A stretch of DNA of 64,000 nt from Eledone cirrhosa (Eukaryota): assembly GCA_964016885.1 (NCBI GenBank), contig OZ024740.1, positions 312,356,001 through 312,420,000 on the forward strand, read 5' to 3'. Below, in pieces: positions 1 to 64,000 of the stretch. How positions within the stretch are numbered: the first letter of the stretch is position 1; the number at the start of each line of letters is the position of its first letter. The translations under genes were made by a program, and so were the position numbers. The notes beneath the pieces were generated by a model. That model was not told the DNA's origin. It ran no database searches and was given only the letters and a program-made list of their open reading frames with translations.

Positions 1-2322
1 GTATTTGTTTTGGTTCACTCTGCTCTGAGTTGAAATCCCACTGATGTCAACTTTGTTTTTCAAAGTTGATAAAGTGCCAATCTATCCCTTTCTCTTTTTG
101 AAAGAAATTGTCTGTGTTACAACCTGGAGATGGATGGGCTCTGCCAGATTTAAAAATGCCCAAGACATGCCATGCATCATAGAGGCATCCCTACAACTCC
201 ACCAGGAGTTAAGGGGCCTTTGTCTGAGGGAGGAACTTACTAGCTTGGATTACACTGTTTTTCCGTTATTTGTTAAGAATTCTGCATGACATTCTCAATT
301 TCCTTCATAATTACATGCAGTGTGTAAAAAAGTGTTTTTTGCTGCTTAATATGAGAGATTTTTGGAATCTGGTGTTAGGCCTTGAATTATAACTTCTCTT
401 TACTAAGAGTTGTTGAAGACATTTCTAGAATTTTCTCAACTAGTTCTTGCAAATTGTTTTTAAATGTTAATGTGTGTGTGTGCGTGTGTGTACAACCCTC
501 AATTTATCATTAAGCAAAATAAGCACATACTTAGGACTTTCAATGAAAGAGAGCTCCAATACAGTATATTAGAATTTGTCCCTTGTACAGTATATGGGGG
601 TGCTATAATCTTTTCAGTGTTTAGGGTCTTAATCCAACCCTCTGTATGTGTATGTGTGTTAGCTTATACTGAAACAGAAAAATAATGTTATTGTATGTTT
701 TATCCACAGCTATACACTAATAAATTTGTTTGTCGTTTGAATGTTTTATAAACACTTTAACATGCAGTACAATAACTGATGAACTCGGATGGAATAAATA
801 TGGCAATTACAGAGATTAGCTTGACTTTTCATCTGGATACATGCTGTCAGAGCTAATTTCTACTTTTATGTTAAGCTGGTCAGTATATTCTATTTGTGAT
901 GCATAGACTTAAAAGCTTTGGAGCAAGCTTATTTCCTTGCTTGGGTTGCTTGCTAAAACGATACATTAAAAAATTCTATGTAAGTATGTATGTACATGGA
1001 ATTGGGGTTGGAATATCTTATTCTAATGTACTAAATGTCATTAATTTATTTATCTTTCATTGTATTTTTTCTTTTGCTTCTAAAACTTATTGTATAATAT
1101 ATTTACAGTCTATACTATTGCAATACCAACAGCTACATACACACACAAGATATCTATCGATGCTTATAGATATTTTTTATTTGGTTCTGACTTGTATTAA
1201 TAGCCATAATGTTTTTCTTTTTCATATTTGCAACTAAAATTCTTTGAAAAATATAAATGAAAATGGATGTATAAAATGCAAGCTTATTAATAACATATTG
1301 TGCTTAAACTAAAATATTTCTCACAAAACAAAAGTATTTAAGAATGAATTGTTTTGAAATGTAAACCTTTAAATTTTGTTAATTCTCCTGGAAGAGCTAG
1401 ATATATTGAAATAAAAACATATGCAAATTTCCTCATCCACTAAACAGTTGTTGTCGGACCTCTGTTGGCTCCGATGATGAGTGTTCCCGTTATTGGATTA
1501 GCAGAACAGCCTGCTTGTGAAATGAACATACAAGTGTCCAATCCTTCTAAAGATGTGTGTACACTGACTTTAATGTAGTAAGATTTAGCATGATAGTGTG
1601 TAACAAGACTCCCTTTCAATTACAGGTGCAGTTTATTTTTCCCAGCTGAGTGGATTGGAACAATGTGAAATAAAGTATCTTGCTAAAGAACACAATGTAC
1701 TACTAGGAATCAAACTCACAACCTTATGATTGTGAGCCAAACACCCTAACCACTAAGACATACACCTTCACTATTATATAGTACAAACAGTTAAAATGGT
1801 ACAGTGATAATCAGAGCAGTTCTCCAGCATGTCCTTAGCTGAGAGTTCATGAATATTAGAATATGCTTAAATGATAAGAGAAAGGTATTTCATTATCAAT
1901 TTACAATAAGTTAATTGTTTTTGTCATATGATAGTTAAACATTCTAGAAAAAAAAGAGGCAATATCAAATAAAATAACCACAAATCACTTTTTTCATCTC
2001 TTATTTACAGTCTGTGTTCAAGAATTATTCTCATAGAAGAAAGATTTAACTGATACTAAATAAGTAGGTTTATGGATGTTAGTGTATTATGGATGTTAGT
2101 GTTTCCCTCTGTTAGTTACTATGGAGCAAGGGATAGGTTTTTGTTGGATAGATACAGATGCTGTAACTTTGTCTCAATCTTCAGTTGATGGTTTTTCTGC
2201 TGTGATTCTGATACATCATTCTTATTTAAGAAAATATTAATATTTTCTGTTGGATTTGTTTGAATGGGCAATAGAAGTGAACAATAGAATTTTGTAAAAG
2301 ATTAGATATTTTGAACCTTACA

Positions 2323-2509
2323 TTAACCCTTTTGATACCAACCCACCAAAAACTGCCTCTAGTTCTATGAAACAAAACAACCCATTTTAAAGAGTTCCTA
2401 TTTAAATTGAAATCTTTCAACATAATTTGACAGTAAATCCCTCCAAATTCTTCATTAATTAATCCAAATATAGTGTATTCCATTGTAAATATGGTATTGA
2501 AAGGGTTAA
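2323..2509. mobile_element. TTAA-targeting MITE, different subfamily
   Basis: TTAA-CCCTTTTGATACCA ... TGGTATTGAAAGGG-TTAA. Confidence 0.75.
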
Positions 2510-3364
2510 TGGAATGTTATTTAAAATTGTATTGAAATGAATAGATATGTGATGATTATTAGAAAGCATAATCTGAGTTAGATGTAGTTAGAAGAGATAA
2601 CTAAATTAAGAGCTAACAGTTTTCTTGACATGCCAATTAAGTCAAGATATTTACTAATGCTTCTATTCCACTTTGGTCTGAAATGTGATTTTTTGACATT
2701 ATTCATTTAATTTTAAGGAAATATGTTTGAAGGTAACTAATTAAAACATAAATATAATGCTTTAGTCATTGACTGTGTGGAGGCATATCAGATCTGCACA
2801 TTATGTGAAATAAGATTGTAAATTTCTTATTGTTATCAAGTGCTGAACATTATCACATTATTAGAATCCTATTGTAATGAGCCTGTGATTTGAAAGGTGT
2901 GGTAAGTTGATATGCTTGGATATATACAGAAATTTAAGGTGTACTAATTGTCTGTGATCTATTTTCAATCCACATATGTTGAGATTTGAATGGCATGATT
3001 TTGTTTTCTTTATAAATCTGAGACCTTATAACAGTATAAAAACAATATCTTCTAAATAATAAGCTATTCTAAAATACATGTTGTTCGATTATTTTCTTTA
3101 TTTTGCCTCTTTGATTCTTTTGCCCTTTCTCCTACTTTCTACCATATGAACACAGGTATGACTGAGTGGTCATGAAGTTTGCTTCACAATTGTGAAGTTC
3201 CTGGTTTGAACCCATTATGTGGCATCCTGGACAAGTCTTTTACTATAGTCATGGGTTAACCCAAGCTTTGTGAGGGAAATTGGTTGAATGGAACTGTGAT
3301 AGCTCATTACATGGATTGTACTTATAATTCACATATATCACAGTAATTCTGTCTTAGAAGTACA

Positions 3365-3561
3365 TTAACCCTTTAACATTTAAACCTGCCATATCCGGCC
3401 AAAGTTCTCACACCTCTTTCTGTTCAAAATGGCCATAACTGGCTGCTCAAACTGACATTAAAGTATTGTTCTCAAAATAAATATCAAAACCTCGTAGATT
3501 CAAGCCTTTACTGTGAAAATACAATGGTAAATATAGAGTAATATAAATGCTAAAGGGTTAA
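3365..3561. mobile_element. TTAA-targeting (piggyBac-type) MITE
   Basis: TTAA-CCCTTTAACATTTA ... TAAATGCTAAAGGG-TTAA. Opposite orientation to the copies at 7095 and 38479. Confidence 0.85.
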
Positions 3562-5440
3562 TGATACACATGTCTGTGAAATACTTAGCCACATTTAATG
3601 AGTAGGTAGTTTTGTTGGTTGCTCATTGTTGAAACTGGCAGAGGCCATTCACATTTGGCCGAGACAGTTGAATGTTTGTCTGGATGATTTACACTATTTA
3701 GTTTGGTATCTCATTGCTCTGAATTCAAGCTCCACCAGCCATTAGAAGTTGTCTTTACTGTTCATCCATCCAGAAAGATAAAATAAGGAACAGATAAAAT
3801 AATCAGCTATATTTCCATCTACACAAATTACTTTCTGCTTAATTAAAAGGAATCAATATCTTGTTATGGAATACCATATGCATCTCACAGCTGCATATAG
3901 AACATTACATCTGTAATCGATTTTAGTGAAGTAGATGGTTTGTCATTTTGGCTGAATATATTGGCTGAATATATTGGCTTTACTCCATCTTTGCTGTACC
4001 ACTGCCATATGGCATTCTATACTTTGAAGCTTACAAAGTATTGTTAACAAATAAATCAAAGGATATGAACTTTCTAACTCAGCATCAACAACTTTGTTGC
4101 TCTGTTTATACCAGTGGCATTTAGATTAAAAAAACATACAACAAACAAAAACATCCTTTACAACAGTATTTTCCTGAACTAGTTTAGAGACCAACTTTAT
4201 AACTACATTTATTTTTCTGTCTATGTAATCACTTGTAATTTAAGGTCTAACAATATTGAATGAGGCAGCAGATTTTTAGTTTGACAATATTTTGAAGAAA
4301 GTTCAATGATTCTTTGATAAAATTCGATTAAGATACATTTTGTATGGAATTATAGGCCGTGTAGCATATTAATCAGAAATTGATAAGGTGTATGAGAGGT
4401 ATGCCTGCTTAGTTTATTTGGTATTATATATCAGTGGAATAATCATAGCAGAATATATTTTATTCATTAGATCTGACTGCATTAGATAGAATTCATAAGA
4501 TATGTCCTAGGTTTTAAAAAGATGACAATGTTCTGTTTAGCAGGGCTACATTCCTCTGGTTGGAACAAGTAAAAAGTAATAAATTAGGACTGTATAGAGC
4601 TAGAAGATGTTGAAGAAACTTTTTTAGAAGAATAGTTTTATCAAAACTTGTCACTTGAGGCCAAGTAAACAAGTGGGAGAATTGTCTATCGGAATAGTAG
4701 AAAAAAGGAAAATATTTCAGTTCTTTTCATTTTAAAGAGAAGCTGTTATGTTTAATGATTTATCTTTCTATTTAGAACTGAGAGGGAAATGAAATTAACT
4801 ATGAATATTTTAGTCTTTAGTTTTTATGGTAGAATGGAATTTGTGATAAGCTTTTTACTTCCTAGTTCACTAGTGAGAAGGGTTTCAAGCTGATAGGAGT
4901 ATTTTCTTTTCTGTCACTCCTTTTCTTACTGAAGGAATTTAGGTTTTAAGTAGAGTTCATTGGAATGAGGTAGTAAATTGAGATGAAACTGGGAGTGTGG
5001 AAAACACATTATTTCCTGTATAAGTAGGCAATGGCAAGAAGGAAAAAGGTTGGGCAAAAACAAGTCTTATAAAAATCAAAAAAAGAATAATTGGATAAAG
5101 CTTATAAACAACTTGACTCAGTTTTGACTAAATACACCTATAGCAATCATATGGTTTGATGCTGACCCATACATATTGTGGTATGCCACTGATATCAGTG
5201 AGAATATTGTCGGAGTAAGGATTAAAACTAAGACTCCTTACACTATCAAACAGAGTGTTATCTGATTCAGTTCCCACTGAGTGATTGTTCTATTTTCATG
5301 CTTAGTATATTGGGTTGACAGAGGAATTTAGGACTTTGAATTAACAAGTCCTGAAAGTTGTGGAACTTTTCTTAGTGACTTAATCTTGTGTTCACTTGGA
5401 GTATTGATAACTCTTAAAAGATCATACTACAATTTCAGTA

Positions 5441-5473
<33 letters not shown>

Positions 5474-5774
5474 TTGCTGTCATACAATGCTCAACCTGCA
5501 ACTGAAAAGGTCTGAGGTCTGGAAAAGATTGCTTAATAATTTAATCATATTATGTGTGTTACTATTTTGAAACTTATTGTTGAGAATCAGGATGAAGAGC
5601 TAGATGATTATATAATCATCTTAATGAAATGCTGATGGATCTGGATGATGGAGAATGAATTTGCTCAAACTGCTGCGGTTGCTACCACAGTTGGAAATGA
5701 TAGAATTTGATTAGTAAATTGATAATGTACAGTGATACTGTTCTCTCACAAAGTTCTCCAGACTGAAACAAATT

Positions 5775-6295
5775 TTTGTTGTTGTTTAGTTAAGTTTAGC
5801 CTTAATATTGAAAGGCATTACAGCTGCGATCATATTCTATTTATCTAGGGTTACATTATTTTAAAAAGTCCTTTCCTTTTTAAGACTCTTGAGTAAGATT
5901 TGAGGTGATTTGGCTGCTGTGTTGAGAAGGAAGTGAACATGTAGAGGCTTCCTCATTGGTTCATCTGAAACAAATTTGTTGTGTAAAGAAGGAAATATAT
6001 GTTTGAATAAATGATAGATGTAACCTTGTGTATAGTACAAGTAACATTTCTGAAATACTTTTCATATTGTTGTGTAGTTTTAGGTCAGCCCTGATCGAGT
6101 TAACCTATGATCAAAGGCATTCTGGCCAGGGTCACCCCCATATTTTTCTTTTTTCTTTTTTCAAACATCAATATATTAGATTATCAAGTGTCCTTCCTAT
6201 TTTTTTAAAAGATAATGTAGTATTGTAATATGAAGAAGATTTGGCTGCTATTTTTACCTGGTCGAAGAACCATGTACAGACTGCTTCTTTGGCTC
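5775..6295 (+). repeat. Two adjacent copies of an old ~200-bp dispersed repeat
   Basis: GTTGTT..TCAGCCCTGATCGAG..CCTATGATCAAAGGCATTC..GATTTGGCTGCTATTT. Further copies at about 15685, 34390, 39210 and 60785, and inverted at about 20520-20900. Confidence 0.7.
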
Positions 6296-7094
6296 ATTTT
6301 CATATTTGTAGATTTTGTATGTGATGTGCTAATAATCTGGCAACAAGCTAGGTTTGCAACTTTGTATCAATTTCAAATTGAAACCAGTTTCAGTCTTTAA
6401 AAAAAAACACTTGATCATTACAACTTCTCAATCCTCTACTTCTAAAAGACTGATACATCATACCTTATATATATATGTGTGAATAATCTTCTTGCAGCTA
6501 TACTCAGACCAACAAACTATTGAGCTAATATTGTCTTTCCTCACCACATAATTATTTTTAATTAAGGCATTTAATGCAACTGCATTGAATATACTAACAC
6601 TAACTATTATCTTTCATGCTGATGATGCCTCTGAGTAATTAATCACAAGTGTTTTGCTTTTGTAAACATTCAGATATATCTTTGTTTTAGTATTTGTATT
6701 CAGTGTGAAAGCCATCATCATCATTACATTTAACATCCATTTTCCTTGCTAACAAGTGTTGGATGGGTTGTCACAGACCAAGTCAGTACATAAGAAGGGC
6801 TACTGACCTCTGTGAAAGGCCTACTTAATTTATTAGCATACATGTTATGACTATTGTATCAAGTATTCATGTTGTAATGATTTCCCTTGTCACAAATAAA
6901 GGAACAAGTTGATAGTATCATTATTATTAGGATGGTGGTGAAAAGGTTGAAACAGTAAAACATAAGATAAAATGTCTGGCAGTATATAGTTATGTCCTTT
7001 ATGTTCTGAGTTCAAACCCCAAAATGGTTGATATTTTTTGCCTTTCATCCCTCCATATTTTATAAAATAAGTATCAGTTAAGTATTAGGTTCAT

Positions 7095-7299
7095 TTAACC
7101 CTTTAGCATTTACATTACTCTATATTTACTATTGTATTTTCACAGTAAATACTTTACCTCACATAATATCAAATCTATGAGATTTTGATATTATTTATTT
7201 TCAGAACAATACCTTAACATCAGTATGAGCAACTGGTTGAATAGAAAGGGGTGGGACAATTCTGGTTGGATATGGCTGGTTTAAATGCTAAAGGGTTAA
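7095..7299. mobile_element. TTAA-targeting (piggyBac-type) MITE
   Basis: TTAA-CCCTTTAGCATTTA ... TAAATGCTAAAGGG-TTAA, with a perfect 14-bp TIR. Confidence 0.9.
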
Positions 7300-8901
7300 A
7301 TTAAATACATGTTAATTCTAGAAATCATAATCAAATTAGAAACAAATGGCACAATTGTTAGAGCTTTGGACAAAATGCCATGCTGCAATTTCTCCCACTC
7401 TTTACATTCTGTGTTCAAATCTCAATGGTGTGAACTTTGTCTTTCATTTTTCTGGTGTTGATAAAATATACTATCAGTCACGTGCTGGGGTTGATATAAT
7501 TGATTGTTTCCCTTTCTCCAAATTTCTGGCCTTGTATTTACATTAGAAACAATTATTATTTATGGCAGAATCATTAGAGTGCCAAACAAAATGGCATTTG
7601 GCATTTGTTTCAGTTCTGAGTTCAAATACTGCTGAAATCAACTTTGCTTTTTGTCCTTCAGGACTGATAAAATAAAGAACAAGTCCAGCGTGGTGGATTA
7701 GGGAAATTGTTAGAGTATCAGATGAGATTCTGTGTGGTATTTATTGTGGATCAGCATTTATAAAGTGAAGTAGCTTATAATTTGAAACAGCTTTTATTCT
7801 AAATTGTTAGAATGATAGTCAGTTTTCAGATTTTAATATGTCTGTTGCACCTTTTGGAATGGTCATTTCAAATTGCCATTTTTTGTCTATCATTTAACTT
7901 TGAAACTTAGAACTGTATATTTCTTGGACACTTTTAGTAAAGAGTGAGTATCAGATGTATATTTATTTCCCCATCAAATTTTAACAATAGTCTAGACAAC
8001 TGGAAATATATCTGATGGGTAACAATTCATTTCCATTTGATCATCTTGACAATATTTTGTTGGTTAGATTCTGTATAGTCATCATTGCTGCTATCATCAT
8101 CATTTTCACCATCATTGCTGATATCATCATCATCCCTTTTAAAGCTTATCCAGTTTTGTATCTGGTCTATCCTTAGTTGAGTTCTAAACATCTGTCATTT
8201 TATCCTGATAAAACCTCATATATGTAAGGCTGAGGATTTCACTTCAGCTCAATAGAATTCAACAGTAATAAATAGAAAATGTTATGTGAACAGTGACAGT
8301 TCAGTTATAAAATATCAAGCTATTGATTTACTAGGTTAGTTATTTCAACTGAGGTGTGCCACTTTAACTTATTATATTTTATCTGATATTAACAGAAATA
8401 ATAATAATAATTATCACCATCTTTTTATGCCTGCATATCTAGGAAATTGTATGGATCAATCAAACAATAACATGCTGGTTACTAACATATTTGCATTTCT
8501 TTATGCTCAAAGCTATTTTAACAAGCAAGTTACTAATATGCTTTAGTTTACTAAATATATTGTGTGTTAATATAACTTGGTGTCAGACTCTTGTGCAAAA
8601 TACTTGAATATTTAATCACAAATATTTTTATCCTCAGCAATGGAAAGACCATTGGAAACAGTTTCCTTGATCCAATATTACAATTAGATCCTTTCCTTTC
8701 CTTGAATTTATTAGAAGAAAGATAAAAGATGTTTTAAAAAATAAAATCTTTCTTTATTGAGAATAATTTATGAAGTGATGGTATCTTTCTTTCAGCAACT
8801 TCAGTCGTGTTTGTATTATCTTTGGTAAAATTTATAAAGGAAACATTATATTTAAGGAAATGTTGGCAATTTCTTTTAGAATTCGTACTTTATTTTGACA
8901 G

Positions 8902-8963
8902 GAAAGAACTTTCATCTACATGACCTTTGACGTTATTGCTTTCGATGTTGGCCAAGATAACAG
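8902..8963 (+). other. Candidate 62-nt 5'UTR exon of CREB containing two upstream AUGs
   Basis: Acceptor tactttattttgacag| and donor CAG|GTAAAT. A 160-nt intron separates it from the ATG-containing exon, which needs an upstream exon because it begins with an acceptor. Confidence 0.45.
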
Positions 8964-9131
8964 GTAAATTGTCACCAATACATTCAGTGTGAAATATTCT
9001 ACAAATATATATATCTATTGAGTGAAGATGCGCATGGGCTATCAGTTTGTCCCCTTTTCTCTGGATCTGTTGCATCAGTTGGGTCTAATTTTGACATGGC
9101 CTTCTGTGCTATATTTTTTCCAGAGTAGAGA

Positions 9132-9302
9132 ATGTCTGAAGTGCCAACCTCACAGACCAGTGAGATTGAAAACGGCTCGCAGGAGATATCTATTGTGCAT
9201 GTGACAATACCTAACCAACCAGTCCAAGTGCAATCTGTTATACAATCTAGCCATCAACCATCAGTGATACAGACAACTGGCCCAAATGTTCAGACTATTC
9301 AG
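9132..9302 (+). CDS. CREB1: CREB/CREM/ATF1-family bZIP factor, coding exon 1 (start, Q1 glutamine-rich region)
   Basis: Acceptor ttttttccag ends at 9123. An in-frame TAG two codons before the ATG fixes the start. Encodes MSEVPTSQTSEIENGSQEISIVHVTIPNQPVQVQSVIQSSHQPSVIQTTGPNVQTIQ, whose VQVQSVIQ..QPSVIQ matches CREB Q1. Donor CAG|GTAGGT, phase 0. Confidence 0.9.
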
Positions 9303-10313
9303 GTAGGTTGAGCCATGTTGCTGCCACTGTTGCTGTTGCCACTATTGTATCACAAATCTCTTGTAGAAACCCTTTTCTCTAATTTATTGATTCTCTTAGT
9401 TTCATCATGTTAGTTATGTCCCTTCTAATTTAGTTAACACTATATAATCTTCTTCTGTTTCTAACAGTCATAAGTTATCTCTAATGATGGCTACTTTATA
9501 AAATTCATTTGTAAATCTTGTAACATCTGTCAATTTAGTGAACAGAAAGCTCCAAATTCTAACTTTTCTTTAACCTTAGTAAATGATGCAATTATAGTAT
9601 TTTGGTATCTGTCTAGTTTATTAGCTTGCTTTGGTTTCATTTCCTCTCTTTCTTTTCTCATTTTGCAGGCTTTTTTTTTAGAAATAGTAAAAAAACCTAT
9701 TTGAACTAAATATAAAAAATAAATTCTCTGTATTGAGTTATATCCACTTCCTATTTGGATACTGTATCCTATAAAGCAGCATTGTTTTAATAATACATTT
9801 ATTCCGGCTCAGATGAAAGATCAATTAAGTATTAACTTTCACTGGAAGACTGCAATATGGGAGTCTGCATTTTCTTTCTTTACTTTCTATACTTATTTCT
9901 TTTATAATTTCTTATTATTTTCTTTAAAATATCTAAAGTGGTAACTAAACTTCTTCATTTCATTAACATCTTTTTTCAATAATCTACTTAGTTTAGTTTA
10001 GGAAGGTTTTTCCAAATTCTATTATATCTTCCTATTCTTTCCTCTCACATCTGCATGACTTCTTCCTGAATAGTTTATAACAATTAACTGGTAGTATTAT
10101 ATTTGGTTAATGACTTTCACATTTAACGCTTTACTTTGAACTTTGATTTCAATAATTTGGTCAATTTATAGCTGGTGAAAGCTCAGTGTTAAACAAAGAT
10201 AAGTGCTAAAAAATTAACAACAAAATATGTCCTTAAGACACTAAACATTTCCACATCTGTTTTTACCATTGGTAAGTATTCACCTAATTTGACCTCTTTA
10301 AACATTCTTGCAG

Positions 10314-10396
10314 GTAGCTGCAGTAAATGATGATATGACAGATGGTGCTGAAGGAAGAAAGAGGAGAGAGATATTAGCTAGAAGACCTTCATATCG
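10314..10396 (+). CDS. CREB1: CREB coding exon 2 (KID N-half with PKA site RRPSY)
   Basis: Acceptor ttcttgcag|. Encodes VAAVNDDMTDGAEGRKRREILARRPSY(R). The Ser133-equivalent codon TCA is at 10389-10391. Donor CG|GTATTT, phase 2. Confidence 0.95.
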
Positions 10397-11494
10397 GTAT
10401 TTATCTTAATTTCTGTACCAGAAAACCTGATTTGTCATTTTTACTCATGCTTTCTCTTAATCTGTCTTTGGTTGCCATGTCTCAATTTTATCCCACTGGT
10501 TATTCCTGTCGCATATCCAATGTGAAGTGGCCAAATCTTGTCCATGCTTGATAGCCTTCTGAATTAAGGGAATCTTGTAGAATATTTTACACTGAAATTA
10601 TTGGTGATAACAGATAATTTGAAAGTGCTTGGCCTTATGGATTCAACCATTTGACCATAGTCTTCCAAACAGGTTTTCAAAAGTCATGTAAATTGATAGT
10701 TTCTTAACCTTTTTATTGATTGTTCAGTGTTATTATTTTTGTGTCTTTGTTTTGTAAGTTTCAGTCAGAAAGAATAATTGGAATCTTGAAAATTTGATCA
10801 TTATTTTGTAAACAAATTGATTTTGTTTTAATTTTATTATTTATTTTTATTTTGTCTTTTGATATTTTGAAAAGTTTGGAAACATTTCAAGATTGTGATC
10901 ATCAAGCTCTGATTTTCAGTGGGTATTTTTAAATATTTAGTAGCTTCACACTTAGATTTTTCTTACTCAGATAAGAAAAATCTTATGAAGTAGTCTAGCT
11001 CTGTCTGTCAAATAATTTGTTTTAGTAATGGAGGAAATATTAATGCTGAATTAAAAAAATATATTTTTTGGTTTGAAATAGCTCCTGTACAAACCTGTCA
11101 TTTATTTTATTGCTCTTAGAGGAATGAAATGTAAGGTCAATCCAAGTGGGATTTGAACTCAAAATAATGTAGAGGAATGAAACTAAATTCTGAAAGGTAT
11201 TTAATCCTCAGCTGTAATATTTCTGCTACTCAACCTATTTATTTTTAATGTATATTACTGTAGGTGATTATAATTACTGTGGCTTACTTCCTCTGAGCAG
11301 AACACTATCAAAGGATTATCAAATTGTTTTTACTTCAAAACTATTTATTAAATCAATTTGACTGAAATTACATTTAGTAATTGTTTTTTGAGTTATAATA
11401 CTATTGACATTAACTATTTTTGGAATTATGTCTTAGTATTCAGAATTTAAATATTCTATTTTTATTTACCATTAAGACATAATTTATGTAGGGA

Positions 11495-11808
11495 TCATCA
11501 TCATCATCATCATTTTACGTCCGCTTTTCCCTGCTTGCAAGGGTGGGACGGGAACTGATTCTGGCTTGATTTCTACAGCTGGATGCCCTTCCTAACACCA
11601 ACCTCATTTACAGTGAGTGGTGGGTGCTTTTTTTCTGTGGCACCTCCACGATCACTTTGCAGTGGAATGATAGCGACCCCAGTACCTATCATCTCATTTC
11701 TACAGCTGAGTAAATTGGAGCAATGGGAAATAAAGTGTCTTGCTCAAGGAAACAACACATCACCCGGTCTGAGAATTGAACTCACAACCTTTCAATTGCA
11801 AGGCCATG
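11495..11808 (-). mobile_element. CORE-type SINE, same family as 43946-44279
   Basis: Near-identical reverse complement. The 5' end is followed by (CT)n(TA)n. Other partial or older copies at about 30864-31062, 1455-1770 and 15215-15340. Confidence 0.85.
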
Positions 11809-11811
11809 TGC

Positions 11812-11862
<51 letters not shown>

Positions 11863-13509
11863 CCTCTATATATATATATATATGTGTGTGTGTGATATAA
11901 GTTACATTTCCATTTTTATTGTAGAAATATATTTCTGTAGTATGACAGGACTAAGGTCCCTACCGTTAAAACATCCAGGAGACCTCCTATGTGATGTAGC
12001 CTCATGGAAGCCAGCTAAACTTACACAAAATATCCCCGAATTGTATTCTGTTAAAAATCTTGACAAGATAATCAAGGTTCTCATTTGGTGTTGGGATTGG
12101 AACTTAATAGAAGTAATTTAATGTCTATTTTCCATGCTTGCATGAGTTAGACACTTGTGTACTTTAAAATAATTATCTTATTAGTTTTTTAATAAATTTG
12201 AACCAGACTGGTTTTGACCATAATGAAACACTGCCACAATACTGATTAATCTAATTATATATTGGATGAAAAAATTCTGTGGGCATAAGGGAAAAGAATA
12301 CTATTTTCTATTTATTTTACAAAAACATGTAGTATCAAAATTCTTGAAAACTCATCTTAATTTCTTTTTCAAATGTATTTTACACTGGAGTTCATTTTCA
12401 TTTTTTGTTGTTTTTGAATAAAATTCATTTGTATTTCAAATTGTTACATTTTTTATTTTTTCTCTCTCCATTGTTTTATAATAGGAATTGTGAAATTTTA
12501 TTTCAGTGTTTATGGAATATTTGGAACCATATTGAAATTTATAGAATCATGATTAAAATATATTTTAAATGGTTAATTTTCTGTTGAAATTTGTAACTGC
12601 AGATAATGGTACTAAAGCAACTCTTGGTTTTTGTATAAGCAATTTTGGCAATTTTTTTTTCTGGTAGCACATTGATATCAAGTATTCCTAAATCCAACAC
12701 AATTTGGGTAGTCTGACATAGAAAAATGTGTTAATCTTTTAAAATATAAATGAAAATAATTTATTATTTTATTTGACTGAGAGTAAAATAGTGTAAACAA
12801 AAATTAATGTTAAATGTCAGCTAATGACAGCTATATTCCCATTTAAAAATACATAAACTACAATATATCATAACTATAAAAGTATTTACTGAAAGATTTT
12901 GCTTGTCAAATGTTGTCATGAAAATTGTCTAGTTCTTTAAATTCTTAATGACTGTATGATGTGGCTCTGATGTGACAAATCAGAGACAGGATTCTTGAGA
13001 CAGTTTTTTTGAGTGATGTCTTAGTTGTAGATTTAAAAAGAGAAATTATGTAGCATAATACAAATTAGTGTGTGTGTATGTGTGATTGTGTGTGTGTATG
13101 TGTGATTGTGAATGACAGGGACTGAACAAGTGTGATAGGAGTTAAGAGATGTAATTATTTTTAAAAGCATTTTCTGCAGTTGCAAAAATACTTTTGAAAC
13201 TGTTCTTTTTAACAGACACAAATTTTGCATGTAAAGAATCTATAAATGTATTATCTTCCTTTTATTTCCCAATGCTCTTTATGATTAATCTTTCTCTTTA
13301 TTTCATGGCATTATGTCTTTTGATTGCAGGGTTAGTAGTATCTTACAAAAGAAGCAGCAACCAAATACAAAAAAAAAAATAAAATAAAAAAAAATCGAAT
13401 TCTATTAGTTATGTTGCCATTTTTATCTGAAATGGTTCATATAATTATGAGAAATGTATTATTATTTTTATTCTTTGCTCATATTGTTTTCTTTCGGATT
13501 CTCTTTCAG

Positions 13510-13643
13510 TAAAATTTTGAATGAATTATCGTCCGAGTGTCCACCTATCAAAATTGAGGAATCTACAAATCAAGACGGTCAGGAGACCACTGAAGCAGCT
13601 TCAAATCTCAGTACAAATTCTATACAGTACCAGCCTGCAACAG
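13510..13643 (+). CDS. CREB1: CREB coding exon 3 (KID C-half)
   Basis: Acceptor ctctttcag|T completes CGT. Encodes KILNELSSECPPIKIEESTNQDGQETTEAASNLSTNSIQYQPAT. Donor CAG|GTGAGT, phase 1. Confidence 0.95.
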
Positions 13644-16149
13644 GTGAGTTCATTGAAAATTTGAAACTAAATAACTTAGAACTTTTACCATAAGGATTTT
13701 CATGAAAGGTCAGTAATTTCATCTTATGTTTTTACTGCAAGAAGAAATATTTTATTTTACTTACATATTTTATTTTACTTACAATATTGGGATGACTTTC
13801 TTTCATTTTTCAACATGTCTGGCACTTTTCTATTATTTATATGAAATTTTGAATGATTTTGTACAGCAGAATTCATTTAAAACTGGAACTATACTACTTC
13901 AGTACTATAAATTTGTTTCCTAATGTCGCATCAGGAAAATTGATCTTAATAACTCAATAAATGCACAATTTATCAAAAGTTAGTCTTTAAATGACCATAT
14001 CCAATTATTATATCTATTTAGCATTTATTCAATTTTGTTTTGACATATCTTTCAGAAAAGCTGAACTCTTTGTATCAAAAGTTTTCCAAACATTAAAGAG
14101 TGAACCATTGAAGTTTAGGCTTAGATATGTAGGTTTTTTTTTTTCAGTGAGTGAGGTGGGGACATGTCACTCTCTATTATTTTTATTTGAATTTGTCTTA
14201 GTATAGTAGGAGGCAGTTTTACAAAGAAATATTGGTAACGTTCATTTGTATAAACAATAAGACCTGAGATATAGAAGTGACGATAACAGATTGCAATAAT
14301 ATGGGCTGTTGAATGAGCTAAAGTCTATACTTATGTTAAAAATTAAGGGCTGAAAATTTACATTTACAGTTAACTTGCCGATAAAGTGTACATAGTTAGA
14401 AATACTGTTAACTTGTAGGTCACAATTTCATTTTCTGAAGTTATCATCCTTGCTGACATAAATGTAGGCAACTTCATTTGGCTCTTGCTATCCTTTCACA
14501 TTTGCACCATTAGTGCAATGACCTAATTATTTGACTATTCTGAACTCTCTGCACTTATAAATATACTCACAGTTGCCAAGGAGAACATCATCCAACCATA
14601 TATGTTTATTCTATTTGCTCCCAAAAGTGTTATTCTAGTACTAGCTCCTATTCACCAAATACTTCAATTTTACTCTTTCTACAGGAATCTATTCCAATCT
14701 ATGGAAACAAAATAGTTTGTTTCAATCTCAAGGGAGAAGCCTCTCTGACTCTGCCAATTATTACTATATAAACAACCACCTCCTTTATCACACAATGTCT
14801 CTTCCTAGTGATTAGTATGATTTCTACAGAGACAAATCTATCAGAAACTTGCTCTCTTGCCCTTGCAAACTTTGCTGTTATCCTTGACAACTATATAGTC
14901 TTTGACTGTGTCAACTTGAGATCCTTCTAGATAAGTTGCTTACCACTTACCTGCAATCTAAAACCATCTTATCATCTCATGAATAAAAAGTTTCCTGTCA
15001 GAACACACTGTAGCAGTGTATGCTGATGGGATCTCTTTGACTCACAATATTTCAGTTATGATCAGTTGCTTACTCTTTGCAAACCTTAACTTTGACCCTC
15101 ATTGCAGTATTGAAATGAAAATGTAATTTACAGCTGACACATATATAGGTTTATCTGGTCTCATATAAGATTACATCTTATAGGCAATTTCTCAGGTGTT
15201 TTAACAAGAGGGTTGCAGTCCAATCATGAAAAGCAAAGTGAAATAAAGTTTCTTGTTCAAAGATACAATTTGCCACCTAATCCAGGAATAGAACTCATAA
15301 CCTTATGATCACGAGTCCCACATCCTATCAACTAGACTACTGCTCACATATTTTGAATGGTATTGTTGCTTCACACACAAAAATCCTAGACTACATCTAA
15401 TGTGAAATCTATTCAGCTAATTGTTAATGACTCACTCACCACTATACTACAACCACTGACTCAAAGTTGTATTGATTCTTCTCTCTAGTTCTTCAATTGT
15501 TACTACAACAATTTCTGATCCTGTCATCTAGCAACCTACATACCACCTTTGCCTTTTTCCTCTTGTTGCATTCATCGTTTCTCTTGTTATCCCTACAGTA
15601 TATTCCCATTCTTATCACCATAGTAAACATGTTGCCTAATCATTTCCTCAGAATTGCTTCTTTCTGAAATTCCTTCCCTGCTATGTTGTTTAATACCAGG
15701 TCAGTCCTGACTGAGCAAACCTATGATCAAAGACATTCCAGCTGTGAAGACCTTGTTATTTTGTATATCTAGGACTATATTATCCAATGTATCATTCCTT
15801 TTTTAAGATAGGGTGTGATTTAAGGGAGATTTGACTCCATACTTTGGGAAAATAAAGACACTGCAGTTTGAAATGTTTATTCATAATCAGCACCATTAAT
15901 TTCCCTGCATTTCTCTCTCTCTATATATATATATTAGTCCAACCCTTGCAAGCAGGGAAAAGTGGACGTAAAATGATGATGGTGATGATGAATCGCTCCT
16001 GAGCCTTGCTAATTGTTCTAAATATGCTTCACTGGTTAGATCTAACAAGATCAAACCTTGTTTGTTGTTTTCAGTAGTTGGGTTGAAGTCAACATCTACT
16101 CATAACTGTATTGTGTTTATTTACCAAAAATTTTGATTAGTTGATATTA

Positions 16150-16612
16150 TTGGACTTTTGTCCCTTGCTTGTTTTTAGATTTTATGTACTCCAAGACAGA
16201 GTGTTTGTTTTATAATAGCAAAGACAATCTCACTGAATCAAAGTTATTCAATTATATGTGTGTGATTTTACTGTATGTGCTTTTAGCATGCAGACTGCTC
16301 TCCTGATATAGTCTCTGCCCTATTGTTGATATTCATAATCAACATCACTACTTCTTTTGTATTTTTATATATACTGATCACTTATATGTCTTGCCAACTG
16401 ATCAACTGATCTTGCTAACCAGATCAAAACGTGTTTGGTGATTTCCCACCTAACTCCATTTTGTTTATTTTCCCTAAGTTTTGGATCAGCTGTCAAACAA
16501 TTATTAGAGTAGTTAATTATATTGCTTATTGTTTCTAGATTTTAAACATCCATAGAGAGAGTTTTTGTCTTTTAATTGCAAAGATAATCTCAGTTGATCA
16601 GAGTTTTTCAAA
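16150..16612 (+). mobile_element. Old partial-tandem repeat (~360-bp unit) with fossil hammerhead, copy 1
   Basis: 16155-16250 is repeated divergently at 16522-16610. Homologous to 43230-43662. Decayed core at 16392-16440. Confidence 0.5.
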
Positions 16613-16918
16613 TCTATATATTTTTGTGTGTGTGTGTGTGTGTATATGTATATATATGTAAATGTAGTTGGGGTTAAGAAGGTCATCCAGCTGTAGAAAC
16701 CAACCCAGAAACAGTTCTGTATGAGCAAGACATGGTCATCTGATCTGACTCATCTCAAAACTCATCTGACCCATGCTAACATGGAAAAATGGACGTAAAA
16801 CAGTGATGATGATGATGTGATGATGAACCCAGCCAAGCATGGAGAAACGGACATAAAATGATGATATCTAGTCATCATCATAATTTTGCACTCATTATCA
16901 TTGTCATTATTTTTCCTT

Positions 16919-17098
16919 GGCAGTATCGGTAGAGGGTCGGATTATGCTTTCCAGCATAGTTACGTCCCTTTACGATCTGAGTTCAATTCCCGCCGAGGTT
17001 AACTTTGCCTTTCATCCTTACGGGGTCGATAAAATAAAGTACCAGTAATGTACTGGGATAATTGCTGGCCTTGTGCCAAAAAGTAGAAACAATTATTT
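16919..17098 (+). mobile_element. Second tRNA-derived SINE family (~180 bp)
   Basis: GGCAGTATCGGTAGAGGG..GAGTTCAATTCC..GCCTTTCATCCTTACGGGGTCGATAAAATAAAGTACCAG..AGAAACAATTATT. Many copies in the window. Confidence 0.85.
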
Positions 17099-17534
17099 TT
17101 CATCCCTTTTCTTTACTGACATGAGCAAGAAGGTCATCAAAGTTTGAGACTAGATGGGTCAGAGAAACATCAGAAGGGGGTGTAAAACTACATAGGACTT
17201 TTGCAAATTCATTTAACAAATGTTATGCCTTTACACATTTGTTCAGGAATAAAATCCTTAACCATAGTAGGTCATTAGCACACTCTGTAGGATTTAAAAA
17301 ATATGGATACTCAGTATTAGTTAGCTTGATCAATTATTAATTCAGTGAAATGGGATGTGGGGTGTTAGTGCAACTTATGTTCAGTTGAAGCATTAAATAT
17401 ATTATCACTTGATAACAGGTTATTTAATACAAGAAATGAACTTATTCTTAATTGCAATCATAGGAAACTGAAAACCATTAGCAAACTTAAAACAACAATA
17501 ACACAGATACTAATACTGATATGAGTGAAGAATG

Positions 17535-17665
17535 ATATATTACTTTATCAACCCCATAGGGATGAAAAGCAAAGATAACCTCGACGGGATTTGAACTGAG
17601 ACCGTAAAGAGCCGTAATTCTATGCTGCAAAGCATAGCATCTGACGCTCTACCGATACTGCCAAT
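17535..17665 (-). mobile_element. Second SINE family, inverted partial copy
   Basis: Reverse-complement homology to 16919-17040. Confidence 0.75.
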
Positions 17666-17934
17666 AATAATGATAATAGATAAACCTGTTATCACAAATA
17701 GTACATCTACAAAAGACTACCCTGTTGAGTACTGGCCATATATTCAGGAAAGTACTGTCTCAGGTCCTTGTTGAGATTTGAAATGCAGTAGAAGATCCAG
17801 TAATTATTATATTTACTGTGCAAACCATACATAATAACAAGGATTTCTTTTTATTTAAACATGAGGTCATATATATTTAAGGCCTCCATGCTTCCCGAGA
17901 TCCGCCAACACTACAGCTAACACATACAAACATG

Positions 17935-18035
17935 TACTTCCCTGGCATTTGTGTATTATTCTATGTACTATATTGACGAGTTGTAGTGCACCTGAGCACT
18001 TTACACAATAATTTCATTATTATTATTATTATTAT
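17935..18035 (+). mobile_element. 3' tail of the same CR1/L2-type LINE
   Basis: GAGTTGTAGTGCACCTGAGCACT..ACACAATAATTTC(ATT)n. Confidence 0.75.
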
Positions 18036-21000
18036 ATACTTCAGAAATATTTTTTCTCCCTATTTGAATTTTTATATGATGTAAAAACATAAAGATCATA
18101 ATTATAATAAAGCTTCAACAACTATAGTCTAAATGTGAATTTGTTCTCTGATATAAGAAAACAATTACATGTATTACCCAGTGGAAATAGACCATGCAAC
18201 AGTTGAGATGTCTGTTGTCTTTACCATACCCTATCTGGTCTTTATGAATATATAGTTTAAAAAAAGCACCCAGTCAACCCTGTGAAGTAGTCATGCTGTT
18301 GACATAACTAAAGATGCCCAGTACACCCTGTAACTCCCTTACAGGGTGTACTGGGCATCTTTAGTTATGTCACCAACATAAAGACAGAAAGCACCCAGTC
18401 CACACTGTAATGAGGAAGTGCATCCAGCTGTAGAAACCAAGTCAAAATACAAATCCGTATGAACAAGACTTTGTGACTATAATGTGATAACCTACCCAAA
18501 GCAGTTTGGAAAGTTGATGTGAGGTTTGGCATGGGTCAACTTCCACCAGTTCATGCAGTTGCTCGTCATTGAAGTCTGATAGGCTTCCTGCTTGAGCTTA
18601 ATCATCAAGGAATGGAAGCATGTGAACCAGTCCCTGGCACTACATTTAGACAGTGTGTGACCCAAATGCATTGTTAATGTGATGATTCACTGCTGTTGCA
18701 CTTAGGCCAGGTTTGAAGTCATAAAGTAAACAGCCACGTATAATGATTTGGATAGACCCATGTTGCTTCCCCTTCAACAGTGTAACAGAAAATGTGAAAT
18801 GCACATAGTGCATATCAACATCACTTATATATGTGCACATGCACAACCATGAATATTTCTAGAAAACTCTACCAAAATAGCTGCTTTTGAAAAATGGCGG
18901 GAACTTTATGTTAAACCCAGTAATATACATTTTGGTTTTTTTCTCATCATTTAACATTCATTTTCCCTGTTAACAAAGCTTGGCCAGATTGTTATCGACT
19001 GGTCAGTACTCAGGTGGAGTTACTGGCCTCTCAGACTGCATCTTACATATGTTCCCACACTCTGTTGATTGCTCTGACAACCCAGGGCCTTGCATCTCAT
19101 TTATACACGATCCCACAATCCCATTTTATCATGGTACCAGCACTAGGGAGATTTTTATCTTTGATACAGATGAGGAGTCTTCGTGGCACACATACATACT
19201 TATTTATTTTAAATAATATTATTCATTAATATTGGAAACAAGATTATTGCAACTAAAAGTCCGCTAGAACATTATCATTATATACATAAATATTTTTTAA
19301 TCAACATTTTTATTAGAAATACTTATGTGTACCATTACGGCCTGAGTTCATTAAACTATAAACATTTTATAGTTACTATTTCAACTGGTACATTTTATTA
19401 CACATATTTGAGGATTTATTACTGTTATGTTGTTTCACCAGCAATCTTCATATCTTATTATATGTTACCTTTGTTTTGTTCTGATAAGGGATTCATCTAT
19501 TAATATTTTAATCTTTCACCATAACGAAAATAATAATAGATATATTCATGCCATGAACATAACCAAACTGTGCCTTCTAAATTTTGAACCTTGTAACCAA
19601 CTGATCAAATGGCATTATTTTTCTCTTGTACCAGTACTGCACTGGGTAATTGCTGGCCTTGTGCCAAAAGTAGAAACAATTATTTTTCTCTTGTGATTTT
19701 TCTCTTTTGGTACATAACTCCTTGTGTTTTTCTACTACTTTTTCTTTTTATTTATTTATTTGTTTTCCCCATTTTCAGCTACTCTTATAAAGCAATGCCC
19801 CATTTAGGCCTTCATTAATTATATTATGAATTCCTGGGGAAGTGAGCAGTCTTTAAATTGAAATTGTTACATAACGTTTCTTATGTAAGCTTGTTTAATA
19901 ATGGCTGGTTGTGGAAACAGCTGTAGAATGTAGTAATCAAGTAAACAAAGTGAATACTCAGATATTCAAGCAGGTGTTTTAACTTCTTACAGTCTAAGGG
20001 GCTCTGTCATGACTCCTGAGTGCCCTTCTGCTGACATTTAGCCATTTGGATATCGGAGACTTATTGGATATGAAGATTTGTTGACAAGATCTAGCTGGAA
20101 CTCATCTCTGTCGTTTCTGTTATGAAACTTTTATTTAAACGCTTTCTTGAGTTTGGAAAAATAGCATTGTTAGTCATGGTGGCAGTGAGATGTTAACAGT
20201 GTCATTGTCATCTCCAACACTACACCCATGACTCACTCAGAGTTACTTCCCTTAGCGTGCGCTAAAATATTTGCCTCAATGCCCTCTAAGAGTAATGAGG
20301 TTTCTTTTGTCCCCCCTCGACCAGATCCAGCTGGAATTCCTCTCTACTGCCTCTGGTATTGCCTTGAATGCAGTGATTTGAGGACACAAGGTGATAACAT
20401 TTTGGTGAACACTCTGTTTCATTGAAATTACTTTTCATAAACTTCAACTAAATATAAAATACATACATTCATACAAACAAGTGATTATGATATTAAAAAA
20501 ATCCAATAATATTATATATAAATATAGGGGGAGCTTGGACATGGTCACTGGATTTCCTAGAAATGGCAGCCAAATTACAATCTGTCATCTTAAAGAGATA
20601 CTGAATAATTTAATCCTAGATATACTCTTAAAAAGACAGGGTTGTCATGGCCATTGGTTGATTCAAGCCACTACACACATAATATAGCGAAATATTGTTT
20701 CATCTTTATTATCTATTTACTGTAAGACATCACACAATAACAATATAAATAATATAAAAACAACCTCCCAGTAATGTTGTAAGTGGAGCCTATACATGGT
20801 TACCAAATCTGTTAGAAATAGTAGCGATACACTGAATAATGTAATCTTAGATATACCTTTAAAATACAGAGTGGTCACAGCCAAAAATGACTGATCAATG
20901 ACACTCCAGTCATACATACTGACACACATGTATACATACACATATTTACAAAGGATATATATATATATCAATCAAAAAGTTATTTATCTATATGTTCAGA

Positions 21001-21099
21001 CATCTCAATGAAAAGATAAAATACCAACTGAGAGAAGCAATTAAACATAGTAAACTTAAGCCAACTTGTGGTTCAGAATAAAAGCTATTATGGGCTCAT

Positions 21100-22010
21100 A
21101 TACAATATGTTTCAAGACAGCCTACTGCATAGAAGACAATTGGAATATTCTATGAGACAGTGCAGGTTACTGTCTCATGAAAGCACCAGCTCGGAAAGGG
21201 AACATGGTGGTGGAAAAGCACTGTGGATAGAGCAGTTAAAACCAAGAGACAGAAATAGAAAGACTGGTAAAATGGGGGCAGCAAAGATCAGTCCCAGGTA
21301 GCTAAAACAGAAGCTGGACAGGTATACTTTACATGCAAAGAAGCTGAAAGCAAGTTGTTGACTCATGTCTTGTGAAGTAAGGATCAGAAATGTGACCATT
21401 TCATGTAATGTGGCAGTGAAAATCAGGATGTTGTTGGGAAAAGTGTGTCTGAAATGATACTGGTATTTTTAGCATCACTGATGCTTCAAAGAAAGAGGCC
21501 TGGAAATGTTATTATGAGCGGTTAATGAATGTAAAGAATGAATGAGAGAAAAAGAGACTACCCCCAGTTCATCCAACAGAGTAACATACTATCAAAATTT
21601 ACAATTATAGGTTCAAAGACGCGATCAAGGCACACGAAAAATGGTAAAGCCTTTGGTTTGTGAGAGATAGTCATTGAGATACTGAAATCTTCTGGGAAAG
21701 TAAGTCACCTGCATCAATCAAGAAATACATGATGGCATCATGCCCAGTGGTTGGCATAGCAGTATACTCATTATTTGTTACAATGGTAACAATGTGGTAG
21801 AAAGAAGCAACTACATGAAACTACATAAAACTGATGAACCAAGTTATAAAAGTGACAAAGTTTTAGCACAGCTAATTAGGGAAAAAATCAAATTAGATGA
21901 AATGCAATTTGGTTTTGTGCTGGGGAATAGTAGCACAGCACCTAACTAAGTGTAAGCCACTATATCCAGCTTTTAGGGATCTGGAGAAGGCCTCTGATGA
22001 AGTAACATGA
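21100..22010 (+). mobile_element. Highly degenerate RTE LINE fragment
   Basis: LAQLIREKIKLDEMQFGFV and AWKCYYERLMN-like remnants, with many stops. Confidence 0.7.
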
Positions 22011-22254
22011 GATTTCCTGAGTTAGTGTTACAAATAGCTTATTTATTTGTATCACAGAATTCTAGGAGTCATGCTCTCTCCTCATTTACCAAGCCATGAC
22101 CATAACCACCTTACATTTGAGTGTACCCATACTGGTGCTGTCCAATATGACCATTGGAGTCACCAGATAGGATGATAAGGTGTCTATCACCTGTAACTGA
22201 AGTTGTTTATTGGAGTCCCTTGTAAAACAAGCTTTTGTGTGTGGGTGTGTATAT

Positions 22255-23358
22255 CATCATCACCGTTTTACGTCCATTCTTCCACGCTAGCATGGGTTAG
22301 AAGGGTTGTCCTGTTGTGGGCAGTGCCTGGTCGGCTGACCATGTCTTGCTCATACAGGAACTGATTCTGGCTTGATTTCTACAGCTAGATCCCCTTCCTA
22401 ACACCAACCTCATTCACAGTGAGTGCTGGGTGCTTTTTTCCGTGGCACCTACACGTCCACTTTACAGTGTGGGCTGGGTGCTTTTTTGCTGTGGCACCTC
22501 CACGACCACTTTGCAGTGGGAAGGGGTGGGGGCATATAGTCTATACGATTCAGCTTCGGCTTGTACCCGTGGGGGGTCGGGTCTTCTGTATTACTGCGTG
22601 ATGCCAGAGGTCATGGTTGTGTGCCATTGCCTTTGAGAGGTGTAATTGGGTAAGGTCGGCTTTTATCACCTCATCCCAGGTCTTCTTGGGTCTCCCCACT
22701 CCGTAGCTTCCATCGACTTCTAGTGCTCTGCACCTTTTTATGCAGCTGTCATCCTTCATACGCATCACATGTCCATACCAACGCAACCGCCTCTCCTGCA
22801 CACGACATTTGATTCCTCTTATGCTTAGTCTCTCTCTCAATTCGTTTATGCTTTGCCGTTTGCGTATATTACTATTACACATCCATCGGAGCATGCAGGC
22901 TTCGTTTCTTTCTAATCTACGCAAGTCTTCTACAGACAGCGCCCAGGTCTCACTACCATGTAACATTGCTGTTTGTATACACACATCATACAGTCTGACT
23001 TTCATTTTGACAGAAAAGCCTTTTGCAGCTAGCAGTGGCAGTAGCTCCCTGAATTTCTTCCATCCCGTTCTTACCCTAGTTATTGTACTTTCCGAACACC
23101 CACCTCCGCTGCTAATTCGGTCACCTAGGTAGCAGATGCTGTCTACTGTTTCTACAAAGCCCTCCCAGAGTTTGGTGGTACTTGTTTCCTGTGGCTGTTT
23201 GCTGCTTGCTGTCCCAGCGCAGCTGCTGCATGTGAAGCCTACATTCTTAGTTAAGCTTCCTGAGATCCCACTACATCTCTTGTGTACCCATTGTTTGCAT
23301 TTGGAGCAGAGGATGGAGTTCCTACCTACACCTTTCCTACATACCGAGCAGGCCATTT

Positions 23359-23361
<3 letters not shown>
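22255..23361 (-). mobile_element. RTE-clade LINE, 5'-truncated (family A)
   Basis: ORF with a Cys/His finger (CSVC..C..C..WVHKRC..C..C), MLHGSETW, RRLRWYGHVMR and GRPKKTW. 3'UTR ends in (GAT)n. The 5' end abuts (TA)n. Confidence 0.92.
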
Positions 23362-23411
<50 letters not shown>

Positions 23412-24444
23412 AGTTGAAACTTAGTAAAAGATGTGATATACAATTAAATTAATTCACTACAACATTTACATAACAAGAATATGCACATTTCGAAAGATGC
23501 CAACTCATTGGTTTGCTATATTATGGTGGATTGACTCAATATAAGAGTTCTAAGAGGAGAGGAGGTAATTAAGTAGCCATAAAGTTAGGAGCTAGGGGGG
23601 TTACAAAAAATTCTGAATAAAGTAAGGGAGAGAAGTCTTATATAAATTAATAAAGGGTGCTAACTTAGGTTCATAGAATTAGAAACACGGTTATGTTATG
23701 TGGCTTATCTAGTAGGGAAGTCAACCACTCTTGAGGAATGTCCAATAGCCTCAGTCTGGCCTCAACCAATTCACTAAAATGAATTTAATTTCATGGGCTA
23801 CAGTTGAAGAAATCAAAACAAGTATTCAAGCATTTCTTATTGGGAGATAGGTTTTTGAAAATATTCTACTCTTCATCTCATCATCATCATCATCATCATC
23901 AACGTTTAACGTCCGTGTTCCACGCTTGCATGGGTTTGGACGGGGGTAGTCCCACTTGAGGCAAGAGTGATTGTCTTGCTCGCATAGGACTGTGCATAAA
24001 TAACACTTCCTTGATCCATTTATCTTTCTAGGATCCTCCATTTAATGGAGAAACCCGTGCCAGTATCTTTGAGATTCCACACTGGCTTGTGAGCTTCATG
24101 GCATATCTCTTGTCTGGGTTTCTAAAGCTTGTTTAGTGGTTAAGGAAACAGCTTTTGAAGTGACTCTCTGATATGCTTACATATATCTAGGCTTTTTTTG
24201 TGGTTCTGATTAGTGGATGTTACTTCTGTTTCATATATCACTGTTGGTGTGTTACATGTTGGTCAAGAGGACTTTCTGCATGAGCCACAAGATGATGGAG
24301 GGCTTGTGGATTTATTTTTCATGTTTGATTTTATGTTTTTGACACAGAAATAGCTGCTGATTTTCACTGTGGCAGTTGATTATTTGTCTGTACTTATGGC
24401 CTACAGGAAAATGTTTATCAATGAGAGTTAGGAATTCTATGAAA

Positions 24445-24860
24445 AATGCACCTAGTACATTCTGTAAGGTGGTTGGAAATTGGAAGGGCATTCTACTGTA
24501 GAAACCATGCCAAAAAGCATTGAGGACTCTTCAGTTGTGCCAAGGGCATGACAACTTCTCTAGTATTGGTGATCTATTTGATAAACTCACCCAGTACACT
24601 GTAAAATGGTTGGTGGTAGGAAGGGGATCCAGTTGTAGAAAACAAAAGATTGGGAGGATTTTTGAGTTGTGTCAAATACATGACAAACTCCCTTGTGCAG
24701 GTGATCTATATGATAAATGCACCTAGTACACTCTGTAAAGTGGTTGGTGATAGGAAGGGCTCCCAGCGATAGAAAACCTTCCAAACAAAAAGTTGGGTGG
24801 ACTCTTCAGCTGTGTCAAAGACATGACAAACTCCCTAGTGCTGTGCCATGAAAAAATGCA
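24445..24860 (+). repeat. Tandem trimer of a ~137-bp retroposon-tail-derived unit
   Basis: CACC(T/C)AGTACA..CTGTAA..TGGTTGG..GGAAGGG..TAGAAA..CATGACAA occurs three times, starting at about 24448, 24588 and 24720. Confidence 0.75.
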
Positions 24861-25097
24861 CTTGGTAGAGCACGTAAACATATCTAAGTGAAACGTGGGT
24901 CTCTGTTCCAGCTTTGCACTCAGTAGTGTGAGAGAATGTATATAAATGAGTTGCAGGCCTCTGGCCCATCTTAGAGGACAGTAGCTTCACTTGAGTACTT
25001 ACCTGGCCTGTGATGACCTGTCCAGCCCTTGCTAGCAGAGAAAATTGGTGAGGAGGATGATAAGGATGATGCTGATGATGATATGTATTGACTATAC

Positions 25098-27948
25098 ATC
25101 TCATCATCATCATCATCGTTTAACGTCCATGTTCCACGCTTGCATGGGTTTGGATGGGAGTTTTCCCACTTGAGGCAAGAGTGGTTGTCTTGCTCGCATA
25201 GGACTGTCTGGCGGGTTTTCTACAGCTGGATGCCCTTCCTAACACCAACCACATTTACAGTGTGGGACTGGGAGGTTTTTACCGTGTTGCCTACACGGCC
25301 ACATTACAGTGTGGACTGTGTGTTTTTTGTCGTGACACCTACACAATCTCATTTGTTTCGGCCTGGATGTTGTGGCACCAACATAGCTTTACATTGAAAG
25401 GGGCGGTGTGGATGGGGTGGGGGTGGTGGGACGGGGGTGTATTTGTTAGAGATGCCTACTGACTAGTAGGTTTTACTTTGTATTTAGGTAAGGCGAGTCT
25501 TCTCTGTTACTGAGTACCGCCAAAGGTCTCGGTCCAGTGACATTGTCTTGGAGAGGTGTAAGTATGTGAGGTCGGAATTTATCAGCTCGTCCCAGGTTTT
25601 TCTGGGTCTGCCTACTCCGTGGCTACCGTCTATCTTTATTGCCCTGCACTTTATTATACAGCTGTCGTCTTTCATGCGCATTACGTGACCATACCAACGT
25701 AGCCTTCTCTCGAGTAAACAACATCTGATCCCTCTTATTTCTAATTTTTCCCTTAGTTCGTTTATGCTTTGCCGTTCGCGTATATTACTATTACACATCC
25801 AGCGGAGCATGCAAGCTTCGTTCCTCTCTAGTCTGCGTATATCCTCTGTACACAATGCCCAGGTCTCACTGCCATGCAACATTGCTGTTCGTATGCAGGC
25901 ATCATATAACCTGCCTTTCATTTTTAGGGAGAACCCTTTAGCGGCTAATAGTGGTATAAGCTCTCTGAACTTTTTCTATCCAGTTCTGACTCTAGCTACT
26001 GTACTTTCGGAGCACCCTCCCCCACTGCTGATTTTGTCACCCAGGTAACGGAAGCTGTCCACTATTTCTATAGAACCCTCTGCGCAATTGAAAGAGCTAG
26101 CATTCTGTGGGCACTTGCTGCTACTTATTGCACCAGAGCACCGGCCACATGTAAAATCTGTGTTCTTAGTTAGCTTACCTGTGATCCCTCTACATCTTTT
26201 ATGCACCCATACTTTGCATTTGGGACATAAAATGGAGTTTCTACCTACGCCTTTCCTACACACTGAGCATGGCCATTTCCCGGAAGGGACCGGCGCCTTA
26301 TTTTCTTTCCTACAAACTAGAACTTTAGTCTTAGCCAGGTTAATTTTAAGGCCTTTTGATTCTAGGCCGTGCTTCCATGTTTGGAATTTCTTCTCTAGCT
26401 CGGCCATTGATTCAGCTATGAGCGTTAGATCATCTGCGTATAGGAGTTCCCATGGGCAGCCGGTTTTGAACTCCTCTGTTATAGCCTGAAGGGCAATAAT
26501 AAATAGTAGGGAGCTAAAAACAGAGCCCTGATGGACACCAACTTTTACGCTAAACTCTTCACTATATTCGTTGTTAATTCTAACCTTGCTGACTGTTTCT
26601 TTATACATGGCTTGTATAGCTCTCACAAGCCATTCGTCAACACCTAGTTTTCTAAGAGCCCACCAGATAATGGAACGGGGGACTCTGTCGAAGGCTTTCT
26701 CCAAGTCGACAAAAGCTAAGTATAGGGGTTTACTTTTGGCTAGGTACTTCTCCTGTAGTTGTCGTACAATGAAAAGAGCGTCTGTGGTACTTTTGCCTGA
26801 CACAAACCCGAACTGCATTTCATCTAGATCAATTCTCTCTCTGATTAATTGCGCTATTACTTTTTCCGTGACCTTCATGACCTGGTCGATTAATTTAATG
26901 CCTCTATAGTTACTCCTATCTAGGGCGTCTCCTTTACCCTTATAACAGTTAACGATGATGCTGCTACGCCAGTCCTTCGGAACAGCCCCATTCTGTATGA
27001 CTTGGTTTACTATCCGGGTGACCATGGTGTGTCCCACCGTTCCAGAGGCTTTCAGCATCTCAGCAACTATTTCCGAAGGCCCATTGTTATTATATCATGA
27101 CTCATACACTGTTTATTTTCCTGACATTTGTACATTATTCTATGTACTATACATGCACCTTTGATGAGTTGTAGTGCACCTGAGCACTGTACACATTAAT
27201 TTCATTATTATTATTATTATTATTACCCGTCTTCATATCTTTGATTGCCTTACTTATTATACTACCTTCGACTAACACTGCTGGTCCCTCTATTGGGTCG
27301 ATGTGGGGGAGACTGTCTTTCTCCCATTTATTCTCCTCATTTAGTAGCCTTTCGTAGTGACACTTCCAAGCTACCTTCTTATCAGCGTCAGTGATGGCAA
27401 GTACGTCATCATCGTTAAGTACACACTTCTCCCCGACAATATCATGGTTTTCCTTGACACATTGCCTAGCAATCCTGAACACCTCACGTTTTTGGTCCTC
27501 GCGTTGTAGAACATGCTTGAACTTTCTTTCCTCTGTTTCTCTTCTTGCGAAGTACACTTGTCTCCTAGCTTCCCTCCTGGCCACTTGATAGTCTTCTCTA
27601 CTTCCCCCATCCCGCCATGCTTTCCAAGTCTGCTTTTTGGCCTTGATTGACCCCTCCACCTTACTGTTCCACCACCATGTTACTCTCCTCCTGCCTACAG
27701 GCTTGCTCCAGCCACAGACTTCGTCTGCCGCCATCAGCAAGTTTGCTTTCAGGAATTCCCACTGTTCCTCTATATTGTACGACTCTAATTGCTCTTCCTT
27801 ACTGTCGAAAGCATCAAGTAATATGCTTTGAAATTTATTTCTGGCTGTGGGATCCTTTAGCTTCCATATTTTTCTCTTCTGCTGTCTAGTACGTCTCGTC
27901 CTGACTATGAGGTCGCTAATTATCAGTCTATGTTGGGAGGTGCATTCT
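25098..27948 (-). mobile_element. RTE-clade LINE, 5'-truncated (family B), RT domain disrupted
   Basis: RT motifs NYRGIKL, QFGF, FVDLEKAFD, GVHQGS and LLYADD. TGG->TAG stop at 25976-25978. Nested insertion at about 27083-27222. (GAT)n tail. Confidence 0.95.
27083..27222 (+). mobile_element. 3' tail of CR1/L2-type LINE nested in the RTE
   Basis: GATGAGTTGTAGTGCACCTGAGCACTGTACAC..(ATT)n, the same 3' end as the element at 58563-59597. Confidence 0.85.
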
Positions 27949-28315
27949 ATCTAATTGTGTGTGAGATTCATTCTCATAAGTTTCCCCCTTTTTTTCATGC
28001 TGGTATGGATTGGAAGGAATTTCTCTACCATATCAACTCATCGCTTCTTGTCGTCCCTTGTCATTCCTTTCAGTGCCTCTCTCCATATCTTCTTTTGTCC
28101 TCCTCTGCAGGCTCTTCATTGATGAACATATCTTCACCCAACTGTTCTCTCTCTCTCTCACATCCCCACCCTCTCTCGTCTCCCCTATCTCTCTCATATC
28201 ACATTTTCAATAATTTTAAAGGTTTCAGGTTCTTTGCTTGAATAAATAATATAATTTTATATATAAACAAAGTTATCTCAACTATCATTATATATATTTA
28301 GACAGGGTGGTGAAT

Positions 28316-28498
28316 TGGCAGTATCGGTAGAGGGTTGGATGCCATGCTTTGACGCATAGAGTTACGGCCCTTGCCATTCTGAGTTCAAATCCTGTCGAGG
28401 TTAACCCTGCCTTTCATCCTAACGGGGGTCGATAAAATGAAGTACCAGTAATACACTGGGATAATTGCTGGCCTTGTGCCTATTGTAGAAACAATTAT
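28316..28498 (+). mobile_element. Second SINE family copy
   Basis: Colinear with 16919-17098. Confidence 0.85.
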
Positions 28499-28962
28499 AT
28501 ATATTTAGACAATTTACTAAGTAATGGTAATATTGGAATGGTTGTTGATATGAGAAATCAGGACAAAACTGTTAAGTACCTTTGAAAGTGTAACCCATAT
28601 ACTTCTAATTATATTAGTGAAAAATATTGTTTTAAGAGATTTAAAGTTTTATTTATCTGAAATTACTTTCTGCCAGAAGTTGTGACCGACAGATGTATAT
28701 TAGCAATTAAAAAAACCAATAGAATTTTTGGTTTGATCAGAATATTGGCTGAGAAGAGAATATCTGATGAATTAATTTTTTTTTTTACTATACATATATA
28801 TCTTTTTGCTTCCAAATTTTTGCTTTAGGAAGAGTACTACTGGAAATAATGTCATGTTTTATTTTGACAATGCTAATGTTTTGCTTTTGGTAAAATATTA
28901 TGCTGTCTGCATGTTGCAGTAGTTTATTGTTGCTTTTTTCTTGTGTCTCAAAACATTTCATG

Positions 28963-29014
<52 letters not shown>

Positions 29015-29974
29015 TATAATGTTTATGATCATGTCCATTGTTTTTAAGTTGATTTACTGGTAGCTTGCTATATTTTACAGACATAGTCAATAAATCAATA
29101 TTATTTCTTCAGAAATACTTTTCACTTATGCTAAACCATACTGTCAACTTGTTCATTTTCTCACTTGAGGTTTTTTCATCAGGTCTTTTGATTCCATAAT
29201 AGTGTTCATTTACTTATCATTATTTATATTCAGTTATATTTAGTATTTTCTTTTTTGTTTTGTTTTCAACAATATTTGAAGCTAATAGAAATACTATACC
29301 TCTGTTTTACTTCACATTCACTGTTCTAATCTGATCATTGTTAGAGATATATTGGATATTTGAATTTGATATATTTCTGTTTTCATTTTTTGGCTTATTT
29401 AATAGTTCACTATTTATTTTGTTAATTCTGTGTCTGTTTCATATGTTAAATTAAAGGGTTCCCTTGATTAGTATTTAGGTTCTTTTAGCTTGTCTAGAAA
29501 TGCTATTTAATTGGTTAGCAGTTCTTCTCTGAGTGGTTTGTTGTAATGATCTTTTTGTACAATGTCTTCTGTTTTTACTGTAATTTTACTCTTTCTTCAG
29601 TATGAGGATCATGGAGTTTTGATATATTTCTACATGATCAAATTTTTAATATCTTCAATGATAATTTGCAACAACTACATTGCTTGAAATCTAAGCATGA
29701 AATCAACAGTTTTTATGAGATTTTGTCACTAATGTCTAAGTGAAAAATTGACTCTTGTTATTTGATCTTGTCTTCATGCAGAGCAACCAATACTGATTCA
29801 CAACAAAGACAACAAAATCTCCTAGTTTGATTTTTTTTTTGTTGCCATTGTTGATTTACATATAAATTAATTTATAATAGACTTTATTTTTAAAACAAAC
29901 TTACCATAAAGCAGTTTAAAATGTATGAATGTTTATTTTGTTTTCCTTTTTTTTCTTCTCTTCTTAAATTTTAG

Positions 29975-29998
29975 TATACAGCCAGATGGAAGGCTTGC
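29975..29998 (+). CDS. Candidate 24-nt cassette microexon of CREB (VYSQMEGL)
   Basis: Long polypyrimidine tract 29932-29974 ending TTTTAG, then 24 nt, then GTAAGT. Phase 1-1 and stop-free in the CREB frame. Confidence 0.6.
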
Positions 29999-30657
29999 GT
30001 AAGTATATTCTTAAAGTGGTTTGATATATTTGCATATGGCGTAAGTATATTCACCTCTCCAACTAGATGTGTCCCTCAAAAAGTGAACTTTTTAAATCTT
30101 TGAAGAATTGTGGCAACATAGTTATATCAATTCTTTGGATTTGGTCTTTGGTATTTCTCTAGATAGTGCATGAATTAGGAAAAAAGCACTTTTAGGACAT
30201 ATTTAGGTAACTCTAGATTGTTTATTTATCATCATAATTATACAAGTTGGTTAGTTTCTAATTTTGTACGAATCTGAGTTAAGGAAGACTTCTCATTTGC
30301 TCTGAAAGAGTTTTTGATACTGTAATTTTCGGTTCTATTTGTGTGAGTGATTTTGTAAGCCTTTCACAACCTCATTCGTTATCTATGTTTTATGTTGTTT
30401 TTATTTTGTCATTATTTACAGATTGGTAATTTGTTGTTGTTATTACTTCATTAAACATGTTCTTCTTCATATACTGTGGCAATGATCTGATTAAGTTGAT
30501 CTACTATAAATAATAATAGTTTCTAAAATACCTAAATATAGCTCTAATATTTGAAAATTGAAATAGTAGCTTTCACTGTATTTTTTACTACAGAAAATAC
30601 AGCAAAAGCTACTATTTCAATTTTCAAATCTCAATATAAACACATGTGCTTGTTTAT

Positions 30658-30694
<37 letters not shown>

Positions 30695-31058
30695 GCTTTT
30701 TTGACTATCTTGAGAGTGAGTATTCAATTCTATAATAGAGATTAATATTTTCTTTATTAAGGCCAAATTTTAGTTTTGTTGCTCTGGAGTTTTACCTGTG
30801 TATTCATAGGGTCATCAGACAAGACTCATTCTGGAGTGTATATAATATATATATATATATATATCATCATCATCATTTTACGTCCACTTTTTCCTGCTTG
30901 CAAGGGTGGGACGGGAACTGATTCTGGCTTGATTTCTACAGCTGGATGCTCTTCCTAACACCAACCTCATTTACAGTGAGTGCTGGGTGCTTTTTTTCCG
31001 TGGCGCGTACACGTCCACTTTACAGTGGAATGATAAGGACCCCAGTCCCTATCATCTC

Positions 31059-31117
<59 letters not shown>

Positions 31118-32157
31118 AGCGTCTATTTTCCCCATTAGCAAGGGATGGATGGGTCAGGGATCTGCATCTTGCTTGTATACATTCCCCACGCTCAACAGAT
31201 TGCACCGGTTGCATTTGATTGCGTCATAGTATTAGGGAAATTGTCAAGTCTCTAACACAGTTGAATAGTCCTTGTAGGTCTTTGTTTGGCCAGTTTTTAA
31301 AGGCTGAATGCCCTTCCTATCACCAACCATCTTACAAAATGTATTGGTGCATGTTATGTGGCTCCAGCACTGATAGGCCTTCACTACCCTATGGGGAAGA
31401 AGGAGATAGTTAGCGGAATTACAATTATTTTGTTGAAGGTATATATATTTCTCTCTATATATATTAATCAAGACTTTTAAAATGATTTACTTTTTATGGA
31501 TTGGCAAATTAAAAAATTTAAGGTTTTTTTTATTTTTATCTCAGTCTAACTATTTAGAGAATAGTTAAGATCAACTTGATAGTTAAGATCAACTGAGTTT
31601 TTAGAGAACAATCTTTCATTGTTCATTGTTGTATTCTTGATTGACCACATTTTGTTTTAATCAAAGACAATTATTGTAACTCTATTGTTTTGCATTTATT
31701 ACCTTGTGTGTGGCTGTGATAAATCACTGTTTGGATTTACTCTGTATGCTGCTTCTGTGACAAACTTACAGAGTCATTATTTCGTTCAAATTTCATGAAA
31801 AGAAAGTCTATTGCATTTCCAGCAGTGCCAAATTTTGTTTTTGATTTGCATAACATTCACCATGTTTCTGTTTATATTTTCTTTGTTTTTTTAAAAACAA
31901 ATCTATGTTATTAAAAAAAGCATGAAATATTTAGTAGCATTATTGCATGTCAACATTAAGGAACATTTTGTTAACTTTCTTTTGTTTGTAGCATTGAAAC
32001 TATCTGGTAGAGAGGATTAGTGAGATATCAAATATCATTTAACTTTATTTTAACAATTTGTAGCAGACTAAATTGTAAATGAATTTGTATCTATTGTTAA
32101 TGTAAATAAGTTTCACTTTTCTATTTTTATCAATGCATGAATATCTTGTCAAAACTT

Positions 32158-32265
32158 CACCACCACCATCACCACTGCCAGCACTACCACCACCACCACC
32201 ACCACCACCACCACCACCACCACCACCACCACCACCACCACCATCACCACCAACATCATCATCAT
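32158..32265. repeat. (CAC)n/(CAT)n trinucleotide microsatellite
   Basis: Direct observation. Confidence 0.95.
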
Positions 32266-35200
32266 TTAACATTCAGTTTCCCTGGTAGCAAAGGATTATA
32301 TTTGTTAATCAATTGGTTATAAAACTTAAATATTTTGTGATTAGTAATACATGAGAAATCTGTTCAAACAATTAGAACCCATAGCCTTATCTTGAAAAAA
32401 TCTGCCATTATTTAGTAGCCAGTGTTTAAAATTATAGCACTAGTATAATGAGCATTATTTCCTAATTATGTTCCTTTTTAAATGAAACCATTTTATCTTA
32501 ATCTCAAGGACACTATACACTTCAAATCATCATCAATATATTTTAATTGGATAATATGATTAAATTGTTTAAATTACAGCTGCTTGCATCTTTTTCAAGC
32601 ATTGCTGAATTAAGGTTCGTGTTTTGCTTTTGTCAATAGTATTTATGCCTAGGCTGCTTATTTTATGAAATCTATTACTTAAATTTTTTCCATTATAAAT
32701 TTATTTTAATTACTTGTTAAATAAGTGATCATGAAGCCAATAATAACCTTACTTATTTTGCCCTAATAACAATTAAATCACACATCTTGTTATTTTCAGT
32801 CACAAATATTTCATTCTTTATCTCTAATGTATTTCTTCTGTCCACACTACACTGTATTCCAACTTCTTTACAAAGGGTTTGTGTTTACTTAGAATCCACT
32901 CTCCGTACTACTTACCTCTTTCATCTGGACATTAGCAACAAATTTTTTAGTTGCTCTAGCTCTTCTCCATTCCTCTCAATTTTGCTGTCTTCTTGAGACC
33001 GTGTAGCTTGTAGCAGTGTTCAACATCATCATCTTCATTTAACGTCCATCTTCCACGCTAGCATGGGTTAGACGGGTGACCGTTAGAGGCAAGGTTGGTC
33101 GGGTGACCGTATCTCCCTCATATAGGACTATCTGGCAGGTTTTCTACGGCTAGATGCCCTTCCTAACACCCTCTTGCTTCTTGCACTCCTATCACATTGA
33201 TACTGTTGTCAGAAAGGCTGAGATGTATGCTATTCTGAACAGTTTGCTCCACTTTGTATTCTCTTTTACATATATACAAGACTCTTCAAACATTCTTGAG
33301 CTCTTTCTCAAATGGTCTTTATCCAGTCAACCATAACCTTTACCATAATTGGATTGTTTGATCACTGCACAATGAAAATGAACTATCCTACATTATTCTA
33401 CTGCACAGCAACCTCTGCCTTCAAATTCTCTCATACTTACAGTCACCTAAAAACTTTGACCATGGTTGGCGTAAGTATTTTCAAGCTAAGTTCCCTGCCT
33501 ACAACTACACTAGTCTTTCATACTAGATGTTTTCGATCAGTTTACTCCATTGAAGTATATACTGATAGGACTCTCTTTCTCACTCAAGTCTAGCAAACCT
33601 TTCTACCTTAAATAATGTACTACTGTTATTTCTAACTAAACATACTCCTACTCAAATAGTATCAATTTTCATTTGGCCATAACCTTCTACACATAAGATC
33701 ATCCACTATATACAACCTAGATACTGCATGCCAAACTTGTACTGCTGCCATGAACAGCTATCTCAAAAAGATCCTTTAATGAGGACATAGCAACCAAGAC
33801 TACTTCAATCACAAGATGCAATCACTAACCATAGGAAAATAGTATTATTGCATTATATGTGCATATATACAAACAATACTTAATCACATGTGCAAGATTT
33901 TGAGGGAGCCATTTTAAGATTGATTTTTATTTTAGTTTAAAGAAGAAAAAATTAATTGTAATATAGATTGCAACTTGGGTTTAATTATACATAGTTTATG
34001 ATTTCTTTTATTTTGGAATTGTAGCTATCATTCTTGTTTGAAAAAGGTTTTCAAAGCTGCACAATACAAAGAGTTTATATTTATATAAAAATCTTCCATT
34101 ATAATTCTGTGTAAGGACTTTTAAGTTACACTCCAAATACCAGCTTAATAATTATAAAGTTCCGTACATTACTAAATCTCTTGATTTTGTTCAAAATTAT
34201 TTGAAAATCATTAGCAGTATCTTTCATTAGTAACAAACTTCCATAAAGAATGTGATAACTAGTGTATGACATAATGTGTAGCTATTATACTCTTTATATA
34301 TCTTCTCTTTTACAGTACAATGCAATTTAAATAATTTTTTTTAGTTAGATTTCATTCATCATTCTAATTACCCAGCTGCAGAGTGAATATTGTTGTTGTT
34401 GTTGTTTAGCGCTAGAACAGCCCCATTTAAGAAGACTTATGGTCAACCATGACTATCCCCTCTTTTTTTAAGGCATAATGTATTTAAAATGTTACATTAA
34501 TTTTTAACTCTGTAGGGTGTAATTTGAAGTAAGTTTGGCTACTATTTCTTGTAGATTGAACCACCTTTCTTTCCTCATCATGGTTCTTGTATTTAAAACA
34601 ACTATATATTATATATGGCAAAATTTAAACATAGAGTCAAATTATAATTGTAGAATAAGTTGCTTAATAGATTCACATATATTTGTTTAATAATACTGAT
34701 AAACCTTAGGATCTATGAACATTAAACAATGTCTAAAATAGCACAATAAAGACCAGATTGCTTTATTGTTGTCATCATGCTAGTATGTAAACTCTAGCAA
34801 TTTAAAGCTATCACCACAGTTACTTTTGGTGGTCTTAGGCATTTTCAGTTAGTATGTGATTAAGACCCATTGTCTCTCCATTGCTGGCAGACAAACCCTC
34901 TTAACTTAGAAAATAGGGATTCAAGAAACCTCTTTGATGTGTCTGCTCTACCAACATTAAAAATTTAATATTTTATTCTGATTACCATTTACTATTGTCT
35001 CCTAAATAATATGTTATGAATTTTAAACACATATATTTTTAGGGATTTATTTTGTTCTTTGTTTTCCAAATAATTCTTTTATTTGGAAATCTTGATTTTC
35101 AGAAATCCCTAGTTTCTTCTCTTTCTTTCTCCCATGTTTACGATGAATTTGGTGGAATATATAGTGTTATTTAAAGTGTTCATATTTGTTTCTCCTTTTA

Positions 35201-35672
35201 TGATATGACAGAAAATTCATTGTATTTGTAAATTACATATAAACCTGCGTTATTCTGAAAACATTGTTTGTTATTTTGTTTGTCTATCTTCTTTTTTGTT
35301 ATATCATAAACTCAACATCAGCATAAATTGTTAATATTTCCATCATTTCCTGTCCATTTTCCTTGCTAGCAAGTGTTGGACATGTCATCACAGACCAGTC
35401 TGTACACAAGTAGCGCCAATAACCAGATGGACTGGGGGCTTGACATACAATCCCACACTCTACTGAGTGTATTTTATCATGTCACCCAAACTAGGAAAGT
35501 TGCCATTCTTTTGACACAGTTGAAGAGTCCTCCTAACCATTTGTTTGGCAGATTTTCTATGGCTGAATTCCCTTCCTATACCAGATGATTAACATTTATG
35601 AAAGCATAATTTTACCTCTGTAGTGACAATGAATGAAGTATTAATATATGTTTTCTTTTCATTTTATGTTAG

Positions 35673-35852
35673 CATTAGTCCCATCTGGTGCCATCCAAAT
35701 AACCACACATCCAGAAGGAACCGTGGCCGGTCAAGGTCTTCAAACGTTAACAATGACCAATGCAAATCCATCATCAGGTGCTGGTACAACATCCGGCACT
35801 GCCACTATTGTACAATATGCCCAAGGTCCTGATGGACAATTCCTAATTCCTG
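35673..35852 (+). CDS. CREB1: CREB coding exon 4 (Q2 region)
   Basis: Encodes (A)LVPSGAIQITTHPEGTVAGQGLQTLTMTNANPSSGAGTTSGTATIVQYAQGPDGQFLIP, with the CREB-typical GLQTLTMTNA and TIVQYAQ..DGQ motifs. Donor G|GTAAGT, phase 1-1. Confidence 0.95.
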
Positions 35853-36277
35853 GTAAGTAAATTCACTAAATTCCATAAGGAAAAAAAAAATGTTCAAACA
35901 TATATTGATTTTATTACTGTGATATAAAGTTAGTCATTAACTCTTTCAACCCTCTCTGCTTTATCCATTGCTTACTCACACTTGGAATTATGTTAATGTT
36001 GGTGTTTTAACACTGATTTTAGTTGCCAGGCATGCAATTACATCTAGATCCAGCTTATCAAATAGCTTCTTACAAGACAGGCATATTGCATTTTATTAGA
36101 AAATTAGTACATAACCTGTTAATTTACAAACAGAATAAGTAATATTTAATTTTTTCACCAAACTATTACATAGTGGTGTTTATGGATTATATAAATAGGT
36201 GTGTATGTATTTAGGCTTACAGTGCACACTTAACTGGTTCTGTTAGATTATTTCTTGTAACTGGTTTTAATCAATTT

Positions 36278-36690
36278 TGTCATCAACCCCACATCTATTT
36301 TCCACATTTGCATGGTTAGACAGTTGTCACATTCTGAGGCTAGACAGGCAGGTCAGATGACTGCTTTGCTTATACATTCCATTTTCATTTCTACAGCTGG
36401 ATTCCCTTCCTAATGCCAGCTACTTCTTGGTGTGTACAAGGTTTGTTTTCCTAGGTCTTCCTCCTCCACAGATTCCCCTGAGTGCCCTGCATCTCTTTAT
36501 GCAACTCTCATCATTCGTATGCATCACATGACTATACCAAAGCAGTATTCTCTCTTGTACACTACATTTGATTCCTCTTATGCTCAGTTTTGGAATCAAA
36601 AGGTCTGAAACAATATGGAATCAAAAGGCCTGAGAGTAAACTTAGCCAAAACTAAATTGCTAGTGAGTAGGATAGAAGATAGAATCCTGG
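36278..36690. mobile_element. Degenerate RTE fragment with inverted 5' piece
   Basis: 36278-36590 is an RTE 3' end on the - strand. 36590-36690 encodes MESKGLRVNLAKTKLLV on the + strand. Confidence 0.65.
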
Positions 36691-36698
36691 GAGAATCC

Positions 36699-36840
36699 TT
36701 CCAGGAGTGCATGGAATTGTGGCAGAGAAGGATGGAAAAGTATGTTAGACTTGAGGGGGATTATTTTGAAGAAGAAAACTTGTAGTTTGGATTTGAAATT
36801 ATTTTTTGTGACACCAGGCCTGTTCATTTTCTGACACAAA
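36699..36840 (+). mobile_element. Mariner-type transposase C-terminal relic
   Basis: FQECMELWQRRMEKYVRLEGDYFEEENL* resembles the mariner C-terminal W..R..KC....GDYFE motif. Confidence 0.6.
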
Positions 36841-38478
36841 CACAGATGAATATATATAGAGAGACCAGCAGGCAGAGAATTCTGAATTCTGGAATGATTG
36901 CAAATGTTTTTGAACGTTTTTGTCAGATTTTAGTGTTTTTGTGACAGACAGGCAGAAAAGGTAGTGCAGACGTTATCATATAGATTGATGCGTTTTTGTA
37001 ATTCTGAGAAATCTGAAATTTCTGTTTTCATTTGTCCTATTTAAGTATTTCTTGCAATTCCAGTAAGTATATGAAAATATAAATAAGTTTACAGTTATCA
37101 AATAAAATATCTACATCATTTTGTTTTACTTTTGTACCTGTCAGTATTCATAAATCTATCTGGGATTTAAGTAGATTTTTCATCCCATCTCATCCTAAGT
37201 ATTTTCTAATCCAAGTCTTTTTTTCTCTTTTAAATGTATATGCTGTTTTATAATTTTTAAATGTTGGGATATGTGGTCAAGATTTTTGTTTGTAAGTTAA
37301 TCTGGACAAACAGGAGCTGCCCAAAGTCACTGCAAGTCCTAATAGATTGAGAATTAGGGATAAGCTGTATGAGATTCATATTTAGTTTGAATGCAGCTTT
37401 GGAAAGAATTCCCCAAAAGATGCAACTCTGGGAAGCAAGTATTGACAAAAATGTTTAATACAAGGTTTGGATGAGGATGAGGGGTCATGAGCCATGACAG
37501 AAGTGACTGGAGGAAGAATATTGAAAGTATCAGGGATTTTGATTGAAGTGGATTACATTGAGTCTGTTGAATTAGCAGTTGATTGATAAGAAAGAGAGGG
37601 GCAGTGGCTATAGTTCATTGCTGGACCAATGGTTAGCATTTGGTGGTGTGAGAGAGGGAAAGAGACAAGGTGGCTTTAGCTCGTTGGTGTGTAAGAGTTG
37701 TAATGTAAGAGTTTGCCTATGAGTTGGATCCTTTTGTGGGTGTGATCCAAAATATGCTTGGCTGAGTTAGGTGAACTGTGTTAGATATTTAAAAAGCAAT
37801 TTAGATTATATTTGTGCCATATACTACCACCAGTCAAAGCTAAATTAGTATATTATGTTGGGGATGAAACACAGTATTGATGATGCCAGCTTGGTATATG
37901 TGATTGTATTGCATTTGAACAGAGTTTAGTTTTAGTTGGAAATTTTTATTCATTCACACAGTGAATTTATTTGAATTGATTGGTGTTCATATAGTACTGT
38001 TAAGAAATTATTAATACACCAACATAGCATTTCCTTTGCAAAACTTGATATGTTTTAACACAAATGTATAGATATTTTTAAAGATATTAATATAATTTTC
38101 TGATTGGATATATCACTGTAGATGATAGTTATGACATGTGAAAAGATATGAATATAGCTTCCATGTCTGATGTTATATTGTTAGATATCTGTTAATCATT
38201 TTGGACAGTTTTACACATAACAGAAGAAACTCTGTCAAGCAGACCTATGACCAAAGGCATTCTAGCAGTGTTCATCTACATACATACACTTGTTGGTTTG
38301 AGAAACTCTGTTGTTGCCATAGTTAGAAAAAGAAGAATTAAAAATTCTGTTCTTTAGTTTTAACTATTATGCCATCAAGAATTTCAATTCCAACACTTAT
38401 GAAACAGTAGTGGGTTATAGATTTGGTTTACCAAAAGTTAAAAAACTTAGCAAAGACAGCATTATTTCTATTATTATT

Positions 38479-38690
38479 TTAACCCTTTAGCATTTACATT
38501 ACTCAATTACATTTGTATTTTCATAGTAAATACTTTATCTCATAATTATCTCACATAATATTAAATCTATGAGATTTTGATTATTCATTTTGAGAACAAT
38601 ACATTAACATAAGTAGGAGCTGCCGGTATGAACAGAAAGAGGTGAGAGAATTCTGGTCGGATACAGCCAGTTTAAATGCTAAAGGGTTAA
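38479..38690. mobile_element. TTAA-targeting (piggyBac-type) MITE
   Basis: Same TIRs and interior as 7095-7299. Ends 79 nt upstream of CREB exon 5. Confidence 0.9.
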
Positions 38691-38769
38691 AGAAGTCTGC
38701 TTGTTTTATACATGTATAAAAGGTAATTTTTTTTTTTTTTCCTTTTGATCTTGTGTTTTATTCTCTTAG

Positions 38770-38923
38770 TCACAGTTGGTGGTGGAAATGTACAAGCTTA
38801 CCAGATTGCAACATCTTTGCCTCAAGGAGTTGTTATGGCAACTACTGGAAGTCCAATTACCAGTCCTCAACAATTATCAGAAGAAGCAGCTCGGAAACGG
38901 GAACTTCGTTTATTAAAAAACAG
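38770..38923 (+). CDS. CREB1: CREB coding exon 5 (Q2 end, start of basic region)
   Basis: Encodes (V)TVGGGNVQAYQIATSLPQGVVMATTGSPITSPQQLSEEAARKRELRLLKN(R). Donor AG|GTAAGA, phase 2. Confidence 0.95.
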
Positions 38924-41104
38924 GTAAGAGCATGAATCAAAATTATTTGCAAATTTCCTACAAACGATGGTATTTTAAAAGTTTAATTTGTTTAAATATC
39001 AGCAAGATATTTAGTAAATGAAACAAGAATAACTTTTGAAAATAATGAAGATGTTAATCATAAGTCAACTTAAAAACCAAAGACATGATGTATGTGAGAG
39101 GATGAATATTTTGATTGATTTACTCTTTATCTAGCTCAAATGGTTATATTTTATACAACAATTAGGAACCCATTAGTAGCAGAAAATAAATAAAGATGAT
39201 GCAAAAGATGAGTGGTTTGAGGGAGATTTGGTTACAACTTCTAGTAGTTTGAGTGATCATGTAGGCACTTCTCTCATTGGCTTCAGAGACAGTTTTGAGA
39301 TGGTTATGTTGCTAACTGTTCACTCAGATGATAGAAGGGATAGTTGTCAGCTAGGCAGACTGAAACAAGTATATGAATGGCTGTAATTTGTTTCATAAAT
39401 GAGCTGGTGCTAACTTTGACATCTTAAAATCTTTATTATACTGAATATACTGATATAAAAAAATAACAACAAAAAAAAAACTATTAAAAAAAATTATGAA
39501 CCAAGCATATACATTATAATTTTTTTAATAGTTTTTCTATTAATTTTGAAAATAATCAAATATTTGGAGGAATTTAATCTTTCATTAGTAAGCTATTTAG
39601 GACATTACTTAACAAAAATTTCTTAAATAAAATTATAACAGAAGGATTTAACATAAGTAGAAACATCTTAAAATGAGCAGTTTTGTATCATAAATGCAGA
39701 GCAATTTCAAGGGGTTTGGTATCAAAAAGATTAATAGTATTGATTTATAACATTGGTCATATGTTTTCTGAAGTGTACATAACATCAGTATATGATTATT
39801 ATTTATTTTATCGACCCTCTCTCTCCATCTTTGGAATTACGTACATCGGCAGAGTTTGAACTGAGAATGTAAGAGGATGTAATTAGTAGCTCAAAGCATT
39901 TTGGTGGTCCTGCTTATTGATTTTACGACCCCAAATAGTGCTGCGATTTTTAGAGCTATTTGTAAGTCTCCTATTATTTATTGGTATACTTATCTTGCAA
40001 TAGTTTGTATTTCAAATTGTCTCTATATACCAGTGTTACCTAAAGAGGACTCTGAAAAATTCTAGGGTTCTTTGAGACTAGGTGACTTTTAATAATATTC
40101 AATAAAAATAAATTAACTCTTTTTTTATATGAATAAATTCTTTCTGAAACAATTTTTGTTTCATTTAATGTTTTTTAAAATTATAATTAGGGTGGTGGGG
40201 ATTGTCTGTAAAATATTGGCACGGTTTTATGATTTTTGAAAAATTGTAAAGGGATTCTGACACAAAATAAACTTTGGAAACTGTTATATACAATAGAAAA
40301 GTGACAAAAATGTCAAGGGGATTCTGAAAAATCTAAGTTAAAGGGGTAAAAGGTTTTGTACACGTAATTTTAATATTTCATTAACAATATTCTTGCAAAT
40401 ATGACTGTGCCTATACATTTGAACCAAATTTACCTTCTGTTTTTCTAAACTTGACAACTTAAGCATCCAAAATATACTGGGATTAATCCAGAGCTGCATT
40501 AAGTCCTTTTGAGGCTTTAAGTATTTAAAAGATTATGGTGTCTCCTATATATAAAGATGGCAAAAATAATTTTATTTGAATGAAAAATACAATTATTTTG
40601 AATAAAATAGTGCCCTTCTTTTGATGCCTTAAACATGTGCTTATTTTGCTTAATGGCTAATCTAATCATATAATCAAGAGATTTACAACCTTTTTTGTCT
40701 TTCTTTCTCCATGTCAACCTTTCAAAAGTAAATCTATGCCAATGCTGTTTTGTTCAGTAATTTGAATTTATACACAACTGATAAAGGAGAAATTCTAGGT
40801 TCAGATATCAATAGTAGCATGAAACCACATTATCAGCCTACTTCAAATTGTTTTAAATTTAATTGAAAATATACAAATTTGTACAAATCCAAATATCAGC
40901 AAATTTACCCCCTGGGTAGGTGAAATTTTATTCCATGTTTGGAACCCCTGATCTAATATCTTGCCTCCTATTTGTATAATTTTAGTTTTGTGCTAGTGTT
41001 AGAAATCTATGTTTTTGTAAGTTTATTACGTCTTATTGTTTTTATATTTTCTTGTTAAAAGTTTTATTCTATGTGAAACTGTTAAAGATCCTTTCTGTTT
41101 GTAG

Positions 41105-41249
41105 AGAGGCAGCCTCAGAATGTCGACGGAAGAAGAAAGAATATGTGAAATGCCTGGAAAATCGAGTATCTGTTCTGGAAAATCAAAACAAAACATTAAT
41201 AGAAGAATTGAAGGCATTAAAAGAATTGTATTGTCAAAAAGATGGATAA
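41105..41249 (+). CDS. CREB1: CREB terminal coding exon (basic region and leucine zipper)
   Basis: Acceptor tttgtag|A. Encodes EAASECRRKKKEYVKCLENRVSVLENQNKTLIEELKALKELYCQKDG*, nearly identical to the known CREB bZIP. Confidence 0.97.
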
Positions 41250-43200
41250 ATTGGATATGGTGATTATGTTCTCCCTAAATGTAAAGAAGAGGCAACGCGC
41301 AATTTGCTGTTCCCACTCTTCGAACAATTTGAGTTTTAACTTTTATTTCAACCAGTTTAACTACAAACAACTGCATCTTCAAATCACTTAAAAATAATAA
41401 ATACAAATAAAGTTTTTTGTTTTTTTCTGTTTTTATTTTTTGCTTTATTTTTTGTTATTTTTTCTTTTATTTTTACTTTCTTTTATTTCCCTTTTGTAGT
41501 TTTTTTTTGCAAGTTCTTATTTTAATAATATTGCTCCACATCAACCCTTCCCACCAAAAAATATTTTTAGGAGAAGTCTGACAGTATGGGTTGATGCATA
41601 ATGAGTTTCATTATTTTCTGTCTTATATGGTGTAGTAATTTTTAATTTTCTATGATTTCAATGAATTCTTAAAATAAGTATTCTATCAACTGTTAATTTG
41701 TTTTTCTTTTTTTCTGAAACCTTATTGTTTTTATTTTATTTTGTTTCATATTTGAAGAATGACTGATTTATTTTAAAATTTTATTTTTTCTGTTGCAATT
41801 TCAATTCATTTTATTCTTTGAATACTATTGATATTCCAATTCCGAGTGAAAAGAATGCTGCTGGGTGGAGTAAACACGAGGAAGAGTGGTGAGAAAAAAT
41901 TTGGGAATAATAAAAAAAAAAGAAAAAAGAAAAAAGAAAAATAATTTTTAATAAAATTGGGGTTTGCTATGTAATTTCATTTGGAATGTTACCAAAACTA
42001 TTTTTAACTTTTACAACTCCAAATTGAAAGCATCTCATTATGAACTGAGTCAGCAGTTTACAGATCATTCCTAAAATTGCACTGAAATTACTTGGTGGAA
42101 ACTGTGCAGATCTTTTTACTTCATGCATTTTGTCTGTTTCTATAAAATTGTTTACATTTTCAAAATAGCTTTTCTTTCTTTTTCTGTTTATTTTTTTTCT
42201 TGTTTCTTTAATCCATTTATTTAGAATTTGAATTTTTCTATGTATTTTAATTTTGTGCAAATAATTTTAGACAGTTCTGTTGTGGTAAATATAAGAGACA
42301 CCAGGATATGTATTAATTTTCCATTTTTTAAAATCCATTATCCCCATATAAAGCTTGAGGTTTGCTGATAATAAGTTCCAGGGACTAAGCTGCTAGCTAG
42401 CTGCAGCAGATTCAAATTTTAATTTCAAAGTAAATTTAATGAATTTATTTCAAAATTGACAGAAAAAAGTTTTCGAGATAATTTTGTTAAACCTAAGGAT
42501 AATATCAGTTTTTAAAATTTTGCATTTTGTCATATCCATCATGATGACATCTGATGAACAATCTATTAGATACTTTCAGCTTTTGTGGGTGAGAGTTAGT
42601 AAATCATAATAATAATTATATGTTTCTTGATCTATATTTTGTCAGAGCCTGGAGACAAATGAACTATTATAGTGTGTAATAGGTTTTAGGGCAATATTAA
42701 AGCTGTTGTTGGTAAGGTTAATTCAGCCAATGTGAAACTGAGCATCAAGGAACTTTTAAAAAGACTACAGAACACATTATGTTCTTGAATGGAGAAGTAA
42801 AGTTTATGTAAATGTTCCTATTCATTTAATTCACATACTTAATATTTGGTTAATATCCCAAATGTGGTGAATATCCAATTTCATTAGATACAATTCATTT
42901 CTTTGTTAACCGGAATATATTATTAAGTTCTGAAATGTTTTTTTTTTAAATTTTCACCATTCATTAATATACATATATATTTTTTTTATTGCAATGGAAA
43001 TCTTTGAAGATTTGGGTTTGTATTTGAATTTCTTGGATCATATATATGTTTCACAACCACAAATAATACATCAATCAAATATTTTACTGTTACAGCTTTG
43101 TTACAAATCATTTTATTACATCCTGGAATTAATATTTTTGTATGAGAGTGGGTTGCTTCTTGAGAACTATGGGAACAATAATAATTATTATTTTCTCTGG
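41250..43200 (+). other. CREB 3'UTR region (U-rich; end not determinable)
   Basis: Long T-rich, largely transposon-free stretch after the stop codon. AATAAA at about 41396, 41406 and 41950. Confidence 0.5.
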
Positions 43201-43229
43201 TTTTGTCATTAAGATCTCATCACCCCTTC

Positions 43230-43662
43230 TTCTTTTTAGATCTTAAACATCCCTAGAGGGAAAATTTCTTTACTCGTTACACGAATAAGCTCAGTTAATC
43301 AAAGCCTTTCAACCTACTGTGTTACATATATGACACTTTATCTTATATGTATTTGGTATGTACTGTCCTATTGTTGATATTCAGTGTCACTATATTCCCT
43401 CCGTTTCTGTATATACTGATCACTCCTATGCCTTGCCAACTGACCTGAATATTCCTCACTGAATATTCAAATAACATCAAAACATGTCTATGGCTTTCAC
43501 CAGCTGGATTTTCAATTTCATTGTCAATTTCTTAAAAAAATTTTGATTGACTGTTTTTATTGGAGTTATCTGCCTTGCTTATTGTTTTTAGGTTTTAAAT
43601 ACTCCAGAGGGGTTTTTAATCTACTAATTGGTTAGATAATCTCAGTTAATCAAAAGTTTTTA
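43230..43662 (+). mobile_element. Old partial-tandem repeat (~350-bp unit) with fossil hammerhead, copy 2
   Basis: Shares CCTATTGTTGATATTCA, TATATACTGATCACT and CTTGCCAACTGA with the copy at 16150-16612. Internal direct repeat CTCAGTTAATCAAA at about 43290 and 43640. Confidence 0.5.
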
Positions 43663-43820
43663 ATTTTTGATTAACATAACATTAATATAACATATATTAC
43701 ATAACTGACACCATATGTATATTCAATATGCAGAACACTATCCTCAGGTGTTTTCCATCACCTTTATTGTTAATATCCACAATCAGTGTCGTTACATTCC
43801 CCCCTCTCTCTCTCTTCCTG

Positions 43821-43856
<36 letters not shown>

Positions 43857-43883
43857 TGCACACATATATATATATATACACAC

Positions 43884-43914
<31 letters not shown>

Positions 43915-43945
43915 TATATATATATAGGCACATGTGTAGGCACAT

Positions 43946-44277
43946 GGCTTAGCGGTTAGAGCATTGGCCTGGCAATCGAAAGGTTGTGAGTTCAATTCTC
44001 AGACCGGGTGATGTGTTGTTTCCTTGAGCAAGACACTTTATTTCACATTGCTCCAGTTTACTCAGCTGTAGAAATGAGATGATAGGGACACTGGTGTCCC
44101 TATCATTCCACTGCAAAGTGGACGTGTAGGTGCCACGGCAAAAAAGCACCCAGCACTCACTGTAAATGGGGTTGGTGTTAGGAAGGGCATCCAGCTGTAG
44201 AAATCAAGCCAGAATCAGTTCCCGTCCCACCCTTGCAAGCAGGGAAAAGCGGACGTAAAATGATGATGATGATGATG

Positions 44278-44279
<2 letters not shown>
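43946..44279 (+). mobile_element. tRNA-derived CORE-type SINE with RTE-derived 3' tail
   Basis: A box TGGCTTAGCGG, B box GAGTTCAATTC, CORE-like TCCTTGAGCAAGACACTT. The tail is shared with the RTE family A 3'UTR and ends in (GAT)n. Flanked by (TA)n. Confidence 0.85.
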
Positions 44280-44959
<680 letters not shown>

Positions 44960-44960
<1 letters not shown>

Positions 44961-46555
44961 TCATCATCATCATCGTTTAATGTCCATGTTCCACGCTTGC
45001 ATGGGTTTGGACGGGAGTTTTCCCACTTGAGGCAAGAGTGGTTGTCTTGCTCGCATAGGACTGTCTGGCGGGTTTTCTACAGCTGGATGCCCTTCCTAAC
45101 ACCAACCACATTTACAGTGTGGGACTGGGAGGTTTTTACCGTGTTGCCTACACGGCCACATTACAGCGTGGACTGTGTTTTTTTTTTTGTCGTGACACCT
45201 ACACGATCTCATTTGTTTCGGCCTGGATGTTGTGGCACCAACATAACTTTACATTGAAAGGGGCGGTGGGGGTGGTGGGACAGGGGTGTATTTTGTTAGA
45301 GATGCCTACTGACTGTAGTAGGTTTGACTTTGTATTTAGGTAAGGCGGGTCTTTTCTATTACTGAGTGCCGCCAAAGATCTCGGTCCAGTGAGATTGTCT
45401 TGGAGAGGTGTAAGTGTGTGAGGTCGGAGTTTATCAGGTCGCCCCAGGTTTTTCTGGGTCTGCCTACTCCGTGGCTACCGTCTATCTTTATTGCCCTGCA
45501 CTTTTTTATACAGCTGTCGTCTTTCATGCGCATTACGTGACCATACCAACGTAGCCTTCTCTCGAGTAAACAACATCTGATCCCTCTTATTTCTAATTTT
45601 TCCCTTAGTTCGTTTATGCTTTGCCGTTCACGTATATTACTATTACACATCCAGCGGAGCATGCAAGCTTCGTTCCTCTCTAGTCTGCGTATATCCTCTG
45701 CACACAATGCCCAGGTCTCACTGCCATGCAACATTGCTGTTCGTATGCAGGCATCATACAGACTGCCTTTCATTTTTAGGGAGAACCCTTTAGCGGCTAA
45801 TAGTGGTATAAGCTCTCTGAACTTTTTCCATCCAGTTCTGACTCTAGCTACTGTACTTTCAGAGCACCCTCCCCCACTGCTGATTTTGTCACCCAGGTAA
45901 CGGGAGCTGTCTGCTATTTCTATAGAACCCTCTGCGCAATTGAAAGAGCTAGTATTTTGTGGGCACTTGCTACTACTTATTGCACCAGAGCACCGGCCAC
46001 ATGTAAAATCTATGTTCTTAGTTAGCTTACCTATGATCCCACTACATCTTTTATGCACCCATACTTTGCATTTGGGACAAAATGGAGTTTCTACCTACGC
46101 CTTTCCTACACACTGAGCATGGCCATTTCCCGGAAGGGATTGGCGCCTTATTTTCTTTCCTACAAACTAGAACTTTAGTCTTAGCCAGGTTAATTTTAAG
46201 GCCTTTTGATTCTAGGCCATGCTTCCATGTTTGGAATTTCTTCTGTAGCTCGGCCATTGATTCAGCTATGAGCGTTAGATCATCTGCGTATAGGAGTTCC
46301 CATGGGCAGCCGGTCTTGAACTCCTCTGTTATAGCCTGAAGGGCAATAATAAATAAGAGGGGGCTAAGGACAGAGCCTTGATGAATGCCAACTTTTACAC
46401 TAAATTCTTCACAATATTCATTGTTAATTCTAACCTTGCTGACTGTTTCTTTATACATGGCTTGTATAGCTCTCACAAGCTATTCGTCAACACCTAGTTT
46501 TCTAAGGGCCCACCAGATAATGGAACGGGGGACTCTGTCGAAGGCTTTCTCCAAG

Positions 46556-46559
<4 letters not shown>
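44960..46559 (-). mobile_element. RTE-clade LINE, 5'-truncated (family B), near-identical to 25098-26710
   Basis: Colinear with the intronic copy. 2-nt deletion frameshift at about 46079. Flanked by (TA)n arrays on both sides. Confidence 0.93.
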
Positions 46560-46605
<46 letters not shown>

Positions 46606-46678
46606 CACACATATATATATATACACTCATATACATATATATACACACACACACATATATATATACACACATATATAT

Positions 46679-46711
<33 letters not shown>

Positions 46712-46718
46712 AATATAT

Positions 46719-46755
<37 letters not shown>

Positions 46756-46944
46756 AATATATAATATATATATAATATATATATATATATTATATATATA
46801 TATATATTATAATATATAATATATATATATATATAATATATAATATATATATATATATAATATATATATATATATATAATATATATATATATATAATATA
46901 TATAATATATATATATATTATATATATATATATATAATATATAT

Positions 46945-47029
<85 letters not shown>

Positions 47030-47064
47030 ATATATATATTATATATATATATAATATATATATT

Positions 47065-47096
<32 letters not shown>

Positions 47097-47226
47097 ATAT
47101 ATATATTATATATATATATAATATATATATTATATATATATATAATATATATATTATATATATATTATATATATATATATATAATATATATATATTATAT
47201 ATATATATAATATATATATTATATAT

Positions 47227-47327
<101 letters not shown>

Positions 47328-47494
47328 ATATATATATATATATAATATATATAATATATATATATATAATATATAATATATATATAATATATATATATAT
47401 AATTATAATATATATAATATATATATATATAATATATAATATATATAATATATATATATATAATATATATATAATATATATATATATAATATAC

Positions 47495-47543
<49 letters not shown>

Positions 47544-47900
47544 CATATATATATACATATATATATATATATACATATATATATACATATATATATATAT
47601 ATACATATATATATACATATATATATACATATATATATATATATACATATATATATACATATATATATACATATATATATATATATACATATATACATAT
47701 ATATACATATACATATATATACATATATATATACATATATATATACATATATATATATATATACATATATACATATATATACATATACATATATATACAT
47801 ATACATATACATATATATATATACATATATATACATATATATATACATATATATATATACATATATATATACATATATATATATATACATATATATATAC

Positions 47901-47963
<63 letters not shown>

Positions 47964-47984
47964 TATATACATATATATATATAT

Positions 47985-48108
<124 letters not shown>

Positions 48109-48536
48109 ATATATACATATATATATACATATATATATATACATATATATATATATACATATATATATACATATATATATATATACATATATATATACAT
48201 ATATATATATACATATATATATATATACATATATATATACATATATATATACATATATATATATATACATATATATATATACATATATATATATATACAT
48301 ATATATATACATATATATATATACATATATATATATATACATATATATATACATATATATATATACATATATATATATATACATATATATATACATATAT
48401 ATATATTTACATATATATATATTTACATATATATATACATATATATATATATACATATATATACATATACATATATATACATATACATATATATATACAT
48501 ATACATATATATACATATACATATATATACATATAC

Positions 48537-48586
<50 letters not shown>

Positions 48587-48662
48587 ATACATATACATAT
48601 ATATACATATACATATATATATATATACATATATATATACATATACATATATATATATATAC

Positions 48663-48846
<184 letters not shown>

Positions 48847-48852
48847 ATATAC

Positions 48853-49440
<588 letters not shown>

Positions 49441-49474
49441 CATATATGTATATATACATATATGTATATATACA

Positions 49475-49524
<50 letters not shown>

Positions 49525-49555
49525 CATATATATATATACATATATATATATATAC

Positions 49556-49587
<32 letters not shown>

Positions 49588-49625
49588 GTATACATATATA
49601 TATGTATACATATATATATGTATAC

Positions 49626-49661
<36 letters not shown>

Positions 49662-49667
49662 GTATAC

Positions 49668-49826
<159 letters not shown>

Positions 49827-49840
49827 CATATATATATATG

Positions 49841-49907
<67 letters not shown>

Positions 49908-49967
49908 GTATACATATATATATATGTATACATATATATATATGTATACATATATATATATGTATAC

Positions 49968-50154
<187 letters not shown>

Positions 50155-50167
50155 TACATATATATAC

Positions 50168-50232
<65 letters not shown>

Positions 50233-50247
50233 CATATATATATATAC

Positions 50248-50294
<47 letters not shown>

Positions 50295-50337
50295 CATATA
50301 TATATATACATATATATATATACATATATATATATAC

Positions 50338-50384
<47 letters not shown>

Positions 50385-50385
50385 C

Positions 50386-50448
<63 letters not shown>

Positions 50449-50449
50449 C

Positions 50450-50609
<160 letters not shown>

Positions 50610-50617
50610 GTATATAC

Positions 50618-50674
<57 letters not shown>

Positions 50675-50695
50675 CATATATATACATATATATAC

Positions 50696-50750
<55 letters not shown>

Positions 50751-51137
50751 CATACATATATACATACATATATATATATATACATACATATATACATACA
50801 TATATACATACATATATATATATATACATACATATATACATACATATATATATATATATATACATACATATATACATACATATATATATATATACATACA
50901 TATATACATACATATATATATATATACATACATATATACATACATATATATATACATATACATATATATACATATATATATACATATACATATATATACA
51001 TATATACATACATATATATATACATATATATATATATATACATATATACATATATATATACATACATATATATATATATACACATATACATATATATACA
51101 TATATACATACATATATATATATATACATATATATAC

Positions 51138-51168
<31 letters not shown>

Positions 51169-51237
51169 CATATATATATATACATATATATATATATACA
51201 TATATATACATATATATATATACATATATATATATAC

Positions 51238-51400
<163 letters not shown>

Positions 51401-51425
51401 TATACATATATATATATATATATAC

Positions 51426-51676
<251 letters not shown>

Positions 51677-51682
51677 CATACA

Positions 51683-51718
<36 letters not shown>

Positions 51719-51724
51719 CATACA

Positions 51725-51760
<36 letters not shown>

Positions 51761-51768
51761 CATACATA

Positions 51769-51854
<86 letters not shown>

Positions 51855-51859
51855 CATAC

Positions 51860-51890
<31 letters not shown>

Positions 51891-51898
51891 TATGTATG

Positions 51899-51929
<31 letters not shown>

Positions 51930-51958
51930 GTTTATATATATATATGTTTATATATATG

Positions 51959-51990
<32 letters not shown>

Positions 51991-52023
51991 TGTATATGTA
52001 TGTATATATATATATATATATAT

Positions 52024-52092
<69 letters not shown>

Positions 52093-52120
52093 CATACATA
52101 TATATATATATAATACATAC

Positions 52121-52209
<89 letters not shown>

Positions 52210-52210
52210 G

Positions 52211-52434
<224 letters not shown>

Positions 52435-52437
52435 GGG

Positions 52438-52813
<376 letters not shown>

Positions 52814-52824
52814 CATATATATAT

Positions 52825-52865
<41 letters not shown>

Positions 52866-52866
52866 C

Positions 52867-53057
<191 letters not shown>

Positions 53058-53064
53058 TATATAC

Positions 53065-53241
<177 letters not shown>

Positions 53242-53248
53242 CATATAC

Positions 53249-53351
<103 letters not shown>

Positions 53352-53352
53352 C

Positions 53353-53431
<79 letters not shown>

Positions 53432-53440
53432 CATATATAC

Positions 53441-53503
<63 letters not shown>

Positions 53504-53540
53504 CATATATACATATATATATATATATACATATATACAT

Positions 53541-53667
<127 letters not shown>

Positions 53668-53668
53668 C

Positions 53669-53739
<71 letters not shown>

Positions 53740-53768
53740 TACATATATATATATATACATATATACAT

Positions 53769-54107
<339 letters not shown>

Positions 54108-54108
54108 C

Positions 54109-54157
<49 letters not shown>

Positions 54158-54164
54158 CATATAT

Positions 54165-54210
<46 letters not shown>

Positions 54211-54228
54211 GAATATATATATATATAT

Positions 54229-54282
<54 letters not shown>

Positions 54283-54341
54283 ATATATATATATATACAT
54301 GTATATATATATATATAATATACATGTATATATATATATAT

Positions 54342-54379
<38 letters not shown>

Positions 54380-54391
54380 ATATATATATAT

Positions 54392-54446
<55 letters not shown>

Positions 54447-54457
54447 CATATATATAT

Positions 54458-54657
54458 NNNNNNNNNNNNNNNNNNNNNNNNNNNNNNNNNNNNNNNNNNN
54501 NNNNNNNNNNNNNNNNNNNNNNNNNNNNNNNNNNNNNNNNNNNNNNNNNNNNNNNNNNNNNNNNNNNNNNNNNNNNNNNNNNNNNNNNNNNNNNNNNNNN
54601 NNNNNNNNNNNNNNNNNNNNNNNNNNNNNNNNNNNNNNNNNNNNNNNNNNNNNNNNN
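54458..54657. other. Assembly gap (200 N)
   Basis: Run of exactly 200 n. Confidence 0.99.
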
Positions 54658-54939
54658 AAGGATAGAATGAAAATGTAAGATGGTGGAAGTGAGAGAAAGA
54701 AGGTTAGAAAGAAGTAAAGAGTGGAGAAGAGGGCAAAGAGAGAGCAAAAGAGTGAGGGGAGAGATGAGAAAGAGAGTGAGGGAGAAAGAGATATAATTCA
54801 AACAAGGGTAGTTAAAAAGGAGAAAAGAGGAAAAAATAGAAATGTGTATGTGTAAGAGAGAAGAATTGTATGTATGGGTGAAATGTATGGCATAGCTGTG
54901 TGGTTAAGAAGTTTGTATTGCAGCAATGTACTTCCAGGT

Positions 54940-55725
54940 TTGATCTAACTCATGTAACTTGGGGGTAATGACTGAAAGAATATTATCATAAATACAAGCA
55001 GTTGAAATGGGGTTCCCCCTGAAGGGTCTTTAGAGTAACATCACTCAACAGAGTGTGTAGCTTGGAGATCAGAAAGTCACTCAAAGTAGAGCTGCTACTT
55101 CTCCGAATTGAGAGATCACAGCTCCATGGGCAGGTGGTTAGAATGTCTCAGGAAAGAATCGCTAAACAGATTTTACGGGCAAAGCCAACCAGCAGGAGAC
55201 TCAGAGGTAGACCCCGGGCAAGATGGTTGGATAACATCCATGAGCTTGGCTGATCTTCCTTGGGAATCCAGCTGGATCAGTTGGAGAGAGTTGCTTCTGA
55301 CAGGACCCACTGGAAGGAGTGTTTGAGGATTCTGCCCCTCACAACCCTTTCAAGAAGAAGAAGAAGAAGAAGAAGAAGAAGAAGAGGGAGGAGGGGAGGA
55401 GGGGGTCGCTTTTACACCTACCTCTCTTCTGATAACCAAATGCTGAAGATAGCACATTACTGCACCAGCTCCTGCAATACTTGCACTAAATTCTGCTTCT
55501 TGCCTTCCATCACTTGTGAAAATGGTTTTAAGATACTTGAACTTTTCCACCTGCATCAGTGGAACTCCACTCACATGTAGAGTGTAGTGCGCAAGTTTCC
55601 TTGAGAGAACGAATGTCTCAGTCGTCACAGCTCTGATTTTCATTTCTGCCATGCAGCACTCAACAGCAAACCTGTCAAGTGCATGTTGGAGATCACTTTC
55701 TGATGAGTTAAGTAGTACCATGTTG
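54940..55725. mobile_element. Degenerate RTE LINE (third family) in two oppositely oriented pieces
   Basis: The + strand has VMTER..IQAVEMG..LLLRIERSQL..GRPRARW and a (GAA)n tail at 55352-55385. The - strand has DLQHALDRF..VEKFKYL..FTSDG. Confidence 0.75.
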
Positions 55726-56559
55726 TTACAGATGACATAAACACTGTAAAAAAAAAAAATAAAATGAAAAACTGGTGCTTTAACATTGAAATCCCTGAAA
55801 TACAGTAAGTTACAGACATTGTTGGAAACATTCTTATTGTTCACAAAATGCAACATAAAATAAAATAAACAAGTGTATGTGAGATATGTGCATAAGGTGT
55901 GTGATTAAATAAAAAGTGGAAGTGTGTAGAGACAAGTTTGTGTAAGTGATCAGTAGGCATAGTTATTAGTGTGTCAACTAGAATGCCTTGTAATATGTAT
56001 TCAAGCTCTTCACACTCTGCATTTTAATCTGGTCTACTTTGCTTTTTAATTGTTTTGTGGTTGATAAAGAAAGTTCTAGCCCAGTGTTGGTGTAGCCCCC
56101 TCTCCCTCTAGCTGTCACATCCTGGGAGTTTTATTAGTTAAAGGGTTGGAAACAGGGCCATCTTAACAGCATTTTAAGTCACGGGGAAAAACATGCACTA
56201 GGGCCTCTGCATATACAACCACAGCATACATAGATCAGCACTGGATCCATAGATCTAATGGGTATTTGGGTAACTGCTTAATGTGCTAACTTCTTATGAT
56301 ATCACTAGTTGGAGTGTCTCTGTCTACTTGCAACTAGATAGGCATCCAAAGCCCATAGTGAAAGTATAATACATGCAATCAAATTATCCTTGATTGCGAG
56401 TAATGGCCATTGTACTTTTATGAGGAATGCCTATAAGAATGTGTAAAATGTATAAGTGTGTGCAAGAGAGTTGTGCACAAAGAGAAAAGTCTGTGTATAA
56501 GTTTAAAACATTTTCTTTTATGGTTTTCAGTCACTGGATATTGAACTACAGTATCTAGT

Positions 56560-57985
56560 TGCAAGGGTTCTTAATCTTTTTTGAGTCATCATCCATTTTC
56601 ACATAGTAAAAGTTTCCACAGCCCACATGTATAGTAAGTATTCAAAAGCATGCCAAAAATGTTTGACAAAAGTTTGTTACTGGTTCATAAACTGACTTTT
56701 TATGATGTAGTGAAAAGAATTAAACAAATTTTGTTCATAATTATGAAATTAAAAAGAATATACACTACTAGCAATTAACAAAAAATTATCAAGAAATTGT
56801 GTCATTACTAAGTGGAATTGTCTTGAAAATTGTGTCAGGTTTTATATGCATTACAGTCGAGAGAACTTCTTTAATAATAGGTTGAAGTAATGTTTCTCCT
56901 ATAGTGTATGACTTACCAGACTTTACAACCAATAACATAATGTTGGACAATGCAATCATCACATTATCGTGCTGCCTAGTTGCTTTCTGAAATTCCAATA
57001 TCAATGTTATCTGCTTTTCGAATGAGGTCTTAAGTTGTAAGAAATATGACAAAGGACAAAGGTTTTTCTACTGGTCTGGTCAACATGCTTAGAATGATAT
57101 TTTAAGCGTGAATGCTTCATGGCTTCGTTGTTTAACATTTGGTTGTACATAAGGCACATAGGCTATTGACTACTCTGAGAAGTGATAAACCCATAATCAA
57201 TGTTGTATTGATGACAAATTTTCTAAAATGGAAACAGCGGTGTGTTTAAAAATCATACAATACACAGAAAAAATAGTAGGAACAATAGATAACTAAATTT
57301 TCATTCACCAAGTTATATTGTTACTCAAAGTTCATTTTCAATAATCCCCAAATACAAGAGTGTTGCAATTACTTGGCGATCAATACAATCCAACAATTTC
57401 AAGTGGCTGTTGGTTTATATGAACATGCACATTAAGGTGTGAACAGGTCTCATTATGGGATTCTCATATTTTACCTGGCATTATCGTCCACACTTCCTTG
57501 CCTACGGCCTGTTGTCAGAATTCTTAGAGGTCATCACCTGTGTCAATTTTATATGTGATCTCTCGGTGTTTGGGCATTAGTGAGTTTATCCTGAGGTTAC
57601 TTCTTAATTTTACCAGCAAAGTTGTTCTTCATCTTCCATTATCTGGTTTATATTTTTTTTAAAATGTTATTGCATCCTAAGAACTATTTGAATGGTCCTC
57701 CTCAAAACTATAGAAAATATTAAAATGTTCCTTGTTTGCAGGGATATTTATATCTTATCTAGGAATCTGATCCAGTTTTTCCCATTTAGCCTCCTGTTTT
57801 TTTGTTTTTTTATAAAGGTACTTTGCATATCTCCTTTAAATATTTTTTTCATGTAGTATATAAAAACCTAAAGCGCACAACAAAATTTCCAATTGTGCCC
57901 ACCATTTTCTGTTCAGTTGCTCATCGCCCACCTACAGCTGAAATCGTCCACTGTTGGGTGATATCGCCCAGGTTTGGAAACCCTA
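56560..57985 (-). mobile_element. hAT (Buster/Charlie-like) DNA transposon relic
   Basis: KSYTIGETLLQP..IPLSNDTIS at 56789-57052 and an upstream EAMK..RL BED-finger remnant. TIR-like ends CAAGGGTTCTTAA (~56561) and TTTGGAAACCCTA (~57984). Boundaries are tentative. Confidence 0.6.
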
Positions 57986-58073
57986 CCTAGTAACTGGAAC
58001 CAGTAAAATTTTATTTTTAACAGATATCTATGCCATAATTAATTTTCACTTCACTCTATATTTACATTATGGA

Positions 58074-58255
58074 TTGGCAGTATTGGTAGAGGGTCAGACG
58101 CCATGCTTTGACGCATAGAGTTACGGCGCTTGCCATTCTGAGTTCAAATCCCACCGAGGTTAACTTTACTTTTCATCCTTACGGGGTCGATAAAATAAAG
58201 TACCAGTAATGTACTGGGTAATTGCTGGCCTTGTGCCAAAAGTAGAAACAATTAT
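58074..58255 (+). mobile_element. Second SINE family copy
   Basis: Colinear with 16919-17098. Confidence 0.85.
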
Positions 58256-58562
58256 ATATTTTTCATGTATGTGTTGGCTTGTGTGTGTGCATGTGTGTGT
58301 GTATGTGTGTGTGCATGTGCGTGTATGTGTGTGTGTGTGTTCATGTGTATGTATATGTACGTGTGTGTGTGTGTGTACTATGTGTGTTGAGTTACATCAT
58401 ACTATTAATATAGTTAGTCAACTTCCACAATATGTATTGATATAACTAAAATGTGTGCACTCTGAAGAACAGGATGTAGTTTAACTACTGTGGGTGAGTC
58501 ATGGCCGGAGATCGTTGAATTAATATCAACGATTTTCGTAAACCTCGTAAGTATATATATAT

Positions 58563-59597
58563 ATAATAATAATAATGAAAATATTGTGTATAGTGCTCAG
58601 GTGCACTACAACTCATCAAAAGTGTATGTATAGTACATAGGGTAATGTACAAACGTCAGGAAAATGAACAGTGCATGATATACACATGTGTGCATGTGTA
58701 TATGTTTCCGAAAGTCATGGGAGCTGTGCTGTTTTCTGACTTTGTAGGCATGTCCACGTGTGTTAGACACATGGAGATCAAAAAGGTGCTCAGGGTTGTT
58801 GTTGGCTAGATGGTTAATAACTTTGTGGCCGTTTACCAAATCCATTGCCAGACGTCGGAGCTTCAATGAATCTATGCCCAAGGAAGCAAGGCGTTCAGAG
58901 TATGGTAGGTGTCTGATGGAAGGTATGCGCTTGGTTGCACGTCTCTGAACAGTTTCCAGGAGGTCAATGTTCTGAGCAAGATAGGGGTTCCAAACTGATG
59001 ATGCGAATTCCAAGTGTGGTCGTACCATAGCTGTATACAGCTTTAAATAGATGGCTGGAGAGCGGCTAACAAAGGTCTTGCTGAGTGATGCCAAGACACC
59101 CTCAGCCTTCTTGACAATTTTAGATATGTGCTTTGTCCAACGCAAATCGCTGCTGACAGTAATACCCAGGTCACATTCACAAGAGGACTTCTTGATATCA
59201 GTGTTGTGGAGGGAGTATGTGGACGCTGGATTTTTCCTCCCAAAATGCATGGTGGTACACTTGTCCACAACTAGCTTCAGTTGCCAGTCTGTGATCCATT
59301 GCTGCATTGTGTCCAGATCTGATTGTAGGAAAGAGTTATAGATTTCAGGATCTGTCTTTTTGATTTCAAGGTACAGCTTGATGTCATCTGCATATTTCAG
59401 TACTGTGGCATTCTTTAAGTTGGCATCTATGTCATTAATGTATGTAACAAACAAAAGGGGACCAAGAACAGATCCCTGTGGTATACCAGATGACATCTCA
59501 TATGGTGAAGAATGCTGTCCTAGAACCGTGACTACCTCTTTTCGGCTGAGAATGAAGGATTTCAACCAGTTAAAAAGATCATCCCTCACACCCATAT
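58563..59597 (-). mobile_element. CR1/L2-type LINE, 5'-truncated RT
   Basis: GIPQGSVLGPLLF, YADDIK, DLGITV, VRPHLEFASSVWNP, LETVQRRATK and TRGH motifs. (ATT)n tail. Confidence 0.9.
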
Positions 59598-59778
59598 AAT
59601 AATGATAATAATGAAAATTATTGTGTACAGTGCTCAGGTGCACATATATATATATATATATATATGAGCAAGACATGGTCACCTGACCTGGAATTGCCCA
59701 CAACAGGAAACTCGTCTAACCCATGCTAGCGTGGAAGAATGGACGTAAAACGGTGATGATGATGATGATGATAATATA

Positions 59779-60493
59779 TCATCATCACCGTTTTACGTCC
59801 GTTCTTCCACGCTAGCATGGGTTAGATGGGTTGCCCTGTTGTGGGCAGTGTCCGGTCGGCTGACCATGCTTTGTCATACAGGAACTGATTCTGGCTTGAT
59901 TTCTACAGCTGGATGCCCTTCCTAACACCAATTTACAGTGAGTGTTGGGTGCTTTTTTCCGTGGCGCCTACATGTCCACTTTACAGTGTGGACTGGGTGC
60001 TTTTTTGTCGTGACACCTACACGACCACTTTACAGTGTGGGTTGGGTGCTTTTTTGCTGTGGCACCTCCACGACCACTTTTCAGTGGGAGGGTATGAGGG
60101 CATATTGTCTATATGCTTCAGCTTTGGCTTGTAGCCATGGGGGGGAGGGTCTTCTGTATTACTGCGTGACGCCAGAGAGGTGTAATTGGGTAAGGTTGGC
60201 TTTTATCACCTCATCCCAGGTCTTCTTGGGTCTCCCCACTCCGCGGTTTCCATCGACTTCTAGTGCTCTGCACCTTTTTATGCAGCTGTCATCCTTCATA
60301 CGTATCACATGTCCATACCAACGCAACCACCTCTTCTGCACACAGCATTTGATTCCTCTTATGCTCAGTCTCTCTCTCAATTCGTTTATGCTTTGTCGTT
60401 TGCGTGTATTACTATTACACATCAATCGGAGCATGCAGGCTTCGTTTCTTTTTAATCTACGCAAGTCTTCCACAGACAGCGCCCAGGTCTCAC
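59779..60493 (-). mobile_element. RTE-clade LINE 3' fragment (family A)
   Basis: Homologous to 22255-22955. WYGHVIRM and GRPKKTW motifs. (GAT)n tail. The 5' end abuts (TA)n. Confidence 0.9.
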
Positions 60494-60629
60494 TATATAT
60501 ATATATATATATAATATGGTGCTAGGGTGAAATATTACTAGCTGACAATCAGAAATGGAGAGAAATTGAGGAAATCTAAAAGGAATATGACCTGGGTCTC
60601 TGAGATCCACTGGTGTAGAGGAATATATA

Positions 60630-61440
60630 TGCTAGTGAGAGGTGTGTGTGTGAGAAGTGAATGTATGTGAGAAGTATGTGTGAGTTTGTGTAAGAAAGAA
60701 GAATGTATGAGAAAATTGTGTATTTGTCTGAGACAGTAGTGTCATAGAGAATTGTTTGTCGAAAGAAGTGTAAGAGTGATGTATGTTGTTTTTGTTTGTC
60801 TCCAGGTCAACCCTGATTGAGAAAACCCATACATATTCCGGCCATGATCACTTCAGCCTTTTATTTTCTGGTATAGTGCATCTATGAATACACTATTTAA
60901 TATGTTACCCCTTCTTCAAAATGGGCAGAAATTTCACTACTGTTTCTAGTAGGTCTAGTGACCACATAGAATCTCCTTTGTTGGTACACGTGTGCAAGAA
61001 ATGGATGTATAAGTGTGAAGGGTATGTAGAGAGAGATCTATGTTTAAGTAAGAATTTATGTAGATAGAAGTTTGTATATAAGAAAGAAGTGTGTAGAGAG
61101 GCGTGTATGTTAGTGAGATGTGTAGGTATAAGGGAGATAAGTGCGTGTGTAAGAAAGATAAGTATGTGCGTGTATAAGAGAGCTAAGTATGTGTGTAAGT
61201 GAGATAAGTGTGTGCGTGTATAAGAGAGATAAGTATGTGTGTAAGAAAGATATGTGTGTGTAAGAGAGATGTGCATGTGTGAGGTGTGTTTGTATAAGAA
61301 CCATCTATATGTAAGTGAGATGTGTTTATAAGGGAGATGTGTATATAAGTGAAATGTATATACAAGGGGAAATATGTGTGTAGGGATAAGAATGTGTAAG
61401 TATAGAGAGAAATGTGTATATGTATTCTGTGTAAGTGAGG
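60630..61440. repeat. GT/GA-rich low-complexity region with degenerate minisatellite
   Basis: Recurrent GAGATAAGT(A/G)TGTG(C/T)GTGT(A)TAA units at about 61130-61330. Confidence 0.75.
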
Positions 61441-61652
61441 AGGTCCCTTGTAATTGTAATAATTGTAATAGGAAACTTCTAAAGATGCCTAACACTGGAC
61501 CATCACATCCTGTATAGCAAGCAGTCAACTCATATAAGCTGATGGAGTCTGCTTTCAAATGATGAGCATGGCACTATATATTCCTTCATATTGATTATAA
61601 AAACAAGAAAACATCTAACCTGCCCAGCCTCTCTGTGTTAATGAGCTACAAA

Positions 61653-61860
61653 TACATTAAGGAATAATTGTTTCTACTTTTGGCACAAGGCCATCAATTA
61701 CCCAGTACATTACTGGTACTTTATTTTATCGACCCCGTAAGGATGAAAGGCAAAGTTAACCTCGGCGGGATTTGAACTCAGACCGTAAAGGGACGTAACT
61801 ATGCTGGAAAGCATGGCGTCCGACCTTCCACCGATACTGCCAATCCACATTAAGGAATAA
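61653..61860 (-). mobile_element. Second SINE family, full-length copy with target-site duplication
   Basis: Reverse-complement copy flanked by the direct repeat ACATTAAGGAATAAT at about 61654 and 61847. Confidence 0.85.
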
Positions 61861-62098
61861 TGCACCGAATAATGTACACAAAGTAATCCTCAATTAATTG
61901 AAATTTCTGTCTTAACTGCAGAAAGTAAATGTATTTAATGTGCGCGCGTGTATGTATATAAACAATCATCTGGTTGTGGAACCAACCAACCAACCGGAAA
62001 TTTATAAATTCCTAAATTTATAAATTTATTATAATAAATTTAAGTGAAAGCAACTGGTGCGTGTGTTTCTTATTGGCAACATGACCCTCCCAAAGTAT

Positions 62099-62303
<205 letters not shown>

Positions 62304-62504
62304 AGTCAAGGAAACAAGAAATGAACAAACAAGAGGATGCAATAACATGAAGTGTATTAGTTTCATATATATATACACACATATACACATGCATCCGATC
62401 ATACATGCATGTATGTGTATGTGTGTTTTTAATATGGTATCCCTGAAATATGTATAATGAAATAAATATGGTTTTATAAATATAGTTTCCATTTGTTTAA
62501 TATC

Positions 62505-62553
<49 letters not shown>

Positions 62554-62859
62554 CACACACAAGTCACCATTAACATCATCATTATTTAGCATCTCTTTTC
62601 CCTGCTAGCAAGGGTGGCACAGGTCATCACAGATGAATGTAGTGCTTCATTAGAGCTATTGACCTCACAGATGGTCCTGGAAGGCCCACTCCTCACTTAC
62701 ATATGTACGCACACATACACACACATACACACACATACACACACATGCATAAACGCACACATATACATGCACGCACACACGTACTCACACACACACACAC
62801 ACACACACATAATGGTAATGGCAACATGAATGGACCTGTTATTTTTCTCTAAAAACATA

Positions 62860-63036
62860 TTTTCCAATTCCTCATCGCCCGTCCCTTCAATCTATCTAAT
62901 TTCTCATTCTTCTGATGAAGGACTAGCATCCGAAACGTTAAAACCCTCTGCCTGCTATTTCAAGTGTTAACCTAATATATTCCTTCCATATACTGTACCG
63001 ATTGTTTTATTAATTCTGTTTACCTTTTAAATACTT
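62860..63036 (+). mobile_element. Penelope-like terminal-repeat fragment ending at (TA)n
   Basis: Pyrimidine-rich leader, minimal hammerhead and T-rich tail abutting (TA)n. Confidence 0.5.
62905..62945 (+). ncRNA. Minimal hammerhead motif (Penelope-type)
   Basis: CTGATGA-A-GGA(CTAGCA)TCC-GAAACGTTA, with palindromic AACGTT. Stem I pairing is weak. Confidence 0.55.
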
Positions 63037-63357
63037 ATATATATATATATATATTAAATACTTATATATATATATATAAATATATTGAGGAAATTGTATA
63101 GATTTTATCTAATAATTCTAGGGACAAGATTTATGATATATATATATATATCGATCCGAGCATGTTACTGGTGCTTTAATTTATCGACCCTGTAAGGATG
63201 ACAGGCAAAGTTAACCTCGGCGGGATTTGAACTCAGACCGCAACTCTATGCTGCAAAGCATAAGGCCAGGAATTTTCCCAGTGCATTACTGGTACTTTAT
63301 TTTATCGACCCCGTATATATATATATGATGATGATGATATATATATATATATATACA

Positions 63358-63815
63358 CACCAATCACATTCTTTCTGACTTGACCACTGCCACGTCACAG
63401 TTCTTAACCATTTTGAATTCATTTCTGGCGGGGATCATTTAAGAAAAATCTTTGTCCGAGTGAGTTTGTTTCCTGATGAGTTCGAAGATCGAGAATTTAT
63501 CCTTGATAGGATATTTCCGAAAGCGAATGAAACCCTAAGGGTAGAAACGTAATCCTGGTATGTGTATATGCTTTTTTTCTTCTAACTTTAATTTTATACG
63601 TAATTGTGTATGGTTGACGATATATTTAATTGATTTCCACGTGCTATTGAAATGTTGGGTAAATATTCTATAGCGGTTGACCGCGAATAGATGGGTGTCG
63701 TTTATTTATCTACTATTTCTTAATAGGTGCCTTTTAATCTTATAGCCTGGTTTAATTGGTTTTTTTTTGTGTGGTTGATTATGCTAATTGGGAGAGGAAA
63801 TGGTGTATATATATT
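63358..63815 (+). mobile_element. Non-coding hammerhead-bearing element (Penelope-like pLTR or retrozyme) between (TA)n tracts
   Basis: About 460 bp of unique, CpG-richer sequence flanked by (TA)n on both sides. Contains the ribozyme and a second hairpin TCTAT-A-GCGG-TTGA-CCGC-GA-ATAGA. Confidence 0.65.
63467..63549 (+). ncRNA. Type I hammerhead ribozyme (complete consensus core)
   Basis: Stem I TGTTTC/GAAACG. Core CTGATGA at 63473-63479. Stem II GTTCG/CGAAT with an extended apical hairpin. GAA, then stem III ACCC-TAA-GGGT. Predicted cleavage after GUA at 63543. Confidence 0.85.
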
Positions 63816-63840
63816 ATCAAATGATTCTATGGACATACTT

Positions 63841-63895
<55 letters not shown>

Positions 63896-64000
63896 AAAAT
63901 GTTCAAGACCCCGACGGAAGAGCTCAAGCTGTTTCGACGGCTATTTCTGGACTGAAATAGCTGTCGAAACGGCTTGAGCTCTGCCGTCGGGGTCTTCAAC

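What the first reader, a model, noticed from the sequence alone, without database searches (positions are those of the whole stretch)
29932..30052. Hidden 24-nt CREB microexon with a duplicated donor that would create a poison isoform
Seen: within the 22-kb intron, a strong pyrimidine tract and TAG precede TATACAGCCAGATGGAAGGCTTGC|GTAAGT. Inclusion adds VYSQMEGL between KID and Q2 without frameshift, including an in-frame ATG. The 14-mer GCGTAAGTATATTC is repeated 42 nt later (30039-30052). Using that second donor reads ..LRKYILKVV-TGA, giving a KID-containing, bZIP-less or NMD-targeted product. Known: CREB/CREM genes use small cassette exons, premature stops and internal starts to switch between activator and repressor forms (mammalian CREM, Aplysia CREB1 isoforms). 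Inference: this may be a lineage-specific three-way splice switch, possibly neural.
Basis: partly seen in the sequence, partly recalled or inferred. Interest (0 to 1): 0.7.

Follow-up and report, generated by a model that had tools for sequence, protein, structure and literature searches.

The report
Octopus CREB microexon with masked donor
An octopus memory-linked gene, CREB, has a real optional 24-base exon that is already in public transcript records; the exact copy of its splice signal 42 bases later is predicted to be hidden in an RNA hairpin, so it likely makes little or none of the proposed truncated form.

Summary
The sequence observation is exact. The 24-nt exon (29975-29998) is real but not new. 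A published O. vulgaris brain cDNA joins exon 3, this exon and exon 4 through the first donor. Octopus and Sepia records hold include/skip protein pairs (296/288 aa and 299/291 aa). The duplicated 14-mer is more than chance, and one low-depth contig of a relative carries both copies. The poison isoform has no support: 0 of 176 fetched proteins carry its ending, a weak test because NMD products are rarely annotated. The spacer (30023-30033) is a near reverse complement of the donor. It is predicted to pair with donor 2 and hide it (unpaired probability 0.00-0.04; post hoc p about 0.01), and in nascent RNA to pair first with donor 1. Best reading: an ordinary include/skip microexon whose spare donor is likely silenced by structure, the relic of a small template-switch duplication. 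A selected RNA strand-displacement switch is not excluded (about 0.18). Neural specificity is untested.

The parts
9132..9302 (+). CREB first coding exon (Q1)
   Evidence: tblastn to P0118; boundaries and joined translation
10314..10396 (+). CREB exon with first half of KID (RRPSY)
13510..13643 (+). CREB exon 3 (second half of KID and linker), ends in phase 1
29594..29888 (+). Upstream intron flank alignable in two relatives (about 10% substitutions plus indels)
   Evidence: records 9 and 17
29932..29974 (+). Polypyrimidine tract and TAG acceptor; 58-nt AG exclusion zone; no UGC within 130 nt upstream of the exon
29975..29998 (+). 24-nt in-frame cassette microexon (adds 8 aa, VYSQMEGL)
   Evidence: O. 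vulgaris cDNA junction; include/skip proteins
29997..30010 (+). Donor 1 14-mer (cut after 29998); the donor seen in use
30022..30024 (+). In-frame TGA, the only stop in the 66-nt extended exon
30023..30033 (+). Anti-donor: near reverse complement of the donor 11-mer; predicted to pair with donor 2 (or with donor 1 before donor 2 is made)
   Evidence: prediction only
30039..30052 (+). Donor 2, exact 14-nt copy; no use observed; predicted 96-100% paired
30167..30172 (+). Single TGCATG (Rbfox-type motif, name recalled) 169 nt downstream of the exon; significance untested
35673..35852 (+). CREB exon 4 (Q2)
38770..38923 (+). CREB exon 5 (Q2 end, start of basic region)
41105..41249 (+). CREB last coding exon (bZIP)

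Best explanation
This is a two-way include/skip 24-nt cassette microexon of the octopus CREB gene, spliced at the first donor, and the exact second donor 42 nt downstream is likely kept silent because it is predicted to be buried in an 11-bp hairpin with the spacer. SHOWN: inclusion via donor 1 (O. vulgaris brain cDNA); include and skip protein records in Octopus and Sepia; the repeat; the complementarity of the spacer to the donor. PREDICTED: the hairpin and its preference for donor 2 by 3-4 kcal/mol. INFERRED: the donor, inverted copy, donor layout arose by a short template-switch or templated-insertion event and was tolerated because the new donor came with its own mask. INFERRED: the 8 extra residues lengthen the KID-Q2 linker and at most tune activation, with KID and bZIP intact. 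A stop-containing isoform would be a minor leak cleared by NMD.
For:: the PMC2722649 supplement cDNA reads exon 3 | 24 nt | exon 4; it came from a supra-oesophageal mass library and codes 296 aa; the window's exons translate to 296 aa (include) and 288 aa (skip), each 3 residues from P0118 and P0117; 7 of 16 coleoid-type proteins spanning the junction include the exon and 9 skip it; Sepia pharaonis has 299/291-aa records; 0 of 176 proteins have the donor-2 ending; donor 2 unpaired probability 0.00-0.04 in 12 of 12 window/temperature settings, against 0.25-0.61 for donor 1. Only 2 of 546 intron spacers and 4 of 500 shuffles mask it as well. Duplex -9.9 kcal/mol, reached by 32 of 4361 intron 28-mers and 19 of 2000 shuffles. 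(PMC3413131): of two strong donors in HeLa assays the downstream one is increasingly used beyond 30 nt and about 100% at 45 nt or more, so an exposed donor 2 at 42 nt should win; masking would explain why donor 1 products are what is seen; the one stem change in the relative (30028 A>G) keeps pairing as G-U.
Against: The hairpin was found post hoc and is only predicted. Folding of the whole region is unremarkable (z 0.21 for 151 nt; z 0.18 for 96 nt; local hairpin z -2.28, 7 of 200 shuffles). One of 10 control donor-flank tests (exon 1 donor, upstream flank) gives an equally strong duplex, -9.8. Donor 2 is 14/14 identical while the inverted copy differs at about 5 of 14 from a perfect complement (Fisher p 0.04), and it is unchanged in the relative (neutral expectation 0.12-0.23). 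Both lean towards selection rather than a pure relic. Protein collections under-report NMD isoforms. The two-donor rule comes from mammalian assays, not molluscs. The cDNA is from another species, whose intron I could not read.
Confidence: 0.55

Rival explanations
1. Selected RNA strand-displacement switch. The anti-donor first masks donor 1 in the nascent transcript. Donor 2 then acts as a decoy strand that takes the anti-donor and frees donor 1, so elongation speed, temperature or an RNA-binding protein sets microexon inclusion.
For:: predicted pairing of the anti-donor with donor 1 is 0.96-1.0 for transcripts ending at 30035-30045, and switches to donor 2 (0.98-1.0) from 30056. Donor 2 is 14/14 intact here and in the relative. 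29962-30068 has 4 differences in 107 nt against 29 in about 290 upstream (Fisher p 0.06).
Against: Equilibrium folding of truncated RNAs is not kinetics. The masked window is only about 20 nt of transcription. The same layout follows from a single mutational event with no selection. There is one relative, one contig at depth 4.6, and no two-sided compensatory change.
Confidence: 0.18
2. One reading: regulated use of donor 2 gives a 66-nt stop-containing exon that yields a 145-aa KID-only protein or NMD.
For: Donor 2 pairs with U1 as well as donor 1 does (-8.3 vs -7.6 kcal/mol). The 42-nt spacing is near the range where the downstream donor wins. Both donor 2 and the TGA are kept in the relative. 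Melting the hairpin would give a simple on-switch.
Against: No product in 176 proteins. A near-length search with a 141-aa KID-only query returned 1 protein among 40 candidates at E 1e-15 or better, and it was not this form. Predicted masking. The spacer's coding sequence shows no sign of constraint (K>N at 30015).
Confidence: 0.12
3. Donor 2 binds U1 snRNP without being cut and so helps define the very short exon, as the downstream U1 site does for human PAH exon 11.
For: Precedent in PMC5933811 (abstract). Perfect +1..+8 U1 complement. A 24-nt exon is short for ordinary exon definition (recalled).
Against: The predicted hairpin covers exactly the U1-binding bases. It does not explain identity at -2, -1 and +9..+12.
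Confidence: 0.08
4. The hairpin is a chance feature of AT-rich sequence. Donor 2 is ignored for other reasons, such as exon-bound factors.
For: Post hoc p about 0.01. One of 10 control flanks reaches a similar duplex energy. Whole-region z about 0.2.
Against: The complement covers precisely the duplicated donor and sits between the two copies; 2 of 546 and 4 of 500 nulls match it.
Confidence: 0.07

Closest known systems
Octopus CREB 296/288-aa isoforms (UniRef C0KKU6_OCTVU, cDNA FJ617443; XP_029638655.1 vs XP_029638680.1) and Sepia pharaonis CREB1 299/291 aa (CAE1228142.1 vs CAE1228140.1)
   Same: Same exon, position, phase and donor; the octopus peptide is identical and the cuttlefish one keeps Q-M-x-G-L.
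   Different: Three substitutions elsewhere in the protein. These records say nothing about the second donor or the hairpin.
Hairpin-masked 5' splice sites of MAPT exon 10 and SMN2 exon 7 (PMC11802352, passages)
   Same: A local stem covers a donor's U1-binding bases.
   Different: There the true donor is masked and the structure is established by experiment. Here a duplicate donor is predicted to be masked, and one anti-donor can pair with either of two identical donors.
Aplysia CREB1 alpha/beta giving CREB1a, 1b, 1c (PMC5772390, passages); mammalian CREB gamma and CREM cassette exons (PMC3240583, passages; CREM recalled)
   Same: One CREB gene diversified by alternative splicing.
   Different: Those events yield repressor or cytoplasmic proteins. 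This exon keeps frame, KID and bZIP. None of the 5 Aplysia records read has an insert at this junction.
eMIC/SRRM4-dependent neural microexons (PMC8797185, section 10)
   Same: Short (24 nt), frame-preserving, long AG exclusion zone, long pyrimidine tract with UCUC.
   Different: No UGC near the acceptor; very long flanking introns; neural bias untested.

Membership tests
CREB/CREM/ATF-1 gene | pKID domain with RRPSY and C-terminal bZIP | tested here: met
   A bZIP-exon search gave one match at E 0.001 or better in the genome.
Alternative cassette microexon | Very short exon with canonical AG/GT ends, frame-preserving | tested here: met
   24 nt
Alternative cassette microexon | Both inclusion and skipping found in transcripts | tested here: met
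   Inclusion: cDNA. Both forms: Octopus and Sepia records and Logan-derived proteins. Shown in relatives, not in this species' own RNA.
eMIC/SRRM4-type neural microexon | UGC motif close to the 3' splice site | tested here: not met
   Nearest upstream TGC is at -132
eMIC/SRRM4-type neural microexon | Long AG exclusion zone and UCUC-rich pyrimidine tract | tested here: met
   58-nt AG-free zone; tract score 0.88
eMIC/SRRM4-type neural microexon | Neural-biased, eMIC-dependent inclusion | not testable with these tools
   No tissue-resolved reads; one brain cDNA only
Poison (AS-NMD) alternative 5' splice site | Stop codon more than 50 nt upstream of the last junction (rule recalled) | tested here: met
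   350 nt
Poison (AS-NMD) alternative 5' splice site | The alternative donor is actually used | tested here: inconclusive
   0 of 176 proteins; a weak test for NMD products
Poison (AS-NMD) alternative 5' splice site | Strong conservation of the poison segment | tested here: inconclusive
   One relative keeps donor 2 and the stop; p 0.06-0.16 against the flank
Poison (AS-NMD) alternative 5' splice site | Isoform rises on NMD inhibition | not testable with these tools
   Needs experiment
Structure-masked splice donor (MAPT/SMN2 type) | Stable local stem over the U1-binding bases | tested here: met
   Predicted only: -11.8 kcal/mol; 96 of 4361 and 19 of 2000 nulls as stable
Structure-masked splice donor (MAPT/SMN2 type) | Compensatory base changes, or mutational disruption and rescue | tested here: inconclusive
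   One one-sided change (A-U to G-U) in one relative
Tandem exon duplication | Spacer homologous to acceptor plus exon | tested here: inconclusive
   p 0.02-0.58 over 5 scoring schemes and 4 nulls

The most novel reading that the evidence does not exclude
A donor / anti-donor / decoy-donor triplet works as a co-transcriptional strand-displacement timer. The microexon's donor is hidden for about 20 nt of transcription and then released by an identical decoy. This would couple octopus CREB isoform choice to polymerase speed or water temperature, and melting or A-to-I editing of the stem would expose a poison donor as an off-switch.
Probability: 0.18. Interest if true: 0.65.

Novelty: new member of a known kind. 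Interest (0 to 1): 0.3.

Why it matters
The exon itself matters little as news, because it is already catalogued. It is still a conserved, unstudied isoform difference in a memory-linked transcription factor of cephalopods. The published octopus CREB qPCR primers lie downstream of it (the forward primer matches exon 4) and cannot see it. If the hairpin is functional, the locus would be a very compact natural test of how RNA structure overrides the preference for the downstream of two identical donors, and of splicing control by strand displacement in a cold-blooded animal.

Tried and rejected
No RNA holder listed for exon 4. In one search, runs X19 and X15 laid no piece on the 66-nt extended exon. 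The shortest piece listed was 31 nt, so the 24-nt exon could not show, and a part without cover proves nothing. The exon 3 / microexon / exon 4 joints were not tested on reads or contigs. A degenerate microexon-plus-donor pattern in metagenome contigs gave 5 loci, none with a pyrimidine tract or a similar flank, so all were taken as chance; no decapod intron was obtained. Decayed tandem duplication of acceptor, exon and donor (47-nt unit with TTC microhomology): suggestive by eye, not robust. Other acceptors at 29982 and 29986 give exons of 13, 17, 55 or 59 nt, all frameshifting. Editing of the TGA to TGG would make the 66-nt exon read through in frame, but the A has a 5' G, which ADARs disfavour (recalled), so it is rated unlikely. 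The in-frame ATG has C at -3 and no record starts there (0 of 19 read), so an ICER-like start is not supported. Rfam: 19 matches, all below gathering score; the TLS-PK5 hit over the region (E 0.097) is taken as chance. 29960-30080 has one match in the genome, so it is not a mobile repeat as far as that search shows. In one search two control donors were misplaced by 4 and 1 nt; one search corrects them and is the one cited. Literature searches listed no paper on this exon or its second donor; most subscription papers are not in the library. The bioRxiv paper 10.64898/2026.09.05.749416 covers O. bimaculoides tissue splicing and has 0 main-text hits for CREB; its supplements were not seen and may list this exon.

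Full report
OBSERVATION. The window holds a CREB gene with pKID and bZIP, and a bZIP-exon search finds one match in the genome. Seven coding exons with canonical ends translate to 296 aa with the microexon and 288 aa without it, each 3 residues from the Octopus records P0118 and P0117. The 14-mer repeat is not chance: 15 of 34,667 comparable 14-mers recur within 100 nt, and the other 14 sit in four other repeat clusters. The same 14-mer occurs 6 times in 3.0 Gb, two of them here.

THE MICROEXON IS REAL AND ALREADY ON RECORD. The supplement of PMC2722649 (passages seen) gives an O. vulgaris cDNA from a supra-oesophageal (brain) library that codes 296 aa. It joins exon 3 to the 24-nt exon and then to exon 4, that is, through donor 1. 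The cluster look-up shows 296/288-aa pairs named from O. vulgaris, O. sinensis and O. bimaculoides, and a 299/291-aa pair in Sepia pharaonis with the insert VLGQMDGL. Of 16 coleoid-type proteins spanning the junction, 7 include and 9 skip the exon; no non-cephalopod protein among the 157 then held has the motif. Unnamed Logan proteins nearly identical to the Sepia ones show both forms (skip on 58 and 1 contigs, include on 6 and 1; contig counts are not expression levels). The exon therefore predates the octopod-decapod split (about 270 My, recalled). It lacks the UGC near the acceptor that marks eMIC-dependent neural microexons, though it has the long AG-free pyrimidine tract. Neural bias could not be tested.

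THE SECOND DONOR. It is as good a U1 partner as donor 1 (-8.3 vs -7.6 kcal/mol against a recalled U1 5' end). Its use would give a 145-aa product with the stop 350 nt before the last junction. One contig of a relative (run X24, depth 4.6, so single differences may be errors) covers 29962-30068 with 4 differences and no gaps. The three listed differences are 29994 (synonymous, also in the O. vulgaris cDNA), 30015 and 30028, so donor 2 and the stop are unchanged. Against 29 differences in about 290 nt upstream this is only weak evidence of constraint (Fisher p 0.06-0.16; chance that copy 2 is untouched 0.23, or 0.12 with the free part of copy 1). No product of donor 2 appears in 0 of 176 proteins or in a near-length search (1 hit among 40 candidates, not this form). 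These tests are weak for NMD targets.

In mammalian assays the downstream of two strong donors wins increasingly beyond 30 nt and almost wholly at 45 nt or more (PMC3413131, passages). An exposed copy at 42 nt should therefore damage the exon, yet donor 1 products are what is on record. Folding offers a reason. The spacer 30023-30033 is a near reverse complement of the donor and forms an 11-bp stem with donor 2, extended by 3 more pairs. Donor 2 is predicted 96-100% paired in 12 of 12 settings, donor 1 39-75%. Nulls: 2 of 546 intron spacers and 4 of 500 shuffles mask as well; duplex energy is matched by 32 of 4361 and 19 of 2000; hairpin energy by 96 of 4361 and 19 of 2000. Against this: the test is post hoc, whole-region z-scores are about 0.2, and 1 of 10 control donor flanks reaches -9.8 kcal/mol. 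The relative's only stem change keeps the pair as G-U. Because the donors are identical, the anti-donor can take either one. In truncated transcripts it pairs with donor 1 (0.96-1.0 at ends 30035-30045) and moves to donor 2 once that is made (0.98-1.0 from 30056).

MECHANISM. Most likely (0.55): an ordinary include/skip microexon, with a spare donor silenced by its own hairpin. A direct repeat with an inverted copy between is the layout expected from a short template-switch or templated insertion (recalled), which would be tolerated because the new donor arrives masked. The unequal decay (0 of 14 changes in the direct copy, about 5 of 14 in the inverted one, p 0.04) does not fit a single neutral event well. 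It keeps alive a selected strand-displacement switch (0.18), a regulated poison donor (0.12), a non-cut U1 enhancer site like PAH exon 11 (0.08; PMC5933811 abstract) or a chance hairpin (0.07). A decayed whole-exon tandem duplication was tested and is not robust.

COMPARISON AND NOVELTY. The exon is a member of the known Octopus/Sepia CREB isoform pair. It does not work like Aplysia CREB1b/1c (PMC5772390, passages), because KID, Q2 and bZIP all stay. The hairpin works like the donor-masking stems of MAPT exon 10 and SMN2 exon 7 (PMC11802352, passages), but membership needs probing or covariation that I could not obtain. Six searches (listings seen) showed no paper on this exon or its second donor. 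The supplements of a 2026 preprint covering octopus tissue splicing were not seen.

VERDICT. Observation confirmed; interpretation partly supported. Known microexon, unsupported poison arm, and one new, testable structural prediction. Interest 0.3.

Noticed in passing
window 30545-30633: Near-perfect 89-nt palindrome (-42.4 kcal/mol) with sub-threshold hits to miRNA-hairpin models; several contigs of run X19 match part of it and run on unlike. Probably a MITE-like repeat.
   Followed up: partly
CREB exon 3/exon 4 junction in P0017, P0050, P0146, P0059, P0065, P0066, P0087: Unrelated inserts of about 2-15 residues recur at this same KID-Q2 junction in bivalves, gastropods and ticks. The linker seems to be a tolerant splicing hotspot, which argues for modest functional effect.
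   Followed up: partly
P0001, P0120, P0119: Octopus RefSeq already lists other CREB forms: bZIP-less (249 aa), KID-less with a different N-terminus (248 aa) and Q1-less (232 aa). These are better candidates for repressor-type isoforms than the donor-2 product.
   Followed up: no
window 46559-54457: About 7.9 kb degenerate (AT)n array next to a 200-N gap at 54458-54657.
   Followed up: no
window 22416-22518, 25249-25344, 59927-60086: Related 48-49-nt tandem units at three places, probably parts of one dispersed repeat family.
   Followed up: no
window 33443-33470: Another AG...GTAAGTAT candidate exon (28 nt, frameshifting, pyrimidine score 0.72) in the same intron; no support seen.
   Followed up: no
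window 29975-30007: The microexon start is predicted to pair weakly with donor 1 itself, which may be why donor 1 is only about half unpaired.
   Followed up: no
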